Source of the DNA: Octopus sinensis
Lineage: Eukaryota
Assembly (NCBI RefSeq): GCF_006345805.1
Contig: NC_042997.1
Location: 61,814,001-61,878,000 of the forward strand
Direction of reading: 5' to 3'
Length of the DNA stretch: 64,000 nt
Shown here: in pieces, positions 1 through 64,000 of the stretch
Layout: every line of letters starts with the position of its first letter
Position numbering within the stretch: the stretch's first letter is position 1
The notes under the pieces: generated by a model
Database searches by the model: none
Seen by the model: the letters and a program-made list of their open reading frames with translations, nothing else
What the model was told of the DNA's origin: nothing
Position numbers and translations under genes: made by a program

Positions 1-1530
1 TTTTGCCCAGCATGCTAACAATTCCACTGGCTTACCACCTGATACTTATTTCATCCTGAAAGGATGAAAGGCAAAGTCAACCATGGCAGAATTTGAATTC
101 AGAACATGAAGACTGATGAAATGCCGCCAAACATTTCACCTGGTGTGCTGATGATTCTGCCAGCTTGGCACCTTTAGTAGACTATTAATAATAAAACAAG
201 TGAAATAGAACCAGTGAGTGTATGTGTTTGTGTGTGTGTGAGAGTGAATGTGTATGTGCGTGAGTTTGTGTGTGTGTGTGTGTGCATGTGTATGAGAGTG
301 TCTGAGTATGTATGCATGTGTGTGTGCATGTCTGTGTCTCTTTCTCTTGACATTGCATGATAGTTGTACATGATTGTTACTGTCATACAAGCTGTATTAT
401 TCATTTCCAATATTCTGTAAGAACATATCTGGCTATGGGGGAAATATCACCTTGCCTGGAAACAGGTGAGGATTGTCGAGAGGAAGGGCATTTGGTTATA
501 GAAAACCTGTCTCGAATGAATATATTCCATCCAACTCATGCCTGCATGGAAAGGTGGACACTGAATGATGATGATGATGATAGCGAAGGTGAAACCACAA
601 AATATTTTGCGATGTATAATTACAACAAAGCATTTTGTCTGCTGCTTGTAATAAATCTTCCCCTTCACTATTTTACATGATTTGATTTAATAATACTTTA
701 TGCTATAGGCAACACTAACCAAAACCTCTACTACACTTACTAAAACAACAACCACTAACACTACCACCACCACCAGCAGCAGCAACAGAACCAGTGCATG
801 CTCCTCTGTAACTAATACCACTAACACTATGAATTGACAATAGGATAAAATCGTGGGTTCTGATTTATTTTTATCCTAGAAAGGAAATCTTCAGTAATTT
901 ATGTGATTGTTAAGCAATCAGACAGAACTAACATTGCAGATGAACAGTTAAGTTTGTAACAAAAGATTTATTATCATTAAAATGAAACAATGATTGATTA
1001 TTAACTGTAGATGAAACAATAAATAATTCTGTTTATCTGTCTTGACCTAGAGAAGACCTTTACTTTGCATTTACTTTCAAGAAATCAAAATGTGAATGAA
1101 AGGATTGTGAAAGCTGTTCTGTAACATAGATAAGGCCAAGATGGATTTGTGCAGTGAGGAGTTGACCTTACATAAATCATCTCTCTATAATCCTTTCTAC
1201 CATAGACACAAGGCTGGCAATTTTAGGAGAGGGGGACATGTTGATTACATTGACCCCACTCCCAACACACACACTCAGTACTCACCTGATACTTATTTCA
1301 TTGGGCTCAAAAGGATGAAAGGTAAAGTTAACCCTGGTAGAATTTGAACTCAGAACTTAAAGGTACAAAAAATGCCACTAAACATTTTGTTTGACTTGCT
1401 AATAATTCTGCCATCTTGTCATCTTCATCATCTCTATATCATAATAGATTCAGTTTCCCACAAGGCCAACAGTTCTCAGGGTAGAGGTAAGTCGATTACA
1501 CTGACTCCAGTGCTCAACTGGTACTTATTT

Positions 1531-2402
1531 CAGTTCTATATTTAAGAGATGAGGAATCATGTACATTATTTATATTTGATGGATATTTTGTCATCTTGTT
1601 TGTTGTTAACATGTTTTGGCTGATATACCCTCTAGCCTCCATCATGTGTCTTGGGGAAATTTCGAACCTGGGTTCTCATTCCTAAGGTATTTTTCGATGT
1701 TATTATTATTAGTAGTATTTTATGTTTAACTTTTGCTTTACATTTGTACAAGTTGGCTCCGTGTCTCACCCAGAGACCTCAAGAGACAAGTTGGAAGTTC
1801 ATGTTGGTGTTATGCCTAGGGTGCCATATTTTTGGTTTTGTACATAGTGTTGTTCTTGAGAATGTTTAAGAAACCATAAGAAAATTGTGTTTGTTTTAAA
1901 ACTTGAGACTACATAGAAAGTATTTTGAGTAGGATATGGGCAGTTCCCATGAACACTATCTTTTGAATTTCTGCCATTTTGGGGTTTCCTGGTATCTGAG
2001 CTAGGTAGCAATCAGCCCCTTTTGCTATCATTCCCAGGTATTGTTTTAGTCTTCAGGTTCCACATTTAGCTAATTTCTATTTCAAGATCTTTATAGTTGC
2101 TTAGTTTTTGGTAGGTCTTGACAGATACGTTTATATCGATTGGGACAGTCATATTAATGAGGAGGCATGATTTTTGTCTGAAGTCTTTCAATATGATGTC
2201 TGGCCTATTTGTATCTATCTTTCTGTCTGTTTGAATGGTGAAGTTTCACAGGAAGATACTCTGTAGGCGAAAGAAGACTGCACTTGGAGACAACATGATC
2301 AATGGTTTCATTATTATTATTATTATTCAGGTCACTGCTTGGAATGGAACTTGGAATCTTGGTGTTAGTAGACCGCATTCTTTACCACTATGCCATATGC
2401 CC
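1531..2402 (-). mobile_element. tRNA-derived SINE with internal (TAA)n tract, interrupted by a LINE fragment
   Basis: Reverse-complement match to the copy at 2454-2647. The head is at about 2330-2402 and the body at 1531-1710, split at the TAA tract. Confidence 0.75.
1711..2309 (-). mobile_element. 3' end of an RLE-endonuclease non-LTR retrotransposon (R4/Dong-like), decayed
   Basis: Minus-strand translation NFTIQTDRKIDTNRPDIILKDFRQKSCLLINMTVPIDINVSVKTYQKLSNYKDLEIEIS*MWNLKTKTIP...EIQKIVFMGTAHILLKILSM* has the RPD..K..Y layout of restriction-like endonucleases. Stop at 1909-1911, then a 3'UTR ending in TAA repeats. Confidence 0.8.
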
Positions 2403-2453
2403 ATGTGTGTGTGTGTGGAGGGGTCAATGTAATCAACATGTCCCCCTCTCCAC

Positions 2454-2647
2454 GGGCATATGGCATAGTGGTGAAGATCGTTGGCAACCATCCCCAAAAT
2501 TCCAAGCTCGATCCCAAGCAGTGACCTGAATAATAATAATAATAATAACATCGAAAAATACCTTAGGAATGATAACCCAGGTTCGAAATTTCCCCAGGAC
2601 ACCTGATGAAACAAGATGAGGACAAATGCCCATCAAGTGTAAAATAA
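2454..2647 (+). mobile_element. tRNA-derived SINE, uninterrupted (TAA)n copy with internal deletion
   Basis: A-box-like TGGCATAGTGG and B-box-like GCTCGATCCC, (TAA)n at about 2529-2548, and CTGATGA at 2603-2609. Confidence 0.75.
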
Positions 2648-4186
2648 GTTATTTTATTGACTCCAAAAGGATGAAAGGCTAAATTGACCATGGTGGAGTT
2701 TGAACTCAGAATGTAGAGATGGAAAAATGCTACTAAGCATTCTGCCCAATATGCTAACAATTCTGCCAGCTCACCATCTTATTTCATCTCTAAATAATAA
2801 TAACTGTCATAAATGCTGGTTTGTTGAATTCATCAGTCACACTGTACATCACACATACATATATTAGAGAGTGAGAGGGGGTGGTGGAGAAAGGAGGAGA
2901 GAGAGAGAGAGTAAAAGGGGGATATATATATAGAGAGTTGGCATAAGGGATGCAGGATGAGTACATATAGTAGGCTTGGTGGTAGACAATGAGTAAATGA
3001 GTGCTATATGCACACCCAGTAAGAAAGAACCATAGCAACAGAGTAGGGAGTAAATGACACTAGTTATGGGAAGAGTTATACAAGTGAAATTTGTTGTATT
3101 AAATTTTATTTTAAGACAATAAATATTTTATTCCTGAAAATTAGTGTTTATTTCATCATTTTGTATAAGTACCAAGAAATTTGTCAAACTTTCTGTTATC
3201 ATCCATGGTGGCAAAAGTATACTTCTAAAGTTACCCATCGTATGATGAATAATATTCTAATAATTATATAATAAATCTGAAGATTCTGTCTCTTTCTTTC
3301 TCTCAGTGTTGGTAAGTATTAGTTAAAGTTATGCAGCTAACCTTCTCTTTGTCCTGATCCCTGAGACAATCACACATGTCTTTAACCTTTTAACTACAAA
3401 ATTAAATATTATAGCTATTCCAGTAATGATGCTAAGTTTCTACATAGAATAAAATTAGCATTTTCTCCAAGTTATGTTGTGGCAATAAACTTGACGTATC
3501 TCACCAAAAAAATACTTTCAGACATGACATTCTACAGTAGAAGATAGAGTGGTAACTAAAATTGCTTTTTGCAGTTAAAGGTAATGAAATTTTGAGTGGA
3601 TATATCTGATTTCTGCAGTAAAATTTTTAAGAAGTTTATAGATGGTCATGGTCTCGCATGGTGAAACCATCTAATGACAACTCCATTCAGAAAGCTGGAA
3701 TAGATGTCATTTGAAGAAAGAACACAGTACAATGAATTCATAGAACCAAGCTGTAGCTTTTAAATGCTTTTATTCCAGGTCAAAAATATATACAAGTTGA
3801 ATAATCATGGAAGGTGTTTACAAATGAAGGCCATGTTCAGCTTCTGTGTATTCTATGTCATAGCTGCTCAATGTCTCTCAGCTGTTGTGTGCGTTATGCA
3901 AGAATTAACAAGGTCGTGTCCTCACACACTGCTGTCGTGATGACAAATTGAAATATTGTATCAAGAAGTTGTAGCGATGATGTGGAGCTGGAGTTCCAGT
4001 ACATGTCATATGAAGTTGTGGTTGTAATGCTGCTGCCTGGGTCACTTGTACTGGAGTCCTCGCAGGTTGTATATTTGTTGTTAACCATGGTAAAGTAATT
4101 CACGAACAATGCTGTGTTGAAACCTGTGCTAGTTGCTGTGTACATAGCGATGTTGTTGTTGATGATGGTGGCGATGAAGACGGAGG

Positions 4187-4915
4187 TTCTCTGAAGACAA
4201 AGAGTGCAGTCGAGAAAAGATAGGAGGTCCCTTAGTCATGATGAAATGTCTTGTGGAATGAGCTGGATTTGACAGATGAAATGACAAATTGGTCAACTCT
4301 GGAAATGAAGTGAGTAACTGGTGTTAAGAGTCATGTGAAGCAGCCACAAAGAAAGAAGAGCTCACAACAGGAACAGAAGAATCCTTTCCAGAGACAATGA
4401 GTGAGGTAGTATCATCAAGAAGCTGGCGTCCTCTAATGTCCACAAGGAGAGAATAGTGATGTAAGAAGTCAGCTCCAAGGATGGGGTAGGGCAGGTTCGC
4501 AATGACAAAGATCCACTTGAAATCCCTACAAAGTGACAAATCAAGGATAAGAGAGATTTGTCCATAGGTTTTAATGGCAGTGATTCACCATGTAAAGAGA
4601 GATGTTGGAAAGACCAGGATTAGTGGAAGTAAGCCTTCAAGGCCAGACACGCACACTGGCTCCCATGTCCATCATAAAAGACTTTGAAATAGCATCTCGG
4701 ATAAAAAATGGTAAGGTGAATCAGTGGGGGAGACAAGTGTCGTGCCCAGTGCCTCCCAGCCTAGTTTCCCTGAGAAGAGTAAGAGTAGGGTAGTGTACAC
4801 TTTTCAGCCTGGTCCTTGAATTTCCTATGATACCAGCAAGTAGGAGCAGAAAGTGTGCATCCGCATGAGAAAGAGTGACATCTGATCCTCCCTGTAGAAT
4901 AATTCCATGAAGAAG
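4187..4915 (-). mobile_element. Ty3/Gypsy LTR retrotransposon relic (CsRn1-like), gag end, protease and start of pol
   Basis: CWYHRKFKDQAEKCTLPY (C-x2-H-x9-C-x3-[C>Y]) ending SQGN*. Protease-like FFIRD...MMDMGASV and FKWIFVIANLPYPILGADFLHHYSLLVDIRGRQLLD follow, then LLTSFPELT...HFIMTKGPPIFSR. Frameshifts and stops are present. Confidence 0.85.
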
Positions 4916-4920
4916 AACAG

Positions 4921-6540
4921 TCTTGGTCTTTCGTCATTGCCTCTGTGAGGCCCAAAGTGTCACCGGCCCGGGTATCACAACTACAATATCCATTTGATGT
5001 ACTTGACTCAATAGGTCTCCTCAAGCACAGCAGGCCGCCCAACAATCCAAGGTTAGCATAGCAGGCCGTCCTGCGAGCCATGAACTCACTTCATTTGTCA
5101 GGTCTTCGCAGTCATACATATCTCCAGAGGTCTCAGTCTTTCGTCATAGCCTCTGTGAGGCCCAACGTTCAAAGGTCATGCTTGACCACCTCATCCCATG
5201 TCTTCCTGGGCATACCTCTACCCCAGATTCCTTCAACAGTTTGGGAGTGGCACTTTTTCATACATCTCTCCTCATCCTCCATAATACATGACCATACCAA
5301 CGCAAATGTCTCTCCTGCACGCCACATCCGATGCTTCTTATGTCCAACATTTCTCTCAGGGTGCTTACACTCTGTTGTGCATGCACATTGACATTACACA
5401 TCCTGCTAGCTTAATTTCTTTCGAGACTATGCATGTCCTCCGCAGTCATGGCCCATGTTTCACTGCTGTGAAGCATGGCAGTTCGCACACATGCATCGTA
5501 CAGTCTATCTTTCACTCTGAGTGAGAGACCCTTTGTCGCCAGTAGGGGAAGAAGCTTTCTAAACTTTGCCCAGGCTATTCTTATTCTAGTGGTAACACTC
5601 TCTGAGCATCCACCCCAACTACTAACTTTGTCACCTAGGTAGTGGAAGCTATCAACTACTTCTAGTTTCTCTCCCTCGAGTGTGATGGAATCTGTTTTCT
5701 GAGCATCTGTGGTGTGTATTGCCCCTGTGTATCTGTCGCACACAAAAGTTATTTTCTAGGTTAATTTTCCTTTGATGTTGCTGCACTTCATGTGTCCATA
5801 GCTTACACTGGGTACATCTTATGGAGTTTCTGCCTACACCTTTTCTGCAGATCGAGCAGGGCCACCTACCTAAGGGGCTGTGTGATGAGTTTGTCTTCCT
5901 ACTTGAACTTTGGTCTTTGCTACATTGACTCTAAGGCCCTTTGATTCTAAACCTAGCTTCCACACACAAAATTTATTTTCTAGTTCCGGTAGTGATTCTA
6001 CTATGAGGGCCAGGTCATCAGCATAGAGGAGCTCCCAGGGGCAGCCCGTCTTGAGTTCCTCTGTTATTGCCTGGAGGACTATGATGAATAAAATGGGACT
6101 GAGGGCTGAACCTTGGTGGACGCCTACTTCTACCCGAAATTCTTCGCTATACTCATTGCCAATCCTAACCTTACTAATGGCTTCTCTGTAAAGGGCCTGT
6201 ACAGCCCTTATTAACCATTTGTCAATCTCCAGTTTCCACATCGCGCACCAGATAAGGGATTGGGGGACCCTGTCAAAGGCTTTCTCCAAGTCCACAAAAG
6301 CTAAGTATTGGGGTTTATCTTTAGCTAGGTATTTCTCCTGCAGTTGTCGAACCAGGAATATGGCATCAGTGGTGCTTCTACCTGGCACAAAACCGAACTG
6401 CATCTCGTCTAAGCAGACTCTCTCCCTGATGAGATTGGCTATGACCTTCATCACCTGATCCAGCAGTTTGATACCCATGTAGTTATTTCTATCTAGAGCT
6501 TCACCTTTACCCTTGTAGCAATTGACTATGATGCTGCTAC
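4921..6540 (-). mobile_element. RTE-clade LINE fragment (RT domain to C-terminus), 5'-truncated and decayed
   Basis: QFGFVPGRSTTDAIF, FVDLEKAFDRV, GVHQGSALSP, LLYADDLAL and FHYLG motifs. It is collinear with the 42848-46238 copy. Confidence 0.95.
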
Positions 6541-6825
6541 AGTCCTTTCAATTTACACTCAATGCAAATTACATATAATAAAATAATTTTGCATTTTTAA
6601 AGATTTTGAGTGAAATATCTTCAGGGCAAAAAGGACATTCGGAACTTATTTGTGAATCAGTTCAGGTACTCCAGAATCTGTTGGAGTACCTGAACTGATT
6701 CACATGTAAATTCCGAATGTCTTTTTTGCCCTGAAGATATTTCACTCAAAATCTTTAAAAATGCACAATTATTTTATTATATATATTTTGTAATTTGTAA
6801 TGAGTGTAAATTGAAAGGGTTGTAG
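6537..6825. repeat. Long imperfect inverted repeat 1 (arms about 135-140 bp, 8-nt loop)
   Basis: Centre GTACTCCA-gaatctgt-TGGAGTAC. The arms pair out to CCTTTCAATTTACACTCA / TGAGTGTAAATTGAAAGG. Confidence 0.95.
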
Positions 6826-6884
6826 GGAATGTTAATTAATTAAAAAATAATTTATTTCTTACTTAATGATAATTGATATAAATA

Positions 6885-7644
6885 TATAAAAAAATAAAAG
6901 GAAAAAATTCAGATTAGGTAAACCATTATCAACACATGTGCGAATTTGATCAGGATAAAATTCATCCAAAATTAAGACATATTAATATATCCAACATAGA
7001 AAAATATAGGAATATTAAAAAAAATATATGGATATATAAATATCTAAACATGAGTGTAGAAACATAGTGATAATGAAGCAAAAGTTGAGAATATTTTTAA
7101 AAGATTTGGGAAGATAGTGCAAAGTTAATAATAGGCATCGAATAAGGTTTCGGGTTACAATTCTAGATGATATTCCAATGGCCATTTCTTGGGTTCATTC
7201 TTCCGGGTAAAAAATGAAATCTTGAAATCCATTTTTGGAGAATGCCTCTTTCATCAGAGAAAAAAATTATATTTATGGTAGATATGCATTCAGTGCATTG
7301 CCCTGATGGAGGCATTCACTAAAAATGGATTTCAAGATTCATTTTTTACTTGGAAATGTAAACCCCAGAAACGGCCGTCGGAATATTATCACTTAGAATT
7401 GTAGTCGAAACCTTATTAGATGCCTATTATTAACTTTTCACTATCTTTTCAAATCTTTTAAAATATCCTTATCTTTTACTTTCTTATTTATATATCCATA
7501 TATATTTTTAATATTCCGATATTTTTCTATGTTCAATATATTAATATATGTTTTAATTTTGGATGAATTTTATCTTGATCAAATCCACACATTTGTGTTG
7601 ATAGTGGTTTACCTAATCTGAATTTTTTCCTTTTATTTTTTATA
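6885..7644. repeat. Long imperfect inverted repeat 2 (arms about 340-370 bp, about 45-nt spacer)
   Basis: AAAATAAAAGGAAAAAATTCAGATTAGGTAAACC pairs with GGTTTACCTAATCTGAATTTTTTCCTTTTATTTT. Pairing continues inward to CATCAG (7252) / CTGATG (7303). Confidence 0.95.
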
Positions 7645-9759
7645 CCTGTCTAACATCTCAGGTTCAACTTGAGCACTTCTAAGCAACCTATATATTTCAT
7701 TAGAAAAATATAACTATATGTGTATATGTATGTATACACATTCATGCACATATTTCAGAGTTTTACTTTTTGGGGCAAGTGACTTGATCTGAGATTGTGC
7801 CTAGAAACGGAAACAACTATATTCTAGAGAAGTCATCTTAGTCATTTAAGATCATTGAACAACTGTTAAAAATATTTTTCATTTGTTTTTTAATACAACA
7901 AAAATTTCATTACACTTCTGTGTCCTTGTTTACTAACACAATTCTACTGCTAATCAATAAAGTACCTCTTTTCTAGATGCATTCCAGGATGTTTCTGTGT
8001 ACAATAGCAACACCATTCCAAGTGTAAGAGCAATCCTCTATTGTGGGCCTCACCTGTGTATATCAAAAATTATTGATACACACTCACCTGAGTGTATCAA
8101 TAATTTTTGGGGGTGAAATGAATATCCTTTAATGCAAGAGAGTTGATGGTATGTGGGCCTAGCTACGTCAAGGATGTACTTTCGCTAGGAAATACCTTTT
8201 ATGATAGTGAGATCCAATACCTGAATCTATTGTGAAAGCTCTAGTTGAGTATTAAATGTTATTAAATGGATAAATATGGAATTATTCTGTGCCTGTGTGA
8301 GTTTTGCTTTGAATTCATAAAGTTGGATAAATTATATTAAATGGTTGAATGGGCTAAAATTCCAGCACTTAATTCGTTTTAAAACTCCCCTCAAACATTT
8401 TATAATTCATTTTCGTTTTTGATACGTCTTCGTATTTATGTTTGGAACGTAAGAAATTTTCAATCTGCAATCTAAAATTAACAAAAAATAATAAAAATTA
8501 GAAACAGATTAATGTTAGAAGATTTGTACAATTTCATTTACATTTTGTTTACATCTGAAAGCATTTGTTATTTCACTTTCAGAAATTGTAAAATATTTGT
8601 TTTAAAGATTTCGACTCTTATAAAAAAAAAAAAAAAGAAAAAAGTCAATTTTTAAAATAGTGTGTAATGAAAGAACCAGAATGGAATTTAAAAAATCCAC
8701 TGTAATACGAAATAAGTGCCAACCTTTGATATAATTAAAATATCAGGTAATAGACGATGTGCTTTAATAATGGTTGTAAATAATTAGTAGGGCTCCGAAT
8801 GAAGACCAAATGATACCATAATCCCTATCCACAGGTGAATGGCAGGAGAAAAAATTACAGTTCTAGCTAAGTAAAAGAAAAGTGATTAGAAAAAATATCA
8901 CATTTAATATGAATTTAACTAATAGTTAAAGTAGAAATAACATTCTCAGTCATTAACAATAACAACACCATAAATACATGTATGTGAAAAAAAAATCATG
9001 TTACATAAAGCATTGGAAAAAAATAGATAAAAGTTAAATCAGTTATCTATTGAAATATTCTTTCGATTTTCTCACCTTCACTGGCTACAGATTTACTCTA
9101 TAATCGTGTTCCAATATCTAATTGACAAGCCATTAAAACATTAAACGTGGAAATAATATATCTAATATTCAGGGTTTTTCTTCTAGGCCAGACCTAACGA
9201 CTACGTTAATAAGTTGTTTTTATTGTTTTATTTCTTTCTCTTTAAACAGTAAGCAATACATATAAATTACTTCCAAAAATAAAACAAAACAATAAAAACA
9301 AACTTTCAACATTCTTTTACTGGGGCCCTGGCGCACTATAGTAAATGCAGCACTGGTAAAAAATAATAATAACTCGGTGGTGCCCCTTCCCTCAGTGGCT
9401 TAAGCACGTGCTTATTTTATTTAATGGTTAATCTCGGTATGTGTATTAGTGTGAAATATCATACGACACTGGTTTTACTGTTCTCTAACACAGAAGTATG
9501 TGTATTCAAATGTCGATAGTCGCTCCCACACTTCTTTCCTCCATCGCTCCACCCTCATTATTTAGTATAGAGATAAAGAGCTAGGTTATCTTAATTTTGT
9601 GTCATCGCTGTATTAAGCAATTTTACAAGTTCACTTTAAAATTCATTTATATTATTCTCAATCATTAACAATTAATTAATAGATACTGAATTTAAATCAT
9701 CTTTATAAAGCATTTTCTTATGTATCGATTGAAAGTATTCCTATCTTTTTTTGTCTACC

Positions 9760-10128
9760 TCAAGCCGGTACCAAATGTTTAAGCTCATTACCGGTAAGTT
9801 TCAGGATAAACGAGTACCGACAATCTGTGGGCATTTGTAAATAAGCGACTTTACTCGCTCTACACCGCTGAGACTTACACAGAAAGCAAGTCCCCTGCAA
9901 CGGGGAAGCGCTCTCTTTTTGCGACGTCTCTACATTATATTGTGTTTCAATCAAACACCACAAGCAGTTATATTTTTTAACCTGACGGCTTGACAGTAGT
10001 TGTTTGCTGCAACACTTTGTGTGAAACGAAATTATTTTATTCAATAAGTCTCAAAGGTATAGCTGTTTATAGATTGATAGTTGGAAAGCAGCGTGAGTGT
10101 GTGTGACCTTGACACACACTCACAAAAT
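9760..10128 (+). promoter_or_regulatory. Probable promoter/5'UTR of the kinase gene
   Basis: Repeat-free stretch, visibly richer in CpG than the CpG-depleted surroundings, directly upstream of the ATG. The TSS is not determinable. Confidence 0.5.
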
Positions 10129-10183
10129 ATGGCTGATAAATGGCCCAACACGAAGGATGCTTTTGAGCTGAGAGATGTTATCG
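10129..10183 (+). CDS. First coding exon of an OSR1/SPAK (OXSR1/STK39, Drosophila fray)-like Ste20 kinase
   Basis: ATG at 10129 reads MADKWPNTKDAFELRDVI-G, then a canonical donor G|GTAAGT at 10184 (phase 1). It resembles the fray/OSR1 N-terminus (WPNSKDDYELRDVIG / WSINRDDYELQEVIG, recalled) leading into the Gly-rich loop. Exon 2 was not found in the window. Confidence 0.85.
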
Positions 10184-12564
10184 GTAAGTCCTTAACTACC
10201 TTTCATATTTTTCTTTCTACTCTACAAACCTCCTTTTCTCTATGTATCTACATATCTATGGATTTCTTTAACACAATTTTACTTAGATTATCCTCACCAG
10301 TAAAATACAGAAAGCTGTCATATATATCTCTCACCACTCTTGTATTAATATGGAAAAAAAAAATTAACTGTTTCACTAGTTAGGCGTTATGTGAATTGAG
10401 TTATTAGCTTTACTTTCTTTGTATATTTATCAGCAAACATATATGTTTTACTCATTTTCGTTGCTAATTTCATAATCATATACATTGATTATCTTTTTCC
10501 TGTTTTAATTGCTCTATCAGTGAGTTTGTTACCAGTGAAATACTGAACATGCTCCTATACTGAAACTAATGTGCAAGTAAACAGTTCTGTAGTATTCTGA
10601 AATTAACCCCTATGATAGAGACGAGTAATAGTTTTTAACGTACACTGTTTCACATACTCATGGATGGACACTAATATTTCTACGGAATATCTACAATATA
10701 CTATGTCTGTGTATAATTTGTGAGAAATCAATAGTTATGCGATATGTATGAGAAATAATCGCTGAGATATTGTACATTTTATAAATTGTCTTTCATGGAT
10801 ATTACTGAAAAGAAATAGAATAACACAATGTCTAATCATTATACAGACACGCGCGTAGATATATATTTACACTGACACCTGCACACACGAACACAGACAA
10901 TTCACAAACTCATGCACACGAGTACATCGGCACAAAATTGTCAATATTATTACAACACAAATAAGGAATCGATTTGCAAAGCAACTTCGATCTAAATTGA
11001 AGGAAAAGCTTGCTTTTTGAACCTTATTAAACACTATACTTACATATATACATACATACAGGGAGGGAGAGAGAGACTTATATATCTTAACATCGGCGCA
11101 AGGCTATACATGTCAGGTTGATGTTGGCAATTAAATCAATCACTGAACTTGATTTATATGTCTTCTTTTGCAACGGCTATATAAACACTTTATTAAAACC
11201 TTCATAAACACAGTCCATTATTCACACGTCTTTGGGTTATATATATATATATATATATATATAAATTTCGCTTTAAGTCTCGTAGGTGATCCACCAAAAA
11301 GTATGGATCAGTTTCTTATGTTTGCATCTATTAAACTAAACCCTGACTTTGTAATCTACTAATCTTTTTTCGTGTACATTACTATTTTGACTACGATTTT
11401 CCTCCCTTTTTCTCGTTATATTTTTGGAATCCTTTCTCATAAGGGTGTACTAATGATTGTCTTTTATCGCTATTTCTACTTTTATGTTTTTGTCTTCTTT
11501 GTTTCCCATTTAATGATTTCGCTACCAACATGTTCTTAGGTGGAAGACTTAATCCGTTGTCCAGTTTGACTCTCACCGTTTGATCTTTGTGTGTGTCTTT
11601 TTATCAGAGCCCGTCCTCATGCAAGCACTCACCTCAGATCTCTGATCTGTTAACTTCCTCCCATCAGTCACAGTGGTCCTGAAAAGGATTATGATCGCTT
11701 CCCTTAGTCTCTTTACTGAACCACTCTGAAAAAATAAAACAATATAAAAAACAACAAAATTGAGGTTATGTTAGAGAAATGGATATTTTCATTAGTACTT
11801 CGTATATTGTTTAGGGAAATGAACATTGTGTTCTGTGGCGTTCATCCTTTTCCCTACTTTCCGTAAGTGGAAAGCAGTTCCTATTGATGAACATAAAAGA
11901 CAGAACTTAATGTCAATAGAAATATTGGTGCACTCGAAACGCAAAGACGGACGACGATTCTGTCAGCTCGCCGCCTTAATTTTGGCATAAGGGCAGCAAT
12001 TTCGAGGGAGGAATTGAGTCGATTGTATTGACTACAGTGCTTCACCGGTGCCTACTTTATTAATTCCGAAAGGATGAGAGGCATTTGAACTCATAAGAGG
12101 TATTTGAACTCATAACGTAAAGACGGACTAAATGTCTCTATGTATTTCCCCTGGCGCGCTAACGATTCTGCCAACTTAGAGCCTTAAGTGTCAATAGAAA
12201 TATTAAGAAGCTTTAGTAATTAACGTAAATTTTGTATTTATTTGTGAAAAAAAAACAACTTTTTTTTAATACCGCTTTAAAAAAGTCTGCATTATTTTAG
12301 CATTAAATTCAGAACTAGATAAGTAAATTGAAAAAAAAAAAAAAAATCAGACTAATTAGGATCAAAGGATTTACAGCTGCCGTGTGTGTCTGTGTATAGT
12401 TTGCATTTGTTATTAAACCTTAATCCATAATAAACTGAAACAGCTTTTTAAATTTTCAGTAAGTAGAACAAGATAATGTTTCTGAATACAAACAATATAT
12501 TTGATACCTTTACAAATGCTAATAATATATATATATAAATACAAAATGGGACAAGAACGCAAAA

Positions 12565-12788
12565 CATCGTGGCCAAAAGTCACCCGACAGTAAATCAGAA
12601 TTCCATACATACTTAATATTCAATTTTATTTATTCATTCCAATAATGAAATGTTTAATAATTGAATTCTGTGAGTTAAAATCACCGTTTTTTTTTTTCAA
12701 CATTTATCTAAGTCTCACATAAAATAATTTCTTGTTTTAATCTTGGAATTAGATTTTTATTTATTTATTGTCAGGTGACTTTTGGCCA

Positions 12789-12795
<7 letters not shown>
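12565..12795. mobile_element. MITE with about 25-bp TIRs (possibly Tc1/mariner-type)
   Basis: GGCCAAAAGTCACCCGACAGTAAAT at 12571 and ATTTATTGTCAGGTGACTTTTGGCC ending near 12787. It abuts a (TA)n tract. Confidence 0.55.
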
Positions 12796-12827
<32 letters not shown>

Positions 12828-15619
12828 CAGCTACTAATCCCCTAACCACAATCGATTTCTGATAAAAAAAATTAAAGGAAACTTTTTTTTTCCAATTAGA
12901 AAAAAAAAAAAAAAGAAAAGAAAGATCAAATTCTGAGCCTCTTATGTTTAAAACCTAAAAACTTCTGACGATATGTTTCAAAACGGAGATAATTTTCAAA
13001 ATATTATTCTAAAACAAATGCTGAAATTTCAGCTAACTACTTCTCCCTCTTTAAAAAAAAAGAAAAGAAAAGAAAGATTAATCCCTTTCCCTAGTGCTTT
13101 TGAAACATTTACAACACTTGAAATCGAAACCGGATTGTTGGAACTTAACTCCTATGCTATAAAATCTAACACGTAGTGTGTGTATGTATGCATGAGTATG
13201 AATACACGCACACAATTATATGCTTATGCTGTGTGTTAGGCGATTAAAAAAATCCATTACGCAAAATGTACATTACGATTTAGTGAGTTGTTTATTTCTT
13301 TTTCCCCCCTGGTTCACAGACTATTTCTCTCTCTCTATCTCACACACATGTGTGTGTATTATATATATATGTGTGTGTGTGTATCTGTATTGCTTGGTAT
13401 CAATACTTTACATTAGTGCTAAATCAAATGTGCATGCATGTAAATACATGCAAAATACACTAGGAAATTACTTAAAATAAATATCAAATGTGTATGTCTG
13501 GTTAATACATTAATATATGTTAATTCCCTACGTTATCTCTCTCTCTCACATACACACACATATATATACACATACATACACACACACATATATGTGTGTG
13601 TATATATATATTTATGTGTGTGTGTGTGTGTGTGCATATACACACACACTTTAATGGATGGGAGAGAAAAGATGAATTGGCTAAGTTGTCATTGTCAGGT
13701 AGATTGCCTTGCAGTATTTGCTCTGGTTCTCTGTATTCTAAGTTGGTGAGGTGAACTTAGCCTTTCATCCTCTCGGACTTGATAAATGTACCACTCTCTG
13801 AAAAGAACTGACTGCGGTCTGTCTTAAAGAGCAATGGTCCTACGATGACGTTATAAACAACAACAACAAAAAAAAAGTAAAAAGAACTAATAACGTTATT
13901 CATTCTTTATCAATTGTCAATATCATACTATGGGCTAAGGCAGTGAGCTGGCAGAACTGTTAGCATGTTGGGCAAAATGCTTAGTGGCATTTCATCCTTT
14001 TGTGTTCTGAGTTCAAATTCCACCTTTCATCCTTTCAGGGCCAATAAAACAAGTGCCAGTTGAGTCCTGGGGTTGACGTAACTGACTAGTCCCCTTCCCT
14101 GAAGTGGCTGCTTATGTGACAAATTTGAAACCAGTATCATATCATAGGTTGTCGTGTGTGTGAATATGTGGTGGGTAATATGTATTTTGGAAGTTTGTTG
14201 CTTTTTCCAAGGAAGTCTTTAAAAACTGTTGTGTTGCTGTAGGTCAGCTGTGGTGTGGTAGACCTATTATAGGAAGCTGGGTTCAATAATCAGGTGAGGC
14301 TTACATATGCCATGTCTCTACCAAAATGGCAATACCATGCACTCCAGGAAGACATGCAATGAGGTGGTGAAATACGATATGACAAGGGACTGAGACTTTT
14401 GGTGAATTGCTGTGAGTGAGAAGATACATCAAGCTAAGTGAAATCATAGTTGTGGCCAATGCTTGTGACTTATGAAAGGCAACTGTGCCAGTTACATGTA
14501 AAAGACACCCTCTACATTCTGTGGAGTGGTTGGCATAAGATGGGCATCTGGCATAGAAACCAAGCCAAAGCAGACGTCTGGAGTTTGGTGCAGCTTTTAG
14601 GCTTGTCAGCTCTGGTCAAACTGTCTTATCTATGCCAGCATGGAAAACAGATGCTAAATGATGTTTTCAGAGAGAGAGAGAGATGTTCCCTCTATTTTTA
14701 GCAAGTCAAGTGATCATTTAGAGGCTCCTTTGTTAGCTCTAGATTTGGGTGATTGTCACAGCCAGAAGAGATGAGTGGTCTCAGAATGTAATAGTATTCT
14801 TTTGCGCCTACCAATGATGGTATGGGCATTAACATGATGCTTATGACTATTAATATTGTAGCTCTATTTTCGTGTGTATGCATTTGTCTGGGCAGTGGAC
14901 AGTGATATAGTAGGTTATCGGCAAAGGATGGTTTGGCAGACCAGTGGAAATTTTCCCATTCTGGGTGTTTAGTTTGGGTTGATTTTTTGCATATAGAGTC
15001 AGGAAGTATTCTGTGGCAACAAACTTATTTTGTATTTTTAGTATTTCTTTTTTGTGTTGGTTATCTAAGTACAGCTTGTTCAAGTTAGCATGGCTGGTGG
15101 ATGAGGTTGTTCTTTGTCATTTGTTGTGATAAGTTTTAATATGGCACTTGTGAGTATTTGAATGAGCCTCATCTACATGCTAGCACCCAAATCTCCTTTA
15201 AACTTCACACTGCTATTTTAAAAGTGGAATAATGTGCTACATAAATTCTTCTCCAAAATAATGTCAGAAAAGAAGATTGGATCATTGTGGCTGAATAATA
15301 AAAATTTCCAACTCTGTTGTGGCTTGTTTACCACCTCTCTTTCTCTCATATTGTAGTTGATCTTCTTTTTCTGTCTGGAGAAGCATGAAAATTGTATCAT
15401 TTCAACATGTACCAACAAGCAGTTCAAGTCATTTTGTGAAGAAACTTTTTTCATAATATGTATTTGTTGAGGATAATCATAACCATTGTCAACATTTACA
15501 TTCTTTGGGCATCTGATTCTCACAACTATTTGTTTTAACCCAAACCTTATACTATATCATGTATGACTTCAGAATCATTCTCATTTCTTTTTAGAAATTG
15601 CTAGTTTGCCTAATCTTCA

Positions 15620-16110
15620 GTATTTAGTCACAGGTGAATGACCATGCCCAAACCCTTAGCAGGCCCTCTTGGATTTGTGAAATTGATGCTGGTTGATATT
15701 TTGAACTTCTGTTAACTTGACATCTGCAGCAGTTACATGGACAGATAGGGAATTCCAAGAGACTAGTTGTTCTTATCAAGAATGGGCAAAGTGTTTGGCA
15801 TGGAATCTGTGAGGCATAGGAATAACTGTAGGAGAGCTGAGTGTATTTCTGTGTGAGGGAAGTATGCTGCTAGCCAGTTCAGAGGTTGTTGTAGAAGAGG
15901 TGAAATTAAGCAGCTGCAAGCTGTAGGTTTAAGTGGGTGAAATCTTTACTTTTCAACCAAGTGGTCTTTTGGATGTGATTTAGAATGTGTGTGTGGCACA
16001 CTTTTCCAGGTATGTGAATGGTATTCCAATGGAGCTCTTATTTGGGCTGTGTCATCATCCTCAATTTTGGCAAGCTTTTAAACTATCCAAGCTGCATTAG
16101 TTGTATGGGA
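15620..16110 (-). mobile_element. Heavily decayed 3' end of an L2/Jockey-like LINE
   Basis: Frameshifted RTTSL-WNSL...QKFK-like C-terminal motif on the minus strand, of the same type as 50690-51095. Boundaries are approximate. Confidence 0.4.
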
Positions 16111-16689
16111 AATGATTATGGCGATGTTATATATGAAAGTTTGCCACGAGAAATCACTTGTCCCCATTGCTATATTGCTATATATTAATGCCAAACTAAT
16201 TTTCTATTGCTTCTTATTAAAAATGGGTGAACTTTAGAGAAATTTTATTGTAGTTTCTCCTTTTTGTTGTTATAGATTAGCTTTGACTTTTATATTGACA
16301 GTGTAATTATGGAAAATAACTTGGGGAGCACTCATCATCATCAAACATTCATTTTCCATGCTGGCATGGGTTGGATGATTTGACAGAAGCTGGCCAGGCT
16401 CCATGTCTGTTTTGGCATGGTTTCTATGGTTGGATGTCCTTCCTAACATCAACCACTTTACATAATGTACTGGGTGCTTTGAAGAAGCACTAGCATGGGT
16501 GCAATTATGTGGCACCAGTACGGGTGTTTTTTTACATGACACCAGCACCCACAAACCTGCAAGGTTGGAAGGAATGCTCAGCTGGAGAGGGATGCTGGGG
16601 ATGGTCTGTCTGCAAGGGTGGCCATTCTTTTACTTAGTGTGATGTGTGTTTTCAAGCACAGCAAACCATCAGGAGTATCGGTCCCTTGT

Positions 16690-16910
16690 CATCCCTTCTG
16701 TGAGTCCCAACATCTGTAAATCCTTCCTCATCACTTCATCCCATATCTTCCTGAGTTTACCCCTTCCACATCTCCCCTCTACAATTAGAGATTAGCACCT
16801 CTTTATGCAACTGTCTTCATTCATATGCATTACATGGCCATACCAGTGCAGTCTTCTCTCTTGCATGCTACATCTGATGCCTCATATACCCAGTTTTTCT
16901 CTCAAATCAC
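16690..16910 (-). mobile_element. Decayed RTE C-terminal fragment
   Basis: Similar to 43510-43730 (CCATACCAGTGCAGTCTTCTCTCTTGC), the RL.WYGHV region. Confidence 0.7.
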
Positions 16911-17102
16911 ACTCCTGTATACTAAATGCCAGTACAGTAGGATCTTACATTTGTAATATGAGTTGAAAAACATTAACCAGTTGAGATTATCCAAGTAATT
17001 GGCAGGCTAAAATTCCCTCTAGAGATATTCAAAATTTAAAATCAATAAGCAAGGAAGATAATTCCAATGAGATCTCTTTTCAAAATTTTTGAACCATATA
17101 GG

Positions 17103-17540
17103 TGCAGGTATTGCTGTGTAGTAGGAAGTTTGCTTACCAATCACATGGTTCTAGGGTCAGTCCCTCTATATGATATTTTAAGCAAGTATCTTCTACTATA
17201 ACCCCAGACTGAACAAAACCTTATGAGTGGATTTGGTCGATGGAAACTGAAAGAAGCCTCTTTGTGTGTGTATATATAAACAGATATGTGTGTGTCTGTT
17301 ACTGTCTCCTTGCATTGACATCACGTGATAGTTGTAAACAGATTCACTGTCCTGCAAGCAGTGTCCTTTGTTGTCAGTCTTCTGTCAAAACATGCCTAGT
17401 TGTGGGGAAATATTACTTTACTTTAAACGGTTGAAGGTTGGTGACAAGAAGGGCATCTGCCCATAGATAATCTTCCTCAACAAATTCCATCAGAGCCATG
17501 CAATCATGGAAAAGTGGATGTTAAAATGAGGATGATGATG
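17103..17540 (+). mobile_element. tRNA-derived SINE with RTE-like (GAT)n tail, representative of many copies
   Basis: Degenerate A/B-box head, shared core TGAGTGGATTTGGT..ATGGAAACTGAAAGAAGCC, and a tail CATGGAAAAGTGGATGTTAAAATGAGGATGATGATG resembling the RTE 3' end. Confidence 0.75.
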
Positions 17541-18918
17541 AATCAATAGATAATTTGAAAAAAAGGATGTCTTATAAACAAAACTAATTATATGAATGCT
17601 TGTATAAAGTGATTTAAGTACAGCATCAGAAAGTACAACTAGTTTCTGGAAGCAAAAGAATGACTGATTAATTAAAAGTTTAAAATTATGTACAATTTAT
17701 TAAGCTGTTGTAAAATAGTTTTCCTTGGTATAGATGAATAAGAGAATAGAAATAAATCATAGATATGGTGTCTACCTAAGCCATGTCTACATATGTACAT
17801 ATATATGTATACACACTCACACACACGTACGCATGCACACTCACACGCACATCCCTGCCGCATTATGGCTGCCTCAGGTTACAGTATTTCTTGCTTATAG
17901 AAATTGTAAAGTTTGACCATTATTTTTGGTACATGGCCTGTAATTTTGCTTGTACAAAAACTCATATTGTGTAGTTTTAAATTATTAACTAAGTGCACTC
18001 TGCTGAGTGGTTGGTGATAGGAAGAGTATCCTGCTGCAGAAATCCTACCAAAACAGTCACAGAAGTCTGGTTGCAGGCTTCTGCCTGGCCAACTTCTGTT
18101 AAACCATCCCACCCATGCCAGCATGGAGGGCAGACATTAAATGATGATTTGAAATGGATTTGCTTATCTACTCTGTACTATATATTACTGTTGCTGTTGA
18201 TGATATTAAGAAGCTACTCTTATGATACTAGGGAATTATTAATTCCCTAACATATTCCTCTTGGGAATGTTTTTGCATTTTCATGTATCTGTATTCTACT
18301 GTGTATGTTTAGAAATATTTATTTTCATGTATAAAGGTGATCATGCTGCTTGTTGTCTGTTGTTTTCTTGTGCTTCTTTTATTCTACTTTTCTCCCCAAA
18401 AGTCCATAGGAATGCAATCTGACTTGAAAATATGAAAAGTATTGGAAAATTAATTTCACATTATGGAATTTTGTGTTGCAGCCAGATTTTCAAGAACGCA
18501 TTACCTCCGTAAAGCAAGGGATTTCTGTGTGTATATATATATATATATTAGTTGTTTAATCATGGGACTGTGGCAATTCTAGGACACTGTCTTGAAGGGT
18601 TTAGTTAAGTGAATCAACCTCATTACTTATTTTTTAAAGTCTGGTACTTTTACTGTTGATTTCTTTTGCTGAGCTGCTAGTCATGGGGATATAAACTCAC
18701 CAACACTGGTGACAGGGGACAAACAAAGACACACATATATGATGGGTTTCCACACAGTTTTTATCTACCAAATTCATTCACAAAGCATTGGTTGACTTGG
18801 GGTTATAGTAGAAGATGCCTGAAGTGCCACGGAGTGAGATTGAGCTCAAAACGACATGATTGCAAGGGGTACCCTTTAACTGCATAGTCATGCTTGTGTC
18901 AGTAGGCATGCATTATAT

Positions 18919-19143
18919 TTAACCCTTTTGCATTCAGATGAATTTATCAAATGCAAATGCTTTTTTATATGCATTTCTTAAAATTAATCATGTATCTTGT
19001 AGCTTTCAGATTTTGATGGTGTGATTGTTTATTTTTAGATTGACGTTGTAAAGTAGGTATGAGAGGTTGGATTTACCAGTTTGAACATAAAACAGGGAGG
19101 ATATATTGGCTGGATTTGTTTGGTTTAAATGCTATGGGGTTAA
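18919..19143. mobile_element. TTAA-flanked MITE of about 225 bp (piggyBac-like)
   Basis: TTAACCCTTTTGCATT...AATGCTATGGGGTTAA. One of at least nine copies in the window. Confidence 0.7.
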
Positions 19144-20479
19144 AAAATCATTTATACATCTGCTTTTCATACTGGCCTGTGTTGTATAGTTTGACAAGAT
19201 CCAGTGGGTCAGTAGACACCATGTTGCTTCTTCATCTTAGTCTTAGCATGGTTTCTATGGTTGGATGCTCTTTCTAACATCAACCATATTACAGTTTATA
19301 CTGGGTCCTTTTTTTCCTGGCATTAGTATTGGTGAGGTTGCCTTGTAATTTGCAAGACTACAGAGTTACTATATAAGAGGAAGAGAAAGGGCAGTGATTT
19401 GTGGTGAGGTGTTGAGAGATTAAAGTGTGGTGTGAGGTTTATTGCTTATTTGTATCAAAGCAAATCAAGTTGGTGCAGTTTGAGTTTCATAAAAAGGCGC
19501 AAAAACCTAAACATATATAGAAGAAAAAAGAAAATTTTGTTCATATGAACAAATTTAAAAAATTTTCTGGGAAAGTACTTTTTATCTAAAATGCTGTATT
19601 AATTTACATAATTACTTTAAATGAATTATTTATCTATAACCTTTTCAATGTCTGATGCAGTGTTGGGTATTATTCTATACTTAGTTTTTCTGCAAGGAGT
19701 TAAAATATAAATTTTAGAGCCTCTGACCTTCTCGAAAAGGTGTCTGTGCAAAATTTCAATTGCCTTAATTACAAAACTAACCTACAAATTAGAACATACA
19801 TTCATTTTTTTATTCAAATTTTATTGTTTTACATCAATTTTAAGTTAACTCCTGGTCAGCCATAAACCATCAAGCCTATAGTCAAAAGTGTTTCATCTGT
19901 GGGTATTCCAGTCATTATTTTTTAATAATAATGTATCAAAGAATATATAGTCCAGTCTGCTCTGCATTCCAAAGACAGTATAATGTGATTGGAGTTAGGT
20001 TTGGTTGTCATGTCTATCTAGTCAAGGCTTTTATTGACTAGAATATGTTTATTTGTTGCACTAATTGTTTTACAGCATACAACTTTTCTATTCCTAGCAT
20101 GAAACACTTAACTGTGGAGTAGAACTTGCTTGGTTAGGCAAACTTGAGCCTATGAACTTATCTGACTTGCTCAAGGACATAACATAGAAATACACAATAA
20201 TATGGTACACGCAGACTCTTAATCTCATAGTCATTGTGTCTCATACAGGGAAAATTCAAAATTTAAGAAATTATAATCTGATGTTATGTAAATTGTCTGC
20301 TTGCGAGCATCATTGTTGTTTTTCCCAATGTTGTATATAGGTTAGGTTGGCATGCAGCATATCTAACCATGCATCGTGATTCTTTACCATCTGCTCTAGT
20401 ACTTGCAGTATTGTAATGAACTGTGGGCTGAAAACTGTGCACTAAAGGACCCCCTTCATGCTTGCTAAACTCCTTGCAA

Positions 20480-20740
20480 ATTCTAATCTTGCTCAATGCA
20501 TCTCTCATAGCTTGTAGGACACTCAAGAGCCATTCATCTACACCTAATGTTCTTTGTAATCATAACACTACAGAGCATAGGACCATGTCAAGCCTTTTCA
20601 GTGCAATGAATGCTAAGTATAGCAGGTTACTCATAGCTAAGGACTTTTCCAGGAGTTGTTTTTGTTGGAAGAATGTATCTGTGATACCATGTCTTGGTAC
20701 AAACCTGAACTGCATTTCATCTAAGCTAATTTTCTTCCTC
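20480..20740 (-). mobile_element. Decayed RTE RT fragment
   Basis: ISLDEMQFRFVPRHGITDTFF..QLLEKSLA..LYLAFIAL aligns to the RTE ORF. Confidence 0.8.
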
Positions 20741-22867
20741 ATCATTGTTTTATCATTCTTTTTGTTATTTCATAATGTAGTCCATCAACATAATGTCTCT
20801 TCAGTTGTATTTTTCTAGAGGATCTCCATTGCTTTTGTTACACTTACTCAAGGAAGATTTCCTGAAGTAAGCATTACAAATGGTCAAGTTATTTTCATTC
20901 ATATATATTGATGAAAGATCTAAGACTTGTCACTGCCCCCTACCTTCTCAAAAAGCAAAAAAAAAAAAAAAAAGTACTGTTGCTCTTCAAAAGAAGTCCT
21001 TTGTGATATTCTGTGTTGAATTATAGACACTCTTTTGTCATCATCACTGTCAAGAAATAAGCGAACCAATGAAGAAATTGAGCTTCAACAAGGTTATATG
21101 ACTTGCTAGAAATAGTCAAATTTTGAAATCAAGCATCTTAAATAAAGAGGTATACATTGGACCATGTAGTCCCTGATATACAAAAATATGGGATAGACAT
21201 TGTTGGAATATCTTTAGAAATCTGTGAGCACAGATATTCTTCAGAATTGTGATATAAAAGAAAATTAAGGTAAAACTATATAGAAATAATTCCATGAACT
21301 GTGATTTTTTGATCAATCTGCTTTATCCCTTTTATCATCATATTTCTTCTGAAATACGCTGCCTTTGTTTTAATTAATTATGAAAATAAGGAAGAATTTT
21401 AGTAAGTTAACTTTGTCATTAAGTTGGTATTTGTGGTATGAATTGACATGAAATCTTAATGGAGGTTTTTAATTTAAATCAATTTAGAACGGGAAACTTT
21501 TATCAGAGATTCAGGGGCAGTTTCAGACTGGCTGGTATCGAAAGGATTATAACAAGTATTGGAAAAAGGGTATTGGTCGCTAAAAGAAAATGAATTTCAA
21601 CAAGGTTACATGACCTGCCAGAAATAGTCAAATTTTGAAATCAAACTTCTTATTTAAAGAAATATACATTGATCCATGTAATCCCTGATATACAAAAATA
21701 TTGGATGGTCATTGTTGGAATACCTTTTATTCATATGTTTACTTGGTTGGTGTTGACTTGTTGTTAATAACAATAAATAATAAAAAAAATAATGAAAGAT
21801 TCAGTGTTTTAGAATTCATTTTGGTACCATTAAGTAAGCAATTCTCACTTTGTTTACTTCATTGTCTAAAGCCACTTATTAAACAAATCTTAGTACTTTT
21901 TTTTGACCTTGGTCATTTATTCTTCTCATTAATTTATATTCTTCCTTGGAATGAAGATTTTGGACATCTTCCCATGGGTTTTTGTAATCCTGTGAGTGTT
22001 GAGAATGGTTTTATTGATGAATCCATAGCCAATACTGCTAATTGTTGGTATATATTATCTTTGAGCTGTTTTTAGTGTCAGCATTTCTTTTATATTACAA
22101 AAATGGCATTTTATGTATTGAAGATTTGGGTATTTTCCAGTATATTTCTATTAACAGGATGTCCTGAACTGGAATTATTCGAACATTAGAAACAGCCCAG
22201 TCTGTACCTTAGACAGAAGAAGCAGAGTAGAGAGTCCATTCTATAGTGTATGTAGACAGACAGGAAGAACCTTTTATTTTTCTTTAATAAGCAGCTTGTT
22301 TTCACAATCTTTCCATTCATATTTACTTTTTTTTTATTTTGTTTTTAATGCCTTTTTGAGTTGAAGTAACCCAATACCCTCAGTATTTCTCTGTACTATT
22401 CTCAGTTATGAAGAATTTCTATACTTAACCTGTGACTATTCTTGTAAATGCACCTTTTCTTTCATTCTTTCTTTCTTCTTTTTTTTTCATATGCATCATT
22501 CTGTTTCATAGTCTGCACATAGCAATGTAAGCATTGATTCGTTCCTAACATACACTTCACTTAGCTCTCACATTCATGCCTCTTACACAAAGCTGACAGG
22601 AATGTAGTTATGACAGTAGCTTTGCCAATTAAGTAAGCCCACGTGTTATGTATGTGTTGTAATTGAGTTATTCTCAGATTTGTAATAGATTCGGATTGAA
22701 GTTAGACATAGGGAAACTTATGTTGTGAGAATTCTTTGCATTCTTATCATATAATTAGAGTGCTTGTTTTGACAGGAAATATTTTCAGTTAACTAATCTA
22801 CATAATTTTTTTCATTTCAACCAGACTTTCCTATCTATGTAATCTATCTTGATCGATTGATTATTTG

Positions 22868-22898
<31 letters not shown>

Positions 22899-24155
22899 CA
22901 TACATATAGAGAGAGTGAGAGATACAGTTTTGTAGTGTTTAATAGTTAAGGAAATATTAACATATTAAATGTAGAAAGCATTGAAGGGCAAATTAGAAAT
23001 ATTCATTTAGAGGAATGCAAATCTAATTAATAGTTAATATTATTTTAACTAAGTGCACTTCTTGATACATGGTTTTTGAGTTCAGTCTCACTGCATGGTA
23101 CCTTGGGTGAATGTCTTCTATTATAGCCCCAGGCCGACCAAAGCCTTGTGAGTGAATTTGGGAGGCAGAAACTGAAAGAAACCCATCATGTGTGTGTGTG
23201 TGTACAAGCAAGTTTGTATGGTTTGTAAACAGTAGCTTCCTGATGTGTCATTTGCTTGCAGTCCACTATGAAAGCATGTCCAGACTGTTTGTTGTTTGAT
23301 AACTGGGAGATTATTACCTTGCTCAGAAACAACTGGAGGGTTGGTGACAAAGGGTATCCAGTTGTAGAAAGCTTGGTTCCAACTTACTTTTATCTGACCC
23401 ATGCGAGTATGGAAAAGTAGACATTAAAATGGTGGTGATGGTATAATTGGGTTCAGTCCTGCAGTGTTGCACTTTGGTGTTGGTGGTGTGGGGGCAAGGA
23501 ATCAAGTTTCTATAATAGCCCTGGACCAACAAATACTTCGTGAGTGAATTTGATAGACTTGATCAGAAGCTTGTTGAGGGTGTGTGTTTGTGTTCGTCTC
23601 TCACTGTTTGACGACTGGTGTGGTTTTTTTTTATATCACTCTAACTTAGCAGTTCAACAGAATAGAGATTGAAAGAATATGTACCATACTTAAAAGAAAA
23701 TATGGACTGGAATTGATTTTATTGACTAAAACCCATCAAGAATAGCTACAGCCAGCCCATTGATTTATCATCATCATCATTTAACGCCTGTTTTTTATGC
23801 TGGCATGGGTTGGACGGTTTGACAGGAGTTGGCCCGGCAGAAGATTGCACCAGGCTTCACTGTCTGTTTTGGCAGGGTTTTTATGGCTGGATGCCCTTCC
23901 TAACACCATCCGAATTTATGTTTGTTAAATATATTCTTTGCTTTTACTTGTTTCAGTCTTTTCGACTGTGGCCATGCTGGAGTACCACCTTGAAGGATTT
24001 TAGTCTGATAAATCGACCCTAGGACTTAGTAGTTTTTTAAGCCTAGTACTTATTCTATCAGTCTCTTTTGCCGAACCACTAATTTATGGGGACGTAAACA
24101 CACCAACACCGGTTGTCAAACGGTGATCAGAGGACAACCACAAAGACTCGCACAG

Positions 24156-24355
<200 letters not shown>

Positions 24356-27300
24356 CAGCAGGCTTCTTTCAGTTTCCATCTACCAAATCCGCTCACAAGG
24401 CTTTGGTCAGCCTGAGGCTATGATAGAAGACACCTGCCTGAAGTGCCACATAGTGGGACTGAAACTGGAACCATGTAGTTTGGAAGCAAGCTTCTTTCCA
24501 CACAGACACACCTGTGCCTATACATATATATATAAAAGTATATGTACATCAAGTGATTATATACTCCACTAGGAACTCATTTATATGACTGTCTTTCATC
24601 CAACCTTTTTTTAGTTTATCTTTTTTAAAGCTCAAACATACAATTGAGCCCATAGTAAACCTCTTGCATTCTTGCTTGACTTGCTGGAAACTGCTGTCAA
24701 ATCTCTCATCTTCAAAGCACATACTACTATATTACAAAAAATAGATAAATAAAAAGAAGCGTCAGAACAGATTGGATAACATAGTGCTGGATTATTTGAA
24801 CATTAGTAAAGATTGGATAGTCACCCACTAATGCAATGTCTTTTGATTGTAGATATGCTTCTACAGAGTTCACCAGGAGCTAAACAACAGTTTATACACA
24901 AACTTATTCTCTGTTCAGTCTTACATTAATAAAAAAACAAGCAAATAAAAAAACAAACTTAATTGCTTATTTTATATCACAGAACATTTATGGTTTCATT
25001 GAGATTAGGAAGAAAGATAACACAATAGAACAAATGCAGTAACTGAAATCTTGAGTTGTGGAAACAAGTTGTTACAACAGTTCACTTCTTGCTTAATATA
25101 TGTTAGTATTAGTTGATGTTGTGGTGGTGATGTTGGTTGGAGGAATATGATTGTAGGATCACAATTGTTGCTTGATGATAACCATATGCATTGCAATCTT
25201 CAACTGAGACACCAACTGTTAAAGTGTTTCATGTTTTCAATGGCCACTGACAGTTGAGTGTTTGTAGCTCAAAGAAATGAGAGTTAAAATAAACAACTTC
25301 ACACTTTAATGCTGCTGCAGACAAAGTTGAAGTATCATCATCATCATTATCATTGTTTTAATGTAGGTCTGTTGCCATTGTTGTTAGTGTAGGTGGAATT
25401 AAGACTTAGTTCAATTTCATAATGGACTATAGGCTAAACACTGCTACTAAGTGGGAAAAAATATATTCCATTATGGGCCAGAGTAAATGCAATATGTCTT
25501 AGCAAAGAAGTGTGATATATTTACAGAGAAAAAGAGAGAGAGAGAGGGAAGGCAATACATAATCAGTGTCATCAGCATAAGTTTCTTAGTTCTTTTCCCT
25601 CTGCCTGACAGTTTTCACCTCTCACTTGCAATGCTTTCTACTGCAATAATATACTTGCTTTAAAAAAAAATTCCAAATCTAAAGGCAGTGATGTCACAGT
25701 GCTAATTACATCTTGAGGTCCTGAGTGATTGTTTAAGTATTTCAAATATCATGTAACAAACAATAGAAAGCTTTTTTTCATATGACTTCTAATATATATT
25801 AATACTTCTCCGCATTTATCTTTGAGCTACACTTTGATATTTGTTTGTCACTTTAACAGGTCCCATTGATTTCTGATTGAAGAACTGTGAAGTTTGTGTT
25901 TTTTGATACAGCAATATTCTGCTCTTCCTAATACCTATTGTGTTTTCAGAAATGTTTTTATTTTTGGTTTAGTTGGGGAAAGTTAGGGTAGCACTCAGAA
26001 ACTTTTGTAGAGTGTTTGGGGTTGGTGTGAAAAAATAGGTTGGCCTAAATGCATGTAGTAGCAGGAACCCTGTTCAACATACTCAAAGGTTAAATGACGA
26101 TGTTAAATCAACTGACAGATTAATTCTACCACTCAAGAACACATACACTCTATCTGACTGGTTACTGCATAGTTATTGTCTGTCCAGTTTCATTTGTAAG
26201 GCTTGTGCTGACCCAAAGCTATGGTAGAAGGCACTTGTCCAAGATGCTAAGCAGTAGGTTTTTAAATCCTGAATCACAGAACTACAAAGCAAACTCTTTA
26301 ACATTGCAGCCACTCCTACATCGATAATTTATATAATTTTGAATATTATCTCCACTTTAATATCTTGCCTTTCTTTCCTTTGAATAAGGTAGTGGTGAAA
26401 ACAGAAACCTGCAGCTATGATGTGGGTGGCCAGTTGGCAGAAACAGTTAGCTGCTGAATTAATTATGTAATTGTGTTTTATTCTGTCTATATACACTGAA
26501 TTCAAATCCTGTTGGAGTTAACTTTGCCGTCATCATTCCACATTTGCAAAATAGTACCAGCTGTCTACTGGAGTTAATCTGATTGATTCATTCTGCTATC
26601 TCTACAAAATAGGACTTGTGTTTCAGTTCTGATATCCATATAGCTAGAGTATTCTGTTACTAGCTTATGAATCTATTGTTGATATCTATTGTGAGTATTT
26701 CACTTTATCTGTGGTTAAAACAATATATGATATGCCTCAGCTCATTGCACTATAATGAATAGGTGTTACATCTGGGGGAGCTACAATTGACTAATGTGCT
26801 AACCAGTGGGTAAATGTTTTAATTGCTTATTGAAACAGAAACCAAAATATGGTGTTACTCCCATAGTTCTTTACATGTGATAAACCATTTTGTAAATGTT
26901 TTTTTTAGAGATTAACATAACTAAAGTAATGACAATAAATGATGATGAAGAGTTACTACATTGGCTTGGGGAGTTAAAAGTGCATAGATGATTGAACCAA
27001 TACTGCTAAGTAATCTTGTATACACTAAACAGATGATCAGCTAAATAGAGCCTTGACATGATGTGAATTCAGAATGTAAAGGGGAGCTAATTATTTAATT
27101 GTATGATGCCTACAATTATAGATCTGTATAATTTATCAAAATGTAATCATTTTGTAATACTCATATCAGTGTCCAAAATTTGGTTGAACAGGTCTTTTGT
27201 TCCCTATCTTTTCATGCTTTTGGTCTTGTGTCACCTTGTCAATGAGTCTGTTTTCTTCCTTAAAAGTCTGTTCTATTTCATTTCCAGTTTCTCTCAATCT

Positions 27301-27979
27301 GCCCATACCTTGATTACCTTTCAGTTTAAACTTACTGCGTTATTTTTCTCCTTGCATATAGTAGCAGTGATGTATGTAGCAGGGGAACTGACATGTCTCA
27401 CTGCTATACGCACCTCTGCCTGTACAAGTAGCAGGTCTTGAAATTTCTCTTATCACTCTTAAACTGCTGTCACTTGCTACACCTTCTCAGCACTTTTTAT
27501 GGCATCCAGGTACAACTTACCTGCCTACTACTTTCCACAAGTCATCAGAACAGTTTATTGTCTTCATGGTTGCTCATGCTGTTAGCTATGCTAGTGCTAA
27601 AGTTCATATTCTTTGTCAATCTGCCAGAGATTCCCTGTCAGTCTGCCACTACAATGTTTGTGCACTCATTGTTTTGTACTGACTTCACAGCATAGAGTTC
27701 TTTTCTAGGTTTGAAAATTAAAAAAAAAACCTGCTGAGATTTTCTGGTCTTTGCTACTAACTGGTAGCAAGTACTTACTTCAAATTTAGGTCTTTTCACT
27801 TTCATTCTTGTTTCAAATTTCATTTGTAATAAGTTATTCAGTCGAATATCATAACCAGTGTACAGAATTTCCTCTCATGGTTATCCAATCGACTCTAGTT
27901 GAATTACCTCAGATATTTGAATGAAGGGAAGTAGGATGTGCTACTTAACATATCCATTTGTGCAATAAATTCTTTAAGT

Positions 27980-28204
27980 TTAACCCTTTAGCATTCATTT
28001 AGATTACTCTATCAACTGTAATGCTTATTTATTTATTGTTTTGAATTAATTATGCATTATCTCACAGCTCCAAGATTTCAGTGATGTGATAGCTTAGTTT
28101 TAGAATAACATTGTAGGGTAAGTGTGAGAAGTTGAATCTGTCAAATTTGAACATAAAACAAGTAGAATATTTGGGTCTGAAGTAGCTGGCTTAAATGTTA
28201 AAGA
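27980..28204. mobile_element. TTAA-flanked MITE (orientation A)
   Basis: TTAACCCTTTAGCATTC start with the same interior as 49582-49802. Confidence 0.7.
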
Positions 28205-28485
28205 CCATGCTGGAGCACTGCCATGAAAGGTTTTAGTCAAACAAATTAACCCCAGGACTTCTATTTTTTAGCCTAGTACTTATTCTATCAGTCTCTTTTG
28301 CTGAATCACTAAGTTACGGGGATGTAAACACACTAGCACTGGTTGTCAAGCAGTGGTAGGGGACAAAGACACACAAGCACACACACATAGATATTATACA
28401 TAAATATATACAATGGGCTTCTTTCAATTTCTGTCTACCAAATCCACTCACAAGGCTTCATTCGGTCTGAAGCTATATTAGAAGA

Positions 28486-28779
28486 CAGTACAGCATTTGG
28501 GGAAAAAATTTTAAAGAATCAAGTGCAAGTGTGGTTGTGTGGTAAAAAGCTTACTTGCCAACCACAAGGTTTCAGATTCAGCCCCCTGCATGGAACCTAG
28601 GGCATCATCATCATCATCATCATCGTAAAGCGGACGCTAAACGATGATGATGATGATGATGCCCTAGGTTCCATGCAGGGGGACTGAATCTGAAACCTTG
28701 TGGTTGGCAAGTAAGCTTTTTACCACACAACCACACTTGCACTTGATTCTTTAAAATTTTTTCCCCAAATGCTGTACTG
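28486..28779. repeat. Near-perfect palindrome, about 140-bp arms, 14-nt loop
   Basis: CAGTACAGCATTTGGGG...CATCATCGT-aaagcggacgctaa-ACGATGATG...CCCCAAATGCTGTACTG. The arms differ only by a 1-nt indel and the ATC repeat count. Confidence 0.97.
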
Positions 28780-28887
28780 GCTATTGAATGGTATGCTGTG
28801 AACTAAGTAGTTATTGATATATAGGACTAGCTGAAACTGTTAACATATCTAGTATGGCAGCTTTAGCATGGGATATGATATCATAAT

Positions 28888-29115
28888 TTAACCTTTTAGC
28901 TTTTAAATCAGACATATCGGACCCAAATATTCAAACAAAACTTATTGTTAAGTGAGTGAGATCTGGCCTCTCTTACCTACATTACAGTGTCATTCTAAAA
29001 ATAAGCAATCACATTATTGAAATGTTGAAGGTACAAGATAAAGCAGTATTAATAAAAAAAATATGAATATATAATCATTACATTTGTCAGAATAATCTGA
29101 ATGCTAAAGAGTTAA
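28888..29115. mobile_element. TTAA-flanked MITE (orientation B)
   Basis: TTAACCTTTTAGC...AATGCTAAAGAGTTAA, with the interior inverted relative to the 27980 copy. Confidence 0.7.
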
Positions 29116-29203
29116 AGTTATCTTTCTGTTTATTTAGTAAGGAAATGGAAGAAGGTAACTGATAGTCAAGTAGAAAGGTAGATAGTCTCTTTTTGCTCTA
29201 CAC

Positions 29204-29488
29204 CAGTGGTTCTCAACTGGGATCCATATGGTCCCTGAGGGCTCATGTAAGATTTTTGTGGGTCCACACAACAAAATAGTAAATTTTGCTTTAGAAACAG
29301 CTAGGTTTCTTTCTCTAACATTTTACATAGTTCACCCTACACAAGTTAATGTGGGAAAACAATAAATAACATTCTATAAAACTAGTTTTTAAACTAGTGA
29401 TGGGAGTCCACCAGAATGGTGATGGGGGTCCACCATAATAAAATAGCAATCAAAGGGGTCCATAGATAAAAATGGTTGAAAACTCCTG
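29204..29488. mobile_element. hAT (Charlie-like) MITE with perfect 8-bp TSD
   Basis: Ends CAGTGGTTCTCAAC and GTTGAAAACTCCTG. CTCTACAC is duplicated at 29196-29203 and 29489-29496. Confidence 0.9.
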
Positions 29489-30258
29489 CTCTACACAGTC
29501 ACTGATAGAATATTCAGGTAGGTGGCGTTGGCAACTAAATGATGTGTATAAAAAATCTAAATCAATTGAAATTTTCTTCTTAATCTTTTATCTTTTATTT
29601 GCTTCAGCCATTGGCCCATGGCCATGCTGGGGCACCTCCTTGAAGGGTTTCATTTGAATGATTCAACCAAAGTACTTACATTTTTTTTAAAGCCGGATAC
29701 TTATTCGATTGTTCATCTTATGCTACACTGTTGAGGAATATAAACAAGCCAGTACTAGTTGTCAGTTTTGGTACAAACACAAGACACATGCATGACAGGT
29801 CTTTTTAACTTCTCTCTACCAAATCCACTCACAAGCCTTTGGTCAGCCTGGAGCTGTAGCAGAAGATACTTGCCCTAGGTGCAATGCAGTGGGATTAAAC
29901 TATGTAATTTGGAAGTAAACTGTGAAAAGAAAGCACAAAATTAGTGACAGTTACTCTTTTACTCTTTTCTTTTTTGGATTCAGTTGCTGATGATTCTGGA
30001 AGAAAAGAGGAGATAATTAGAAGAAATTAAGAATTAATTTCACAAAAAGAAAAACAAATGATTATCATGATTAGTTGTAAATATGATCTTTGTTAGTAGA
30101 CCAGGTAACAACTGTGGACATGTTTTGGTGTTATTAGACCATATCTTTCCCAAGTCTACTGTATAATATTGACTCATCTACATTTGCCTATAAATAGCCT
30201 TTGTGTTAATTAAAGAGTATAGTTCAGACAGGAAATTAAGACCTATATCTGTGTTTGC

Positions 30259-30303
<45 letters not shown>

Positions 30304-30518
30304 CGGCACTTTTCAATGAAGGCCCCTGTTAGTGTATGTTTTTCATTCATGTGTGTTAACTACAGCATTAGAGCAATTTAGCTCTTATTTCTAGCAATGT
30401 AAAGTGTTTCATAACACCCTAGTCACATTTAGTGACATTTGTAATTCTCCTTTTTGGTGGAACATTGCAAAATGCTGTTTATATTAATTTATATATATAC
30501 ACACACACACACACACAC

Positions 30519-30900
30519 CTTTCAAGTGTTGGGCCTCATGGAGGCAAAGTGGATGAGTTCCTTTTGAGCATTGGGCCTCACGGAGGCAAAGTGGTTGAGT
30601 TCCTTTCGAGTGTTGGGCTACTCGGATGCAATGACTGAGACCTTTGGCATTATGTTGTGCTTGAGAAGAAGGCCCATCAAGCCAAGCAAAATTGCAGTCA
30701 TGGCAGATACTGGTGTCACACAAATGGTACCTGTGCTGGTGGCACATAAAAGCATACATTACACTCTGGTTGGTATTAGGAAAAGCATCCAGCCATAGAA
30801 AACCATGCCAAATCAGACTGGAGTCTGGTGCAGCCTTCCAGCTTACCAGCCCTGTTCAAACTGTCCAGCCCATGGACAACAGATGTTAAATGATGATGAA
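30519..30900 (+). mobile_element. RTE-derived non-autonomous element with about 42-bp tandem units and (GAT)n tail
   Basis: TTGGGCCTCA(T/C)GGAGGCAAAGTGG(A/T)TGAGTTCCTTT occurs twice plus a partial copy, followed by RTE 3'UTR sequence and GTTAAATGATGATGA. Confidence 0.7.
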
Positions 30901-31304
30901 GCTGTATCCAGACTGAATGAATCAGATAGTGTTGCAGTTCTATGTTGTGGAGTATTTTTGTGGGTCCTTTTTATTTGATGGGGGTGGGGGCTGCCAGAGT
31001 GTAGAACAGTGTCCCTAGCCCTTTTATTTTCTAGGGGTCATTATGCATGCAGTGTCAGGGATCTGACGATTAATGTTTGCATCAGTAAGAGACTGCTCTT
31101 TTGTACATTCTAGAAGAGGGTTTTTCACTGAACATACTTATTCATATATCTTACAGCATGAAGAGAATTGATATATAAATATTACAGAATCAATTAAAGT
31201 GAATTAAAAGCGCCATTAAGAACAGATCATTAAACTCTGACAGGTTATTACAATGCAGTAAATCAAGTTGGATCACCTGGCATAAATAGACTTGGATGTA
31301 TAAG

Positions 31305-31962
31305 CGGAGAACGTTTTTTATTATTGTACAGAATCTACTTTTCATTGCAAGTCACGATACGGTCGAGAAATGGATCGTTCTGATTATGAAGTGACAAGCA
31401 AGTTTCATATCGGTGCATTTTCTGATTTTCATTCAAATCGTGTGGTACTCATTTGCCGAGCTTTTCTGATTTTTCAATAGCATGCAAATGGTTGCAGGTA
31501 GTTATCTGGCTAACTTGAAGTTCTTTTGCCAGTTCTCAAATAATTTTACATGGATCTTTTAATGACAGTCTTTAATCGACCATCATTGATGACAGATGGG
31601 CATCCACTATACTCACAATCTTCAGGGCTCAGGTCGCCACTGTGTAATCATTTGAACCATTTTTGAGCTGACCACTCACTGGTCATTTCCTCACCAAATG
31701 TTTCATTCATATTGCAAGCAGTTTCAGCTGCTTTACGTCTGTTTTTGAAGTTGAATAGCAAAATTGCTTGAATATTGTGGCTTTGACAGTTCCATTTCAG
31801 ATGATTGTAACACTGGCAAAAAATATCAATGTTAATTTATTGATGCATTTGGCCAAGTCTGTCTATATTATCAGACATCTGCAAAAAAGGTTTAAAAAAA
31901 ATTCAAAACTCAGCAAAAATCATGATGTTCAAAATGTTGCTTACTTTTTACTCAACCTGATA
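31305..31962 (-). mobile_element. mariner relic (Hsmar1/cecropia-like), 5' half
   Basis: TIR-like TATCAGGTTGAGTAAAAAGTAAGC. Translation gives IQAILLFNFKNRRKAAETACNMNETFG...QKWFK and K*VPHDLNENQKMHR...NDPFLDRIVTCNEK*ILYNN. Confidence 0.9.
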
Positions 31963-32018
31963 CACATATATAATCAGAATCGTTTAACGTCTGTCTTCCT
32001 TGCTGACATGGGCTGGAC

Positions 32019-32130
32019 TCTCTCGCTCTCATTCTCTCTTGTTCTCATTCTCTCTCGCTCTCATTCTCTCTTGTTCTCATTCTCTCTCGCTCTCATTCTC
32101 TCTTGCTCTCATTCTCTCTCGCTCTCATTC
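32019..32130. repeat. Pyrimidine-rich minisatellite (about 32-bp unit built from CTCTCGCTCTCATT / CTCTCTTGTTCTCATT)
   Basis: Three to four tandem units are directly visible. Confidence 0.9.
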
Positions 32131-34013
32131 CCCCTCTCTCATGCTTCAGTTTCTGATTTCCTTCTTTATCTCCCCACTTACTGCTCCACTTTCTCTTCAT
32201 TTATTGTCATATCTACCCCTTTATCACTTCTATTGTCTTTTTCACTGGTTTATATGTCTTTTGTTGAGGTATTTCTGGCAGTGTTGCTATGGTAAATATG
32301 TTTGAAATCATCTGCTCTGATTGAATAATTAGTTTGTTGTTGATTAATTGATGCTTGAAGACATGTTGGTGTTAGTGAGGTTGAATAACTTAGTTTACTG
32401 GCAGATGTTTGTAGTCTGTTGGCTTGTGCATCTAATATCATCATTGTTGTGTTTTCATCCACTTTTTCATGCTTGCATGAGTTGGATGGAATTTTGTTGA
32501 GGTGGAATTTCTAACCTGGATGCCCTTCCTTCCTGTCAGCTTGATTCTAAGCATGGTAATATTTCTTCATGACTAAGCAAGTTTCCATGGAAGGTTGGAA
32601 ATAGAGAACACTACTTGCATAATAGTGACATTTGTTTACAGCTATCATGTGATGTCAAAGCAAGGAGACAGTAGCACATGCATGCACACAAGCACACACA
32701 TACACGCCAGTCATCTTTCATTTTCACCCACAAGGCCTTAGTCCAAGGCTATTGTAGAAAACACTTGGCCAAGATTTCATGCAGTGAGATTGAATCCAGA
32801 ACTATGTGATTGGGAAACAAACTTCTTAACCACACTGCCATGCCTGCACCTAAAATGTATATATATATATATATATATCTGTTTGTGTGGCCTAGTGGCT
32901 AGGGTGTTGCAAGATCATGGTTTTGATTCCTGGACTGGGTGGTGTGTTATGTTCTTGAGCAAAACACTTCATCTCACATTGCTCTGTGATCTCTTCGACA
33001 GTCCATATGAGCATGGAAAACTGGATGTTAAAATGGTGATGATGTCTTCCAGATATTGCTCACTAAGATTTCGTAAATTACCTGGCAATTTTTGCACTCA
33101 ATTGCTGCTATAATTAATTGTCAGTCGACTAGAATTAGCAGCTCAAACTCCTTCCTTGAAATCACTGTGTTAAAAGTTGCTCATTCTTTGAAAACATCAT
33201 TGATGATGTTTTGTGCATAAATGTACTAAGTTGTCTGTGACAGTAATTTTTTTTTGTTTTTTGCACATTTTACTTAATCAATCAATATAAATGGACGGAG
33301 ATGGATAGAGTTTATTGTTCTTAATTAGTTGCAACCATTGTGCTGTGTCCTTAGAGAAGCACTTAAATCTTAATAGGTCAATTATCATTTTATGCCCATT
33401 TTACCATGAGTTAGATGGACTTCATAATGTCTCACCACCCACCTATGTTCTTCTTGTCACCCACTGTAATCCTTTGTCTTGCCACTTGTTATGATCCATT
33501 GTTACCTAGGATACAACAACAGAAAAAGAAAATCCTACTCCAATGTGGATATCTTACAGCACAAACAGTGAATATTGGATAGTATAGATAATCAGGGAAA
33601 TTGTTCATACACTGAAATGTGTATACATGAATCTAGACATGCACACATAAACATGGTTATGTGTTCATCAACATTCTACATACTGCATGTAACAGGCACA
33701 AGCATGGCTGTGTGGTAAGAAGCTTACTTTGCAACCACATGATTCTGGGTTCAGTCTCATTGCATGGTGCCCTGATCAGGTGTCTTCTACACTAGCCTTG
33801 GGCTGACCAAAGCCTTGTGAGTAGATTTTGTAGACAGAAATTAAAAGAAGCCAGTCATGTGTATGTATATAATCATCATCATCACTGAGCATCTGCTTTT
33901 CATTCTAGCATGGAATAGATGGTATGACTGGAACTGATAAACTGGAGAGTTGTACCAGGTTCCAGTCTGATTTATCTTCCTAGCACCAACCAATTCAAGA
34001 GTGTAGTGGGTGC

Positions 34014-34081
34014 CATTAGTAGCTGATGAGAATGTATTGTAGCTCTTTGCTCCGACATTTGAAACTCCAAGTACTATAATG
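34014..34081 (+). ncRNA. Candidate type I minimal hammerhead ribozyme
   Basis: Stem I CATTA(G)TAG / CTATAATG, core CTGATGA 34023-29, stem II GAATGT / ACATTT, GAAAC 34061-65, short stem III, and GTA cleavage triplet 34071-73. Confidence 0.6.
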
Positions 34082-34172
34082 TCAAACTGTCAGTGTTTGT
34101 TCTAAATTATAACATATATAAATAATCTTCTATTTAATATCGAGGTCTCATTCTTTTGTTGGTACTTTTTAT

Positions 34173-34203
<31 letters not shown>

Positions 34204-36669
34204 TTGTGTGTTGTCTATATATGTTTGTGTATATATACCTGTGTATGTATGTATATATGTGTGTGTATGTATGTGTGTGTTATGTTTGTGTGTCTGTCCT
34301 TGTCCCCCACCATTGCTTGATCACCGATGGTGATGTGTTTATGTCCCTGTAACTTACAGAGAATAAGTCCTGGGCTCGATTTGTTTGAGTAAAGGCAGTA
34401 CTCCAGATGGACGCAGTCAAATGACTGAAACAAGTAAAAGAATAAAAGAATATATATACATTTGTGTGTGTATATATTTATATATATAACCTATGCCATA
34501 TTAATTTAGTATTAGAATCCTTCAAGTTGTATAAAAATAGTTATTGTCTGCATCATTTGAAATAAATAAATTCTGCATAAGGTGTAAAAGATAAAAATAA
34601 TTTGTATGGTGTTAGTAACAAAATATTTTTAAGAAATAGAACTTTTATCATCAGTCTTAAATTTATTTTCACTAGTGTAGTTGTGTGTGTGTCTGATTGT
34701 GTGTCCCCCTTGTACCCCAATGCTTTAGAACCTGTATTGGTGAGTTTATGTCCATGTAACCTAAATGGCCTGGGAAAAGTACTTGACTTAATAAAGAAAA
34801 TAAGCCTTGTTGTCAATTTGTTTGACTAAATTCCTTTGAGGCTGTGTCCCAACATGGCCATGGTCAAATTACCTTGATCAACAGGTAAAAGACACCATTT
34901 CTCTTTGAAACTTTGCAACTTCTCAAGTGTTCTAAATCCCACTATCTTATTAACCCTTTCATTACCAAATTCCTTTTAAAATCCACAGACTTTGTTTTAA
35001 TTAATCCTTGTAATAATGAAGAATTTAGTAAAATAACTTCACCATTAATAAACTGGAGTTTGGAAAATAAGTTAGTATGAAATGTTTATGGAAGTTTTTA
35101 ACTGAGTTCACTTCAAACTAGTATGTTTGTATCATAGATCTATGGGTGGTCTTGGACAGTTAGGTATCAAAATGCTCAAGTGGGAACTACTTGATATTTA
35201 TGATACTTAATTTTGGGTTTTATTATCTGGGTTCAAACTTTGCTTATTATTCTTTCTGAGTCAATAAGAACAACACCAGTAATCAATGCCAAGATACTTT
35301 ACTTGATTGTGGAAAGCTGCATACATTGCTTTTACAAATAAATCCTTGTATTTAGGCCAAAGAAACCATGATGCTTCCATACAGTGGTTTACTTAAGTGA
35401 ATGGTGCAAAATATACTTTACAGTAACACTTTATTAATGTTTCTTTGAGAATTATTAGACCAAATAAAGAATGCTGCATAATTTTCTGCCAGTGATAAAC
35501 AATTTATAAACCACATAATTCAATATATTTAATGATGACAGTGTGTTTGAAAATCTTAGAATTTTTCAACCAATTTCAACATTTACCCTAAGTACGACTG
35601 GTAACAATATCAGTGAACAAACAATTGGTTTCATGTACTCCTGTGCATGCTATTTGATCATGCTATTTGATTGATTGTCAGACCAAACAGAAGTTATATT
35701 GTTGTAGTTTATAAGTCAAGTAATCTGATAGTTCAATCACCTCATTGTTTTGTATTTAACTTAGACACATAATCCATCATTACCTTTATTCAGTGCTATT
35801 GTTCTGTTGTGAATCTGTGTATTTCTTTCTGGGTTTGTTTGATTTCTACCTCACTTTTTCTTTTCATTTTGAACTACATTGGTTCTTAATTAAAGTCATT
35901 TACTCTACTATCAAAGTGTGGCTATCTCTGAGGATAGATTTCTTATTTCTCTTTTAACTATTTTTGTATGATCTGACCTAATAACATAAAACATTTAAGT
36001 ACCAGTTTCTGAAAGCTTCTTGGGATTAATTTTTTTTGTAACAGGATTCCTTATATTTTCTCATATTGCTCTACAGAAGCCCCAGTGTTTTTGTTTTAAA
36101 AGGAAGATCTGTTCAGTTTCCTAAAAAAAAATTTTTTTTTTTTTGAGATTTGAAAAATTTTTTGGTAGGATTTTAAATAAAAACATTTCTATATCTTGTA
36201 AAATACTTTTCCTTTTCAGTTTAGAAGCATTGATTGGCTTTGTCTATATAAGGTCACATATAATTTGGGATAATTGTAGTGTCTATTTTATTAGTTAACT
36301 TGACTAAGGATAACAGAATTGTGTCCTGGTTTAAGTCATTGCAAGAAGAAAAAGTTGAACTTACTACTACCTCTGAGTTGGCATTGCATCTCTTTAGCCA
36401 CTTGATCAATATAATGTAAAGTAAGCTGTGTAACTCTGACATGAATTGGTAGATGGCTATGTGTTTGACTTATTTATATAAACAGAAACCATAAATGTAT
36501 ATCTGAAAGGCATAGACTTAGCTTTATTTTTTATTTTTATCCAGAAAATATGTGATAAATTTGCCTTTGGTGAGGGTACTTATCTGTTGGTGATAATGTC
36601 ATCCTCCAACGATCTTTCCTTCATCTAAGTGATGGGAGAAAAGCAGATTGAAATATTTTTCTCATAGCT

Positions 36670-36892
36670 CTAACCCTTTAGCATTCAAACTGGCCATATC
36701 CAACCCCAAATTTTCTACCTATTTTATGTTTAAACTGGCCAGATCTGGCCTCTCACACCTACCTAAGAATGTCATTCTAAAAATGGGCATCATTGAAATA
36801 TGAAAGCTACAAAACAATGCATGATTAATTCAAATCAATGTGAAGAAATAAGCATTATATTTGGCTGAGTAATCTGAATACTAAAGGGTTAA
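36670..36892. mobile_element. TTAA-flanked MITE (orientation B)
   Basis: TAACCCTTTAGCATTC...AATACTAAAGGGTTAA. Confidence 0.75.
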
Positions 36893-38349
36893 TAGATCTG
36901 CAGGGTATGAACTCTTGAACCATGAGCTGGTGGGATATTACCTTATTTTTCAGCCATGTTATCTGTATGTAATGAAAGGAAAAAAAAATTCTTTTGTTCC
37001 TTTAATTTGAATGAGAATTGATGTGGTGGTGGATTGGCAAGTAACATCACTGTTGTTGCAACTAAAGTAAACTAGTTTATAATTCTAAGGTTGACACATA
37101 ATGAGAAAGGGCTTCTGCATTGTTCACTTTGATGTTAGCAGTCCACTGCTTTTTTTTCTTTTTGTTTGTTTTTTTTGCAGGATTCCTTATATTTTCTCAT
37201 ATTGCTCTACAGAAGATGGTAAATGTCTTGACAAATTGCTTTTACAATTTTCTACTCTATTTTGCTGTTGTCATATTGTCAGGAAACAGGAAATACATGA
37301 ATTACTGTAAAAGTAGATTGACCAGTGTTTCTAGCGTTATGATATGAGAGAAGCACAGGGATCACTAGAAATCATGTTTTATTTGAAACTGAATTGAATT
37401 TAGAAGAAGGAAAAAAAAAGCTAATTTAAAAAAAATGCTAACATTCATATTTATGTTAATCAGTTGCAGTGAAATAGTTGATCTTTAGCATAACAAACTG
37501 ACATTATAAACCGAACATTAATTTTTAACATCTTGAGAATTCTCTCGGTGAAAAGCCCTGAAAATACCAAAAAATGTGCTTGTTTAATCAAATACTGACA
37601 GTGTATTTTCATATCAGACTCTGAAAATTGGCAGTATTGCAGAAAATAGTTGTTTTAGAGTAAGTAGTCATTTGTACTGAAAACAATGTTTTGGATATGT
37701 GTTTGTTAATTAGTTAGGATTAGTAGTAGTAGTAATAATAATAATAAAGATCAGACAGTTAAAAAAGATAAGATGTTTGTTAATTAAATGCAATTAATGA
37801 GACTTGGATATACAAACATCACAAATAAAAAAAGTCTTTTACCTGACATTTTTGTGGCTTCATTATGAAACTTACAGGTAACATTGGGTCATTTGGTGCA
37901 TTCTCTAAAATGAGCAATATGTTTTTTTTTGTTTTTTTTTTCTTTGAAAAAGCTATTTCTGTTCTACAGTAGGGCAAAAAATAAAACTATGTGAATTAGT
38001 TTTGGAAAAGATTCATGATCATCCAAAACCCACATTACAGGTAGCTTAAACATAGCATAATCCTTGGATTTTAGTGATAAACAAGTAATGGATTTAATCT
38101 CGGATAACTGGCAACATTTCTTCCAACAAGAAACATCAGATAGCTTTTGGAAACCTGGTGTTGATTTTTCTTCACTAGAAATACAAACCTTAGTAGCATG
38201 CAATGCACTTTTATAAAAGCTCTTCTTACATTATACACTTGTTCAGGTGTTTAGCTGAAGAAAATTTTCTTCAGCTCCTTAAGGTAGTTAATAAGCATCC
38301 TTTTTATCAGTATTGACAGCTTCACTGATAGTTTTGGATGTTAAACTCA

Positions 38350-38578
38350 TTAACCTTTTAGCATTTAAACTGGCCATATACAGCGCAAACATGCCTCCAG
38401 TTTTATGTTCAAACTGGCCAGATCTAGCCTCTCACACCTATCCTACAATGTCATTCTGAAAATAGGCAGTAACATCATTGAAGTTTTCAAAGCTATGAGA
38501 CAATACATAATTAATTCAAAGCAGTATGAATAAATAAGCTTTACATTTGACAGAGTAATATGAATGCTAAAGAGTTAA
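38350..38578. mobile_element. TTAA-flanked MITE (orientation B)
   Basis: TTAACCTTTTAGCATT...AATGCTAAAGAGTTAA. Confidence 0.75.
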
Positions 38579-40645
38579 CGTGCCTCGTAAATCTTTCAAA
38601 ACCTTTCATTGGCAAGAAAAGGCTTTGTATCACAAGTTGCACCTTATACTTTTTGCAAATTTTCATACAAAATTTAAACTTTTATTTCAGTTCCCATTGT
38701 GTTTTATCAGTGCATTATGTCATGTTTGATCATTGATCCAGGCTTGAGCCGGTCCATTTTATGTCTCATTTCAAATGAGGCATTTAATGACCTAAATTTT
38801 ATCTTACACCATCATTGTCATCGTCACAATGTCAACTTTTGTATGTTTGCATGGGTCATACACAATTTGAGACAGATTTTCTATGGCTTGCCTGTTGTCA
38901 GTTCTCACCAGTTTCTGGGCAAGTTAGTATTTTCCCATGGCCTAATATGTTTCTCATGGAAGATCGGAAACAAAGGACATTGCTTGTATAATGTTGTTGC
39001 TTGTTTACAACCATCACGATACCAAGACAAGAGTATGCATACACACGCACGTGGTGGATTTCTCTCAGCTTTCATTCACTAAATCCATTCACAGATTTTT
39101 GGTTGGCCTAGGACTTTAGAAGACACTTGCCCATGGTGCCATGCAGTGAGACTGAACCTGAAACCATGTGCATACTTCTTAAGTACACAGCTATTCATAT
39201 GCCCTCTCTGCTTACACACACACCCACACACACATAAAAACCACCTTATGGTATGATTTCTGCTTGAATTACAGTGAGAAAAGAATGATAGAGAGAGAAG
39301 TTTGTGATATTGGATGATGGCCAAGTAGGCTTCTTGGCCCAAGAAGCTGTAAACCAGTAATTTCAGAGTATTAATTTGTAGGGGAACTAAGTAGTGTTGA
39401 AGCTATCACTCTTTCATAACAGTGTGAGGAGGTGGCTAGATAGAATAGTGATGGTGGTGATGATAGTATAGTTTGTTTTAATAGATATCAGCTGTCCAAT
39501 TTCTGAATTCTCTTATCTTAGCCATTACTACTGCTTTCACCCTCCATTTGCTTTGGCTCCCTCCTCCCTACAACCCTCCTTCCAGTCTTTCTCCTGTGTG
39601 CTTAGCTTATTTTCTTTTTCAATCAGTTCCCAACACCTTTTCAACAGCACCTAGGTAATTACTCTGGTCTTTGCCCAAATATTTTCTAAATGATTTGATG
39701 TTTGGGCCACAGTCAAATCAAGAGAATCATTGTCAAAATAAAATAAAATGAGGCACAGTTGTCATTGCCATCATCATCATCATTATGATGTCTCCTTTAC
39801 ATGTTTACATGGGTTGAAATTGGTTGTCACAATTTGAGTCAGTTCTTTGTCACATGTCACTCAAAACACGTTATTTCTGGCATGATCTTTATGGCTGGAT
39901 ACCTTACTAACACCAAATGTTTTACAGATGGTTGGGAGTCCTTTTTATTTACTTTCAAACTCTGTATATTTCAAAGCCTTGTTTGAAATATACTGGATGA
40001 TGATGTTTAGTCCTAGGTCAACCATAAGCCAGTAGATCTATGATCAGAACCATTTCAGTTGTTATTCAGTTTCTTTTTCAAATAGTATATTCTATTATGT
40101 TAATGCATAATTTCATTCTCTTTTAAATGACGGTTTGATATGAGTTTGAGGAAGATTTTGTTACTATATCTATTAGGCTGTGACCACATAGAATCTCCCT
40201 TAATTGAATGAAATGGTAGATGTTTCACTGTTTCTAATGAACAACGATGTACTTCACTCTTTCACCAACACAAACCAGCTGCTTTGTGAAAATACTTCCT
40301 AAGCTATTTTACAGATTGATTAAATTTCTTAAGAGTTTTCATTTCCATTTCTGATCTAATTTAATTTCTATGAATCTAGTTTCTGTAAGTGCTGTACATA
40401 TAATAGTCATTGTCTGCATGTTATGCTTTCAGTCCCAGAAATGAGAGTATCTTGGGAAAGTGTGTGTGTGTGTATGTGAAAGTAATCTAGAAACCAAAAT
40501 AGAGGGAGTGAAATAGGAAATACAGTGATGAAAATTGAATATTTAACCAGTAGTGCACTTGAATGCTGATACACTGGGATACTTAAAGAAACAGATTATT
40601 TCTGATGTAAATATTAAATAAAATATATGAACCTAATTTAATAAA

Positions 40646-41535
40646 TGTGAGGTCTGATAAAAAATTATCAGAACTGTTGCTATGGTAACGAAGCTAAAGT
40701 ATTCAGAGTGAAGCTGCTTGGAGCAGATTGATCTTGAACTCTGTTGCACATGCACACATGCACTCTAAGTTATAATGTTCTTGCTCACTTCTGTTGTTTA
40801 TAGCAGTGTTTGGTAGTAGAGTGTATATAATGTGGTCATGGTACCGAGAAAATTGAGCCAAGAACCTGCATCAAATTTTGCTAAAGGCTTGGTGGTACCT
40901 GTGCAGACACCTTCGCAAAGTTTCAAAAAGTATATGATGAGGAATGTATGAGCAGGACATAAGTATGAATGGTTCAGATGTTTCCAAGGTGGTTGACAAA
41001 ATGTCAACAGTGAGGTACATGAGAGACCAGCAATCAGCAGGACGGATGAAAACATTGCAGATGTGCATGCAGCGGTTGGGAAAGACCATTCAATCACTGT
41101 GTGTGAATTGCCAGAGGATGGGAACATTAATTACTGTTCAGTTCAGTCTGTTTTCACTGAAGATCTGAATATGTGATGTGCATCTACCAAGTTTGTGCCC
41201 GAACTGCTTTCAATTGCAGCAGTTTTTGGCCATGCACAACATTCCCCAGGTCTTACAACCACCATATTCCCCAGATCTCACCCTTTGTGGCTTTTTTTCT
41301 CTTTCCAAAAATCAAATTCCACTTGAAAAGAACAAGATTTTTAAACATTGTGGAAATTTGAGTCAATGCAATGAGGCAGCTGCTTGCTATCTCAAAAAAG
41401 AAGTTCCAGAAATGCCTCTATCAAGTGAGTGGTTTAAGAAGGGGACTACTTTGGAGAAGATTAAATGCCAAATTGATATGTGTTGTACTTTTTTTTTATA
41501 ACACCAGTCTCAATACTTTTTGATCAGACCTCACA
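40646..41535 (+). mobile_element. Internally deleted mariner element with both TIRs
   Basis: TIRs TGTGAGGTCTGATAAAAA and TTTTGATCAGACCTCACA. HTH relic RTCIKFC*RLG...VYDEECMSRT..YEWFRCF and C-terminal PPYSPDL..C.FFLFPKIK. Confidence 0.9.
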
Positions 41536-42813
41536 TTAATTACCATTTTCTCTCCTTTCTTCCAGTCTTTCTCATCTTGTCTTCTTTGTTGTATCCCTCG
41601 ATAATCTTTTGATAGTATCTACCTAGATTTATTCTTAACAATCTCTTCTAAATAACTGAAAGACAAAACGTAGAAATTAGTAATAATAATCATTGTAAAA
41701 GAAAAATGTTAAACCAAGCTTCAAGTTAGTCCCGATAAAGCCTACCTACAGTTAAGGGCAACTTAAACTATGACCATCTCAACTTAGTTTTAAGTATAAT
41801 GTATTGAGGAATTGAGAACTATATTATCCTTGTTACATAGTCCCTTTAATTTTTTTTCCACTTTGCAACCATGTAGTTTTGGGACCAGTCCTATTGCATG
41901 GCACCTTGGGAAAAGAGATGATAGAATAAATACTAGACCTATGTACCTAGGTCAGTTTGTTTGACTAAACCATACAAAGTGGTCCTCAGCATGGCTGCTG
42001 TCCAAAAAAACCCAAAAAGGTGGTTGAATAAGAATCCATTAAGTGCAACAAAAGCAGTTTTAGTTTAAATATTATTTTATGGGTACAACATAACTGATTG
42101 AGTCCCAAGATACTTGGCATATTGGGCAAATATCTTTTATCATAATCTTAGGTTGACTCAGTCTTTGTGAATGAAGTTGGGCATATGGAAACTGTAGAAA
42201 CCTGTCAAATAGATTGTACATGTAATTTAAAGGTCTAACTTTGTCACACAGCACAGTATTGTACTGATTCTTGCTGAGGTTTATGGTTAAGATGCATATG
42301 TCTGGAATACACTGCCATTTACATGCTAACTCAATGATCAAGTAGTTCATTTGAAGGAACAGCTGAATATTTTCCTTTGAAACTGATCGAGATCCATTTA
42401 CTTTTATATATTTATAACCTACAACTCAGTTGGGTCAGTTTTCTGTATTGAGAGTATGGGTTGAAGTCCTGCTATAAGTATTTTTTTGTACCAATATAGT
42501 TGAACCATAGCAGAATAGTATTTTATATAATGTCTTCTAGTTTGATCTATACTTAATATTGTTTAATTCTTTGCGTAAAGATAAAACTAATACCTTGCAA
42601 GTTAGACGAAGTATAACCAAGAATATAATTTTCAAAGTTGTTTATTTCCAAGACTGCACCTTTATTATTATTTATGTGAACTTATAAGAAAAAATTTAAA
42701 ATATTTCAAGGGAACTAATGCATTAGAAGGATTTGTATAACCTTCCAATCTTATAGTTTTCAAAATCACTGTGAAATTTCCCTGGATACTATCAGTATAT
42801 ATTTGTGTATGTA

Positions 42814-42847
<34 letters not shown>

Positions 42848-42848
<1 letters not shown>

Positions 42849-45800
42849 CATCATCATCATCATCATTTAGCGTCCGTTTTCCATGCTAGCATGGGTTGGA
42901 CGGTTCTACTGGGGTCTGTGAAGCCAGAAGGCTTCATCAGGCCCAGTCAAATCTGGCAGTGTTTCTACGGCTGGATGCCCTTCCTAACGCCAACCACTCC
43001 GTGAGTGTAGTGGGTGCTTTTTACGTGCCACCCGCACTGGTGCCAGACAGAGCTGGCAAACGGCCACGAACGGATGGTGCTTTTTATGTGCCACCGCACG
43101 AGGGCCAGGCGAGGCTGGCAACGGACACGAAACGGGGCGGTGCTGGCAACGGTCGCGAAACGGAAAGTTCTCTTACATGCCACCGGCACTGGTAACACAT
43201 CTGCAATTTCCATTGATCGATTTCCATTGATCGATTTCGATTCTGATCCTCACTTGCCTCAATGGGTCTTCACAAGCAGAGTTTCGACATGCCACCGGCA
43301 CTGGTAGCACATCCGCAATTTCCATTGATCGATTTCGATTCTGATCCTCACTTGCCTCAACACGTCTTCACAAGTAGAGTTTTGTGTCCCAAGAAGGGAA
43401 GGTATGCATACGTAGGCTGGCTCCATCCCATGTAGAAGGCCACGGGTTGTGGACTCACTTGTCCTGCCGAGTCTTCTCGCGCACAGCACACTTCCAGAGG
43501 TCTCGGTCTCTAGTCATTTCCTCAGTGAGACCTAAAGTTCGAAGGTCGTGCTTCACCACCTCGTCCCAGGTTTTCCTGGGTCTGCCTCTTCCACAGGTTC
43601 CCTCAACCGCTAGGTGTGGCACTTTTTCACACAACTATCTTCATCCATTCTCGCCACATGACCATACCAGCGCAAACGTCTCTCTTGCACACCACAACTG
43701 ATGCTTCTTAGGTCCAGCTTTTCTCTCAAGGTACTTACACTCTGCCGAGTGTGAGTACCGGCATTACACATCCATCGGAGCATACTGGCTTCATTTCTAG
43801 CGAGCTTACGCATATCCTCAGCAGTCACGGCCCATGTTTCACTGCCATGTAGCATGGCTGTTCGTACACACGCATCATACAGTCTGCCTTTCACTCTGTG
43901 CGAGAGGCCTTTTGTCACCAGCAGAGGTAAGAGCTCTCTGAACTTTGCCCAAGCTATTCTTACTCTAGCAGTTACACTTTCAGCACACCCACCCCCGCTG
44001 CTGACTTGGTCACCTAGGTAACGGAAACTATCAACTATTTCTAGTTTTTCTCCCTGGAAAGTGACGGAAGTTGGTCTCAGAGCATTTTCAGTGTTTATTG
44101 TTCCTGAGCATCTGCCACATAAAAACCATCTTCCTAGTTAGCCTTCCTTTGACATTGCTGCATCTCTTATGTGTCCATAGCTTACACTTGGTGCATCTTA
44201 TAGAGTTTCTACCTACACCTTTTCTACAGATCGAGCAGGCCATCTACCTGAAGGTGTTTGTGATTTGTCTACCTTCCTACTGATTACGACTTTGGTTTTA
44301 GCTAGATTGACTCTGAGGCCCTTCGATTCTAATCCTTGTTTCCACACCTGAAACTTCTCCTCCAGTTCTGATAGCGACTCAGCAATTAGAGCAAGGTCAT
44401 CAGCATAGAGGAGCTCCCAAGGGCATCCTGTCTTGAATTCCTCCGTTATTGCCTGGAGGACTATGATAAATAGGAGGGGGCTGAGTACTGAGCCTTGGTG
44501 GACCCCTACCTCTACCCGGAATTCTTCACTGTACTCATTTCCAACCCTCACCCTACTAGCGGCGTCCCTATACATGGCCCGCACAGCTCTCACTAACCAT
44601 TCATCATCCCTAGTTTTCTCATTGCCCACCAGATAAGGGATCGGGGGACCCTGTCGAAGGCTTTCTCCATGTCAACAAAAGCCAGGTACAGGGGCTTATC
44701 TTTGGCTAGGTATTTCTCCTGCAGCTGCCTTACCAGGAATATAGCATCAGTAGTACTTTTCCCTGGCACAAACCCAAACTGCATCTCATCTAAACTAACT
44801 CTCTCTCTAATTAGTTGGGCTATGACCCTCTCCGTAACCTTCATCACCTGGTCCAACAGCTTGATACCTCTGTAGTTATTTGTATCTAGGGCATCACCTT
44901 TACCTTTGTAGCAGTTGACTATTATACTGCTACACCAGTCATTGGGTATGACCCCTTTGTGTATCACCTGATTAACTATATGGGTGACTAGGCTATAGCC
45001 GACACTACCAGACATTTTGAGCATCTCTGCAGTGATTCCTGATGGGCCTGGGGCTTTCCCTGTCTTCATGCTTCTAATTGCCTTAGCTACCACAGAACTA
45101 TCAACTCGGATAGCTGGTCCCTCTGTTGGGTCAACATTCGGCAGACTCTCTTTATCCCATTCATTTTCTTCATTCAGCAACCTTTCATAGTGGCATCTCC
45201 AAACCTCTCTCTTCGCATCCTCATTTAGCGCAAGTGAACCATCTTCCATGCGAACACACTTCTCTCCTACCACATCACGATTCTCTCTCAAACACTGTCT
45301 TGCAACACGAAACACCTCCAGTCTTTGGTCCTCACGGCGCAGAACATTGGCAAATTTTTTCTTATCTGCTTCCCCTCTGGCTAAATAAACCTGTCTCCTA
45401 GCTTCTCTTTTGGCAGTCTGATACAATTCCCTGCTACCCCCATTTTTCCAGACCTTCCAAGCCTGTCTCTTTTCTCTAATAGCCCTGTCTACAATATTGT
45501 TCCACCACCACGTTATTCTAGGTCGAGAGGGGACTTTGCACCAGCCACAGATCTGGTCAGTGGCTCTCAGCAGGTTGTCCCTTAGAAACGTCCAGCTGTC
45601 TTCTACCCCCTGTGATGCTCTATCCCCTTCTACTTCGTCAGAGGCTTCAAGTAATATGTCCCTAAATCTCTGTCCATTTGCAGGATCTTTAAGCTTCCAG
45701 ATCCTTCTTCTCCATATTTGTCGTCTTCTGGTTGTCCTCCTAGTCCTGATCCTAAAGTCACTAACTACCAGTCTATGTTGTGGGGTACATTCTTCACCTG

Positions 45801-46238
45801 GGAAGGTTTTGGCATTTATAAGCAGCCATCTCTCCCTTTGCCTTGTAAGGATGTAGTCAATTTGGCTGGTATGTTGGCCCGATTGGTAAGTGACTAGGTG
45901 GCTGGTAGGTTTCCTGAAGTTAGTGTTGCAAATCATAAGATTATTTGCATCGCAGAACTCCAGCAGCCTGGTTCCCTCCTCGTTGCGGGAGCCATAGCCA
46001 TAGCCTCCATGTACGCCATGGAAGCCCCCAGCATGTCGTCCAACGTGACCATTGAAGTCACCAGCCACAAAGATAAGGTCTCTGTCGTTCGCCAATGAGG
46101 TAGTCTGCAGTAGAGTGTCATAGAATCGGTCTTTCTGTCCATCGGGTAGCCCCGACTGAGGAGCATAGGCTGATATAATGGTTGCTAAACTATGATGAAG
46201 CACTAATCTAATCTTAAGTATTCTGTCACTTACTCTGA
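42848..46238 (-). mobile_element. Young RTE-clade LINE (APE endonuclease + RT + PHD-like finger), 5'-truncated, inserted in (TA)n
   Basis: APE motifs SAYAPQ, AGDFNGHVG, SQIDYIL, QHRLV. RT motifs NYRGIKLL, DMEKAFDRV, GVHQGSVLSP, YADDL, FRYLG. Stop at 43455-43457, then a 600-bp 3'UTR and (GAT)n tail, with TA repeats on both sides. Confidence 0.97.
43455..46238 (-). pseudogene. RTE ORF broken by four small frameshifts
   Basis: Segments join by shifts near 44605, 44239, 44121 and 43612. The corrected reading has no internal stop that I could see. Confidence 0.85.
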
Positions 46239-46283
46239 TTATATATATATATATATATATCTATCTATATATATATTTATATA

Positions 46284-46473
46284 GTGCAGGTGGCACGTAA
46301 AAAGCACCCACTACACTCACGGAGTGGTTGGCGTTAGGAAGGGCATCCAGCTGTAGAAACATTGCCAGATAAGACCGGAGCCTGGTGCAGCCTTCTGGCT
46401 TCCCAGATCCCCGGTCGAACCGTCCAACCCATGCTAGCATGGAGAACGGACGTTAAACGATGATGATAATGAT
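46284..46473 (+). mobile_element. Short RTE 3'-end copy, inverted relative to the adjacent LINE
   Basis: Reverse-complement match to about 42850-43038, ending GGACGTTAAACGATGATGAT, embedded in (TA)n. Confidence 0.9.
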
Positions 46474-47070
46474 ATATATATATATATATATATATCTATA
46501 TCTGTGTGTTAGTGGGTGTAGTCAAAGAGAATTTGGGAAGTCAAATTATTCTGAGATGCCATCTGCAAATAGTATCTGATATTTGGTTTTTTAATGATTA
46601 AAGGATTAAATATGCTATCATCTACTGAGCTATTATCATGTGTGTAGCATCTCAGATACACTACACTGTATAAACAAGTAGCCAATATTAAGTGTATCTG
46701 ATATTTTGAGTTGGTTTTATATGACATGTTAGGTGCAAGCAAAACAGTAGTCAAAAAGCTCTTGACAGCTGCATAGTTCTGAGTTCAATTTCATTGCATG
46801 GTGCGTTAGACAAGCATCTTTTATTGTAACTTAGGATTGATCCAGTCACTGTCTTGTAGGTGGAATTTGGTACACAGAAACTGTGGAAGCCTTTCATACA
46901 CATTTGAGTAAGCGTGTGTGTGTTGTGTGTGTATGTTTATGTTGAAACTGGCATTATTTATGTTGTGGTCCTTTGTGTCCTATAACTTTAGCACTTTGGC
47001 ATATAAGAATGATAAAATAAGTACCAAATAAAAAAGAAAAAATACTGAGTTGAAGGCTGCACTTGAACTC

Positions 47071-47275
47071 TTAACCCTTTAGCATTCAGCTTAGTCATAT
47101 GTAAATGCTTATTTATCCATCTTATTTTGAATTAATCCTGCATTGTCTTGTAGCTTCGAGCTTTCAGTGATGTGATTGTTTACTTTTAGAATGACATTGT
47201 AGGGTAGGTGTGAGAAGCCAGATCTAACCAATTTAAACATAAGACAAGTAGAATATTTAAATGCTAAAGGCTTAA
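47071..47275. mobile_element. TTAA-flanked MITE (orientation A)
   Basis: TTAACCCTTTAGCATTCAG...AATGCTAAAGGCTTAA. Confidence 0.75.
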
Positions 47276-49581
47276 ACAGTGTACCCTAGATTAAGTTGAA
47301 TGACTGAAACTAATAAGAGAAAGGATATTTTTGACGCCATTACTTGATTTGTTTCCATTTGTTGTTGTTGTGAAGCTTTATTATTAACAATTGTTTTTCC
47401 TTTTCTTTTTTTTTCTCTCCCCACCTAATATTGTTTCTATTATCACCATGGAGAATAACTTAGCTAGTGATTCTAAATGTGGTATTTTCCATCAGTAGCC
47501 TACATCTTTCTGTATAGCAATCTAGTTAAAATATGCAAAGCATATTTATGTAAACCAGGATATATATATGCACATATGGGTACAGGACGCCACTAACAGT
47601 GAGCAACACGAAATACAAAAACAAATAAGTTCAATACGCAAACAACGAGAGAAAAAAATGGAAAACAGGACAAGTTACATAAAGAACGACACTTCATTAG
47701 TTGTTGGTTGTCTATCTACTCCTCATTTCAAGCATTGAACAACAAATATATATATATTGATTTGTAATTGGATTTTTATTTCAAGATAAGTATTTCTGAA
47801 GCATTCTGAAGTATATGCACCTTAAAAATGTAGGCTGATACACAGTAACTATTTATTATTTGTATGTGTGGAGAGAGAAAGAAAAAATGTGTGTGTGTGT
47901 GTATCTGCGTGCCCAAAGTGAAGGCTATGGATATGTCATTGCAATCCAGTATAACCTGTTACATGGTTGTGTTATTTGTAACTTAACTAACACCTACCCT
48001 CAATAGACTGGCTTTGTAAGGAGGGTTGGCAGAAACTTAACAGTCCCACCCCCAAAAAACAAAACTGAAACAACCCCAGCCAGAGTATGGATTAACTCGG
48101 CATAGGGTCAGCAACTATCTAGTAATAGTGCATGTGGACATAAAATTACTTGTGGGGAATAAAGCATACTGTTGTAAAATCACTTTGGTAGTGAAGGATA
48201 TTTTTATGGTTAGTTCAGTTTCTGGCCCATTGCAACAAATGTTGGGCTACTGAGAGGAAAGTGAGCTGTTCTATGTGGCAAGTGAATGTAGTTCTGTGCA
48301 CATTTCACTACCATCATTTTAACTACTTTTCCATACTTGCATGGGTCAGATGGAATTTGTTTAGGTAGGTTTTCTACTGTTAGGGTTAATATAATCTTTT
48401 CTGTGCTTGTATGGCTCAGGTGGGATGCACTGAGGTGGAATTTCTACAGTTAGATGCTCTTGTTATCAACCGTTACCTGTCTCCATGTAAGGTAATGCCT
48501 GCACCTATAAGTATATAAGTTCTTGTTGTTGGGGGTTTTACAATATATTTAATGTTACACTCAGTATTGAGTTACTCCATCAGTAAATCTTCTATTGTTT
48601 TCTTAAAGTAGCTTTAAGATAAGTTTCAATTTAATATTTGTGTGTGCGTGCGTGTGTGTACTCACATGTATTTTGCTGATTGAAAACATCAGAGTGTTAT
48701 AAAATAGCTTTTCTGATTTATAGTTCTTGGCAAAATGCTGGTTGTTATTAAAACTGCTTTGTCAAAATGTTATTGCTTTGTAACTGACCAGGGGTTTTGT
48801 ATATGATCTTGGTGTTAAAACATCTGTTGCCTCTTACTATTTGTTAAACTTGTGCTTAGATAAAAACAAGTCAGTTTTCTACCATTGCTTTACTGTACCT
48901 GCTTGTAAGCATGTTTTACATGTATAGATGCATACATATTAGACAAAAACTAAGTAAAGTTTTTTAAAAGAAAATGAGTGTGTATTTTGTCAGTTTGCTT
49001 GCCTCAAAGTGGATGAGTGAAGTAAGCAAACAGTTGCAAACTTGACATGCTGTAATACATTTCATGGTGTCCTGTGTGATGCACGATCTGTAAATTAGTG
49101 TTTGCTACTTACAAATGTAAGTTTTGAGTGACATTGTTGTTTTAATTGTTGTTATTTATTTTAGTAAGTGGTTATTTTTACAGCTGAGTTTATATCCTGT
49201 TTCTAATAATTCACTTGTGAAGTTGGGAATTGAATTAAAATTTCTAGTCATTAGATGAGTTAAGCCATGCAGCTTTCAGATTATATTTACAAAAAGTAAT
49301 GTAGTCCTGTGTAAAGCTTTGTTAAACAATTAGAATTTTGCCATTGTAATTATAATGATTGGTAAGCATTTGATAGGCGGAAACTACTTCATAGTTTTGC
49401 TTATTTCTGCTTATAAGGCATGTTTCAATCTTTGTGATTTTGAAGCTTATAAAAACATGTAGCACATTTTTCTCTGGATAATTTAATATGAAAAGAACAG
49501 TACTCAAAGCTTTGTCACTTTTTGGTAGGAGCTAAGAATAGTTAGTCCACTCTTTTGTTACTAATTTCTGTTGAAATATGC

Positions 49582-50119
49582 TTAACCCTTTAGCATTCAG
49601 ATTACTCTGTCAAATGTATTTATTCACATTGCTTTGAATTAATTATACATTATCTGATAGGTTCAAAATTGTGATGATGAGACTGGATATTTTTAGAAGG
49701 ACATTGTAGGGTGAGTGTAAGAGACCAGATCTGGCTGGTTTGAGTATAAAACTGGTAGATTATATAGGCCAGATATGGCCAGTTTGAATGCTAAAGGGTT
49801 AAATTAATTTTGAAAATAATGAATTTAGTAAAATAACTTTGACATTATTAATTTAGTGTTTAGAACTTAGCATGTCATTGTAATGGAAAGTGTAAACCCT
49901 TTAGTATTCAGATTATTCTGCCAAATGTAATACTTATTAATTCATATAGTTCTGAATTAATCAAGCATTATGTTGCTGCTTTGAGATTTTGATGATGTGA
50001 TTGTTCATGTTTAAAATGACATTATAGGGTAGATGGGAGAGGCCAGATCTGGCCAGATTGAACACAAAACATGGGAATAATTTGGCTGGATGTGGCTGGT
50101 TTAAATGCTAAAGGGTTTA
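49582..50119. mobile_element. Two same-orientation TTAA MITEs (49582-49802 and 49893-50119) nested in a second MITE family
   Basis: Both have CCCTTTAG..ATT / AATGCTAAAGGG ends. The intervening and flanking GAATTTAGTAAAATAACTTT sequence matches the family at about 34950-35175 and 21327-21550. Confidence 0.75.
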
Positions 50120-50689
50120 GATCACTTTAAAATAGGGGCAGTGTTGGACAGGTTGGTAATCAAGAGTTATTATACAAATATCTTTTGAATTAGTGTGTAG
50201 TTGTGAGGTTAGGCTGATATTTTACTCATCACAAAATCATTAGTTTATTTCTTATTGTAGTTATTTTGTTGTTTTTATGCAAGGTGCTTTAGTCTAAATA
50301 TTTCAGCTTGTCTAGTAAAAGCAAGACATTGCCATCATCTCAGAGGTTTATTATAAGTAGAGCATCATGTGACAAAGATTATATTTCTAACATTTCAAGT
50401 GTATAAATAATATAAAACTTGAACATTATCCAATGAAAACATGGAAAAATAAATGTAAATGATAATTAGTATAATTAGAGCTGGGTATTGAAATTATGAC
50501 TGAAGTTAAAGTAAGAAGTTTCATATGATCTCAGCACTTGGATAGATTTGTTGTTGTTGTTGAGCTTTTGACTGAGTTTTGACTGAGCAGGCCTGTCTAG
50601 CTCCTGCTCTTAAGAGCCAGGGAATTCTTAGCACTCATCAGTTGCTGAAATGCTAGGAAGTTCAGGTAAGGTCTACATTGGATTCTCAG

Positions 50690-51095
50690 ATGTGGAATCA
50701 GCTATTTGCTCACACATAAACATCCTAGATTGCCCAAGGTCTTGGCAAGGATTCACTCACATATTTCAATCACTAGGTTACAGATTCCTTTCTTCTCTCT
50801 TTGTCTCTTTTATCATTGCTGTAATAGCCTATGACCTTATGAACTAAATGGTTGCATACCTTTTCCACCAGCCTATCTAATCAACACATTTCTTCTCTTC
50901 CCATGTATCACTATCTCCCCCAGACACTGTACTGAACATTTCAACAAGTCCTCCCCCTCTTCCTTCCTCGTTTCAACTATAAACCTCTGGAATTTACTCA
51001 CATTTTTTCCTATAGACATTGATGTGTTCAGACTGAACACCAATGTCAGCAGGCCAGCTCAAGTCAGGGGCAATGTCACTTCTCTTCTGACAAGT
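50690..51095 (+). mobile_element. Decayed L2/Jockey-like LINE 3' end
   Basis: PRHCTEHFNKS...FLPR..LWNLL-like C-terminal motif with frameshifts. Confidence 0.4.
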
Positions 51096-54000
51096 GAGGG
51101 GAAAAAATGTTAGATTAAAAAATAGCACTGAAGTGTTGACATTGATGAGTGGACAAGGTTTTATTGTGGTAAAATATTACTTGTTGCAAAAAAAAAAAAA
51201 AAATCTGATGTCTTATGTATATGCATGTGTGTTGATATACTATGGATGAATAACCTGTTTTGTTACATATGTATATGAATACATATATACATGTGTGATA
51301 ATTTGTCTGGTAACTTAACATGTTTACTACAGAGATTTTTTCTGAATATTTTACTGATACATTAGTCAGGCATGCACCATGACTAAATACCCAGAATATG
51401 CAGTAACTATTGATAAAGTAATACGTTAAAAAAAATAGGCCTTATGATGACATAAAATATTTACTTGCAAATAAATGCATGCACACAAAACCTGAATGAA
51501 TTGTATCTACATATGCAAGCAAACATGAACACTGCCCTATGGAAGTTACAGGTTTTTATACACCTGTGTTTACATGTGTGTGTGAACACATACACACACA
51601 TACATATATATAAAATATCACCATGACCACTTTTTCATGCATCAGACAAAATTAGTTGCGGCAGATTTTCTACGACTGGATGCCTTTTTTTTTTTTGCTA
51701 ACCCCCTACTTGTTTATAAGCAAAATTATATTTCCGCATGACCAGATATGTTTTTGCAGAATGTTTGGAACAAATGGCTCTGCATATGACAGTGGCTTTC
51801 ATTTAATATTATGTGATGCCTAGACAAGGAGGCAGAAACACACAGTCATGATGGACTTCTTTCAGATTCTGTCTATCAAATCCACACAGGAGGATTTTGT
51901 CAGCCTTGCGCTGTAGTAGAGAGCACTTACTTAATGTGCCATGTAAGTGGAACTGGACCAAATTACACTTGGAAAATGAATTTCTAAACTCTATAGTCAT
52001 GCCAGTGTAAGCTTACACATGCATAAATACATGCAAGTGTACATGCATATATTTTGTGCATATGTTGCAAAAACATGTACACTTCTGTCATTCTGTAGTG
52101 ACTTTGAGTGGCAAGGCAGAATGAATTCTGCTTCTATGTGTGCTGCTATTAATATATTATAAAGTTGAACTCACAACACACATCAATCTATTTATATTTG
52201 ACATGTACATTGAACTTGAAAAGCAGCAGAAATTGAATTTGCCTGACATCAAAATAATGATCATTTACTGACTTATATGCACCGAATTTCATACATTAAA
52301 TTACCATTTTTATAATTAATTGAAATCATTTACTCTCTATAAGTAAATAATTAATGATTATTGTTTGATTTTGGATAAGTATTGTTTACCTTGCTTCTAT
52401 ATGAAAGAGATATTAATATGCCTATCCAAATGGCTCAATGATGAATGCATAGTTTACTGCAGTAAATTTGAAGTATGCAACAAATTCAAAATGATATTTT
52501 GATTGCAACAGACTCTTGTTCACTTGAGGTATATGTTATATCTATAGGCATAAGTTAACTCTGTGGTTATGAAGCTTGCTTTTTAACCATGTGGGCTTGA
52601 GTTCAGTTCCATTGTACAGCCCTTTGGCAAGTGTCTTCTACTATAGTCCTGGGCTGACTGAAGCCTGTCACGTGCATGCATGTGTATGTGTGTGTATATC
52701 AACCATTAATCCGGACAGTCCAGATATATTTTTTTTCTCTCCTTTTGTTTCCTTTCTCCATCTGTTTTCTCTCTTCATCTATCCTTTCTATAGAAGAGCA
52801 TAGGCTTGAAATGTCAATGACTTCTTCCATTTTTCCTGGGTGCCAAACTAATACACCCTATTTGTTGTTCCCTTACTTGTTTCTGTGTTTTGTTTTGCGT
52901 GTATAATTTTTACCCATATAAATTGGCATTATTTAGAGAAATCTTTATATGGATTTAAGTGTCTTATGATGTGATATTCTTAGGCTTTTTTTTATAACTG
53001 TCTAATAAATTGCTTCATCTTATTTTTACACACCTGAGTTAAACCAGGTTTCCCGAACCAAAATGCAACATAAATGCTAGAGATGCCAAGAACAACAACT
53101 ACAATATTTGTACACAAATCATGCTAAAACAATTGAGGTTAATGCGATTAGCTATTGATCACATAGATATGGATTCAAATGAAACAACAGCTATGTTGTG
53201 TTGGTAGAATGGTATCAAGAGTAGAGCAATGGATAAAATGCTTATACTGTGAGTTCAAATCTCACTTGGGTCAACTTTGTGCCATTTGTCCTTCCATAGA
53301 TGAGACAATAAGTACCATCAAGTACTGGTGTTGAAGGCCACTTCGCTCAGAATTTATTCTCTTGCACATATGTTAGAAATCATTATATTCTTTGGGAAAG
53401 AGCACTCAATATGTGTCTCAGCCTACTTGGTTGACAACATATTCCACTTTTATTTCACTGTTAAGCAGTTAGTAATAGGAATGGTATCTATCTGTACAGA
53501 TATGTGTTCTAAACAATGTGCCAACAATATCCAAATGTTAAAATTGTGCTCCACTTCAAAAAAAATTCCACCCATGCTCAGTTATAAGAATATACATAAA
53601 TCAAAATAACATGATGATGTTCTTGGTATGAAAGACAATATTTAAGTAAGCATTTATGTATTTAATACTGGGGGAATGGCAAATTAACTGGAAGTAATTA
53701 TATGATGAGGAAAAAGGAAAAAAAAACTATAATAATCACTAATATTGCTTTAATTATTTAGGCAATTATAGGAAACAACTTCAGACATGTTTCAATCTTA
53801 TTATGACATCGCCAGCAAATCACTAAGTGTTTCTGGTTATATTTCTATTGCTCCCTACATTAAGTTGAAAAGCCTTGTTATATAATAGCTAATTGTTCCC
53901 TGAAATAAATCATTATTATGCTCAGGGACTTGAAATCTCAATTCTCAAATCCTGAATACTAAAACAGCAAAATTGAAAATAATGGATGTATTTGTTCGCT

Positions 54001-55160
54001 GACTGGTTGTGATGGCAATGAAGCTTTCTTTATGCAATGGACCCCAACCCACTAAAATTTTTTTTTATTGTTTTAACTAGGTCAAGAATCATTATTTGAA
54101 CTCAAACTGGTAATGAGATTGCACCAAACTGGACATAAGCAAATGAGTTTCTATGCTATCGCTTGAACTCATAGAAATTATGACCAGATCACCATCAAAG
54201 AATTGCCCATTTTAAAGAAGGAAGACATATTGTTTGATATAGTCTGTAGTACACTCTCCTTTACTTGTTTTAGTCATTTGGCTGCAGCCATACTGGGGCA
54301 CCTCCTAGAAGAATGAATCGACCCCAGTACTTTTTTTAAAAACTTGGTACTTATTCTAACTACTGAGTTATGGGAATGTAAACACCCCAGCAACAGTTGT
54401 CAAACAGTGGCAGTGGACCAACAAAGACACACACACACACACACACGATGGACTTCTTTCAGTTTCTGCCTGCCAAATCCACTCACAAGGCTTCAGTTTG
54501 CTTGAGGCCATAGTAGAGACACTAAGCCCAAAGTGCCATGCAGTGAGACTGAATGTGGAAGCATGTGGCTGGGAAGCAAGCTTCTTAACATAGCCATGCT
54601 TTCACCTAAGAAAATGAAATATGTTGAGGCAATCAGGAGAGGCTAGACAACAGCAATTCCATAAGGTAGGCTGATACAGTGAATGTTCTATTATAACCTC
54701 TCCACATTAGACTTTTGTGGTCAGAGGTGAACCTAATAAGTCAGCATCTCATTTAACAGAAATGATAATCAAAATCTTATTCCATTGTCCTAATCTTCAT
54801 ATTTCTCCAATCTACATTATCATTACAGAAAGTAACAAAACAAAAATATCTGTTTTGATGCACTTTCTATTCGTATTTAAAATACAAAATTTTTCCCTAC
54901 AGTAATGTTTAAGGCTATTTACTAATTTTAAAAATATTTCTATTGAGCTAACATTGTTTAAATAAAACCCTGTGACAGATGTGTATGTATTTGATGACAA
55001 TTACTCTCCAGAGAATTTGGTTCTTTTCCCCACTAGCCTTCTGAAATATTTAGAATTTTGACAAGAGTTATTGTTGGATGACAGCTGAACTGGAATGTTG
55101 TTAAAAGGGTCTTAACATTCACTCAGCAATCTCTTTTTGTATTCTTTTATTTACATACAT

Positions 55161-55198
<38 letters not shown>

Positions 55199-55253
55199 GA
55201 TATACATACCCATGCTCATGTATAACGTATGTAATCAGAGTGTATGTAAAGAA

Positions 55254-55590
55254 GCTGCATGGCTTAGTGGTTAGAGCATTGGGCTCACAATCATGAGGTA
55301 GTGAGTTCGATTCCTGGACTGGACTGTTTGTTGTGTTCTTGAGCAAGGCACTTTATTTCACATTGTACCAGTTCACTCAGCTGTAGAAATGAGTTCTGAC
55401 ATCACTGGTGCCAAGCTGTATCAGCCTTTGCTCTTCCTTTGGATTACATCAGTAGCATGGAGAGGGGAGGCTGATATGCATGGGCAACTGCTGATTTTCC
55501 ATAAACAACCTTGCCTGGACTTGTGCCTCGGAGGAGAACTTTCTTGATGCAATCACATGGTTATTCATAATTGAAGGGGGTCTTTACTAT
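55254..55590 (+). mobile_element. tRNA-derived SINE with clear Pol III boxes and CORE-like middle
   Basis: A box TGGCTTAGTGG (55260), B box GTTCGATTC (about 55305), then GTGTTCTTGAGCAAGGCACTT. Confidence 0.85.
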
Positions 55591-57160
55591 GTAAAGTAAA
55601 ATGGTAAGTGTATCATCATCAATAGGTTAACATCCACTTTACCATGCTTGCATGAGTTGGACAGAATTTTATTAAGGCAAATTTTTTATGGCCAGACACC
55701 CTTTGTGTTGCCAACTATCAGCTGTTTACAGGTGAGGTAATAGTTCCCCATTTGACCAGCAGATCAAATGATTGCATAAAGGTGTCCAGGTTTAACTCCT
55801 TGGAAAGTTGTTTGTTTCCTGAGAGGGAACTTTATCACTCCCATAATTCTTCTGCTTGTGTTTTATTTGTTGATCGTTTTAAATCACTTTATCTTTATCA
55901 ACAGCACTGGTTTGGGCAAATCAACTAAATCCTGATTTGAGCAATCTCAAGTTAGCAAGTCTGTGTAATAAGTTAAATGAGTAGGTGTCATCATCATCAT
56001 CATTTAACGTCTGTTTTCCATGCTGGCATGGATTGGACGGCTTGACAGGAACTGGCAGGACCAGTGGTTACACCGAGTTCCATTATCTGTTTTGGCTTGG
56101 TTTCTATGGCTGGATGCCCTTCCTATCACCAACTACTCCACAGTGTACTGGGTGCTTTTTACGATGGCACCAGCAATAGTGCTTTTTTCTGTGGCACCAG
56201 TACCCATACCAATACTTTTTTCTTACATGACACCTTGGTTTTAGGAGCTGTGAAATTACAAATTTTTATGCATTATTTTACATTTAGTTGGGGTTTGTAT
56301 ATTTTTTATCAATTTGGACAACTCACTAATTACTTTCTTCTCTGAATCTAGCTAGCTCTACAACCCTGGTTATTGTTTGGGTTAGAGGCCAATTGTCAAG
56401 TGGTATATCTCTTCTTTTTTTTTAATCCAAACAATACTTTCTTTTTTTTAATCCTTTATATGAAGTGTGTCCAAGATAAGAAATGTTAGCTTTTTTTTTC
56501 TACATACTGCAATAGTACTTAATCAAGCTTCCCAATAAACACAGTATAGTGGATTAGTTGGTCTCCTGTAGCCTTTTACAAACTTGAAAGAAGCTTTGAA
56601 CTCTAAGCTTTAAGTTGCTAATGGTGAAGGTATTAATGTACTTTTATTGCACATAGTATCAGTTTGTGTCAAACACATGGATGTATGGTTATGGTAGTGT
56701 CCTTGATGGAATTATAATCTTTGCTCTACAATCTGTGAGCCAACAAGATTATGGATTAATTTGCTTTGTTTTTTATTTTTAGCAGTATATTCAGTTTGTT
56801 AATGCTACACACACACACACACATTAATGTAACCAAATTAATTTACATAATATAGATTTTTAAAAAAAAATGTAACCTATTATAGTTAATAGTTTATCTT
56901 TTGTAATAGGGAATAGTTTTAGTAAATTAATACGATTACTGTTGCTTGAAGGTTTTGTAGTTATGGTAAAAAAAACAACAACAAAAAACACAATATGGAG
57001 TTTGTTAATACAGAAAAATCACTTGTAGAGGAATTGAACTCCAGGAGTTATGAATTGCTAGTTTCAACACTGATTTTACTTGGTAATTTTGTTGAAAGCC
57101 AAACCTACAATGTATTTAATTTGCATCAATATTGCAATGTAATAATTGTTTATATATATA

Positions 57161-57490
57161 TACAGGGTGCCATAAATAAACTTGTCTAAATTATGCAAAT
57201 ATAAATAACACTGACATCACATTTTAACAGATATATTTACCAAAATTACATTAAGATATCTTGAAATACTAAAGAGTAAATTTATTTAATAGAATCGCCA
57301 TTGGCTTTAACCATTGCTTCCAGACGATTTTGGAATCTCCTGCAACTCTTCTGGACAGTCTCCTAGTTTAAGTTGGTGAATGTTGCCGTAATTCTTGCTT
57401 TCAGTTCATCTTTGGTGTTACAAGGAGTTTTGTTGGTCTCTCGTTCAACTGTGTCCCACACAATAATTAAGGGGGGTTGCAGTTTGGGGA
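57161..57490 (-). mobile_element. 3' end of a Tc1/mariner-superfamily transposon (maT/DD37D-like)
   Basis: SPNCNP...VWDTVERETNKTPCNTKDELKARI...SCRRFQNRLEAMVKANGDSIK*, with a TA-CAGGGTG terminus in a (TA)n tract. Confidence 0.8.
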
Positions 57491-58013
57491 CTGCATATAT
57501 TATATATGTATTATATATACTTTATATATATATAAAAAAATAGGTTTCATAACGAATTTGCTACCGTAAATTTTCAAATAGAATGTAAACAAACAATATG
57601 TCTTATTTCAAATTTTCATGCGGTATTCTTAAAGATAAAACAAGTAGGATACTTATTCCCAGGAGGTAAAATTCCAATCCATGTTCTTGTACGAAGAAGT
57701 TTTGTTTCAAAGAAAAGTTATGTTACATGCGGCTGCAAATGAAAATACGATTTATCACCACGTGCTTTCTTCAAGAATAACTCTAGCTTGCGTCAGTGAT
57801 TTTAATGTAATATATTTAACTTTTTGTGCAATATATTCATTTTTTTTTTACCAATATACCATAGTAGACCATTATGAAATAATCACTATGTTTGTTGTCA
57901 GTTTTGGTAGATTTTTTTTGTCGATACAGGGAATCCCTCTTGGTTATTTCAGGAGCACGTAAAGCACGTCTTTCCACAATGAAACCAGTCCTCAATCAAA
58001 CCATCTAACATAT

Positions 58014-58162
58014 GTTAGTTAGTTAGTTAGTTAATTTTTGGCTCAAAAGCAAATAGCAAGGCCATGTAAGGGGACATGGAGTTAAGTACAGGGTGGTGTT
58101 CATGTAAAGAGTTCAGGCCACTTGAGGTCAAGGGAGACTTTGAACAAAGCAGTCTTCGGCAT
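58014..58162 (-). mobile_element. 3' end of a CR1/L2-like LINE with (TAAC)n tail
   Basis: Minus strand reads ALFKVSLDLKWPELFT*, followed by a short UTR and TAACTAACTAAC. Confidence 0.55.
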
Positions 58163-58659
58163 ATATATCTATATGTATGTAATGTATATATATATATATA
58201 TATGTATGGCTGTTAGTCTTGTGCCATATCAGTATATAAAAAAAAAACAAGATTAAATGAAAGAAAGTTTCCTCACTGCATTCAGCATGGTAGCATTAAA
58301 CATATATAGTCCTGTCATGAAACACACTATATTATTAGCAATGAGGCTGTATTGTATTTTTGAATTCGATGTTCTCTATATAACTTATTGGGAGGAATTT
58401 TAGGCGCTCATTTAGCTAGTTGCACACCCACCTCTGCTGAAGCTGACCTGAAACACCTGTCTCCTCTCATTGCTTCAGGCACCTGGACTTAATATGGTTC
58501 TTCTTCAGAATATCATCTTGTGGAACCTTTTTCTTTTTCTGCAGATGTGAACTAACAGATCTTCAAGCTGAATATATATTACATTGATCTTACAAGTAGT
58601 TTGCAAATCTCTTCCACCACACAAGGCCATTATAATATATACATGTGTAGGCTTGAAAA

Positions 58660-59421
58660 AAATGAAGCTAGTATGCTCCGCTGGATGTGTAATGTCCAGG
58701 TGAATACACAACAGTGTAAGTGCCCTGAGAGAAAAGTTGGACATAAGAAACATTAGATGTGGTGTGCAAAAGAGATTATTGTACTGGTATGGTCATATGT
58801 TGCATATGGATGAAGATATCTGTGTGAAGAAGTGTCACACCCTAATAGTGGGGGGAACCTGTGGAAGAGGTAAACCCAGGAAGACCTGGGATGAGGTGGT
58901 GAAGCATGGCTTTTGAATGTTGGGCCTCACAGAGGCAGTGACAAGTGACTGAAACTGTTGGAGATATGCTGTACTTGAGAAGACTCAACAAGCCAAGTGA
59001 GATTGTGGCTGATGCCAAAAAGTAGCCTTCAATGACTGGGCAATATGCTGTGCTTGAGAATGCCTGTTGAGTCAAGTGAAATTGTAGTTGTGGCCAGTGT
59101 CAGTGCCACCTGACTGGCACCCATGTCGGTGGCATGTAAAAAGCACCATTTGAGTTCAGCTGATACCAGTGCCGGTGGCACGTAAAAAGCACCATTTGAG
59201 TGTGGTCCATGCCAGTGCCACCTGACTGCCCCCCCACCCTCGCTGGTGGTATGTACAAAGCACCTACACAGTGTTGGTGTTAGGAATGGCATCCAGCTGT
59301 AGAAACCTTGCGAGATCACATTGGAGCCTGCTGCAGCCTCCTGGCTTGCCAATCCTCAATCAAACCATCTAACCCATGCCAGCATGGAAAGTGGATGTTA
59401 AACAATGATGGTGATGATGAT
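58660..59421 (+). mobile_element. Older RTE 3' fragment
   Basis: NEASMLRWMCNV...WYGHMLHMDED.CVKKCHTL..GTCGRGKPRKTWDEVV, then the 3'UTR and GAT tail. Confidence 0.9.
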
Positions 59422-60563
59422 ACATAAACACTAGGAAATTAGACTGAATCTATTTAGAAACTAATTACTCTTAATACACAAAGCAGAAGCCATTTGATTG
59501 GTGCCAAGAAATGCAGAGAATTAGATTGTCTGAAATAAAGTTGATTATTTGTAGTGAATACAAACATTTGGTTTAGTTTTTTTTCTTTTTTTCCCTAGAA
59601 ATAAAGGCATATCAGTAATTGGCATGTCAGTCAATCCAGAATCCTTGGTTGATTTTATTACCTTTTTTTTATTTTTTTATTTTCCCAATCTTTTTCTCTT
59701 TGTCTATAGTTCTTTATATTGTCTGAAGAAGATTATGGGTGACTAATTGACATTGTGTATTAGCGAAATTAAAAGTTTCTGGAAAATTTCCCACTAATAC
59801 CCCTAAGTATATTCTCACTTTCTGATGAGACTAATCTTGTTGACACTAAATTGTTTGGTAAATGTGGTGACAGCAGAACATTTTCCAGCATGCAATTCAA
59901 CTTAACTGACCAATTTCACACATTTTAAAGTTGACATAATGAATGAAAATATGCTGCTTTTTTCAGGAAGATGGTCCCACTTTGTCATTATCTGTATCCA
60001 AAATATCTGTGAGCATCTCTCTGACTACTCAAATGTAATTCCATTGATTTAATAACATAGTTCTAATAAACCCGTATCTTTCAACAAAATGGTGAAGTTA
60101 TTTTGCTTGATAGATTTGATATGTGTCATCAAAAAGGACATGACTTTGAGTGGACACTGAGAAGTGTAAAATTAACATTTGAAGATATTTGAAGGCTAGT
60201 ATAACATTACGTGCTTCCACCCCAATAGCTGAAAGATTTGAAATCATATATTATCCTTAAATATGCTGTTGGTTGACCTACTTTTGGATGTTTCTACAGT
60301 AGTTTCTTTTGTTGTGCAGGTAACATGCTGCATGCAACACAATGACTGAATTTATTCAATGCAAGACAATTACCTGTATTCCTTTATCTTTTTTGTTTGA
60401 TTATTTCTGTTTTCTGCTGACATATATTACTTCTGGGAAAGGAAAGACACTTTAACCTTTTATCATTTAAACCAGCCATATCAAGCCCAAATATTCTACC
60501 AGTTTTATGTTTAAACTGGGTAGATCTGGACTTTTACATCTACCCTACTATGTCATTTTAAAA

Positions 60564-60867
60564 CAGTGGTTCCCAAACTTTTTTGGTCTACTGTCCCCTT
60601 GACACCCAGGTTACTTTCCCAGTGCCCTCACCCCAACTAACCATCACAAACATAGACCTCTTTCTGAAGCAAATTCAAAGCAACTGTATTTCACAAATAA
60701 AATTTAACCTAATGAACCCACTATTTTGTTGTTTTTACATGAATTGCTACCCCATGATCACCCCACTTTTTACATGAATCGCTACCCCATTATCACCCCA
60801 CTTTTCTTCAATGCCCACTTGGAACTTTCCAGTGGGGGGACAATACTGCCCACTTTGGGAACCACTG
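60564..60867. mobile_element. hAT MITE nested within a TTAA MITE (about 60452-60987)
   Basis: Perfect 14-bp TIRs CAGTGGTTCCCAAA / TTTGGGAACCACTG and 8-bp TSD TTTTAAAA / TTTTAAAT. The host MITE resumes after the TSD. Confidence 0.9.
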
Positions 60868-61301
60868 TTTTAAATATAAACAATCCCATCATCAGAATCT
60901 TGAAGTTACAAGATAATGCATAATTCGAAACAATGTGAATAAACAAGCATTATATTTGACTGAATAATCTGAATGCTAAAGAGTGAAATACCTTGTGAGT
61001 GGTGTGTGTTTACACACATCTGCATGCATGTGTGTAGAAACATTTAAAATTTATTTATTCATTATTATCCAGGTTAGCTCTATCTGAAAATTTAGATATT
61101 TGCATACATATTATTAGACCAAATGATTTGTTTCACATTAAATATCCCTTCTACTGCTAACTACTCGACTGATTGTAATATGCCTTTGTTTCAGGTCTAT
61201 CTCATATATGCATTTGATCTACGCTGACCATATTGGAATATTGGAAAGCTGATCTGTTCATTTTAATTCCTGAATTTACTGCTATCAGAAATATTAAATG
61301 C

Positions 61302-61319
61302 GTGCACGCACACACACAT

Positions 61320-61363
<44 letters not shown>

Positions 61364-61387
61364 CACACACACACACACACACACACA
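61302..61387. repeat. (CA)n microsatellite
   Basis: Directly visible. Confidence 0.95.
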
Positions 61388-64000
61388 GTGAATTGATTGA
61401 TGGAAACTGAAAGAAGCTCGTCATATAAGTCTTTATGTACCTTTGTGTGTTTGTTTACAATTGCATACTATGTAAGTTTCTCACTATGAGCAGTGTTGTC
61501 ATTGTCATCACCTGCTTACTTCATGCCTTGGAAGACATGTGAAATAAGACCTCCTTGAGAAACATGCGAGGGTTAGCAACACGTGCACACACACACACAC
61601 AGATAAACAGAGAGAGAGAAAATAAATGCTTATTAGTAATTGTGTCTGCCTCCCAATGTGAAGGTGATAAGCAAGAATTTTCCAGAATTGACATGCCATC
61701 AGGTACTTTCTTTTATTTATGTGAACACATTTCTTCTTTAATAAGCATCACCAGCTCAGCAGTTGTTCTGGCCTGAAATCCAGCTTGACACAAGTTTTAG
61801 AATATTTACAGAACGAATTGAACATTTATGGTCTTAGGTAATTTGTATAATTAAAACAAAAATGACCTAAGATGAAGATGTCTGAGTGCCAATTGGTATG
61901 AATTTGGACAACAAGGACAAATAAAAGTATACTAAATACCATACAATGTGAAGTCTTATTATTAAAGGAATTCCAACCATGACTATCACATCTTTTTAGA
62001 AGTATTTCTGTAGTGTAGTTACTATGTGTGCCACCTGGGTTTGCTTTTGTCCCACTTGGGCTCCCAAGCCTGTACAGGTTTTTGCAGCATACTTTAAAGT
62101 GCTGTTCCCATAAAAGTGTCACCTGGGGCAGACTGCTCTCCTCAACAAGCCATGCTACTGGACTACATTGCCTAATGTATTACTCCTTTTTCAAATTGAA
62201 GGGTGTATCTTAGTGAGATTTAGCTGCTATTTTTGGCAGGTGGGATGACCATGTAGAAGCTTCCTTGTTGCTTCCTATATACTGTTATAGGTTCAAATGC
62301 TATGACCTGAACGTAAAAATGTTACAGTGCTGCAGGTGAGGGGGTGTAAATGGGAGTGTGTGAGTGTTACATTTTATACCAGTCTGCCTGACATAGTCTT
62401 GGTGTCTTCTTACCAATATGCCTGTTAACCACTCATGTTATTGAGTTCATATTTAAATTAGCTGTCCCACACTCAAAATTTCATTTAGTTAAAGAAATTA
62501 ACTCCAGAACTTATTTTCTTTAAGTCTGATGCTGATTTTATCACTCTCTTTTGTTGAACTGCTATATAATGGGTGGGGAGGTGTAACCAAAACTAACACC
62601 AGTTGTCAAGTGGTGGCAAGGACATATGCATAGACTCATGTGCAAATTCATTCATAAAACATTGCTTGACCTTGGGTTATAGTAGAAGACACTTGTCCAA
62701 GGTGCCACACAATGAGACTGAACCTGAAGTCATGTGGTGGCAGAGTGAGCTTTTTGAAGTTACAACTATATTTTATTCTGTTACTTGTTTCTGTCATTTG
62801 ACTGTTGCCATGCCATAGCACTGCCTTAAAGAGTTTTAGTTGTAGAAATTGGCACTAGGACTTATTCTTTGAAAACCTAGTACTTATTCTATTGCTCTCT
62901 TTTGCTGAATTGCCAAGTTATGGGAATGTAAACACACCAACATTGGTTGTCAAGCAATGGTTGGGGGGACAAACAGACACAAAGACACACATACACAAAT
63001 ATATATATATATATATATGACAGACGGACTTCTTTCAGTTTCCATCTGCCAAATTCTCTTGCAAGGCTTTGGTTGGCCTGAGGCTATAATAGATGAAAGA
63101 CACTCGCCCAATGTCCCTCACAGTGAGACTGAACCTGGAACCTTGTGGTTGGGAAGTAAGTTTCTTACCACACAGCCATGTCTTGTAGTTATTTTAGCAT
63201 TTTTGTTAAACCCATCATGATCAATTTGGAAATAAACTGAAACCTATAATCAGCCTATTTCTTATCTTAAAGTCTTTTTTTAATGGATTCGAAGTGAATA
63301 TAAATATTCACAGCTTAGTTGTACACAAAATGGAAAGTTACTGCACTCATGCACTTTTAAGTATAAAATTTGGGTTTAGTATGTCGGACTGTAGTAGATT
63401 TTCTTCAATGGATAAATCAATAGCTGTCCAAGTGGTCCAGTCAGCACACAGTTTGTGTGTGTAGAACAAAAAACAAAACCAAAAACCCCAAGAAAGAAAA
63501 TTACTTAAACGAAACAAGATTGGCGCTAATTGTTTAGTTTTGTGTATAACCCAAGTAGAAATTGTTTCTGTCACTCTTATGGTCTTCCGGCAAAACTGAG
63601 CGAAAAGTACTGAGGACTTTTCTGTTTGTTTTTCTTTTGTGCTGTTCATTTAACGATCTTAATTATTTAGCTGCTAGCTATTTTTAAGTATGTCTTTTGT
63701 TTTGTTTCTTTTTTTTTTTTAAGTTTATACATTTACCCCACCTTTGTTTGCAAATAGATCCCCTGTCTTAGGTATTAATTAGAAAAACAATTACCTTCAT
63801 AAATTAACACATTTCATCATTGAAACTCTTTTGTTGTAAAACAAAACAAAAATAAACAAAATAAATACATAAATATAACAAAAATAAAAGCACAAAAAGT
63901 TACAAACAAGACTAAGTAAACCTTTACCTCTGAACATTTATTTTTAAGCTTCTATTTTCTATTTGTCTCTGAAGTTATTTTCTATTTCCATTTTATCAGT

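What the first reader, a model, noticed from the sequence alone, without database searches (positions are those of the whole stretch)
34014..34081. Intronic, sense-strand candidate hammerhead ribozyme
Seen: all hammerhead core nucleotides occur in order. Stem I has 8 bp with one bulge, followed by CUGAUGA, a 6-bp stem II closed by G-U with a 19-nt loop, GAAAC, a weak 2-3 bp stem III and a GUA triplet. Known: minimal type I hammerheads with weak stem III are typical of Penelope-like elements and retrozymes and can act as dimers. Inference: it is on the kinase pre-mRNA strand, so an active copy could cut intron 1. It directly follows a truncated RTE-tail fragment and may mark an unannotated retrozyme-like family.
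Basis: partly seen in the sequence, partly recalled or inferred. Interest (0 to 1): 0.75.

Follow-up and report, generated by a model that had tools for sequence, protein, structure and literature searches.

The report
Decayed hammerhead of Hydra-clade Penelope retroelement
This is the worn-out tail of a common jumping gene lying in a kinase intron; it carries a real but likely dead self-cutting RNA motif, and its textbook-looking core likely arose by ordinary mutation from a family version that has an unusual C in place of a normally fixed U.

Summary
The hammerhead motif is present as described, on the sense strand of an 82-kb first intron of an OSR1/SPAK kinase gene. It is not a retrozyme and not tied to the neighbouring LINE tail. 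It is the 5'-truncated 3' end (pLTR) of an old Hydra-clade Penelope-like element (PLE); longer copies carry reverse transcriptase and a GIY-YIG endonuclease upstream. The family's majority core is CCGACGA (U4C), with G10.1-C11.1 and a palindromic stem III for dimer formation. This copy differs from the majority at 7 of 68 positions, 6 of them CpG transitions: one creates the canonical U4, others weaken the 10.1-11.1 pair and break the dimer palindrome (duplex -0.1 vs -7.8 kcal/mol). No partner copy lies in 214 kb, and copies decay neutrally. Cutting of the pre-mRNA is therefore unlikely. The only novelty is at family level: C4 is also near-fixed in a young sister family (2,393 matches), with covarying stems, and insertion ends show uncut templates. 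I found no report of U4C in PLEs, but one key paper was unreadable. This scan noted C4 Hydra hammerheads before, here and in another genome.

The parts
34011..34170 (+). 5'-truncated 3' end (pLTR plus tail) of an old Hydra-clade Penelope-like element (family A)
   Evidence: 39 other full matches at 83-88% among 40 scored of 882 candidates; upstream RT/GIY-YIG in longer copies
34014..34081 (+). Type I hammerhead motif, decayed copy
34023..34029 (+). Core CTGATGA; T34024 (U4) and T34027 (N7) are CpG transitions from family CCGACGA
34030..34060 (+). Stem II and loop; T34060 turns the family G10.1-C11.1 into G.U (CpG transition)
34064..34072 (+). Stem III; family palindrome ACTC-C-GAGT broken by A34069 (CpG transition)
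34071..34073 (+). GUA triplet, predicted cut after 34073
   Evidence: hammerhead numbering from own knowledge
33862..34013 (-).
   Evidence: matches window 42842-43017; that element's frame has RVT_1 and Exo_endo_phos_2
33694..33871 (+). 5' half of a SINE-like interspersed repeat into whose internal microsatellite the LINE tail and PLE end are nested
   Evidence: 13 hit pairs in other loci have both halves under 200 nt apart
34244..34458 (+). 3' half of the same SINE-like repeat, after a (TA)n/(TG)n tract
10129..10183 (+). First coding exon of the host OSR1/SPAK-type kinase; intron 1 starts at 10184 and runs past the window end

Best explanation
The motif is the hammerhead in the 3' end of an old Hydra-clade Penelope-like retrotransposon, left as a solitary truncated copy in the first intron of an OSR1/SPAK kinase gene, where it has decayed and most likely does not cut. 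Shown: the repeat family, its link to RT and GIY-YIG frames, the family core CCGACGA, and the substitutions in this copy. Inferred: the element inserted by endonuclease-primed reverse transcription into a (TA)n tract from an RNA not cut at its hammerhead; in the live element two hammerheads of a tandem transcript would pair through the ACUC-C-GAGU palindrome and cut slowly, probably helped by the element's protein; after insertion CpG deamination turned C4 into the canonical U4 but also weakened stem II and broke the dimer palindrome.
For: Family: 882 candidates, 40 scored, others 83-88% identical over window 34011-34170. Same-strand GIY-YIG frame roughly 0.8-1.1 kb upstream in L019, L040, L045, L053, L057, L059, L064; frame then family-A UTR collinear in L128 (RT core, residues 280-710 of the sister protein) and frame, UTR and motif in L129, L180-182, L184-187, L189. 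Sister family B has a 717-aa frame with RWK, DKT, CxCx5C, CxxC and CxH, the Hydra diagnostics of PMC8557442 section 11. Published Hydra hammerheads have the same 4-bp palindrome plus 1 nt; one reads actc-c-gagt-a exactly (File S2). Core: 27 of 35 pattern matches have C4; of 27 copies found through upstream or endonuclease sequence, 15 CG, 7 CA, 4 TG, 1 TA at positions 4-5, the two-sided signature of CpG decay. Window copy: 7 of 68 differences, 6 at CpG. Neutral decay: non-CpG core 21/392 changed vs flank 61/1061, p=0.90 (56 copies not selected by pattern). Stem III self-duplex -0.1 kcal/mol vs -7.8 (L070) and -7.4 (family B); no second motif of families A-D in 214 kb. Stem I pairing probability <=0.01 in context. 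Uncut templates: 1 of 60 family A 3' ends within 10 nt of the cut site (pattern and upstream/EN sets); 0 of 41 family B 3' ends before +31, and 19 of 29 pLTR-ORF junction copies read through the site, 1 of 29 starts at it. Minimal PLE hammerheads were inactive as monomers (PMC4209133) or needed the element's protein (PMC11167929).
Against: The copy has every canonical unpaired core base and a GUA triplet; a U-U at 10.1-11.1 can support cleavage (PMC3088659 section 8), so G.U there need not kill it. A heterodimer with an intact family copy is predicted at -4.1 kcal/mol, so cutting in trans is not excluded. Low stem I probability is also predicted for intact copies L070 and L074, so that measure does not single out this copy. 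RWK and DKT were seen only in sister family B; the family A copies fetched start downstream of them. No tree was built. No cleavage data exist.
Confidence: 0.85

Rival explanations
1. CpG decay restored a canonical core and this copy now cuts OSR1/SPAK intron 1 at a rate that matters (as monomer, in trans with another copy, or aided by protein).
For: Canonical CUGAUGA, GAAA, A-U and GUA are present, sense strand, 82-kb intron gives time. Heterodimer stem -4.1 kcal/mol.
Against: G.U at 10.1-11.1, broken palindrome, no cis partner in 214 kb; hammerhead is not the predicted fold; family decays neutrally.
Confidence: 0.06
2. It is a monomer of a non-LTR retrozyme family (non-coding tandem repeat spreading as circular RNA).
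For: Short, non-coding here, type I motif; a preprint argues that retrozymes derive from PLE pLTRs (10.64898/2026.07.22.740005).
Against: 0 of 30 loci with a direct tandem copy; 5' ends are ragged and longer copies run into RT/GIY-YIG; insertion ends do not sit at the cut site.
Confidence: 0.05
3. In these families the C4 motif is no longer a ribozyme at all; the fold is kept only as a binding or reverse-transcription-start signal.
For: No pile-up of ends at the cut site in families A and B; U4C lowers activity considerably in vitro (PMC3088659); cleavage was not needed for insertion in vitro; family B also has an extra U before G12.
Against: C3, G5, A6, G8, A9, GAAA, A15.1-U16.1, an NUH triplet and a dimer palindrome are kept across families A-D while stems change; U4C still allowed viroid infectivity. 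This rival concerns the family, and is compatible with the window copy being dead.
Confidence: 0.25
4. Chance match to a hammerhead descriptor.
For: No Rfam hit; fold z-score +0.94.
Against: 0.03-0.06 hits expected per window; the family majority is a better hammerhead in its stems and sits where published Hydra hammerheads sit.
Confidence: 0.01

Closest known systems
Hydra clade of Penelope-like elements, including Hydra-1_Obim (Craig et al. 2021, PMC8557442; seen: passages, section 11, supplement part 2 of 59 and search excerpts)
   Same: C-terminal GIY-YIG with CxCx5C linker and CxxC; 3' type I hammerhead with 4-bp palindromic stem III plus 1 nt; (TA)n targets; 5' truncation and inverted 5' copies; sister protein shares long motifs with the Hydra-1_Obim protein by eye.
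   Different: All 26 Hydra rows of File S2 have a ctga core (found with a descriptor, so biased); families A and B here have C4. The hammerhead sequence differs from that listed for Hydra-1_Obim, so these are other families. Family A has a long microsatellite-rich 3' UTR.
Minimal PLE hammerheads (Cervera and de la Pena 2014, PMC4209133; seen: parts 1-2 of 4 of the text)
   Same: pLTR location, short palindromic helix III, dimer requirement, mostly solitary truncated copies.
   Different: The core change reported in the parts read is U3-A8, not U4C; supplements not seen.
Poseidon PAc hammerhead (Frangieh et al. 2024, PMC11167929; seen: passages and second half of main text; author name recalled)
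   Same: Two 3' ends defining a tail downstream of the ribozyme; uncut RNA used as template.
   Different: Other PLE clade; activity was measured there, not here.
Natural U4C hammerhead of a viroid (as cited in Perreault et al. 2011, PMC3088659; seen: passages and section 8; the primary paper PMC147498 was not held)
   Same: Same core substitution; reduced in vitro activity, sufficient in vivo.
   Different: A rare viroid variant, against the majority state of whole retrotransposon families here.
Non-LTR retrozymes (PMC7229834, passages; preprint 10.64898/2026.07.22.740005, parts 1-2 of 5)
   Same: Type I hammerhead, dispersed monomers exist.
   Different: No tandem array, and the repeat belongs to a coding element.

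Membership tests
Type I hammerhead (this copy) | CUGANGA, GAAA, A15.1-U16.1 and NUH in order with stems I and II | tested here: met
Type I hammerhead (this copy) | Conserved G10.1-C11.1 pair | tested here: not met
   G.U at 34030/34060; family G-C in 41 of 56
Type I hammerhead (this copy) | Stable stem III, as monomer or through a palindromic dimer | tested here: not met
   self-duplex -0.1 kcal/mol vs -7.8 in intact L070; monomer pairing about 0.2
Type I hammerhead (this copy) | Match to an Rfam hammerhead model | tested here: not met
   none at E<=10; intact relatives in 5 loci also none at E<=1, so the test is insensitive here
Type I hammerhead (this copy) | Self-cleavage at N17 | not testable with these tools
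   needs an assay
Hydra-clade PLE | RT followed by C-terminal GIY-YIG, upstream of the pLTR on the same strand | tested here: met
   (tblastn against the family B frame; Pfam finds no family in that frame; domain labels read from motifs)
Hydra-clade PLE | CxCx5C linker and CxxC near the conserved E | tested here: met
   family A translations; definition
Hydra-clade PLE | N-terminal RWK and DKT motifs | tested here: inconclusive
   present in sister family B (about 55-80% identical segments); family A copies fetched begin at residue 280 or later
Hydra-clade PLE | 3' hammerhead with 4-bp palindromic stem III | tested here: met
Hydra-clade PLE | Canonical CUGANGA core in the family | tested here: not met
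   majority C4 in family A and B (98 of first 100 listed)
Hydra-clade PLE | 5' truncation, inverted 5' copies, tail with two 3' ends, microsatellite targets | tested here: met
   inverted copy next to the match in 6 of 30 loci; 3' ends cluster at +30-59 and +90-104; flanks
Hydra-clade PLE | Phylogenetic placement of the RT | not tested
   no tree built
Non-LTR retrozyme | Head-to-tail array of 150-450 nt units, each with a hammerhead | tested here: not met
   0 of 30 loci; no genome-wide array search
Non-LTR retrozyme | No coding capacity in the element | tested here: not met
Non-LTR retrozyme | Abundant circular RNA | not testable with these tools
   only contigs were available

The most novel reading that the evidence does not exclude
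Hydra-clade PLEs in this genome run on a C4 (CCGANGA) hammerhead that is a working but throttled, dimer- and protein-gated ribozyme, missed by CUGANGA descriptors; because C4 sits in a CpG, dead copies convert to the faster U4, so that some of the thousands of genomic copies (3 of 56 sampled are otherwise intact with U4) could become stronger self-cutters inside host introns than the element ever was.
Probability: 0.2. Interest if true: 0.65.

Novelty: new variant of a known kind. Interest (0 to 1): 0.3.

Why it matters
For this locus little: it is one decayed copy among many. At family level it matters modestly: a recently expanded, coding retrotransposon family with a near-fixed U4C core and covarying stems gives a ready test of why PLEs keep hammerheads that are not needed for insertion, and shows that descriptor searches for CUGANGA both miss live families and pick up dead copies whose canonical look is a product of CpG decay.

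Tried and rejected
Rfam scans of the window stretch and of five loci with relatives gave no hammerhead hit. Pfam named neither the endonuclease fragments nor the 717-aa frame; the Atlas look-up gave no result. Sequencing runs: no RNA holder listed; run X1 (RNA is a guess) has a contig over 33806-34091 that passes the predicted cut site by only 18 nt and so does not count as bridging; contigs cannot show ends. A loose genome pattern for other stem III palindromes gave 694 matches against 684 for its reversed control, so its count is no evidence; it only served as a lead to family D. Within family A, compensatory changes are almost absent (5 cells, all in stem II, over 20 pairs in 56 copies), as expected for dead copies of one master; the support comes from differences between families, read by eye, not from a scored covariation test. 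Family C is mostly U4 (C4 in 5 of 20) and family D is split (6 of 12) and shows no Hydra frame within 1.5 kb in 12 loci: these weaken any claim that C4 is general. A role of the LINE tail was rejected (antisense, not shared by paralogues). Papers not held: Lunse et al. (PMC5785218), PMC147498, PMC2271363.

Full report
Observation. The motif is at the stated place with the stated parts. It is the only hit of a type I descriptor in the window, against 0.03-0.06 hits per shuffled window in 100 shuffles. It is not the predicted fold of the stretch and no Rfam hammerhead model matches. The host gene is an OSR1/SPAK-type kinase on the + strand: a first coding exon at 10129-10183 joins in frame to an exon 82,064 nt downstream, outside the window, which matches human OSR1 at E=2e-14. 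Non-coding exons in between are not excluded. The genome has 2.7 Gb; that it is an octopus is my inference from the likeness to Hydra-1_Obim.

What the repeat is. Window 34011-34170 belongs to a dispersed family (882 candidates, 40 scored, others 83-88% identical). Copies share a 3' end, have ragged 5' ends, and 6 of 30 loci carry an inverted partial copy next to the match. Walking upstream led to a GIY-YIG-type frame on the same strand and, in L128, L129 and L131, to reverse-transcriptase sequence. A search with that endonuclease found a young sister family B with a 717-aa frame that carries RWK, DKT, CxCx5C, CxxC and CxH, the diagnostics given for the Hydra clade in PMC8557442 section 11. 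The supplement of that paper lists Hydra hammerheads with the same 4-bp palindromic stem III. So the window holds the last 160 nt of a Hydra-clade PLE. Locally it is nested: SINE-like 5' half, antisense LINE tail, PLE end, microsatellite, SINE-like 3' half. The LINE tail is an accidental neighbour.

The core is C4 in the family. Of 35 exact matches to a pattern free at positions 4 and 7, 26 read CCGACGA, 1 CCGATGA, 7 CTGACGA and 1 CTGATGA (reversed control 0). Among 27 copies found without using the core, positions 4-5 read CG 15, CA 7, TG 4, TA 1; CA can only come from an ancestral CpG. The window copy differs from the majority of 86 other copies at 7 of 68 motif positions, 6 of them CpG transitions: 34024 (gives U4), 34027, 34038, 34048, 34060 (G-C becomes G.U at 10.1-11.1) and 34069 (breaks the palindrome). 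Non-CpG core positions change as often as the flank (21/392 vs 61/1061, p=0.90; 32 pattern-selected copies and the window copy left out). Family B has 2,393 matches to its core pattern, 98 of the first 100 listed with C4. Families C and D are mixed (C4 in 5 of 20 and 6 of 12). Between families the three stems differ in sequence yet pair, and stem III stays palindromic (read by eye).

How it most likely works. In the live element, tandem pLTR-ORF-pLTR transcripts (as in L126) would let two motifs pair through stem III (predicted -7.4 to -7.8 kcal/mol). Cutting would be slow: U4C lowers activity considerably in vitro though it sufficed for a viroid (PMC3088659), minimal PLE motifs were inactive as monomers (PMC4209133), and a Poseidon hammerhead cut only with the element's protein and was not needed for insertion (PMC11167929). 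Genomic ends agree with uncut templates: 1 of 60 family A 3' ends lies within 10 nt of the cut site (the 30 copies from the tail-containing query are left out), 0 of 41 family B 3' ends lie before +31, and of 29 aligned junction copies (30 fetched of 46 matches; two are arms of one insertion) 19 read through the site and 1 starts at it. For the window copy the dimer stem is predicted at -0.1 kcal/mol and no second motif lies in the window plus 150 kb downstream. I put inactivity at about 0.85-0.9; trans cutting is the remaining route.

Novelty. PLE hammerheads, Hydra elements in octopus and decayed solitary copies are known. U4C as the majority state of PLE families was not found in print by my searches: 'hammerhead ribozyme'+'U4C' gave one paper, 'hammerhead'+'CCGANGA' none, 'hammerhead'+'octopus'+'Penelope' only Craig et al. 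as relevant, and a search with three C4 heptamers nothing relevant. Lunse et al. on PLE hammerhead variants could not be read, and most supplements were not seen; either may already show it. Earlier notes of this scan report C4 Hydra hammerheads in this genome and another; I had reached that reading before looking, and they are not independent proof.

Verdict. Real motif, ordinary origin, probably dead at this locus; a modest family-level variant worth one assay. Interest 0.3.

Noticed in passing
L121-L126; G000-wide: Young Hydra-clade PLE family B, near-identical copies, frames up to 717 aa, 2,393 core-pattern matches; its hammerhead has C4, a GUU triplet and an extra U between stem II and G12.
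   Followed up: partly
L148-L167: Older family C with a long stem II hammerhead, stem III ACAA-A-TTGT, mixed U4/C4; weak hits to a Hydra frame in 3 of 20 loci.
   Followed up: partly
L168-L179, L193, L194: Family D, compact hammerhead (6-bp stem I, 3-bp stem II, stem III ACCA-T-TGGT, GUC), C4 in 6 of 12, inverted pairs, no Hydra frame within 1.5 kb; parent element unknown.
   Followed up: partly
G000 (listing): Several further hammerhead families with canonical CUGA cores and ACCA-N-TGGT stem III, one resembling the published Hydra-1_Obim motif.
   Followed up: no
L129:4844-5074: An inverted pair of family B ends sits inside the 3' UTR of a family A copy, so B inserted after A.
   Followed up: no
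window 42842-46260 (-) and 4761-6547 (-): Two broken APE-RT LINE copies (RVT_1; Exo_endo_phos_2 in the first); the first has an inverted tail piece near 46304-46480.
   Followed up: partly
L005, L011, L012, L028, L065, L067, L075, L082, L087, L088: Inversion junctions of several family A copies fall just 5' of hammerhead stem I; may reflect selection by the search or a real fold-back hot spot.
   Followed up: no
window 9760-9800 (-)/(+): A donor-like GGTAAGT at about 9792 upstream of the kinase start region, possibly the end of an exon of a neighbouring or alternative transcript.
   Followed up: no
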